IMG/VR virus record: IMGVR_UViG_3300036987_000043
Span: 1-31,774 of that record
DNA: 31,774 nucleotides
From: a virus
Taxonomy: Duplodnaviria; Caudoviricetes
Reading direction: 5' to 3' (one strand)
This document shows positions 1 through 31,774 of this stretch, in pieces. The notes below the pieces were generated by a model, which was not told the DNA's origin, did not search any database, and saw only the letters and a list, made by a program, of their open reading frames with translations. How positions within the stretch are numbered: position 1 is the stretch's first letter; the number at the start of each line of letters is the position of its first letter. Both the position numbers and the translations under genes were made by a program.

Positions 1-288
1 GTCGTCGATTTCACGGTTCTTGTCGAAACATGCTTGGATGTGATCGCTGACGGCTGTTCCGGCTGCGATGATTGTCGCTGCATCCAGCGTGACGTAGACG
101 CCGTCAGAGATTTTCCAGTTCGGAATCGTGTAGTCGGGGTTATCTCTGGCGCGGACATATGCAGCGGTTAGGACCGCGCGCGATTTTTCGTCCGTCTCGA
201 GTCCGACACCATTAAAATCGATGCCGGACGACTCCCTCGCTCGCCTCGCCGTCGCCGCCCACGTCAGCAGCGTGTCTTGATCTGACAC
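1..288 (-). CDS. DUF4376-like tail-fibre-associated protein, 3' end outside window
   Basis: Own translation from GTG at 288, directly after the upstream stop: VSDQDTLLTWAATARRARESSGIDFNGVGLETDEKSRAVL...WKISDGVYVTLDAATIIAAGTAVSDHIQACFDK; TD..S, WK..DG and HIQACF pattern; open to the edge. Confidence 0.7.
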   Translation of the reverse strand, partial: MSDQDTLLTWAATARRARESSGIDFNGVGLETDEKSRAVLTAAYVRARDNPDYTIPNWKISDGVYVTLDAATIIAAGTAVSDHIQACFDKNREIDD

Positions 289-1623
289 TTACGCAGCTTC
301 CTGAACCGTGAAGAGACGGCGCTCCAGCGTTCCGGCATCTACTGTGACGCCGACCTGGATCCCGCTTATAATTGCGATCGTATATGTGTGCGACGATGCA
401 TCTGGAGCGGTCACTTCAAAGAAGTCCTGGATCGACGCCGATGGAGCAAAGCCCGTTATCGGGACGCTCAGTAGAGAATTGATGCGATGAAGATCATGGA
501 CCGGGGTTTGCAGTTTCTTCCACGCAATGGCGTCGACAACAGAATCGCGGAATATCGCGATGACAACAGGTAGCGTTGAACTTCCGGTCGTTGCTCCCTG
601 CGTAAATAGCGCATCAGCCGTGTAGTCGAACCGAAGAACTGCGCCTGTCTTTTTTGCCGCATAAGCGAGCGTGACGGTATCGATCAGACGGCGGCTAGAT
701 GTCGTCGGTGCCGTATTATTGAGATAGGTGTAAATCGATGTTCCGCTTGGCGCAGTTGTCGATCCAGACAGCGTCAGCGGCGCTGACTTGCGGCCAACCC
801 ATGATCCGGCAGCGGAGATCCACGCCGATGTTGCCGAACTCCATCGATAATCCGACCGTAAGGCCTTGTCGAAAACGATGAGACCGTCTTCCGGCGTGTA
901 GAAGACCCATGCCCCGGCGACTTCGCAAATCGCTATTTTCGTGTCTTTGCCTGACCATGCGCCGCCTGCGCCAGCGCCGACGACATATCGCAGCCCTTTA
1001 ACTGCGGTCGGCGGCGTCGTGGTACTTTGGTTTTCGACAATGAGGCGGTTGCCCCAGCCCAGCGAAGCTGAGTATGGAATGCTGTCATCATCGAACGCCT
1101 GTGTGCCGTAGCCATAGACCCAGCCCGTAGCTGAGTAGCGCAGCATCCCATCGACTTCTTCGTCCTGAAGTTGGCGGCCGAGACCCGGAACCTCGAATAC
1201 CCACCCGCGTGGCGTATATGTCGCGATGTCGTCCTGATGCGACGACCATGCGCCGGTTGCCCCGGCCGGGACAAGGTATGAATCCCCAACCGATGGCGAG
1301 ACTGGCGGCGCCGTTGTTGTGAATGACAGCACCGACCGGCGGCGCATGTCGATGTCTTCGACCTTGTAGCAATAATCATCCGACGTCCGGATCACCGTTA
1401 CGCCGTCATGCGGCGTCGTGGTGTCGGCCTCGTCAAGCCAGAAGATCGTGTTGTTCCATGCGATGGCATTCGGGATCGCGCCATTCACCAGAGCGACGAA
1501 CGTTTCAGGATCTTCCGCCAGCGCGAATGTGTACATCGTTCGCCGGACAAGCGCCGGACGTAGAAGGTCCGCATCATAAGTCTTTGTCGCTTCATCGAGC
1601 GCTGTTTTGAAGTCGCTATCCAT
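289..1623 (-). CDS. Tail/receptor-binding protein with two tandem DUF2793-like domains
   Basis: Two copies of the pattern TxPP..P..G..Y.V..GA.GAW.......IA......W.F..P..G; beta-rich C-terminus; located after the tail-tip gene. Confidence 0.75.
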   Translation of the reverse strand: MDSDFKTALDEATKTYDADLLRPALVRRTMYTFALAEDPETFVALVNGAIPNAIAWNNTIFWLDEADTTTPHDGVTVIRTSDDYCYKVEDIDMRRRSVLSFTTTAPPVSPSVGDSYLVPAGATGAWSSHQDDIATYTPRGWVFEVPGLGRQLQDEEVDGMLRYSATGWVYGYGTQAFDDDSIPYSASLGWGNRLIVENQSTTTPPTAVKGLRYVVGAGAGGAWSGKDTKIAICEVAGAWVFYTPEDGLIVFDKALRSDYRWSSATSAWISAAGSWVGRKSAPLTLSGSTTAPSGTSIYTYLNNTAPTTSSRRLIDTVTLAYAAKKTGAVLRFDYTADALFTQGATTGSSTLPVVIAIFRDSVVDAIAWKKLQTPVHDLHRINSLLSVPITGFAPSASIQDFFEVTAPDASSHTYTIAIISGIQVGVTVDAGTLERRLFTVQEAA

Positions 1624-3272
1624 CAGCTCACGACCAATGCGGGCAAGGTGAAGTCTTGCTCATCTGTTGCGGGATTCCAATTTATTGGAATGTTCGGGCC
1701 ACACTCGCGAAGACTGAGCGGCAGGCCGGAGAAGTCGTCGAGAAATCCAGTGCTGACGACGTCGTATAGCGCGTTCATCTCCGTGTAGATTTTTGACCAG
1801 ATGCGGACGCAGGCGCCGGCCTTCAACCCATCAACAATGGCCTTAACCTTGATCGGACCGGTGAAACTACGGCGGAGGCGAGAGGTCTCCAGATACTGTT
1901 TTTCAGTGAACTGGACCGCGCGATGATCGGAATGAAATGGAAGCCGGATTGTTTTGCTGAGAACTTCCCCGTCGGATTCGATCAGGTCGTCGCGCGTGAG
2001 AGTCGGAGCGTCCGTATCTTGGTACTCTCGATCAGCGGCCGAGAACCGGGCGGTCACCTCGTTGATAAGATCGGACTTGGCCCGGTTGTCCTGAAATTCG
2101 AACCCTCCGAGCAGCATATCGTCGTCGATCGTCAGGACCGGCGTGCGTGGCATCGACGGCTGCACCCAGCCTCGGCCACGGTCCTGAACCAGAAAGCCCT
2201 GGTTCGTTGTGAGCATCGATTCCATGACGGTGCGCGGGCTTTGATCGAGCGTCACCACACCGTCAATCGTGCTGCGCGGGCGGCTGGTGCCGTCCTTGTT
2301 GGCGACAGGCTCCTCGTCGAAATCAGCGCTGCGCGCAATCTCATCCCACCGGATGCGGTCTACGGGATAATTTACGCCGCTTGGATGTCCAAGCCAGTCC
2401 GCCTGCACCAGCGATGCGGTGCGGCCAACTTCCTTGCCGTTCACGCGGTATTTCCAAGTCGCCATTGCGGCGGCGACTTCGGCCTCATCCCGCCAGTCTG
2501 ACGGATAGAACTGCGTCGGGTCGCGAGGGTCGTAGATCGGCGCGCCGTCAATATCGATCAGCGGCGACGGGACCGAAACGCCCTGCCCCCACATTTTCTC
2601 GAAGTCCGCCGCGTCATCGCCAAACTTGAACTTGAACACCGCGCGCGCGATGCCGCGCTGGCGGAAACTGCTGTCGAGATTCGGAAAGTCAGCATCAAGG
2701 ATTGGGTCGATCAACTGGCCCGGCGTTCCGGCCCCGAAAGACATAGACAACCGGTTGACCCCGGCCTTCTGATAAATCTGTCCATCTACCGGAAGGGGGA
2801 ATATTTGCGTGTCGAACGCAAACGACGAAAGCTGAATGTCGTTCGTGCTGATGTGCAGGCCGCGGATGCCGCTGATCTGGCGGCCGGAAAGCAAAAGCCC
2901 GAGATAGAGATACGGTGGCTTGCTGTCGTCTACGAAGAAGACCGCGCCACCGGCCCGCACCCGCCCGTAAACCCACCGCTCGATCGGCGCCGACTGCTGA
3001 ATGTTGCCGCGCGTCTCGGGCGAATTGATCCCAGCGGCTGAACCGATACCTGATCCCTGTTTCGGCGCATTGATCGCCTGAATGGCGTAGGATGCACCGA
3101 TGACGAGGCCGGTGACGACAGTACCGATTCCGATGCCGCCAATCGTCAGGCCACCAGCACCAGCCCAGCTTGCCAGCGCAATGACGGTGCCGATGATTTC
3201 TTGTGGTACAGGCTCGGGCTGGCGCCCCGGCCGAATGATCATCGGAGGGCGCGTGCGATAGACGTCAGGCAT
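1623..3272 (-). CDS. Central tail tip / host-specificity (hub, J-like) protein
   Basis: VYGRVRAGG motif, G..IYDPRD motif and IDGVV/FEF segments typical of alphaproteobacterial tail-tip proteins; position after the peptidase-like gene. Confidence 0.75.
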   Translation of the reverse strand: MPDVYRTRPPMIIRPGRQPEPVPQEIIGTVIALASWAGAGGLTIGGIGIGTVVTGLVIGASYAIQAINAPKQGSGIGSAAGINSPETRGNIQQSAPIERWVYGRVRAGGAVFFVDDSKPPYLYLGLLLSGRQISGIRGLHISTNDIQLSSFAFDTQIFPLPVDGQIYQKAGVNRLSMSFGAGTPGQLIDPILDADFPNLDSSFRQRGIARAVFKFKFGDDAADFEKMWGQGVSVPSPLIDIDGAPIYDPRDPTQFYPSDWRDEAEVAAAMATWKYRVNGKEVGRTASLVQADWLGHPSGVNYPVDRIRWDEIARSADFDEEPVANKDGTSRPRSTIDGVVTLDQSPRTVMESMLTTNQGFLVQDRGRGWVQPSMPRTPVLTIDDDMLLGGFEFQDNRAKSDLINEVTARFSAADREYQDTDAPTLTRDDLIESDGEVLSKTIRLPFHSDHRAVQFTEKQYLETSRLRRSFTGPIKVKAIVDGLKAGACVRIWSKIYTEMNALYDVVSTGFLDDFSGLPLSLRECGPNIPINWNPATDEQDFTLPALVVS

Positions 3273-3275
3273 TGT

Positions 3276-3695
3276 TTATCTGACCCGCCAAGCTCTTGCG
3301 ATGTGTTCCGTCGGGAAGGTGTGAAAGCCGTAATTCTTCCGGCCTACCCAAAGTGCGGCATCCTTGATGACGCCGCCGACCGCTCCGCGCGCGTTCTTAA
3401 TGATACCGATGTCACCGATCTTTGCGGACGATGGAGATATTTCACCCCACCCAGCGTCATGGGCCATGGCTTCAAGTGCACCCTCGTAGCCGCCGAACTC
3501 GCGCGTCACCCGCAGCGCGCCGATGCGTGTTGAATACCGCCCCCTGAACGGCATTGCTGGATCGTAGCCGCGCGCCTCCTTGATGATGTCAGCAAGTGAC
3601 AGCAGGCAATCTGCCGTGCCCCAGACGAACTCCTCGGCGCACCAGACCGGCACCGCTGCACGGATGGCTTTCTCAAGCCGCTCCCGTTTCTTCAT
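3276..3695 (-). CDS. DUF6950 / NlpC-P60-like tail-tip assembly protein
   Basis: FVWGTADC motif, G.DPA..FRGRY, GDIG, terminal AWRV. Confidence 0.75.
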   Translation of the reverse strand: MKKRERLEKAIRAAVPVWCAEEFVWGTADCLLSLADIIKEARGYDPAMPFRGRYSTRIGALRVTREFGGYEGALEAMAHDAGWGEISPSSAKIGDIGIIKNARGAVGGVIKDAALWVGRKNYGFHTFPTEHIARAWRVR

Positions 3696-4246
3696 GCCGA
3701 TAGTCGCCAGTTGGTTTGTTTGCTCGCGAACGATGGAATGAGGCTAAGACCAGAGTCTCCAGCGTACTTGGCTATCTGGCTTTCATGGGTCCACGCCTGA
3801 TTGACCGCTCGCTCGATTGTCCAGAAGCCGACGTTGACCGTTATCTTGAGCGTACACGACCCATCGTCACCGACGCTCAGGGTCTGATAGTCCATCAGAT
3901 CATCGATGATCAGATACGGCTCGCCGACGACCTTGTTCCGAGAGATTCCCGCAAGCCACAACTTGATCGACCGGTTCCTGACATCGCCCGTCAGCAGATC
4001 CACGCTATCAAGCGGAACGCCTGCAAGTTCGAACGTGACCTGCTTGACCTCGAGGCCAGTCGTCTTCGTGATCCCGGATACGCGGCCGAGCGCGCCAATG
4101 CCGCGCCACGCCTCGCCTTCCCATTGAAGTGTGCCGACGCGCGACCAGAGCCTGACTTCACCGTCCGGATGATCGATGTAGCAAAGCAACGCGACCTCGC
4201 CACCTTTACGGATATGCTGGCGGAAACGGACGTCGACTACTGCCAC
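3692..4246 (-). CDS. Minor tail / baseplate hub protein (DUF2163-like)
   Basis: RLWS..G.L.WEG..W.G.G.LG motif and C-terminal Q..Y.GD.G; position in the tail operon. Confidence 0.65.
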   Translation of the reverse strand: MAVVDVRFRQHIRKGGEVALLCYIDHPDGEVRLWSRVGTLQWEGEAWRGIGALGRVSGITKTTGLEVKQVTFELAGVPLDSVDLLTGDVRNRSIKLWLAGISRNKVVGEPYLIIDDLMDYQTLSVGDDGSCTLKITVNVGFWTIERAVNQAWTHESQIAKYAGDSGLSLIPSFASKQTNWRLSA

Positions 4247-4971
4247 GGCAACACCTCGGAAAGTGACAGGCCCATATCACCAAGGTTTGCAAGCCCGCGG
4301 GAGATGATGCCTTCCTGATCGCTCGCAAGCCGAAACACGCCGGTCGGGTAGCGCAGCACAACCATATCGCCAGCAGCCACACCCTTGCGAAGCCCCGGCT
4401 CGAAATAGAGCCGCGTCTTTCCGTCGGCGTCGGTGTTCACATTTGCGACGCACTCATAGAGATGGCCGTGGGTTGCCGGGATTCCGTTCGGCCTGACCTC
4501 GAATGGATCGCCCATCCGTAGCGGCTTCGTAAGGCTTGCAGGAAGGCCGCGAACCACGATGCTGGTCGCACCCTCGTCTGCGGCCTCATCGGCTTCGATC
4601 GCCGGCGGAAGGAAGCCGTCTACCCATCCGTGACCATCGGAGAATGGCGTTCCATCGCTCCAGTTTTGTTCTGAGGCGTCGACCTCATATTGATCATAGG
4701 CCGGTTTCATCCGGTGATAATCGACGATCCGGAGAAGGCCTGAGATGCCGCGCAGCCTCGTCACGAACGCCTGCACCTCGCGCCACGACATGCGGTCGCT
4801 CTCGCCGCGCATGGTCGGGAATGTCAGCTTGGCCGTCCATGCCTGTACTTGTGGCCCGTAAGGCGTCATCTGTCCGGTGTACGGCGATCGAGACGACAGG
4901 CTCGATGGCGCCAGGTAGAACTGGCTCTGCGTCGTCGCGCGCCACGGCTTCGGCCAATCCCAGACTGTCAT
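4237..4971 (-). CDS. Distal tail protein (Dit-like)
   Basis: Immediately follows the tape measure gene; SPYTGQ...W.A.LT and L.G motifs; C-terminal EPGLR. Confidence 0.65.
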   Translation of the reverse strand: MTVWDWPKPWRATTQSQFYLAPSSLSSRSPYTGQMTPYGPQVQAWTAKLTFPTMRGESDRMSWREVQAFVTRLRGISGLLRIVDYHRMKPAYDQYEVDASEQNWSDGTPFSDGHGWVDGFLPPAIEADEAADEGATSIVVRGLPASLTKPLRMGDPFEVRPNGIPATHGHLYECVANVNTDADGKTRLYFEPGLRKGVAAGDMVVLRYPTGVFRLASDQEGIISRGLANLGDMGLSLSEVLPWQ

Positions 4972-4974
4972 GGC

Positions 4975-6957
4975 TTACCCGAGGAATCTGGAGTCGTTGG
5001 CGACGCCGCGCCGGATACCGCTGATCGTCCGCTGTTCGGACTGCGCCGTAGCGACCTTGACCATCGAAGTAATCGCGGCCATGTCCGTCGGCGTGACGCC
5101 TGAACTGAAGCTGAGGTTGTTCACCACCGTGACCTGTGGACCACCTGAATTCTTGGACACAGCCGCGTTTGGAATGATCGTTCCGGATTTACCGGGGACG
5201 AACCACTCCGGCCCCTTCTCGCCGACGATGTACGGCGTGCCAGAATTGACATCGCCTCCACCGGCTCGGAAGCCACCGAACAGCGCGCCGAGCAACCCTC
5301 CGGTTTTGCCCGACCCCGCCGGCGCGGCTGTGCCAAGCAGCCCAGCCAGCGGTCCGGTTCCGAGAAGCAAGGACTGTTCAAAAGCGGTGATCAGCGTGTT
5401 CGTCAAATTGCGAAGCGCGTCGGCGGCCGTCAGCGACTTATTGCGGAGACCATCAAGGATTCCGATGGCTTGGTTTCCGCTGAACGAAAGCAATTCGTTC
5501 TGCTGCTGAAGTTTCTGTGTGCGATCGGCTGCGGCTTGGGCCGCGCGCCCCTCGGCTTCGGCAAGCTGCTGGATCTTCTGCTTTTGCTCTTCGGTAAGCT
5601 CGATGCCCGCGCGCTGGGCGGCCGTGGTGAGGTCGGCAACAGCCTTTGCGCGGATCTTGGCCTCGGTATTTAGGCCGACCGCGGCCGTCTCTGCGTCATA
5701 CTGAGCTGTGCGCTTCTGTGCCTGGGCAATCGCCCGATCAAAAGCATCTTCGGTTTGGGTCGTGACGCCAGCCGGCGCTTTGGACACATCGCCTCGCACG
5801 GCGGTCTGCACATCGATTGTCGATTGCGTGGCGGCTCGAACGGCGCCGGGATTCTGCAGCCCAGCACGGAGGGCACGTACAGCCGGTGAATCGCCGGATG
5901 TCGAGTCAAAGCCCGGCTCACCCTTGAACAACAATCCTTCCGGCCGGGAGTTCAGGCCGAGTGAGCCGGAGTATTTCGTAAGTTTATCCCAAAAGTCCGC
6001 AGACCCCGCTTCAGTGAGCCTGTCCCTGATGCCCTTAGTCCAGTCATAGATTTCCTGCGCTTTGGAGACGGCTGACGACATCGTCTCCACAACCTCGATC
6101 CAGCTCTGGTGATAGTTCACACCAAGCTTTGCGAGGTCGTCCTGAATGGGCTTGAACTTCTCGGAGAGAACTTTCTGCGCTTCTTCGAGCCGGTTCTTCA
6201 GATCGATGGCCTGCCCGATCTGCTCATCCGTGACGAGTTTGTTCGCTGATATTTTTGCCGATGTCTCCAGTATCTTGTCGAGATACCCGGCGTCCTGACG
6301 AAGATTATCCGCGACCTTCGACCCGAACGCCTTTTCTGCGATGTCGAGAGCAGCGAGACGCTCGCCTTTCTGCAGCGCCTGATCGATCAGGCTGACAATC
6401 GCCTTGAACTTATCTTCATTGCCGAGCGCAGTCTCAAACCCGCCGACCCCAGAGTTGCCCGAGAAGTTCCCGGCTTTCTGCAGTTCCTGAATTCGCTTCT
6501 CGATATCGCCGCCGCCGAGTTTATCCTTGGCTGTACTAGCAAACCGATTGAGCGCCGCTTCAGCGTCCTCAATATCTATCTTCAGGATTTTGGCAGATTC
6601 CGCATAGCGCTGAAAGAAATCCGTCGATACCCCCGCCTTACCCGCCTTCTCGGCCGTCTCGTTGAATGCTTCGATCTGTTCCTTCGCAAGCTCGGTTGCG
6701 TATCCCATCAACTTGAAGACGCCGACGATCCCTGCAATCGCCAAACTGAGTGGCGCAATAGCACCAAGGATTGCACGGAAGCCCAGAACCGCAGAACCCG
6801 CCGCCCCACCGGTCGCAAGTATCGTTGCGTTCATATCGATGAACTGCTTGACGATGAATTGAGTGACCTGAAGCGTGTGCCCCTTCGCCGTCTCAATGTT
6901 CTTCTGGAACTCCTGCATATTCAGGCCCAGAGGAATGCGTAGGGTCGGTGCGGCCAT
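4975..6957 (-). CDS. Tape measure protein (660 aa)
   Basis: Long Ala/Gln-rich helical protein; C-terminal RAGGGDV....YIVGEKGPEWFVP..SG.IIPN motif; follows the tail chaperone. Confidence 0.92.
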   Translation of the reverse strand: MAAPTLRIPLGLNMQEFQKNIETAKGHTLQVTQFIVKQFIDMNATILATGGAAGSAVLGFRAILGAIAPLSLAIAGIVGVFKLMGYATELAKEQIEAFNETAEKAGKAGVSTDFFQRYAESAKILKIDIEDAEAALNRFASTAKDKLGGGDIEKRIQELQKAGNFSGNSGVGGFETALGNEDKFKAIVSLIDQALQKGERLAALDIAEKAFGSKVADNLRQDAGYLDKILETSAKISANKLVTDEQIGQAIDLKNRLEEAQKVLSEKFKPIQDDLAKLGVNYHQSWIEVVETMSSAVSKAQEIYDWTKGIRDRLTEAGSADFWDKLTKYSGSLGLNSRPEGLLFKGEPGFDSTSGDSPAVRALRAGLQNPGAVRAATQSTIDVQTAVRGDVSKAPAGVTTQTEDAFDRAIAQAQKRTAQYDAETAAVGLNTEAKIRAKAVADLTTAAQRAGIELTEEQKQKIQQLAEAEGRAAQAAADRTQKLQQQNELLSFSGNQAIGILDGLRNKSLTAADALRNLTNTLITAFEQSLLLGTGPLAGLLGTAAPAGSGKTGGLLGALFGGFRAGGGDVNSGTPYIVGEKGPEWFVPGKSGTIIPNAAVSKNSGGPQVTVVNNLSFSSGVTPTDMAAITSMVKVATAQSEQRTISGIRRGVANDSRFLG

Positions 6958-6962
6958 GCTGC

Positions 6963-7208
6963 TTACTTCTTTCCGTGACGCTCGAGCATGTCGTCGAAGT
7001 CGTCGTTGCTCATCGCGTCCGGCCCCTTGTCGCCGCCGTTGATGCGGTTATGGGCATCGATCGACGCAACCAGTTCCCAGAGAGTATGCTGTTCGGTCTC
7101 CCGAACATTCATGCCGAGGGTTCGGCCGATGGCGATGATTTCTGATCGTCGGAGGCGCCCGTCGTCGTGGAAAAGCCGGGAAGGTTCGCCTCCGGCTGAT
7201 TTTTTCCC
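6963..7208 (-). CDS. -1 frameshift extension of the tail assembly chaperone (gpGT-like, T part)
   Basis: Slippery G GGA AAA at 7208-7202; the -1 frame stays open to TAA at 6963: KKSAGGEPSRLFHDDGRLRRSEIIAIGRTLGMNVRETEQHTLWELVASIDAHNRINGGDKGPDAMSNDDFDDMLERHGKK. Confidence 0.85.
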   Translation of the reverse strand, partial: GKKSAGGEPSRLFHDDGRLRRSEIIAIGRTLGMNVRETEQHTLWELVASIDAHNRINGGDKGPDAMSNDDFDDMLERHGKK

Positions 7209-7540
7209 ACCGGGTCATCCTTCGGATTCCCCAGGATGGAAGATTTTACGATCTCATAAGCAAGCAGGACGCAATGCCCGAACCCTTCGTCGCACTCATC
7301 GACGTGGCGCTTGACGACTCTCGATGCCTCTGCCGGCTCCATACCGCCGCCGATCAGACCGAGGCGGATCGTTTCGCGGAAGTCGTTGAACTTCCATGTT
7401 CCGTCGCCCAGGCGCTGGAAGACCGCACCCAGGCCGGAGTTGCAGCGCTCCTCAAGTTCAAGAATAAGCCCGACCCTCGACAGACAAAAAACATCGTCGC
7501 CGTGCACCCATGAAAAGGTTCGCGTCCCGTTCGCGGACAT
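7109..7540 (-). CDS. Tail assembly chaperone (GTA-gp10-like, gpG equivalent)
   Basis: ELEE.C..G, RETIRLGLIGGGM motif; located before the tape measure gene. Confidence 0.85.
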   Translation of the reverse strand: MSANGTRTFSWVHGDDVFCLSRVGLILELEERCNSGLGAVFQRLGDGTWKFNDFRETIRLGLIGGGMEPAEASRVVKRHVDECDEGFGHCVLLAYEIVKSSILGNPKDDPVGKNQPEANLPGFSTTTGASDDQKSSPSAEPSA

Positions 7541-7548
7541 TCAAACTC

Positions 7549-8010
7549 CTATGCTTTGGAAATCGCATCAGCGACAGCGTCTTCCATTGCCTGCTGGATC
7601 TCTGGCTGTCGCGCGCGGAATGTATTGTAGAAGAACGGCTGTGCCGGTTCATTCACGGTGCCGTATTCATTCGCAAGTGCGTAATCGAAGCTTACACCCG
7701 CGCCGTCTTTAGCCTTAGCGATGCCAGCAGTGTCGCCTGACCCGATAGCAACCTCTCGTTCGTAACCGGTGTTGCGACCGTATGTCTTGGTCGTGGCGTC
7801 GCCGCCGGCGGTCACAACGAAGTTGAGCGTATCGCGCTGGCGGCGAACCTTCACAGATTCGGCAAGCGCCCCGGTTCGCCGTGGGGCCGCGGCCTTGATG
7901 TCTACCGCTAGGCTGTCGGCCTGCTCTTTGATCTTCCCCGCAAGCTCTTTTTTTACCTTGTAGGGAAGACTGTCGAACCAACCTTGAACCTCGTCGTCCG
8001 GGTTTGCCAT
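7549..8010 (-). CDS. HK97 gp10-like tail completion protein
   Basis: APRRTGAL..S, YA...EYGT...PAQPFF motifs. Confidence 0.85.
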   Translation of the reverse strand: MANPDDEVQGWFDSLPYKVKKELAGKIKEQADSLAVDIKAAAPRRTGALAESVKVRRQRDTLNFVVTAGGDATTKTYGRNTGYEREVAIGSGDTAGIAKAKDGAGVSFDYALANEYGTVNEPAQPFFYNTFRARQPEIQQAMEDAVADAISKA

Positions 8011-8016
8011 CTGGGC

Positions 8017-8454
8017 TTAGGTCGCATCAACCCAAGCAAACGCGCCGTCGTTCTTGATCGTTACGTCGACCAGAACCTTGTTGCCGCGCGTGCCTGAGAG
8101 TTTCAGTGAAACCAATTTGAAGATTCCGGCGTAGTGCCCAAGCGCAGCGTTATCAAGCTTGATCTGTACGTTCTTGCCTTGGGCAGAAAACCACCAATCA
8201 TTCCACGTTGCGAACGACTCGACTGCCATGACCCCATTACCAGATGCGGAGCCAGAAAGGGCATTAATGTCAGTGCTTTCGAAAGCTGGAGCCTCGGGAT
8301 CGGAACAGTCGGGGACCAGGGTCGTGTTCGTCGACGCCGTCATATCGAATGACTTGGTCGTCAAGCCGCACGGCTCACCGAATATCTCAGGACTCGCGCC
8401 GTCGCCGACGAGGATCAGAAGTTTAGTGCCGGGGAGAACGGTTGGTTGTGCCAT
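8017..8454 (-). CDS. Major tail tube protein
   Basis: G..LLILVGDGASPE.F..PCGLT motif and S.SG.GV; SD AAAGGG upstream. Confidence 0.88.
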   Translation of the reverse strand: MAQPTVLPGTKLLILVGDGASPEIFGEPCGLTTKSFDMTASTNTTLVPDCSDPEAPAFESTDINALSGSASGNGVMAVESFATWNDWWFSAQGKNVQIKLDNAALGHYAGIFKLVSLKLSGTRGNKVLVDVTIKNDGAFAWVDAT

Positions 8455-8521
8455 TGTATTTCCCTTTCATAGAGAAGCGCTCCGCTACTTCGCGGATGTG
8501 GAAGAGCGCCAATGGCGCTGG

Positions 8522-8917
8522 TTAAACTGGCTGGATTAGAGAGCGGAAGGTGATGGCCGCATGCCTTGTCTGGCCATCAGGATCTCTTAGGTACTGCGTC
8601 GATAGATGCTCAAACACAATTACGTTGTGACCTGAAACCACGATCGGCTGATCATCGAGTTTTTCGAGAACGGCCTTCGCTATGGTCTTCGTTTCTGGAT
8701 ACCCTACCGCCCGCGACCATACATCGACCTGCAGAAACATTTCCGCGCCGTCGATGCACCCGGCCTTATCAGGGAGGACTTGGCAATCGCCGAGCGTGAT
8801 GTACGGGAACACGACGCCAGATGGCGCGGCGTCGTAGACCCTTCCAGAGACGACTGCTGGCGTCGCTTTCAGCGCTGCGACAACAGTCGCCTGCACCTCA
8901 AGGCTAGGATCGCTCAT
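8522..8917 (-). CDS. Tail terminator (DUF3168)
   Basis: GRVYD..P....FPY..LG, QVDVWSR, RDPDG.T.H motifs. Confidence 0.9.
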   Translation of the reverse strand: MSDPSLEVQATVVAALKATPAVVSGRVYDAAPSGVVFPYITLGDCQVLPDKAGCIDGAEMFLQVDVWSRAVGYPETKTIAKAVLEKLDDQPIVVSGHNVIVFEHLSTQYLRDPDGQTRHAAITFRSLIQPV

Positions 8918-9075
8918 TCATCAACCTTCCGGACAATCTTGCCCGCACCAGCATCAACGATTGCGCGGACCTGCGCTTCCGGAACGCGATGATAGGTTTC
9001 CCCGCCCTTGTATTGGATGATGACTTTCGCTGAGACGCGGAAGCCGTAATCCCTGACGACCTCGACCGACTTCAC
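8914..9075 (-). CDS. Small virion-module hypothetical protein (53 aa)
   Basis: GTG at 9075 overlaps the upstream stop (GTGA); its stop overlaps the DUF3168 start (ATGA). Confidence 0.6.
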   Translation of the reverse strand: MKSVEVVRDYGFRVSAKVIIQYKGGETYHRVPEAQVRAIVDAGAGKIVRKVDE

Positions 9076-9413
9076 GCCGCAGCACCGGTCTGCGTAAGGA
9101 TTTCCAGCCATTGCCGCCGATCATCTGGATCGACGATAGAGCGGATCGCATATTCCGTTCCGCTCCGGGTGTCCCGCGCGCGCCAGTCCTCGGCGATCTG
9201 GCGGGTCTGTTCGCTCTGCCGCACAACGATGGTGACGGGCTGCTGGCCTGTGAGGCGAGCAGCGGTCACACTTTCACCACCGAACTTCGCCTGCACTTTT
9301 GCGGATATGACAAACTGCTCGACGAACTCGGATTGCGTGTTGCCGTATTCGTCCTCGACGTCTTCACGTCGATCAAACGCAACCCGGTGACGAAGATCAC
9401 CAGCAGACGTCAC
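9072..9413 (-). CDS. Head-tail adaptor / head closure protein (SPP1 gp16-like)
   Basis: AGDLRHRV.F, DEYGN, GGESV.A.RL.G.QP motifs; GTG at 9413 overlaps the upstream TGA. Confidence 0.85.
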   Translation of the reverse strand: MTSAGDLRHRVAFDRREDVEDEYGNTQSEFVEQFVISAKVQAKFGGESVTAARLTGQQPVTIVVRQSEQTRQIAEDWRARDTRSGTEYAIRSIVDPDDRRQWLEILTQTGAAA

Positions 9414-9820
9414 GTCAGCACGACGCCAGGGGTCTGGATGTTCAGCGCGAGGACCGTTGCCGACTTCGCGAGACCGAGCAGGCATACGTTTTCGGTCGCG
9501 AGGTCGGCGCCCGGCTGGATGCCGCCAGGCGTCTCGGACAGGTAATACGCGCTACCCGCGACAAGTGTCCCGCCGATCGTGATTTCGCCGAAGGTCTGGA
9601 CAGTGATCGGTTGGTTCAACGAGGCACCGTTGACCGCGATGCCGCCAGCCTTGTTGGCGCCAACCACGACAGAGTTGGAGTCCGCGAGCTTCCATTTCAG
9701 GGCGGTGGCGTCGAGATACACAGCCTTTCCGGCTGCGATGGTCTCGCCTGCCCGGCCCTGCTTCAGGACTGCGTCTGATCCGGGAACGACGTTCGCGGCA
9801 GTGATTGAAATGTCGGTCAT
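9410..9820 (-). CDS. Putative capsid decoration/cement-type structural protein
   Basis: AGETI.AG..VY, GIA, G..YYLS.TPG.I pattern; SD AAAGGA. Confidence 0.6.
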   Translation of the reverse strand: MTDISITAANVVPGSDAVLKQGRAGETIAAGKAVYLDATALKWKLADSNSVVVGANKAGGIAVNGASLNQPITVQTFGEITIGGTLVAGSAYYLSETPGGIQPGADLATENVCLLGLAKSATVLALNIQTPGVVLT

Positions 9821-9832
9821 AGTACGTTCCTT

Positions 9833-10420
9833 TTAAACGAACATGCTGCGGTATGGTTGAAGCAAGCGGCGGATGGTCTCTGGTAAATTGTGGTCGACTT
9901 CCGTCTCACAGTCGTAGGCCATCTGGACGTGAAATTTCACGGCGGATTTGAAGTTGTTAACGCGCGTGTCTTCGGAGTCGTATCCGGCCCAATAGGTGAT
10001 GCGCACCGAGGTATCGCCGGAAATGGTTGCGGGCCAAGACTGGCCCGATTGCAGAACTATCCTTCGGCACGACGTCTCAGGATCGAGAACCCGATAAACC
10101 GTATCGGACAGGGTTTGTTCGACGCCATCCGCGCCGTCGTACTTTATGACCAGCGGATAATCGTCGGCATCCTCAAGCACCGGACCACACGGGAGATGGA
10201 TCGCGGTCGGGAAGCAAGCGATGCTCAGTTCGATTTCGCGAGCAAGGACCGAAGTCCCCAACCACCCAAGTGTCGGGTCTTCAAATTCGGTGATTGCGCC
10301 CCAAATCTTCGACTTGATATCTTCGTCATCATCGGTGGAGTCAAAAGCACGTAAATGCTTCTTGACCTCTTCAAGCGAAGGAACCGGTTCTGTTGGTCTC
10401 GTAACGACAGCCCAGGACAT
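9833..10420 (-). CDS. Head-tail connector (gp6-like)
   Basis: P..EP.SLEEVK.HLR, V.ITY.AGY, LLQPYR motifs. Confidence 0.88.
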   Translation of the reverse strand: MSWAVVTRPTEPVPSLEEVKKHLRAFDSTDDDEDIKSKIWGAITEFEDPTLGWLGTSVLAREIELSIACFPTAIHLPCGPVLEDADDYPLVIKYDGADGVEQTLSDTVYRVLDPETSCRRIVLQSGQSWPATISGDTSVRITYWAGYDSEDTRVNNFKSAVKFHVQMAYDCETEVDHNLPETIRRLLQPYRSMFV

Positions 10421-11487
10421 CAGCCTGAAACCTTAGCAAGGAGCGGATACAGGTCGCACTCCACGGATGTTCCATCGCCATTAGTGAGCGTCAGCAAGCC
10501 TTCGCCGTCGACGTCAACCGATGCGACTGACTGGCCCGGAAGTCCGCGCTCGCCCTTGCCAGGCAGGCCGCGTTCACCTGGGTTACCGCGCTTGCCTTGC
10601 GCCGCGATCATCTGCCAACCCTCTCCAGGGCACGGACCTGGTGCGTCCCGTTTCGCAACGAATGACGCCCCGTTCAGTGCAACGACATCCAAGGCAATGT
10701 GCTCGGCCCCTTCCGCGTAAGTACCGCAGATTCGGAATGTGCGACCGTCCCGGCCCGCGCGCGCGATGCATTGCCAATCTTCGTGGGGCGGCGCGCGGCC
10801 GGTATCGCGCGAGGCCTGATAGGTAGAACCTTCATGCGTCACGACAGCACCCGCGTAATGGACGCCGTCGGTGTGCTCCTTCGCGAGCGGCATCATGCCC
10901 GGTGCACCCGGCTCGCCCTGCTTTGCCGGCGGCAGCGACCGGACGGCCTCGTCAACCATCTGGCGAATAACCTCTGGATCAGCGTCCTTTCCCGCTGGTG
11001 GAGAGGGAAGGCTTGAGACGGCGGCCGTTACAAGTTCAGCGATCAGAGATGGGTCTGCGTCCTTGCCGTCGGCCGGAACAGGGATTTGCCCCACAGCCTT
11101 GGAAACGGCCTCGTCAACCAGCGCGGCGATCTGGCCCATATCCACGTCGCGTCCCGGCTCACCGTCCTTCGGAGCGGGTAGACCCGCCACCGCGGCCTGT
11201 ACGGCGTCTCGGACAATTGGCTCGACGTCACCGAGCGTCACCGACGCGCCGGGTTCGCCATTCTTGATTCCGGCGATGGCAGTTTCGACACGCCGCTCAA
11301 GAGCCGTGAAGCGCAGTTCGCGTTCAGCATCTACGCGCCGGATGTCGGACAGCGCCGCATCGATGCGAAGCGCCGCCTCGCGCTCGATCTGACCCGCAAC
11401 CGCGCCAAGCTCGGCGGCAAGCGCATCAAGCGGCGATGGTGCGGTTTTGTGCATATGCTGACCGGAAGGACTGGCGAGCGCGTTCAT
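10420..11487 (-). CDS. Portal-adjacent protein with coiled coil, GKDADP repeats and Gly-X-Y collagen-like segments
   Basis: Repeats (K)DGKDADP/DGEPG; GKRGNPGERGLPGKGERGLPG; two V...G....A...P....WQ.IA units; start chosen at ATG 11487 (GGAGA upstream), could be 11454 or 11520. Confidence 0.7.
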   Translation of the reverse strand: MNALASPSGQHMHKTAPSPLDALAAELGAVAGQIEREAALRIDAALSDIRRVDAERELRFTALERRVETAIAGIKNGEPGASVTLGDVEPIVRDAVQAAVAGLPAPKDGEPGRDVDMGQIAALVDEAVSKAVGQIPVPADGKDADPSLIAELVTAAVSSLPSPPAGKDADPEVIRQMVDEAVRSLPPAKQGEPGAPGMMPLAKEHTDGVHYAGAVVTHEGSTYQASRDTGRAPPHEDWQCIARAGRDGRTFRICGTYAEGAEHIALDVVALNGASFVAKRDAPGPCPGEGWQMIAAQGKRGNPGERGLPGKGERGLPGQSVASVDVDGEGLLTLTNGDGTSVECDLYPLLAKVSG

Positions 11488-12817
11488 TTGTCTCCAAATC
11501 CTTCTCCGGCGCTGGATCATCTTCCGATCCGGCGTCGCCTGTATCTGTCGGCGGCGGGTTCGGCGTGGTCGGTGCCACTGGCGCCGTCTGCTTGCCGGCC
11601 ATGCTCAGCGGGATATCCTGCATCTGGACGAAAAGCTGGTCGCCGCCTTCCTTCTCGGGAAGGTCGAGGAAGCTGCGGCCCTCGTTTGGCGTCATGACGC
11701 GGCGCGTCCCGTTCGACAGTGCCTCTATCATTTCCTTGAATGACGATCGGAGCAGCGACTTCGTGTCGAACTCGACGTACTCTTCCGGAACGCCCTTGAG
11801 CTTGAACAGAAGCCCGAATGCCTCTTCGATGTGATTGAGGCAGAATCCAAGACCGGAAGCCTTCCATGCAGACATCAAGGCTTCGGTCGAAGCGAACGGC
11901 GTCCCGCCAACACCAAGCACCTGAAGCGGAACACGGAACGCCAAGGCGACGTTTTGATCCGTCATCTTGAGCATTTCGGCGAGTTGACCGTCGTTCGCCT
12001 TGGTTTCGACCGGCTTAGCCTTCAGCCCCCATGCAAGGATGGCCGTGCCGCCTGAATTCTCGCCCGTAGTCTGTTCATTCCAACGCTTGCGAAGATCTGC
12101 CGTCTGCTCTTTCGTCAGTTGCTGGTCCGTCTCCAACATGAAGGACGGTCGCGATTGGTTGATATAAAAAACCGTCTGCTGGTTCAGCGCCGCACCGGAC
12201 AACGCCAGATCCAGCGTTGTTGCAAGGATCGGGCTTTCGCCCTTCAACTCATGACGCGGCGTATGCAGCTTCACATGAAGAACATCGCGCGCCGGGATCG
12301 GCGCCGTGAAATCAAAGCGACGTTCAACGATTTCATTGCCTGATAGGTAATAGAAAATCGACCCATCTTCAGCGATGAGCGGCTGCCCGTTCCGCATCAG
12401 ATGCAGTTCGGCCACCTCGTTACGGTTGTTTCGGATCGCGACCGCGAACGCCTCGCCGCGGGAATAAAGCCGCCGCGTAAGGTTCAGCATCAGGTCGGAA
12501 ATTGACTGGTAGTCGTTCGGTCGGCGCAAAATTCGGCTGAGGTCCGATGTGGTGATGCGTTCACGTCCGCCGTTGCCAAGGCTTTTCCAGTGATCGCCGG
12601 GGCACATCGCGGTCGTCTGCGAATAGGCCGAGATACACGCCTCGACCATGGCGCTGCCTTCGCCGTAGGGCTGAATCGAATAGCCCATCTGCCACCAGTT
12701 CATGAACTGGCCGGCCTTGGCCGACAGCCAGCCGTCGTCGACCATGTACGGGCCGGGACGGTATGCGCCCTCCGCCGCCTTTTGTTTCGAGCCGAACAAG
12801 CGGTCCCAGATACCCAA
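11426..12817 (-). CDS. Portal protein (HK97 family)
   Basis: RPNDYQS, DVLHVK, GESP, A.AFRVP..LG, MTPNEGR..LDLP...GGD motifs; TTG start. Confidence 0.95.
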   Translation of the reverse strand: MGIWDRLFGSKQKAAEGAYRPGPYMVDDGWLSAKAGQFMNWWQMGYSIQPYGEGSAMVEACISAYSQTTAMCPGDHWKSLGNGGRERITTSDLSRILRRPNDYQSISDLMLNLTRRLYSRGEAFAVAIRNNRNEVAELHLMRNGQPLIAEDGSIFYYLSGNEIVERRFDFTAPIPARDVLHVKLHTPRHELKGESPILATTLDLALSGAALNQQTVFYINQSRPSFMLETDQQLTKEQTADLRKRWNEQTTGENSGGTAILAWGLKAKPVETKANDGQLAEMLKMTDQNVALAFRVPLQVLGVGGTPFASTEALMSAWKASGLGFCLNHIEEAFGLLFKLKGVPEEYVEFDTKSLLRSSFKEMIEALSNGTRRVMTPNEGRSFLDLPEKEGGDQLFVQMQDIPLSMAGKQTAPVAPTTPNPPPTDTGDAGSEDDPAPEKDLETNERARQSFRSAYAQNRTIAA

Positions 12818-12818
12818 G

Positions 12819-13052
12819 TCAGTCGGCCTCCGACTGGCGGGTCTTGTAACCCTTGTCCGATTCCTCCGGCTTCAGATCCTTCTTGCGCTTCTGTTCAGTC
12901 GGCGCCACGCCGGTGGAATGTGGGACATTGCCCTTCATGGCAACGGCCACGCCGCTCTTGTGGCGGAGGACGCCGTCCTTGTCGTGCGAAACTTCGTTCG
13001 GATCAACGGTTGTGCCGTCTTCAAGAACGTACCAGGTATCATGCTTGTACAT
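12819..13052 (-). CDS. Hypothetical head-module protein (77 aa)
   Basis: SD GGAG before ATG; ends in YKTR, as small genes preceding portals in this phage type often do. Confidence 0.65.
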   Translation of the reverse strand: MYKHDTWYVLEDGTTVDPNEVSHDKDGVLRHKSGVAVAMKGNVPHSTGVAPTEQKRKKDLKPEESDKGYKTRQSEAD

Positions 13053-13072
13053 TTTGTTCTCCAGCGTGGTTC

Positions 13073-13092
13073 GGAGGGGCCAAAGCCCCTCC
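13073..13092. other. Perfect 8-bp GC hairpin (GGAGGGGC-CAAA-GCCCCTCC), possible mRNA stabiliser or Rho-assisted terminator
   Basis: Intergenic inverted repeat; no U-tract on the coding strand, so not a canonical intrinsic terminator. Confidence 0.5.
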
Positions 13093-13107
13093 TCGACTCA
13101 CGGTTGG

Positions 13108-13479
13108 TTAGTCGACAACAACGATGTGGAAGGCACCGGACTTCACGTTGCCGCCGGAGCCGATAACGATCTTCACGCGGTCGCGGCCGAGCGCGATACG
13201 ATCGTTCACCGCCACTCCGCCGGATGCGTAAAGCGCTGCAACGCCTGCAGTGGAGTGAGTGGCCTGCCGCGGGGCCTTGACGGCGGCCGCATTGACGTCG
13301 CTCTGGGTCCAGATAGTTTCACCGGTGGCTTCCGCCGTGATGGTGAAGTCGACGCCGTCGGCGAAGTCGGTTTTGATGTAGTGGATTTCCTGAATATAGC
13401 CCGACAGATATGGGCTGTAGACAGTTGCGTTGCCGCTCGAGTCGGTGATAGCGGGAACGACGAAACGACGAATGGTCAT
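13108..13479 (-). CDS. Putative head decoration / structural protein (123 aa)
   Basis: Beta-rich small protein downstream of the capsid gene; clean ORF with SD AAAGG. Confidence 0.55.
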   Translation of the reverse strand: MTIRRFVVPAITDSSGNATVYSPYLSGYIQEIHYIKTDFADGVDFTITAEATGETIWTQSDVNAAAVKAPRQATHSTAGVAALYASGGVAVNDRIALGRDRVKIVIGSGGNVKSGAFHIVVVD

Positions 13480-13585
13480 GGCGCAAGCCTTTCAGTTATG
13501 GGGCTAGTTATTGCCGTCCTCATCGGCACGACGAATAGCGCTACCGTTTCAGGTCGCGCGGCGGCTCACAGCAATGAGGGGTTGC

Positions 13586-14188
13586 TTAGAGGATAAGACC
13601 GCGCTGGCGCGCGAAGTCGTCTGGATGCTTTGCACCCTTTGACTGATTGCAGGGCTGACAGAGGTGCTGGAGATTCTCTGGTCCGTTTGATCCACCAAGA
13701 GCGAGCGGCATGATGTGATCTACGTGCTTTTTGACTTCACTGAGGTCCGTGCGACAATAAGCACAGCGGTGGCCTTGAGCTTCCAGAATTTCTTTGAGGT
13801 CGGCAGCAGTGTGGGTGCCGCCCGATCCGGCCATCTGCGCTCGCCGTTTGCGCTCCACTGTCCGGTATTTCTCCGGGTTAATCGCATAGTCGGCGCGCTG
13901 TCTATCGGTGTAAGTCTGTTGGTGCGTCTGCTTGCTGCGACGGTTGCTAGCCCGCCACGCGCCGGGGTGCGCATCCCGCCACTTCGCAGTCTTTGCCGCT
14001 ACCTTTTCGGGATTATTCTCTGCCCATCGTTTGACGCGGATTGCCGCTCGGCTAGCAACACATTCGACGCACTTGCCATCAGCAGTGTAGCGGTCACACT
14101 GGTGCCCATTTCGGCACGGATCTCCAGTGTTGAAGCGTTTGAGACCTTGCGCTCTAGCGCCGTCTCGCGTGATAAGAGCAGAAGCCAC
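13586..14188 (-). CDS. Free-standing HNH homing-type endonuclease
   Basis: N-terminal TG.PC.NGH...RY.....CVEC; C-terminal CAYC...HVDHIMPLALGGSN..ENLQ.LC..CN.SKG. Confidence 0.9.
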   Translation of the reverse strand: MASALITRDGARAQGLKRFNTGDPCRNGHQCDRYTADGKCVECVASRAAIRVKRWAENNPEKVAAKTAKWRDAHPGAWRASNRRSKQTHQQTYTDRQRADYAINPEKYRTVERKRRAQMAGSGGTHTAADLKEILEAQGHRCAYCRTDLSEVKKHVDHIMPLALGGSNGPENLQHLCQPCNQSKGAKHPDDFARQRGLIL

Positions 14189-14278
14189 TTCGACGCTCCA
14201 CGTCGGGTTGGACAGAGCCGGGCCGGTGTTGAAAGCACCTGTCCGGCTCGAATGTTGTAGGCCCGTTCTAGGGCGGTG

Positions 14279-16177
14279 TCAGTAGGTCGTGGTGTCGATC
14301 CACTGGACCATGCCGGAGCGAAGCATCTTCCAGTTGACCTCCATGATCATACGGACGCCCATTGTATCGGTCTGCCAGAACGAGCGGACCGGATCGGCGG
14401 TTGTTGGGCCTGTGCCGCTGACGATTTCCAGCGGCACGGCGTCTTCCATATGCACGGTCGCCTGATTGGACACCTCGAAGTCTGGAGCGTCGCCGAGCGC
14501 CGTCGCAAAGTCGGACGGGCGAACCGCGACAAGGCGACCTGCCGTGGCGTGGGTCGACTCCACGATATTGACGCGGCCGCGGAGCTTGCCAAACCACTCA
14601 CCCAGGCCACCGGTACCGTCGGGGCCCTTCATCATGTCGATCGCTAGTCCCTGGGCAGGATTCATGATCACTGTGATGTTGTCGGCCGCATCGGCGGAGA
14701 TGAACGGCGCCAGCAGTGCCTTGAAGTCGGCAACGACCGCTTCGTAATCGCCGCCGCCGTATCCGGTGGCGGCGGCCGCGACACCGTTCAGCAGACCCGC
14801 CGGACGGATAGACGAACTTGCAGTCGCATCCAGCATAATCGAGTCGAGGGTCGCAGCAGTATCTTCGACGATGGCGCGACGGACCAAGGCTTCGAGGCTG
14901 GGCGTGCTACGCTTCGCCGCTTCTCGGCTGAATGGGATGATAACGCCCATCTTCTTGATGCCCATGGTCGTCGAATTGGTCGTGATGCGGCCAACTCGGA
15001 TTGGCGACCCCTCGCCAAAGAACGAACCGTTCGCGCCGCCAGCGGTCAGGCCCGGAATATAGGCGGTGCCCGCCTTGTCGAAGTTCAGGCCCATGCCGGC
15101 ATCGCGGAGAACCGGATATACGGACTTGCCACGAAGGGCATCGATGAACCCCTGATAGCTGGTCTGCATCAGGTCATCCGCCCAATGGGAGCCCGTGGTG
15201 GTGCCAATGACCTGGTCGGCCTTGACGATCATCGCGGTCGCCTCGTGCCCCGGATAGCGCTCCTCGAGTACCTGGTCGATCGACTTGTTGCCGAACTCGG
15301 CGCAGCCGAAAACAATCGTTCGGCGAACTAGCAAGTCCAGTCCAGACACCTCTTTCTGGCCGAACCCAAGCGGGCGACGGGCCTGCGCTTCGGCCTTTTT
15401 CTCCCCACCGGCGCCGGCATTGATGCCGATCCGTGTCTCGGCCGCTTTGAGATTTGCCAGGCTTCGCTGGGCATTCTCAATCTCGGCATTAAGGGCTTCG
15501 ATCGCATCGTTATCGAGCGTCTCGGCATTGGTCAGTTCTACCAACGTATCGCGTTTGGAATTGAGGTCGGCCTGCGCATCTTCGATGCGCTGAGAAAGAG
15601 TCTTCATTTTCGTGTGTCCTTTGGGATGAATATTCGGTGATGCGGCGTGCTCGCCAGTTGCAGTCACATCCCGCCGCCTCACATCGGCATGCTCGCCAAA
15701 GGCTAGGGAGATAGTTTCGTCAGAGAGATTGAGGGACTTCGCCAAGGCGACCGCGGCGGGGTTTGCCGGCACCGACACAAGCGACGTCTCGAGTAATTCC
15801 TGTTTCGTGTAGCGCTGGCCGCCGTAAGGCTTCTCTTTGTCAATCGGCTCTGCCTGAAGCGGCCGGAAGCCGACGGAAACGGCGCGGAGAATCCCCTGCT
15901 CAACAAGACTGATCAATTCGTCGATGCGACCGCTGGTGCCCCTCGCGGCGAAATTCAGTTTGGCGACAAGCTTCTTGCCCTCTACGCGAACATTCGACCA
16001 TGTCCCGATCGGGAATGAACTCGAATGGCCGAACAACGCAATCGGGTTTTTCTTGAAGTTCGTCAGAACCCAACCATTAGGATCGACGATGTCCCCATAT
16101 CGATCGACCGTAGCGTCAGACAGAACGAACTCCATCCCATCGCCACCTCCGGCGACCGTCTTATGAACAATGGTCAT
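14279..16177 (-). CDS. Fused HK97-type prohead protease and major capsid protein (632 aa), with a probable internal start at 15607
   Basis: N-terminal DRYGD, NPIALF.H, PIG.W, AVSVGF, LLETSLVSVPAN (protease); C-terminal capsid with GEG..I, P.GLLNG, IMNP, SFWQTD; SD AGAGGA before ATG 16177. Confidence 0.95.
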   Translation of the reverse strand: MTIVHKTVAGGGDGMEFVLSDATVDRYGDIVDPNGWVLTNFKKNPIALFGHSSSFPIGTWSNVRVEGKKLVAKLNFAARGTSGRIDELISLVEQGILRAVSVGFRPLQAEPIDKEKPYGGQRYTKQELLETSLVSVPANPAAVALAKSLNLSDETISLAFGEHADVRRRDVTATGEHAASPNIHPKGHTKMKTLSQRIEDAQADLNSKRDTLVELTNAETLDNDAIEALNAEIENAQRSLANLKAAETRIGINAGAGGEKKAEAQARRPLGFGQKEVSGLDLLVRRTIVFGCAEFGNKSIDQVLEERYPGHEATAMIVKADQVIGTTTGSHWADDLMQTSYQGFIDALRGKSVYPVLRDAGMGLNFDKAGTAYIPGLTAGGANGSFFGEGSPIRVGRITTNSTTMGIKKMGVIIPFSREAAKRSTPSLEALVRRAIVEDTAATLDSIMLDATASSSIRPAGLLNGVAAAATGYGGGDYEAVVADFKALLAPFISADAADNITVIMNPAQGLAIDMMKGPDGTGGLGEWFGKLRGRVNIVESTHATAGRLVAVRPSDFATALGDAPDFEVSNQATVHMEDAVPLEIVSGTGPTTADPVRSFWQTDTMGVRMIMEVNWKMLRSGMVQWIDTTTY

Positions 16178-16193
16178 TGCAGTGTCCTCTTGC

Positions 16194-17879
16194 TCAGCCG
16201 AGCATTCCGCCAACCTCAAGCACAACCTTTGCTCGGTCTCGCGATTTCAGGCCTTCCATCATCGTCAACGCCACGGCTGGATCGATGCGAAAGCGCGCCT
16301 TGTCTTTGTCGAGCTTTCGATTTCCTGCTGGGTCCATCGTTGCGACAGCATTTGCCATCGCCCACGTCAGAGCCGGATTGGATGGATGCTCTAGATGACG
16401 ATCAATTACATCCAGTTCGAGCGCGTCGATGGCCGGCGCCATGTCCTTGAAGCCCTGCCCCCACGGAATGAGGCGAAGGCCTGAGCCGGGTTTCTCGCCG
16501 CCCTTATCTTCCCATGCAGCTAGACCGATACGGTCGAACTCGCGGAGAAGATCGGCGATGCGCCAACGGTCGTATGCCAGCCCCAGGACTGTGTAGGTAT
16601 TGACCAGTTCAGCGATCTTGAGCGCCACCACCGCGGGGTCGATGGACCGGCCCGGCGAAACCAGAAGGTGTCCGGCCTTGTGCCATTCACCGTAACGGTT
16701 GTTTCCCGAGCCGAAGTCGCGGTCGCTGTGATCCTTCAGAAGTTCTTCCGGCTTCCAGATGAAGGGCTTGACCTTCGTCTTCTCGCCGGCGCTACCCATC
16801 ACCAGCGCGGTCAAGTCGACGATGGCCGACATGTCGAGCGCGAGATAGACTTCTTCCTTCTCCTGAAACTCGGCGGGACCGGCGCAGGCCGTCCATTCCT
16901 TGCGAGAGACCAGCGATGCGATCGGTGCGACGCGCTGGTTGAGATACAGGTTTCGGAACTTCGGTTCTTCTGCCGGCATACGCTCGGCCTTGTCGGCGAT
17001 GGCCTTTAAGTCGGCGAGTGATCGGAAATCTCCGAGGGCCGGGTTCGCTTTCTTCCAAACCTTCGGATCGAAGATGTCCTTGCAGTCTTCCGGAACTTCG
17101 TAGAGGTGGCAAACGATACGAGGATCTTTCGCGCCAACACCGTCATCAATAAGCTTGGAAAGAATATGTTCAGGATCGTTCGACTGCGTCGAGATGACCA
17201 CGAACAGCGGGTCGGCGCGTGCGCCGAACGAGGTGTCGAGAACGTCGTATAGCTCCCGGTTCTTGGCCTGGGCGAGTTCGTCGAACACCACGAAGGTTGG
17301 GTTCAAACCGTGCTTGGTCCCGCTCTCGCTGGACATTGCCCGATAGAAACTTCCGTTCGCGTAGCAAGCGATAGTCTTTGTTGAATCGACACACCGCAGA
17401 ATTTCGCTCAGGTCTGGATCCGCTCGCACGATCTGCGATGCGACCTTGTAAACCTGCGCGGCCTGCTCGCGGTCATTCGCCGCCGAATAGATTTCCCCGT
17501 TCTGGATTGCTTCCGGTCCGACCAGATGGACCAGCACCAGCGCTGCGATTAGCGCAGTCTTTCCGTTCTTTCTGGCGATCGACAGGATCGCGCGGCGCAC
17601 GAGGCGCAGCCCCTTTGCATCATGCGGCTCGTAAATGTCCCGGATGAAACGCTTCTGCCATTCGCGAAGTTTGAACCGGCCGCCCTGCCCCTCGCCCGAC
17701 GGGACCGTCAGTTGTTCAATGAAGGCGATGATCCTGTCTGCCCGAGCAGGCCGGCGAACTTGCTTTTCTTTTGTTTGGCGTTTGGCAGCTTGAGCGCGGC
17801 GCGGCTTTTTGGATCGAGCCCGAGCCGGTCGCCGAGCGTCGCCATCAGCGCCGCCTGCTTGTTTAGGATTGCGAGCCAT
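16194..17879 (-). CDS. terL: Terminase large subunit (start uncertain)
   Basis: LREWQ adenine motif, Walker A ARKNGKT, Walker B VVFDE, ISTQ, KANP, nuclease LD(M)S...DLTA, YDRW, RID. Confidence 0.95.
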   Translation of the reverse strand: MARNPKQAGGADGDARRPARARSKKPRRAQAAKRQTKEKQVRRPARADRIIAFIEQLTVPSGEGQGGRFKLREWQKRFIRDIYEPHDAKGLRLVRRAILSIARKNGKTALIAALVLVHLVGPEAIQNGEIYSAANDREQAAQVYKVASQIVRADPDLSEILRCVDSTKTIACYANGSFYRAMSSESGTKHGLNPTFVVFDELAQAKNRELYDVLDTSFGARADPLFVVISTQSNDPEHILSKLIDDGVGAKDPRIVCHLYEVPEDCKDIFDPKVWKKANPALGDFRSLADLKAIADKAERMPAEEPKFRNLYLNQRVAPIASLVSRKEWTACAGPAEFQEKEEVYLALDMSAIVDLTALVMGSAGEKTKVKPFIWKPEELLKDHSDRDFGSGNNRYGEWHKAGHLLVSPGRSIDPAVVALKIAELVNTYTVLGLAYDRWRIADLLREFDRIGLAAWEDKGGEKPGSGLRLIPWGQGFKDMAPAIDALELDVIDRHLEHPSNPALTWAMANAVATMDPAGNRKLDKDKARFRIDPAVALTMMEGLKSRDRAKVVLEVGGMLG

Positions 17880-18202
17880 GGGCTTTGCATTTCCGCGCCG
17901 CCGTCGCCGACCTCGATGACGTGTTCAAAGTCCGGAGCATTAATCTTGTGAGCCGCCAGCTTGTGCAACGCCCAGGCGGTTGCGAAGGCGGAAAGGATAA
18001 AGCTGTCCAGCGCTGAGTAGACCGTCATCGGCATGGAGGCCTTGATAACCTCGATGCAGCCGCGCGCGTCGTCGGACAGGTGCTCTGGAACGAATGGCTC
18101 GCCGAGAGCCTCGATTCCGGACTCCTCGATCACCCGTTTGCTGGGGTTTCCCTCCAGCTTTTCCAATGCCGCCAGCTTCGGCTTCGGACCCCTCTTCCCC
18201 AA
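17708..18202 (-). CDS. terS: Terminase small subunit (P27 family)
   Basis: GPKPK...L..LEGNP.KR, P.HL, SPW, LGL.P.SRA motifs; TTG start. Confidence 0.9.
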   Translation of the reverse strand: MGKRGPKPKLAALEKLEGNPSKRVIEESGIEALGEPFVPEHLSDDARGCIEVIKASMPMTVYSALDSFILSAFATAWALHKLAAHKINAPDFEHVIEVGDGGAEMQSPWLAILNKQAALMATLGDRLGLDPKSRAALKLPNAKQKKSKFAGLLGQTGSSPSLNN

Positions 18203-18322
18203 AACGACCCCCTACCTCAAAACTTGCGGAATTTGCTTTTCTTGGAGGCGGCCGGTCTGGAAAGCGGAAGGTTCCAGAGTTTCGGATACCCCCCCGCCTA
18301 ATAAAATTTCAAAATCGATTTT
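18203..18322 (-). other. Probable cos/packaging initiation region; cut site likely near 18247-18256
   Basis: Non-coding gap between the packaging HNH and terS; coding strand GGGGGGTA...GACCGGCCGCC; AT-rich block with palindrome AAAATCGATTTT (18311-18322). Confidence 0.55.
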
Positions 18323-18685
18323 TTATTTTTCAGCGCGAGGGGCCTCGATAGGCCAACCATCGGCACCTACTGCTTGCCTTGCCTTGCCACCGCGCTCGAT
18401 GCGCTGCTCATCCGTGTTGTGGCAGTCATCGCATGATGATGCGTACTTGCTCGCATCCCAGAATAGTTCAGCATCGCCTTTATGAGCGATGGTGTGATGC
18501 ACCACTGTTGCGGGCCGCACCACGCCACGGGACAGGCACCTCTCGCACAGTGGTTGCTTGCGTAGCTGTACTGCTCGTGCTGCCAGCCACCGCGCCGTGT
18601 TGTACCACCTGCGCCACGGCTGCTCAGTCCTGCGCTTGGCGTCGTGTTCCCTGTTGCGTGCGCGCCGATGTTCCGGCTTAGGCAC
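18323..18685 (-). CDS. Terminase-associated HNH endonuclease (HK97 gp74-like)
   Basis: WY...RW...R..QL..QPLCE.C, A.VVHH...H.GD..LFWD, C..CHN, G.DGWP; GTG at 18685 favoured. Confidence 0.88.
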   Translation of the reverse strand: MPKPEHRRARNREHDAKRRTEQPWRRWYNTARWLAARAVQLRKQPLCERCLSRGVVRPATVVHHTIAHKGDAELFWDASKYASSCDDCHNTDEQRIERGGKARQAVGADGWPIEAPRAEK

Positions 18686-18863
18686 AATCACACGGCATGA
18701 CGACTCCGGGCTCAGTCTCATCAGGCCGCAACATCACCAGACTGTCGGGCTGTACGATCGGGCCGCCCTGCTTTGCCAGTCCGATCAGTTCACGCCTTGC
18801 GATGATGCGGGATTTGCCGCCGTCCTTGGGCACAGGTCGGGGGAATTGCAGGACGTTGTCCAT
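18678..18863 (-). CDS. Small hypothetical protein, first gene of the late operon
   Basis: ATG with AGGTG upstream; MDNVLQFPRP start; overlaps the HNH start. Confidence 0.5.
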   Translation of the reverse strand: MDNVLQFPRPVPKDGGKSRIIARRELIGLAKQGGPIVQPDSLVMLRPDETEPGVVMPCDCA

Positions 18864-19029
18864 GCAGCACCTAATATAATGAGTGAGGCTAGATTTCGGA
18901 CATAGAAATCCATGGCGGCAGACGATATTTTCGCTGCCCAGCGGAAAGGATGAACCACGTCGCTGTTAGTTTGCGACAATGCATATGATTTCCGTTCCCG
19001 TATATTCGTAACACTACGGCACCGTAATA

Positions 19030-19437
19030 CTACGCTGCACGGGCGCGCTTGCTTGGCCTTGGCCGCCGACTATTACCGCGCGCTCGACGATCCCGCGCTA
19101 CCTGCACGCGATAGTCGTTGTGCTCGCCCGTCACATGACCGAGAACTAGCCGCCTCATGTCGGCGTCGGATACACGCATGGCGAGAGATTCGTTCACTAG
19201 CACCCGCTGAACGCCCTCGATATCCTGTATTCCACCCCAATCTTCCTGATCGGTCTGGAAGAAAACGTAACCAGGCACTAGCGGGCGCTCGCCGGCACTG
19301 ATCTTGCCGTTCGTAACCCAAGTGCGAGCGAACGTCGGAAGAAACGCGCCACGCTCGATCTTCTCGATCTCGGCTCTGATAACGTGTTCCTGCCCGGGCA
19401 TCGTCTGGCAGGCCGCCCAATACTGCTGCTCAGCCAT
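19030..19437 (-). CDS. NusG-family (NGN domain only) putative late antiterminator with Arg-rich tail
   Basis: W....T.PG.E, FLP, RPLVPGYVF, I..I.GV..VL motifs; occupies the Q position; start at ATG 19437. Confidence 0.8.
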   Translation of the reverse strand: MAEQQYWAACQTMPGQEHVIRAEIEKIERGAFLPTFARTWVTNGKISAGERPLVPGYVFFQTDQEDWGGIQDIEGVQRVLVNESLAMRVSDADMRRLVLGHVTGEHNDYRVQVARDRRARGNSRRPRPSKRARAA

Positions 19438-19651
19438 GGACTTCGGTCCCCTTCTTTGTGAGTAATGTTCGAACGAGCTCGACGGCGTTGCGGACGCCCA
19501 TCCTTCGGAAAATCTCGACACGATGCGCCTCGACGGTGCGAGGGCTGATTCCTAGGCGCGTGGAGATTTCCTTATTGGAAAGTCCCATCGCCAGCAGATC
19601 GCAAACGCCCTTCTGTTTTTCGGTCAGGGAAGCCCGCTGTTCGCTTGCCAC
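19430..19651 (-). CDS. Stand-alone LuxR/FixJ-type HTH protein
   Basis: LT..Q..V..L...GLSNKEI...LGISPRTVE.HR..I.......N.VELVR. Confidence 0.88.
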   Translation of the reverse strand: MASEQRASLTEKQKGVCDLLAMGLSNKEISTRLGISPRTVEAHRVEIFRRMGVRNAVELVRTLLTKKGTEVHG

Positions 19652-19692
19652 GTCTCTGCCTCTTGAGTTTCGATTTTGTGAAACGCTGTGAG

Positions 19693-20010
19693 TTACTTAG
19701 CGTCCTTAACTTCGGCCGTTACTTTCGGCGCTCCGGACGGTTCTCCGAACGCTCCACAATATCCGACTTCGAAAGTTGTTGGCATCAGCGCGGCCTTTAG
19801 GCCGATGGCCCATCCGGATTCTTGGCTGCGCGCTACCGGCACCTTTGTATGAACCCAGCGCCACGCCATGCACGCTGACCCGATGCACATGCAGTCTATG
19901 TCGGGCTGTCTATTGAAACGATTGACACCACCAACCGACGTGCTCGCGTCTTCGCGCATCGCCATGGCCTTGGGGCACCATTTCGTTTTCGCATCGACCT
20001 CGGAGTACAT
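19693..20010 (-). CDS. Cys-rich conserved phage protein
   Basis: AKTKWCP...CIGSACMAWRW...GYCG pattern. Confidence 0.65.
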   Translation of the reverse strand: MYSEVDAKTKWCPKAMAMREDASTSVGGVNRFNRQPDIDCMCIGSACMAWRWVHTKVPVARSQESGWAIGLKAALMPTTFEVGYCGAFGEPSGAPKVTAEVKDAK

Positions 20011-20048
20011 CGTCTCTGCCTCGATAGTTTGTGTTTTGGATTACGCGG

Positions 20049-20171
20049 TTAGTTGGTCAACGCGATTAGAACTGCGAGCCCGAGATACACTCCGGACCAC
20101 ACCAAACGCTTTTCGGCCATCGCGAAGAAACTGCCGGCCGCACACCACCCGATGACGAACTGATCGCTCAC
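20049..20171 (-). CDS. Small membrane protein (40 aa), missing from the ORF track
   Basis: GTG overlaps the HNH stop (GTGA); VSDQFVIGWCAAGSFFAMAEKRLVWSGVYLGLAVLIALTN. Confidence 0.5.
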   Translation of the reverse strand: MSDQFVIGWCAAGSFFAMAEKRLVWSGVYLGLAVLIALTN

Positions 20172-20662
20172 GCCACATGCCTCCACGTAACGCGCCTTAT
20201 CGCGTAGTGGATCACCTGCGGGGCGACTAAAAACTCGCCAGCGAGATCAGCAAGCGTGACACCGCCAGCCGCATATCTGTTGCGAATTTCACGAACAGCA
20301 GATTCCGTGAGCTTTGCGCTGCGGTGGCGCTCACCATGTTCATGGCGTCCCTTGCTTACAGAATCAGCCCTGTTATCAGCCGGAGTTCCCGCAAAGATGT
20401 GGCTCGGGTTACAGCAACTCGGACGATCGCAACGATGGCAACCATGAAGCGGCCCAACAATCCCAGCCGGCAGCCTATGTGAGAGAACCATTTTCCCACG
20501 AAATTTGAACTTCCCGTATCCACGTCGATCAAGCCGCGCGAGCCAATCCCAGCACTCGCCACCACTACGAACATCAACCTTCGCTATGAAACGATCGGCT
20601 TCCTTAATCGTCATCTCATAGGGTCCGGTCATAAGCGCCGATCGCAAAACCTCTACGCTCAT
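20168..20662 (-). CDS. HNH endonuclease with C-terminal HTH-like domain
   Basis: RF..KV.....CW.W......GYG.F, HR, CHRCD.P.CCNP.H.F.GT..DN..D...KGR, AKLTE..VREIR, TW.HV. Confidence 0.88.
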   Translation of the reverse strand: MSVEVLRSALMTGPYEMTIKEADRFIAKVDVRSGGECWDWLARLDRRGYGKFKFRGKMVLSHRLPAGIVGPLHGCHRCDRPSCCNPSHIFAGTPADNRADSVSKGRHEHGERHRSAKLTESAVREIRNRYAAGGVTLADLAGEFLVAPQVIHYAIRRVTWRHVA

Positions 20663-20865
20663 CAGGAATCCTCCTCTGAATTAGCCGCGAGCGAGTAACC
20701 CATAAGTCGCCCGGACGCGTAGCGTTGCCGCTGCCAAGTTTCGCTCTTCATTTTCCAGCCCAAGTCGTCCCGAACAACAGTGGCCTTCACCGCGTCGCCC
20801 TGTTTCCTGATCCATGAAACGGACCGACCGATGTGAATTGAAAGACCGCGCTGCGATAAGCTCAT
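20662..20865 (-). CDS. Hypothetical protein (67 aa)
   Basis: Coupled at both ends (ATGA and TGATG overlaps). Confidence 0.55.
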   Translation of the reverse strand: MSLSQRGLSIHIGRSVSWIRKQGDAVKATVVRDDLGWKMKSETWQRQRYASGRLMGYSLAANSEEDS

Positions 20866-21383
20866 GCCGCACTGACCTCTGAATTAGCCGGGGGGATTCG
20901 TTCGCCGGTCGAACCGTCGATTTCGGCGGCTGCGATTGTTCGATGAAACTCAGAAAGCTTTTCCTGAACCTTCAATTTCTGTTCAGGTGTGGGTTTGAGG
21001 CGATCCCGCTCGGCTTGATCGGCAAGCTGACGGCGGGTCAGCGCATCGCTCTCGGCCCGTCTGCGCCGCGGCCCGTCGATCGCTTCGCAGGCCAGGTAGA
21101 CTTCCCGCACCGTAGGCAGGAAATCTTTCTGGATCGGCAAACCGGTGGCCGGGTGCGTCACGTCCCGGATTACGTCCTCGGGATACCGCGCCAGTGTCGC
21201 CGTGATCGCCGCGACATAGGTGTCCGGATCATTGGCATCACCCTTGCGATAGCAGCCGAGGAGCAGACGGGCTCGCTCCGCTGCGTATTTCGTCAGCACC
21301 ATCGGGTCCGGCATCGAAACTTCGGAGCGTGTCGGCAAGACGGTCAATGGCTTGAATGACGTTTCCACCTTGGGGTTTTCCAT
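20862..21383 (-). CDS. Replication accessory protein (helicase loader-like position)
   Basis: Follows and overlaps the initiator; LL..Y...DA.DP..Y......L..YP..V......P..GL...FLPT..E motif common at this position. Confidence 0.6.
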   Translation of the reverse strand: MENPKVETSFKPLTVLPTRSEVSMPDPMVLTKYAAERARLLLGCYRKGDANDPDTYVAAITATLARYPEDVIRDVTHPATGLPIQKDFLPTVREVYLACEAIDGPRRRRAESDALTRRQLADQAERDRLKPTPEQKLKVQEKLSEFHRTIAAAEIDGSTGERIPPANSEVSAA

Positions 21384-22131
21384 TTGCTATCACTGTGAGT
21401 TTTTCGGGTTGACGGACTTCGACCTTCGGCAACGGCGCGTTGTGCGCGGCCATCGCTTCGGCCAGCGGTCTTTCGAGATATTTGAACCCCATGATTGAGG
21501 ATTTTGCCCGGCGAGCTACCGTCTTGGTGGCGTCGATCATGACCGCACCGATCCAGCCTTCGTTCAGGCACTTCTGGACCCACATGGCACCGCCACACCA
21601 ACCTGGTGGAATTTCCTCGGGAAGATCGTAGCCACAGGCTTTTTCCAGCGCGTCAGCTATTTCGAATGCTTCCGCTGAAATCATGCTCGTTCCCGCGCGG
21701 GTCGTCCTCCCCTCATCATCATTCTGTCTCTGCTCTGTCTCTGGCAGTTTCACCGTTACGGGTTGCGTTACGGTATCAGTTACGGTCGCGTTACGGTCGT
21801 TACGCTTACGATCCCTGTAACGCTTCATCCGTTCCGGGGCGGTCGGGTCTGCCGCATCGGTCTTGTATTGGCGCCCCGTCCAGTTGTGAGGCTCGAAACC
21901 ATCGTCTGTCTTATCCAGTAATCCGGCCACACAGAGCCTTGTGATGATCTCTGAGGCCTTCTCGGGCTTCACACGCAACGTAAAGGCCACACTAGCGACA
22001 GCCGGCAACTTCCCGCCATTCTTCGACGCGATGCACTGGATGTTAAACCATGCGCGAAACATCGAGTCCGACAGCAGTTGCAGCTTCGGATCATCAACAG
22101 CTTCGTCGTATGCGCGCCACCAGCGGCTCAT
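21238..22131 (-). CDS. Replication initiator (replisome organiser, O-like)
   Basis: W.R.Y.....DPKL..L, H.W...QY, ERMKRYRDRKR followed by internal iteron repeats. Confidence 0.8.
   Translation of the reverse strand: MSRWWRAYDEAVDDPKLQLLSDSMFRAWFNIQCIASKNGGKLPAVASVAFTLRVKPEKASEIITRLCVAGLLDKTDDGFEPHNWTGRQYKTDAADPTAPERMKRYRDRKRNDRNATVTDTVTQPVTVKLPETEQRQNDDEGRTTRAGTSMISAEAFEIADALEKACGYDLPEEIPPGWCGGAMWVQKCLNEGWIGAVMIDATKTVARRAKSSIMGFKYLERPLAEAMAAHNAPLPKVEVRQPEKLTVIANGKPQGGNVIQAIDRLADTLRSFDAGPDGADEIRSGASPSAPRLLSQG
21755..21822. repeat. GTTACG(G) iteron-like repeats, probable replication origin
   Basis: GTTACGG at 21755, 21767, 21779 and 21790; GTTACG at 21799; inverted GTAACG at 21817. Confidence 0.7.
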
Positions 22132-22419
22132 TTAGATCATTCCCATCGCGCTCATATAAAGTTCCAGGATTGTCTCTTGCTCGGACCGTTCAGAGGCATC
22201 CTGCTTCCGCATGCGAATGATCGTGCGCAGCGCCTTGACGTCGAAACCGTTGCCCTTGGCTTCGCCGTAGATGTCCTTGATGTCGTCGGAGATCGCTTTC
22301 TTTTCTTCCTCGCATTTCTCAATACGCTCGATGATGGCCTTCAACTGGCCCTTGGCGAAGGTGTGGGACGCCTCTGGATCTGGTTTTGTGCCGGTGTTGC
22401 TGGCGATTTCAGGTGTCAT
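22132..22419 (-). CDS. gapR: GapR/DUF2312-family nucleoid-associated protein
   Basis: QLKAIIERIEK.EEEKKAISDDIKDIYGEAKGNGFDVKALRTIIRMRKQD..ER.EQE.ILELY..A.GM. Confidence 0.93.
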   Translation of the reverse strand: MTPEIASNTGTKPDPEASHTFAKGQLKAIIERIEKCEEEKKAISDDIKDIYGEAKGNGFDVKALRTIIRMRKQDASERSEQETILELYMSAMGMI

Positions 22420-22612
22420 TTTTGATCCTCTTGCGGCGCGCCGCGATGCTTTCTTTCAACCGAAGATCTGAACAGGGAGAGCAACTTCTCTTCCCGCCCT
22501 TATTATCGATCCAGACGCCACACCCAACGCAATGGCGCGCCGGGCGCTTACCTCGGCCACTTGTTTCGAGGCAGGAGAACTGATTTCGGTAGAAATCAGC
22601 GACTGCCATCAC
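22409..22612 (-). CDS. Small zinc-ribbon protein
   Basis: CVGC...CSPC followed by a basic tail. Confidence 0.55.
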   Translation of the reverse strand: MMAVADFYRNQFSCLETSGRGKRPARHCVGCGVWIDNKGGKRSCSPCSDLRLKESIAARRKRIKNDT

Positions 22613-22824
22613 GCCACCGCCTCCAATGAAGCTACAGCCGCAACGAGCGATGAAAACTCCTCATCACGAAACGGGGCGACAGGTGGTTTGTCGCTCCTCC
22701 ATTCCATGAGGCAGTAGTTTTGACGGGACATATCGACGCCGGTAAACGCCCAGCCGATCTCGTACCAGGTCATCACCTCGGATTCGTGGACACTGACGCA
22801 ACGGGATCTTGTTTGCTCGGTCAT
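22609..22824 (-). CDS. Hypothetical protein (71 aa)
   Basis: Stop/start overlaps at both ends. Confidence 0.55.
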   Translation of the reverse strand: MTEQTRSRCVSVHESEVMTWYEIGWAFTGVDMSRQNYCLMEWRSDKPPVAPFRDEEFSSLVAAVASLEAVA

Positions 22825-23123
22825 AACGCCTCCTTACTGAGTTTTTCAGCGGCTTCACCGGCAACCGCAGCCCAGCCGCAAGCGTCACGATAGTTGTCCA
22901 TCCGGAATGGCCCGGTGTATGCCCTTGCGTGTTTCAGCCCGTTCATCATCCACGCGACGTCCAGCGCCGTCAGCGCCTTCTTGGGCGGGTTGCCGGTGGC
23001 GTGCAGATGCGCGTTCCACATGATCGCGATGCGCGTCAGACCGGACACCACATCGCCATAGGCGGTCTTACGATCACCCCCGACGAGATCAGCAGCGGCA
23101 GATGCGATTGCTTGGGCTTTCAT
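22821..23123 (-). CDS. DUF6378-like protein
   Basis: A..LV.GDR...YGD......IA..W, DVA.MM..LK.AR, DN..D..G.AA; ATG 23123 overlaps the MTase stop. Confidence 0.8.
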   Translation of the reverse strand: MKAQAIASAAADLVGGDRKTAYGDVVSGLTRIAIMWNAHLHATGNPPKKALTALDVAWMMNGLKHARAYTGPFRMDNYRDACGWAAVAGEAAEKLSKEAL

Positions 23124-23707
23124 GCTGCGCGCCCCTCGTAAATCAAGCGAGCGCGGCCAGCGCCTGGCGCAAACGCTGAAGGCGCCCAGACGTACCAAGC
23201 ATGATCCTCAGTCCCCGAAGAATCGCCCGGAAACCACTGGATGCGATCGACCAAGGCAATCTTGGCAGTAAAGCGTGGATTCTCTCCGAACAGATCCGCG
23301 CGCGTTTTCCCAAAGTCGAATTTGGCCGTCAGCAACAGAGCTACGTATCCGGAACACCGCTTGAGCGCGAGCCGCGCATACTTCACCGCGTCACGGTTTC
23401 CTTTTCCGTATGGCGGGTTCGTATAAAGATGCTCGAACGCTCGCGGTTGACGGGTGGCCGCGCTCATTGGGGACAGAAAATCGAAATACTCATCATGCGA
23501 CCGGTCATAGGTAGCGATGTCGCTGGTGAATACGGACGCTCCATGCTCGCGAAGCACGTCAGCAATCAGATGATTCCCCGCCGACGGCTCCCAAACCGTT
23601 AAGCCGCTGCCGACCGGGAAATGGCGCAGCAGCGCTTCCGTAGCCCATGGCTCGGTCTGGTAGAGATCGTTTTCCTTGCGGGCATAGTTTGATACGACGA
23701 CCGTCAT
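23120..23707 (-). CDS. Orphan DNA N6-adenine methyltransferase
   Basis: D.Y.T..WAT..LL, motif I VWEPSAG, SDI, DFL, motif IV TNPPY, AWYVW. Confidence 0.85.
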   Translation of the reverse strand: MTVVVSNYARKENDLYQTEPWATEALLRHFPVGSGLTVWEPSAGNHLIADVLREHGASVFTSDIATYDRSHDEYFDFLSPMSAATRQPRAFEHLYTNPPYGKGNRDAVKYARLALKRCSGYVALLLTAKFDFGKTRADLFGENPRFTAKIALVDRIQWFPGDSSGTEDHAWYVWAPSAFAPGAGRARLIYEGRAA

Positions 23708-24054
23708 GCCGACACCGCCGTCTTGCAGATCAACGAACCCCATCGCGGACAGATGGACGCGTGCCGGCGGCGCGAACGCCCCGAGCCGACCTGGATGATG
23801 ATGTCTTCCTTGAGCGCACGCCGGTAAACGGAACCCCATGCGCGATCAGTCGGGGGCTGCGGGAATCCGCATTCCTTGCTGGCGTCGGAAACGTCCTCGC
23901 TGATGAACGATTGATGCGTCCTGGCGAAGTTGCGCAGGAAGTCGAAGGCACGATCGGTCCAGCCGATCACATGCGCGTCCGCGTTATCCGCGGCGATCTG
24001 CATCCCGGCGCGTCGGGCTTCGAGGGCATCAGCCATTTCAAAAAGATCGGTCAT
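23704..24054 (-). CDS. Conserved phage hypothetical protein
   Basis: P...RAWG.V...A and S...H....W.S pattern; ATGA overlap with the MTase. Confidence 0.65.
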   Translation of the reverse strand: MTDLFEMADALEARRAGMQIAADNADAHVIGWTDRAFDFLRNFARTHQSFISEDVSDASKECGFPQPPTDRAWGSVYRRALKEDIIIQVGSGRSRRRHASICPRWGSLICKTAVSA

Positions 24055-24091
24055 CGCCCCTACTCCACCGGCATCGGTGCTGAATTTCGCA

Positions 24092-24370
24092 TTACGAATC
24101 CCTCCTCTTGCGAATGCAAAGCTCGTAACCAATGACGTTCAGTGCCGCCTCCAGCGTATCGACCTTCGGGGAGCACCGGCTGAACCACGCGCTTATCGTT
24201 GAGCGCCGGATACCTGAGCGATCCGAAACCTCGGTGAGTGTTGTCTTCTGATCGTTGGCGTGCTGTACGAACTGCCGCACCAACGGATGTGCGCGTCGTG
24301 GCGTTGGCAATTTCCCGCGCCACCGACATCCGCGCCCGAGGACAAGATTTTCCAGGCTGCGCTGGTTCAT
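24092..24370 (-). CDS. XRE-family HTH protein
   Basis: HPLVR.F, L.EVSDRSGI..STI..W.....P....LEA.LN..GYEL. Confidence 0.75.
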   Translation of the reverse strand: MNQRSLENLVLGRGCRWRGKLPTPRRAHPLVRQFVQHANDQKTTLTEVSDRSGIRRSTISAWFSRCSPKVDTLEAALNVIGYELCIRKRRDS

Positions 24371-24918
24371 CAGGCCGCCTCGAAATTGAGGAAGAAGGAG
24401 GAGCGCTTCGGCCCTGTGCGGAGCGCGTCAGGACGGCGTGGCGCTGGCGTGTGACCGTGACAAAGCGAATGGTGGGGGCCGCAGTACGAGCTTTCGCCCC
24501 TGACCGGATGGCCGCAAAATGTGAACGGCGCGCCTTCCGACGGATAACGGCACTCGCCCGGCTCGATTGTTAGAATGTCGAGTTCGCGCGAAATGACCTC
24601 GACGCAGCGCGGTTCGGGCTGCTCGACTTCGATCGGCGCGACGATAGGATTGCGGCGAACGGCGCGCGGCCTTTGCGGTTTTGGAGCGCGCGTCTCGCCC
24701 TTGTCCTTCGGCTTCCGCATCGTCTTGTAGCGGACGCCAGCCTTGATCCCGAGCCGGTGCGCGCGACCTATGGCGGCGTTGCGGCTGAACTGTGTTTTGA
24801 ATTCCGCATTGATGAGGACGGCGGCTTGCGAGAGCGACTTTCCGTCCGCAACATGCCTGATAAGAGCGGCATCCATTTCGGCTGTCCATATTCTGAACTC
24901 ACCCTTGCGTGGTGGCAT
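24370..24918 (-). CDS. gcrA: GcrA-family cell-cycle regulator homologue
   Basis: N-terminal WT.......L......G.S.SQ.A..I.....SRNA.IGRAHRLG; C-terminal CRYP......FCG.P.....SYC..H. Confidence 0.9.
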   Translation of the reverse strand: MPPRKGEFRIWTAEMDAALIRHVADGKSLSQAAVLINAEFKTQFSRNAAIGRAHRLGIKAGVRYKTMRKPKDKGETRAPKPQRPRAVRRNPIVAPIEVEQPEPRCVEVISRELDILTIEPGECRYPSEGAPFTFCGHPVRGESSYCGPHHSLCHGHTPAPRRPDALRTGPKRSSFFLNFEAA

Positions 24919-24958
24919 ATGCGCTTCCCCTTCTAGATGCCGCAGTGATGCGAGCGGG

Positions 24959-25120
24959 TTACGAACGAGTTTCAGTATCGAGCCACGGCGCAATCCAAAT
25001 CGCGCCGTTAACGAAGCCGTGCCCGAGTGAGGCCAAGATGCGCGCCACGCTGGTTCGTAGCCTCCTGGGCCAACCTTGACTCCATCTTGAGGAGCCGCGT
25101 GCGTAGATCGTGGATTTCAT
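24959..25120 (-). CDS. Possible small protein overprinted on the 3' end of the CII-like gene (53 aa)
   Basis: SD GAGGAGG 6 nt before ATG 25120; ends ...AIWIAPWLDTETRS. Confidence 0.4.
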   Translation of the reverse strand: MKSTIYARGSSRWSQGWPRRLRTSVARILASLGHGFVNGAIWIAPWLDTETRS

Positions 25121-25340
25121 TCCGCGCCTCCTCTTCTCGTTTGTTTTGAAGTGCTTGTTCGATTTTAAGGGCTTCGTGTGCATCGATGCGCCGGGCCTTG
25201 CCGTACCAAATATCGAAGGCCCGCCAGTATTCGAGGCCGACGATCCGAGCAGCGCGTTCGATCGCGCGCTTGATGAGATCGCCACTCGGACGAGGCTCAG
25301 CCAATTCCTTGAGCGCATCCGCGTATGTGAAGGACTTCAA
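25008..25340 (-). CDS. CII-like transcriptional regulator
   Basis: Position downstream of cro; K.AI.RAAR..GL.Y.R...IWY..AR.I.A.E HTH-like pattern plus C-terminal coiled coil; TTG start with SD GGGAGG. Confidence 0.65.
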   Translation of the reverse strand: MKSFTYADALKELAEPRPSGDLIKRAIERAARIVGLEYWRAFDIWYGKARRIDAHEALKIEQALQNKREEEARNEIHDLRTRLLKMESRLAQEATNQRGAHLGLTRARLR

Positions 25341-25402
25341 AGCGCGTCCCTCCCAAGAAAATTGGGAGATCTCCCAAGGCTAAGGGCAAATAAAAACAAC
25401 AT
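25337..25402 (-). CDS. Leader peptide (21 aa, MLFLFALSLGRSPNFLGRDAL) coupled to the CII-like TTG start
   Basis: SD AAAGGAG before ATG 25402; its TGA overlaps the TTG start (TTGA). Confidence 0.45.
   Translation of the reverse strand: MLFLFALSLGRSPNFLGRDAL
25350..25377. promoter_or_regulatory. Three alternating CTCCCAA/TTGGGAG boxes upstream of the CII-like gene
   Basis: CTCCCAA 25350-25356, TTGGGAG 25362-25368, CTCCCAA 25371-25377. Confidence 0.55.
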
Positions 25403-25420
25403 GATTTTGCTCCTTTCGAT

Positions 25421-25612
25421 TCAGGCTCGACGTTTCAGGAATTCAGGAATGTCCAAGGGATGCGCCATGCCCGGCGCGTTCGTCGCAGCCTCCGGCGACG
25501 AAAAACCAACCGGCGCTGCATGGGCTGGGGATGAGGGAAATGCAGCGCCGGCCGGACGTCCCGCCTCGGGGGTGGATTCGAATGGATTGGGAAGATCAAT
25601 GATGCCGTTCAT
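25421..25612 (-). CDS. 63-aa disordered protein ending in an FtsZ C-terminal-peptide-like motif (LDIPEFLKRRA)
   Basis: SD GAGGA and ATGA overlap with the upstream stop; Pro/Ala/Ser-rich linker; terminal LDIPxFL+basic motif. Confidence 0.65.
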   Translation of the reverse strand: MNGIIDLPNPFESTPEAGRPAGAAFPSSPAHAAPVGFSSPEAATNAPGMAHPLDIPEFLKRRA

Positions 25613-26274
25613 GCCGCGTCCTCTGCTTGGGGTTCAGAGGCAGCGCAAACCTGTGCTATCGTTGCCCTTTTTTGAAGGGGTAAATGGATTTGAGTTCGCT
25701 GTTGAGCGCGGAAATCTGGCCGTGGGTCCGCGATACGGCGACCATCGGCGCGGTAGCTGGAATTGTGAGTGTCGCGGCGCGCGTCCTGTACGAGAAGCGC
25801 AAACAATTGCCGATGATCGACCACAAGATGACTTACACGCGGCACCCGTCCGGCGCTGTTACGGGGTCGCTCGCAGTCACCGTTTACAACCGAGCCGCCG
25901 CGCCTCTGGAATTCCAGAGCCTGAAAATTCTTTCGCCCGAAGGGGTAAAATTCCAGCCGGGGCAAAGAACCAGCGCGGATGGCAAAACGGCCTATGTCGG
26001 ACTGGATATCCCATCGTCCTTGCCGGGTGCCGACAAATGGTCGTCGGGGACGAAATCCGTTGGAATTGTCTGGTCCGGCGAAGCGAAGGCTCGCATTTTT
26101 GTCGCCATGCGCTCCAACAACCAGTTGGTCGTTCGCAGGCTGTCGCGAATCTCGATCACGCTCATGAACAACATGCCGATCGCAAGCGACACCGCGAACC
26201 CGACCGCCAGCGCCGCGGCGCCCAACAGATAATACAGCATGGAAAGAATCCTTGATGGGCGACGACGCAGTCAT
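25609..26274 (-). CDS. 221-codon ORF antisense to the moron, coupled to cro upstream and to the 63-aa gene downstream
   Basis: ATGA overlaps at both ends; the sequence looks like an antisense shadow, so protein function is doubtful. Confidence 0.35.
   Translation of the reverse strand: MTASSPIKDSFHAVLSVGRRGAGGRVRGVACDRHVVHERDRDSRQPANDQLVVGAHGDKNASLRFAGPDNSNGFRPRRPFVGTRQGRWDIQSDIGRFAIRAGSLPRLEFYPFGRKNFQALEFQRRGGSVVNGDCERPRNSAGRVPRVSHLVVDHRQLFALLVQDARRDTHNSSYRADGRRIADPRPDFRAQQRTQIHLPLQKRATIAQVCAASEPQAEDAA
25684..26232 (+). CDS. Moron-like membrane-anchored protein (182 aa) antisense to the early operon
   Basis: SD AAGGGG; extended -10-like TGcTATCGT at 25654-25662; N-terminal hydrophobic helix then a beta-rich domain. 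Confidence 0.7.
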   Translation: MDLSSLLSAEIWPWVRDTATIGAVAGIVSVAARVLYEKRKQLPMIDHKMTYTRHPSGAVTGSLAVTVYNRAAAPLEFQSLKILSPEGVKFQPGQRTSADGKTAYVGLDIPSSLPGADKWSSGTKSVGIVWSGEAKARIFVAMRSNNQLVVRRLSRISITLMNNMPIASDTANPTASAAAPNR

Positions 26275-26537
26275 GCCGCCGCCCCCTCTTCAGCATTGGG
26301 TTCAGAGGTGGCGGGGCGGTTTGCCTCGTCGATGGCAGGCCAAGGAAGGTCAGGACGGAGTTCTATCGCCGTGACAGCGCCTCCGGTCGCCTGCTCGATC
26401 GCCATAGCGAGTTCGGCAGAACAGCGCTCGGTGTCCTTCGCCTGCCAGATGGACGGCTGCTTTACGCCGCACGCGTCCGCCAGCTTGGCCTGCGAGCCGA
26501 GGATGCTAATTGCCTTCTCGATGAGTTCTCGAACCAT
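26271..26537 (-). CDS. cro: Cro-like repressor (YdaS family)
   Basis: AI...GSQ.KLA..CGV.QPSI.., A..IE.ATGG.VT..ELRPDL; divergent from cI. Confidence 0.9.
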   Translation of the reverse strand: MVRELIEKAISILGSQAKLADACGVKQPSIWQAKDTERCSAELAMAIEQATGGAVTAIELRPDLPWPAIDEANRPATSEPNAEEGAAA

Positions 26538-26543
26538 GATTAC

Positions 26544-26615
26544 CGAATAACAGGCAAACCGATAATATTCAATAGTTTTTTCTTTCGTGCCTGTTAATAG
26601 GTTTTCCTGTATAAA
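26544..26615. promoter_or_regulatory. OR region: PR, PRM and 14-bp operators
   Basis: Minus-strand TTGAAT(26572-26567)-17 bp-TATTCG(26549-26544); plus-strand TATAAA 26610-26615; operators ACAGGCAAACCGAT 26550-26563 and ATAGGTTTTCCTGT 26597-26610; degenerate site at 26572-26585. Confidence 0.7.
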
Positions 26616-27275
26616 ATGATTATGAATTCCAAAGAGATAGGACAAATCATCAAGGCCGCCCGCGAGGCGAGAGGGCTTTCGCAGGCCCAACTCGGCGCGC
26701 TAATCGGCGTGAAGCAGGCGTCAATCTTCTCGATTGAGGCTGGCGACACCCAGCGAAGCAAGTTTTTGCCTGAGATCATCCGAGAATTGGCCATCGCACC
26801 CGAGGACGTTGGCCTGCCCAAGGCAGTTGCCCCGGCGGCCGGCATGGCCCCCGTTGGCGATCCCTACGGGCCAAGGGATTTCCGTATTTTCACCGCGGCC
26901 GAAGGCGGTGCCGGCGAGATAATTCGATCCGCAGAGCCGGTCGATTGGTGGCCGCGCCCCATCGAGGTGCAGCAGGTTAAGGGTGCTTACGGTATGTATA
27001 TCGTTGGCGAATCAATGGTCCCGGAATTCCGCCCGGGAAATGTCGCGGTCATCAATCCGCATCTTCCGCATGTCGCCGATAAGCCCTACATTTTCTATGC
27101 CGAAACAGAATCCGGCGTCGTTCGCGCGACGGTGAAATTGCTCCGCAAACAGACCGGCGACGCGTGGCATGTAACCCAGCACAACCCGCCGCCCGGGCAT
27201 AAACACGATTTTACGCTGCCTAAGAAGCTTTGGCGGGAAGCGCACCGAATCGTGGGGCGGCAAGACCCTAGCTAA
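26616..27275 (+). CDS. cI: CI-like repressor (XRE HTH plus S24 autopeptidase); start may be 26622
   Basis: IKAAREARGLSQAQLG..IGV.Q.SI..IE.G; catalytic VGESM.P (Ser) and ATVK (Lys). Confidence 0.93.
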   Translation: MIMNSKEIGQIIKAAREARGLSQAQLGALIGVKQASIFSIEAGDTQRSKFLPEIIRELAIAPEDVGLPKAVAPAAGMAPVGDPYGPRDFRIFTAAEGGAGEIIRSAEPVDWWPRPIEVQQVKGAYGMYIVGESMVPEFRPGNVAVINPHLPHVADKPYIFYAETESGVVRATVKLLRKQTGDAWHVTQHNPPPGHKHDFTLPKKLWREAHRIVGRQDPS

Positions 27276-28164
27276 CCATCAAAAGAAAATCGCTTTCGCC
27301 AACAATCTTGATGCGCGATCCCTTGGCGATCATCCCCTCGCACTTGCGATGCTTTGAGCTTTTTTCCTGCCCCTTTGTAAATCTGAGGTCTTGGTCACCA
27401 ACAACCAGGATCGTCGTCTTTTTGGTAACGCCGTCGGCCACATCAGCGCCAGCTTCCGCTGCCTTCGCCGCAGCCTCTCCCCTCGGAAGGTTTAGCGCCC
27501 CGGTAAAGACCACGATCTCTCCAAGGAGCGGCCCGTCGCCGTCGCCCTGCCTTGCATGCTTCCCTGCGTAAGACGGTTTGCGCGGCCGCCGAACGACGGT
27601 GCCGGCGGCAGTAGTTTCGTAGCCGATCTCATCGATCCAGCCTTGCAGGGGTATGCCGGTATCGTTGATAGCCCGCATAACCACCAGGCCAGCGCAGCGC
27701 GCGTCTTCTGCTGCGTCGTGATGCTTAAACTGGATCTGAAACAACCTAGCTAGGTTGGCGAGGCCGTACCCGCCATCTTCACGATGGCTTGCCCAACTGC
27801 GGCGGGCCACCTGTAAGCTATCAAGCCATGTGCAGGGTAAGCCAACGGTCGAATATTTGACCGCAGCCCGAGCAAGCGCCGTCCGATCGAAAGGACTATG
27901 GTGGACGATCGCCGCGTCACGCAGCGCCTCACCTATAATCGGGAAAACCTTCGCCATCGTTGGCCTGCCGCGGACGTCGTCAGGCCGTATGCCGTGAATG
28001 CTAATATTGACCGGGTCGAAATCGTCTTCCGGATCAACAAGTATAGTTAGAGACCTGAAAATCTCGCCCTGCTTGAAGTGGACCAAGCCGATCGAGCAGA
28101 TGCTCGCAAAGTCCGCATTAGCCGTTTCGACGTCCAACGCCACAAAATCAGTAACCGCAACCAT
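27268..28164 (-). CDS. DEDDh (DnaQ-like) 3'-5' exonuclease fused to a C-terminal BRCT domain
   Basis: ExoI ALDVETAN, ExoII HHSPFD, ExoIII HHDAAEDA; BRCT G..VVFTG.L...R.EA......G......VTKKT..LVVG; SD GGGAG before ATG 28164. Confidence 0.9.
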   Translation of the reverse strand: MVAVTDFVALDVETANADFASICSIGLVHFKQGEIFRSLTILVDPEDDFDPVNISIHGIRPDDVRGRPTMAKVFPIIGEALRDAAIVHHSPFDRTALARAAVKYSTVGLPCTWLDSLQVARRSWASHREDGGYGLANLARLFQIQFKHHDAAEDARCAGLVVMRAINDTGIPLQGWIDEIGYETTAAGTVVRRPRKPSYAGKHARQGDGDGPLLGEIVVFTGALNLPRGEAAAKAAEAGADVADGVTKKTTILVVGDQDLRFTKGQEKSSKHRKCEGMIAKGSRIKIVGESDFLLMVS

Positions 28165-28259
28165 GATGCTCTCCCATGCCCGAAGGCAGGATTCCGCCAT
28201 CGAGCAAAGGATTCAAGTCATTGGAATGACTCAATAAAACCGGATCGACAGCTTTATTG

Positions 28260-28309
28260 ATAGTTTTTCCTGTTTTCCCTGTTGACTTAATAGTTTTGCC
28301 TGTTACTCT
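28260..28309 (+). promoter_or_regulatory. OL/PL: promoter with two 14-bp operators
   Basis: ATAGTTTTTCCTGT 28260-28273 and ATAGTTTTGCCTGT 28290-28303 match the OR sites; TTGACT(28282-28287)-16 bp-TACTCT(28304-28309). Confidence 0.75.
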
Positions 28310-28348
28310 CCTCCCCATCGGTTCTTATCCAGATGGGGAGCGCGGAAA

Positions 28349-28546
28349 ATGCCAAATCCTACAAACGCAATGATCCAGCGGGTTGCCGATTGGCACGGCG
28401 AGCACGCTTGTAAGGCGTGGTCAGAATTCCAGCGATGGGACAACAAACACGACGTCACCGCCAAAGAGGCGCTGGATGCTTATTGTCGGCATGTTGCAAC
28501 CGCTGACCGGCTCCGCGTTCAGGCCTCGCTGCGGGAGGCCGCGTGA
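28349..28546 (+). CDS. First PL-operon hypothetical protein
   Basis: SD GGGGAG; stop coupled to the next gene. Confidence 0.65.
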   Translation: MPNPTNAMIQRVADWHGEHACKAWSEFQRWDNKHDVTAKEALDAYCRHVATADRLRVQASLREAA

Positions 28547-28827
28547 TGTCAGCAGCACAGACCAGCACAAATGGGCAGCCAGCGAAGCACCTGAAGCTTG
28601 AGAAGCTTCATGTCCCGGCGGACAAATACAGCTACGCGTTCGGATATATATCGCGCGGGCACTCGATCACGATTGAGCGCTTGGAGGCGCTGCTGGAACA
28701 CCCCGGACGTAAGAGCGATCTTCTGAAAACGATCAAGTCGATCCACGACGATCTCGTTGATGAAGTCGTGAGCCTGCGCAGCAAGCTCGAACTTGACGCC
28801 GCCACCAAGACCGGGGGCGCAGCGTGA
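28543..28827 (+). CDS. Hypothetical protein
   Basis: GTGATG overlap with SD GGAGG. Confidence 0.65.
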   Translation: MMSAAQTSTNGQPAKHLKLEKLHVPADKYSYAFGYISRGHSITIERLEALLEHPGRKSDLLKTIKSIHDDLVDEVVSLRSKLELDAATKTGGAA

Positions 28828-29066
28828 GCGAGAACCAAAAGGACACCGCGCGCGCGATCGTCGCGGCCAAGGCGATCATAGACGGCCGCCAACCTGTCGC
28901 GGACCGATCTTCGATCTTGGTCACGGCAGAGCATGCCTTCGCGGCTGTTCTTATCGCCTGCATGGGCGGAGATCCACGCAAGGCTGCGGCGATGCTCAAC
29001 GAAGGGTTGATCCCGGGCATCGAGCATCGGCTCGCGCTTTACGCTGCCAAGACCGGGGGTGCGTGA
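28824..29066 (+). CDS. Hypothetical protein (80 aa) flanked by 13-bp direct repeats
   Basis: GTGA overlap; CCAAGACCGGGGG at 28805 and 29047. Confidence 0.65.
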   Translation: MSENQKDTARAIVAAKAIIDGRQPVADRSSILVTAEHAFAAVLIACMGGDPRKAAAMLNEGLIPGIEHRLALYAAKTGGA

Positions 29067-29329
29067 TGGCGCGCTTCTCCAAGGCTGAATTCTCCGAACT
29101 GACGACAGGCGATCTGGCATCCCTGACGCCGGGTCAGTTGGCCGTCATCACCGCAATTGCTGACGGTGACGGATACGAGACGATTGCAACAAATCTCAGG
29201 ATCTCAATCGGGACCGTGAAGTCTCGCGCCAACCGCGCGCGATGGAACATCACGCGATCCCGGTTCGCGGCTGCGCAGTCTCAGCACGTCGATGCGAAAG
29301 CCGCCCTTGAAAACGGGGATAGCCGGTGA
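29066..29329 (+). CDS. Stand-alone sigma-70 region 4-like HTH protein
   Basis: L...Q..VI.....G..YE.IA..L.ISIGTVKSR.NRAR; TGATG overlap. Confidence 0.75.
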   Translation: MARFSKAEFSELTTGDLASLTPGQLAVITAIADGDGYETIATNLRISIGTVKSRANRARWNITRSRFAAAQSQHVDAKAALENGDSR

Positions 29330-29892
29330 TGACGACGGCAACCTACCAGCGCCCGACGAAATCTCTTCGCGCCATGACCGCCGACGAACGCCGCGAGCAT
29401 TACGCGCGTGTCGATGTGGAGCTCGCGAAAGTCTCCGCCGATTTGGCCACTGAATTCCGGCGCCGGAACCTGCCGACGGAATGCGTGATCCCTGACTATC
29501 TGCGATGGGGCCGCTCGCGGATGCAGTGTATCCTGATGGTGAGGCATTCTCACCCATCAACGGCCGCGATCAAGGTTTCGCGTGCCGGCGACGCGGCCGT
29601 ATGTTCCTTTCTTCCGCTGTCGAAGATCGAACAGCGTCCGCAAACCTCGGGGCGTTTCGTCCTCGCGATGGTGCCGAAGTGGCTCCGGGAGAAATTGCCG
29701 CCCGCATTCAGCGGCGTGACGCCAGAACTCGTCGGTGATGATTGGTCCGATTCCGAACGAGCGGAATGGGACGACCTTGCCGCGATCTGCTGGAAGATCA
29801 ATTACGAAATCGACATGGCACCGCGCCGGCGAAATTGGCCGGAGCGTTCCGCCGCAATCACATCCACCATCAGCCCGAGCAACGCAGCATGA
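29326..29892 (+). CDS. Hypothetical protein (188 aa)
   Basis: Coupled at both ends. Confidence 0.65.
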   Translation: MMTTATYQRPTKSLRAMTADERREHYARVDVELAKVSADLATEFRRRNLPTECVIPDYLRWGRSRMQCILMVRHSHPSTAAIKVSRAGDAAVCSFLPLSKIEQRPQTSGRFVLAMVPKWLREKLPPAFSGVTPELVGDDWSDSERAEWDDLAAICWKINYEIDMAPRRRNWPERSAAITSTISPSNAA

Positions 29893-30161
29893 CACATATC
29901 GCTTTGGTGAACGAACTCGGATTTTCGCCGGCGGATTTCGTCGCGGCGAAAGAGCGCGAGAACACAATCCGCCGAATGGCGCATGATCTTGTCGCAGAAA
30001 CCGGACGCGGTCTTGATCTTTCCAGCGAGCCGGACGTCGCCTTGTTTCTGTTCGACGGCGCATCCGAGAAATTCGGATGGAAGGCCATCCGCGCGCATAC
30101 CGATGCCGCGGTCTGGCTTGCGCGCGAAACCATTGCTGCGGCCGCAGAAGGGCTTCGATGA
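29889..30161 (+). CDS. Hypothetical protein (90 aa)
   Basis: ATGA overlap at 29889. Confidence 0.6.
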   Translation: MTHIALVNELGFSPADFVAAKERENTIRRMAHDLVAETGRGLDLSSEPDVALFLFDGASEKFGWKAIRAHTDAAVWLARETIAAAAEGLR

Positions 30162-30289
30162 TGGCAGAGATTGTCTTGGCGTTCGTCGTCGGCGGTGTTT
30201 TTGGCGCGCTCGTTATGGTCGCATGGGTTTTCGACGACCCGAAAGCATCGGAGCGCGAGCCTACCGAGGGCGGGGTTTGGCCGCTATGA
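30158..30289 (+). CDS. Small single-pass membrane protein
   Basis: MMAEIVLAFVVGGVFGALVMVAWVFDD; ATGA overlaps at both ends. Confidence 0.55.
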   Translation: MMAEIVLAFVVGGVFGALVMVAWVFDDPKASEREPTEGGVWPL

Positions 30290-30486
30290 CGCAATCAGTA
30301 TTCGAATCTCGGTTTCATTGCGGCGAAAAAGTCATCATCGATGGTGATACTTCCATAACCGCCAGCGTTTTGGGCTTCGCATTTTACCCACATCAGCACC
30401 TAGTTCTGTGCGGCTGGATTCATAACGGCGCGTCGGTCGAGGCATGGGTTGGCGAATTTCGTCTGACGTTGGCGGTGGAATCATGA
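30286..30486 (+). CDS. Small SH3/KOW-like beta-barrel hypothetical protein
   Basis: F..GEKV.IDG, W..NG, W..E.RL; ATGA overlaps. Confidence 0.55.
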   Translation: MTQSVFESRFHCGEKVIIDGDTSITASVLGFAFYPHQHLVLCGWIHNGASVEAWVGEFRLTLAVES

Positions 30487-30968
30487 CTGGAATCCGCCAG
30501 CGCGCGCCGCGCCAGGAAGATCGCGCGCATCTCGCGTTCATCCGCACGCGCAAGTGTTGCATCAGGTACTGCAACCGGCCTGCCGAGGCAGCACACATCC
30601 GGATGGCGTGCCTTGCGATCGGGAAGGAATACACCGGGAAATCAGAGAAGCCTGACGATAAATGGACCGTCCCGCTGTGTCCCTATCATCACCGGATCGG
30701 AATCGATTGCCAGCACAGTATGTCGGAAGAAGAATTCTGGCGCCTGAAGGGCGTCAATCCATTCGGCATCGCCGCTGAACTTTGGAAGGCGTCCGGCGGG
30801 GAAGAACGCGCCGCGACACCGAAGCCCGTCAGGCAACCGCGGAAGATCAAGGCCAGACGGCCGCGCGACAAGCGCAAGAAGATCCCGGTAGGCCGGCCGA
30901 TGAAATCAAATCCCGTCATTCAGTCACGCGGGTTCCCGAAGCGCTACGAGCACAGGACCACATCATGA
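30483..30968 (+). CDS. DUF968-like (HNH-related) protein
   Basis: HL.FIR...CC..C...AEAAH.R, KPDD.W.VPLC..HH.....QH...E..FW. Confidence 0.8.
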   Translation: MTGIRQRAPRQEDRAHLAFIRTRKCCIRYCNRPAEAAHIRMACLAIGKEYTGKSEKPDDKWTVPLCPYHHRIGIDCQHSMSEEEFWRLKGVNPFGIAAELWKASGGEERAATPKPVRQPRKIKARRPRDKRKKIPVGRPMKSNPVIQSRGFPKRYEHRTTS

Positions 30969-31342
30969 AGCCAGAGACAGTAGAAGATCGGGTGGCGCAT
31001 ACGCCGGGGCCGTGGACAATTCAGCGGCGCTCGCCCGCCGCCGTCCGGTGGGATTCGATCATTCGTGGAAGCAATGGCGAACCTGTCGCGTCAAGTCTGG
31101 CCGCAGGATATCCCGAACGAGAATCCGAAGCCAACGCCCGCCTGATCGCTGCCGCGCCTGATCTGCTGAAGGCGCTGAAAACGGCAATCCGCATTGCCAA
31201 TGAAGCGCGCATCGAATGGGACCGCGCACCGGGCGGCATGAAGGCAGGCAAGCTGTTGATCTCTTTATCAGACCCGACGCTCAACTACCGTGCCGATATC
31301 ACCGAAATGCACGCCGCCCTCACCAAGGCATCTGTCAGATGA
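30965..31342 (+). CDS. Conserved phage protein (HTPGPW...ANARLIAAAPDLL family)
   Basis: Both signature motifs present. Confidence 0.75.
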   Translation: MKPETVEDRVAHTPGPWTIQRRSPAAVRWDSIIRGSNGEPVASSLAAGYPERESEANARLIAAAPDLLKALKTAIRIANEARIEWDRAPGGMKAGKLLISLSDPTLNYRADITEMHAALTKASVR

Positions 31343-31365
31343 AACCAAATACAGGGGATTCAGCG

Positions 31366-31774
31366 ATGATAAAAATCATCCGCACCAAATCAAAGGCACG
31401 CGGCGGCGTCACAGGGCGCGAAAAGGAGCTAATGGACGAGCACGCCAAACTCTGGATTTCCCGCGCTATGCGGACAGAGCCGGTTGATCCGGGTAAGATC
31501 GTTCCTGCGATTGAGGGCTTGTATCAAGCCGCGGGACTTAAAAAGCCGCGCGTTGTTATCGTACCTTCACCGCTGGTGATGGCTTTCGCCTACGGCGCAT
31601 CCGCCGCGATCTGGCACGCAAGGAAGAGCTCAGGGGCCAGCGCCACGCGCAGCGCCACGGCCAGCGCCACGCGCAGCGCCACGGCCAGCGCCACGGACAG
31701 CGCCACGCGCAGCGCCACGGACAGCGCCACGCGCAGCGCCACGTACAGCGCCACGTACAGCGCCACGCGCAGCG
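31366..31774 (+). CDS. Tandem-repeat protein, DUF6745-like N-terminus, 3' end outside window
   Basis: SD AGGGGA; MIKIIRTK...W......T.P.D......I..LY.AAGL..PRVV.VPSP then (xSAT)n; open to the edge. Confidence 0.7.
   Translation, partial: MIKIIRTKSKARGGVTGREKELMDEHAKLWISRAMRTEPVDPGKIVPAIEGLYQAAGLKKPRVVIVPSPLVMAFAYGASAAIWHARKSSGASATRSATASATRSATASATDSATRSATDSATRSATYSATYSATRS
31636..31774 (+). repeat. In-frame 12-bp tandem repeat NNC-AGC-GCC-ACG, 11 full units plus a partial one
   Basis: Variable first codons in order: GCC, CGC, GCC, CGC, GCC, GAC, CGC, GAC, CGC, TAC, TAC, CGC. Confidence 0.95.

Follow-up and report, generated by a model that had tools for sequence, protein, structure and literature searches.

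The window analyzed here, a virus record taken at its full length of 31,774 nucleotides (31.8 kb, estimated to be 64% complete), contains a 63-codon open reading frame whose product ends in LDIPEFLKRRA, and the question raised by this locus is whether that ending copies the C-terminal peptide of FtsZ and, if so, what a phage would use it for. The protein, designated P0001 (63 aa, MNGIIDLPNPF...MAHPLDIPEFLKRRA), is encoded on the minus strand; the plus-strand reading of the same interval is interrupted by a stop codon. A preliminary description, which named no strand, had the ORF and its ending right, and the Shine-Dalgarno (SD) sequence and ATGA coupling that it reported are both seen in the sequence (Table 1). 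The 221-codon ORF to which P0001 is coupled overlaps the cro stop in turn.

Searches with P0001 returned no Pfam or PHROG family at E ≤ 0.1, no relative among 50,697 annotated phage records, and three matches at E 0.44 among PDB sequences, to copper oxidase, that were taken as chance. A relaxed form of the tail motif, searched for in six frames of the whole window, matched P0001 and nothing else. The AlphaFold2 model of the protein (pTM 0.20) has no folded domain; it has one helical turn, at residues 57-59, and its highest confidence lies at residues 51-63. The motif is thus predicted to sit in a disordered region with a short helical turn, as expected of a mimic of the FtsZ tail peptide. The closest named cluster in the ESM Atlas was FtsZ_C (0.86), which we treat as a lead only.

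Table 1. Features of the P0001 gene and its surroundings, in window coordinates
Feature	Position	Strand	Remarks
63-aa ORF P0001	25421..25612	minus	no folded domain predicted
FtsZ C-terminal-peptide mimic LDIPEFLKRRA + stop	25421..25456	minus	codons 53-63
N-terminal IIDLPNPF	25580..25603	minus	conserved in most relatives
RNA hairpin 1, 16 bp, C-rich loop	25506..25555	minus	z -5.7; encodes Pro/Ala/Gly-rich stretch
RNA hairpin 2	25481..25500	minus	weaker, alone not significant
RNA hairpin 3, 6 bp, GGCA tetraloop	25462..25477	minus	encodes near-invariant APGMA; GNRA-type loop
Shine-Dalgarno-like AGAGGA	25619..25624	minus	6 nt upstream of P0001 ATG
ATGA overlap	25609-25612	minus	P0001 ATG / TGA of preceding 221-codon ORF (25609-26274)
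cI-like repressor, HTH + S24 peptidase	26616..27275	plus	Pfam/PHROG searches
cro-like repressor, YdaS/P22 Cro fold	26271..26690	minus	Pfam/PHROG searches; true start probably internal ATG
110-aa gene in cII position	25008..25340	minus	best match phrog_26665, function unknown
GcrA-like cell-cycle regulator	24370..24993	minus	PF07750, E 1.1e-19; same operon as P0001
GapR-like gene	22132-22419		same early operon as P0001
33-nt copy of cro 3' end	25613..25645	minus	second copy 26281-26313, 76% alike; flanks ~0.65-kb insert
Insert between cro and P0001 ORF	25646..26280		ORFs 25684-26232 (+, 182 aa), 25609-26274 (-, 221 aa), 25992-26240 (-, 82 aa)
Palindrome TCCCAA-N5-TTGGGA	25351..25367		candidate operator, just before cII-position gene

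Judging from its gene content, the window carries a lambdoid cI/cro-type switch of a temperate alphaproteobacterial phage. The order after cro is the P0001 gene, the 110-aa gene in the cII position (whose 'CII-like' label reflects its position alone), the GcrA-like gene, a methyltransferase, the GapR-like gene, and a replication initiator; the GcrA-like and GapR-like genes are copies of host cell-cycle and nucleoid proteins. None of the three ORFs in the insert between cro and P0001 had a family match at E < 0.05 in Pfam or PHROG. Because a copy of the cro end lies beside the P0001 ATG, the insert probably came between the two genes and doubled the SD/ATGA junction, which suggests that the P0001 gene was formerly coupled straight to cro. 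In the related phage locus L004, cro overlaps the motif-bearing ORF directly, without an insert. A joint that skips the insert was matched by one X2 contig, with a 27-letter side that is not counted as proof. The 182-aa ORF, antisense to the operon and inside the insert, has an N-terminal hydrophobic stretch and is a possible moron. Convergent with cI is a DnaQ-like exonuclease fused to a BRCT domain (27268-28200, minus strand).

The palindrome before the cII-position gene has one match in the window versus none in 100 shuffles. It occurs in 20 of the 32 loci that have a cII-position gene (L004-L035) and, elsewhere among 295 loci, only in L067, which is on the same contig as L004; it is likely to be the operator of the cII-position regulator family. 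An open frame of ~21 codons with its own SD-like AAAGGAG, read by eye (window 25338-25403, minus strand; L004 3940-4004), spans the palindrome; in both phages this frame closes with a stop that overlaps the beginning of the cII-position gene, and it is a possible leader. The early regions of related phages also encode ClpX C4 zinc-finger domains (L010 3340-3849, PF06689 at E 9.6e-9; L100 287-484, from its annotation), which are possible ClpX adaptor decoys; one of these genes is fused to a T5orf172/MUG113 domain.

The GcrA and GapR genes point to an alphaproteobacterial host. Among plasmid records, GapR is matched best by a phage-like plasmid of Bradyrhizobium elkanii (67.7%), and a Bradyrhizobium-type host is likely; the host-like genus was defined as that of G057, which gave the closest GapR in a sample of 151 genomes. 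The FtsZ tail of the likely host group is HLDIPAFLRRQAT, and tails read from genomes end in DDQLEIPAFLRRQSS (Sinorhizobium meliloti record), DDQLEIPAFLRRQAN, and GDDHLDIPAFLRRQAT. When P0001 was compared by BLASTP with the last 60 residues of host-like FtsZ, the tail alone aligned, with 8/11 residues identical, and P0001 contains the core [LI][DE]IPxFLxR including the equivalents of E. coli I374 and L378. The proposal that LDIPEFLKRRA mimics the FtsZ C-terminal peptide is thus upheld by its match to the tail of the likely host group.

Of the 201 genomes searched in the host-like genus, 195 contain the pattern L-D-I-P-[ADE]-F-L-x-R (194 of 200 without the unpublished genome G564), mostly as one copy, and none contains its reversed control. 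All 30 automatically taken pattern loci in this genus were FtsZ or its paralogue, and five hand-picked extra copies were two FtsZ paralogues and three prophage methyltransferase-like proteins. Since all of these are FtsZ or prophage proteins, the tail pattern marks FtsZ in the host-like genus. Its variable position was A in 32/32 host-like FtsZ tails. P0001 itself, searched against 401 genomes of the host-like family, gave 88 weak matches, the best (E 8.9e-4) inside an unrelated transporter gene, and no homologue with this query. Many genomes of the genus also encode a second FtsZ, a shorter paralogue in which the tail is retained (L119, L151, L165, L166, L175, L176, L182, L183). One record titled plasmid pSymB (CP090106.1, L099) is 3.7 Mb long with ftsA-ftsZ and is probably a chromosome.

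Three protein searches identified 31 relatives of P0001, of 40 to 267 aa; with P0001 the family counts 32 proteins, the long repeat proteins P0024 and P0031 being left out. The strict motif is present in 17/32 and a looser form in 20/32. In the first 20 proteins the distance from a shared GMA to the motif ranges from 2 to 198 residues, with a further 2 to 32 residues after the motif. This variable distance with the motif present indicates that the spacer is free and the motif kept. Family members include forms with A at the variable position and the LE form typical of Rhizobiaceae. The other 12 relatives, compared as proteins so that frameshift, truncation, and true loss look alike, lack even the loose motif: five share one common short ending, three contain degenerate copies of the motif, and four have other endings. 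The motif may be dispensable in some lineages, or decaying in dead prophages; P0008 has it although it falls in the same 90% cluster as short motif-less forms. The longer members (P0008, P0011, P0016, P0017, P0018, P0022) contain shuffled modules (VTAGETAP, ARRDEQPN, SRAAVAEVLRPA) that look like extra translated hairpin units inserted in frame, and L005 has one such module without the motif.

Substitution patterns indicate that the tail motif is under protein-level selection. Between contigs of runs X2 and X3 and the window (19 ORF variants scored among those listed), I5, L7, N9, and F58 differ synonymously only, and the middle of the protein has many amino acid changes. The third-position changes at I5, L7, and N9 fall in the N-terminal IIDLPNPF, the putative second binding motif of the preliminary description and a stretch absent from L004. 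Within the motif, L004 differs from the window by two synonymous changes, a conservative E to D replacement, and a changed last residue; the 30 bases past the stop are as conserved as the DNA before it, so that the L004 comparison alone does not isolate selection on the peptide. The motif also remains in frame after inserts of 108-198 codons; the probability that any one of these would be open at the given GC content is 0.1-5%, with the caveat that a search for longer proteins favors open frames. Wider scans found little more: alignment A3 matched two loci in the genome collection, on archaeal and Chromatiales contigs, that were judged composition or motif-only; a scan covering 16 of 64 metagenome parts gave at least one locus in all, motif-only; and a viral scan with the N-terminal part of P0001 gave no further related DNA.

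The spacer has a second identity. Three RNA hairpins form an array between cro and the cII-position gene in both the window (25462-25555, minus strand) and L004 (3785-3880), a position that equals that of lambda nutR/tR1. Hairpin 1 has a z of -3.2 in L004, and in a comparison that rests on these two sequences 13 of its 16 pairs are kept, five via changes on both sides; no such support was seen when the pairing partners were slid. As the hairpin 1 pairing predicts, G22 occurs with P34 in three protein sequences versus A22 with A34 in 11. Hairpin 3 is identical in L004 and hence, being without variation, is without covariation support; a viral scan for it gave 65 hits, none related. The whole 241-nt region folds no better than its shuffles (z -1.1), whereas hairpin 1 alone does. 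No Rfam family reached its cut-off, the nearest likeness being to Atu_C10 (23 bits versus a gathering cut-off of 60). Hairpin 1 was also considered as an intrinsic terminator and rejected: its U-run is altered in relatives, and a terminator scan did not call it.

Because hairpin pairing is conserved, the Pro/Ala/Gly/Ser bias of the P0001 'linker' is best read as a by-product of GC-rich stems. The preliminary description had likened this stretch to the FtsZ linker, which does not hold, as only the 11-residue tail aligns and the spacer consists of translated RNA hairpins with compensatory changes. The hairpins do not account for the tail motif, which is located 3' of them. In the P0001 gene a single sequence encodes a peptide and also bears a conserved RNA structure.

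The DNA pattern of the motif was found 59 times in viral contigs in its D form and 43 times in its E form, versus 1 and 2 times for same-codon scrambles, and by this measure the motif is not a product of chance. The motif is mostly not C-terminal, with 10/59 D-form copies ≤10 residues from a stop. Three of the 59 D-form hits have no start in frame; the 56 in ORFs fall into 23 clusters once the motif is masked. As judged from this clustering, the motif is a portable tag: no fewer than 23 unrelated clusters of phage proteins bear it, and the P0001 gene is one of its minimal carriers. D-form carriers include MT-A70 and ParB-fused methyltransferases, a helicase, a Cas4-like nuclease, a DUF1376 replication protein, a tRNA-guanine-transglycosylase-like enzyme, and many small unknown proteins. 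None of the 36 D-set representatives had a tubulin match, and none of the 43 E-form hits an FtsZ signature. The variable position of the viral copies is D or E in 41/56.

Two groups of carriers have features of their own. Prophage MT-A70 methyltransferases (L038-L092, L180, L181, L184) account for 19/56 hits; in these proteins the motif sits in a lengthy, disordered C-terminal region, and in many cases Q[ST]E[ML]DL comes after it, a sequence that resembles a sliding-clamp motif. Several families of small phage proteins (L036, L051, L055, L068, L072, L073, L098, L251-L291) start with the motif and continue into a region rich in Lys and Arg; words resembling KIPYP or KWxMP are frequent in these proteins. 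In open-licence PubMed Central papers and bioRxiv we found no report of FtsZ-tail mimics from phages or mobile elements.

Like the FtsZ C-terminal peptide (CCTP, CTC, or CTP; DYLDIPAFLRKQAD383 in E. coli), with which it shares the core LDIPxFLxR and the I374/L378 equivalents, the P0001 motif lies near the C-terminus behind an unfolded stretch. Unlike FtsZ, P0001 has no GTPase domain (no Pfam hit; TIGR00065 in 0/1 of the phage record) and hence neither polymer nor avidity; it has E for A and no acidic run before the motif, and its spacer of translated RNA hairpins is no homologue of the FtsZ linker. Lambda Kil, P1 Icd, T7 Gp0.4, and Qin DicB are likewise small early phage proteins, and blocked or delayed division is the likely common outcome; none of the four is described in the sources consulted as a copy of the FtsZ tail, and P0001 matched none of their families (Pfam and PHROG at E ≤ 0.1; 50,697 annotated phage records). 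FtsZ itself is the target of Kil, Icd, and Gp0.4, and DicB works by way of MinC. Lambda CIII, a protease decoy that inhibits FtsH and is encoded in the leftward operon, resembles P0001 as a small early protein that could occupy a protease; it differs in that P0001 has no family match to it and that the motif accompanies a cII-position gene in 1/32 loci. As for the RNA, the lambda cro-cII interval (nutR, tR1) and the HK022 put RNA share with this locus a structured RNA between cro and the cII-position gene, and Atu_C10, whose score is below its cut-off, has a similar C-rich loop; the P0001 element differs from all of these in also being a coding frame.

That P0001 is a selected FtsZ-tail mimic, counting decoy, ClpX-directed, and mixed roles together, seems to us quite probable. 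That it is specifically a decoy for FtsZ-tail receptors, chiefly FtsA, and delays host division is about an even call, although for a protein without a folded domain this would be the simplest reading. Induction would bring rightward early transcription, and translational coupling behind cro would have P0001 made early in lytic growth. Its tail copy would then compete with that of FtsZ for the proteins that bind the tail, above all FtsA, the membrane anchor, and division would be delayed during phage replication so that the replication compartment stays whole. P0001 would in effect be a carrier that delivers the peptide, the middle of its gene doubling as structured RNA.

The partner list drawn up beforehand from E. 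coli stands in part. FtsA and MinC were found in 5/5 host-like genomes, which places these tail receptors within reach of the peptide, but ZipA and ZapD were found in 0/5, so the E. coli list does not carry over; the candidate receptors left in the host would be FtsA, MinC, FzlC, and ClpX. According to PMC4117426, I374 and L378 of E. coli FtsZ are critical for binding ZipA, FtsA, MinC, and SlmA, and the free tail peptide binds weakly (ZipA 20, FtsA 50, and SlmA 81 µM), so that a monomeric decoy would need high levels. PMC10769210 reports that E. coli FtsZ fragments 354-383 inhibit growth when expressed and that AlphaFold puts them on FtsA subdomain 2B. In Caulobacter the CTC binds FtsA and FzlC, as stated in 10.1101/632075. 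In Agrobacterium, Z rings form on FtsA depletion and tail-less FtsZ permits some division (10.1101/412759); the expected phenotype would thus be a late block with branching, and the loss of Z rings that had been anticipated may not follow. In favor of the decoy are the confinement of the tail motif in host-like genomes to FtsZ and prophage proteins, and the GcrA-like and GapR-like genes of the same operon, through which the phage may touch the host cell cycle in other ways too. Against it are the 12/32 relatives that lack even the loose motif and the motif's occurrence in methyltransferases, in a helicase, in a Cas4-like nuclease, and in a replication protein, a distribution that a tag for docking or turnover would explain equally well.

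Such a tag could address ClpX (or ClpA), serving turnover or tethering when attached to enzymes, with the free microprotein occupying ClpXP and stabilizing host or phage substrates. We consider this unlikely as the main role, but it has several points in its favor. PMC8138137 lists the C-terminus of FtsZ among ClpX degrons, and Caulobacter FtsZ turnover needs the C-terminus and the ClpX zinc-binding domain (PMC4285227); the P0001 motif lies two residues from the C-terminal end, related phages have ClpX C4 zinc-finger genes in the same region (L010, L100), and many of the motif-bearing proteins are DNA enzymes, which may be kept to a limited lifetime. On the other hand, blocking the C-terminus stabilizes FtsZ (PMC4285227), yet only the 10 viral copies noted above out of 59 are close to a stop, 2 to 32 residues follow the motif within the P0001 family, and the many internal and N-terminal copies fit poorly. 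The suggestion that P0001 protects its CII-like neighbor, as CIII would, is itself unlikely, since that neighbor has the motif nearby in 1/32 loci examined up to 4 kb on each side. A different partner altogether, whether FtsZ itself or a host protein that is not a known tail receptor, would make the likeness a convergence on a similar groove. The acidic residue in 41/56 viral copies against A in 32/32 host-like FtsZ tails would agree with this, as would FragFold, which also docks tail fragments on FtsZ itself (PMC10769210), but no host protein besides FtsZ was seen with the pattern in host-like genomes, D at the variable position is reported for cyanobacterial FtsZ, and the family includes members with A and with the Rhizobiaceae-type LE form; we regard this reading as very unlikely.

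The hairpins raise the further possibility that the main product of the gene is RNA, a three-hairpin element for termination or antitermination or a small RNA, with the ORF as a tuning leader and the peptide a minor passenger. The z scores of hairpin 1 (-5.7 in the window, -3.2 in L004), its five compensatory pairs, the G22/P34 versus A22/A34 covariation (3 versus 11 sequences), the equivalence in position to lambda nutR/tR1, and the weak likeness to Atu_C10 (23 bits against 60) all speak for RNA function. That RNA is the main product is nevertheless decidedly unlikely, because the motif is located outside the hairpins, its changes are synonymous, its frame is preserved behind the 108-198-codon inserts, and RNA function does not explain the match to FtsZ. 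RNA and peptide roles are compatible, and neither excludes the other. A chance match in an untranslated frame, for which the three start-less frames among the 59 pattern hits might be cited, is extremely improbable given the enrichment over scrambles, the conservation in the family, the synonymous bias, and the SD sequence with coupling.

A broader proposal, which we put forward tentatively and rate a little below an even call, is that a nine-residue copy of the FtsZ tail has arisen again and again in proteobacterial phages as a portable tag for host takeover, placed on dozens of unrelated early proteins or, as in P0001, made alone via read-through of a regulatory RNA. The tag would occupy FtsA and other tail receptors and stall division without touching FtsZ, the acidic substitution tuning the choice of receptor. 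If true, this would be a case of widespread short-linear-motif mimicry by bacterial viruses and would supply a natural peptide inhibitor of the FtsZ-FtsA interface. A tail decoy would take a different route from most known phage division inhibitors, which hit FtsZ, and would aim at a hub where FtsA, FzlC, MinC, and ClpX compete. P0001 would be the simplest test case, since it lacks a folded domain that could confuse the outcome. The natural variants (A, D, E, S, or P at a single position; L/I and D/E in the opening residues) would form a series for reading out which residues each receptor recognizes in polar-growing alphaproteobacteria.
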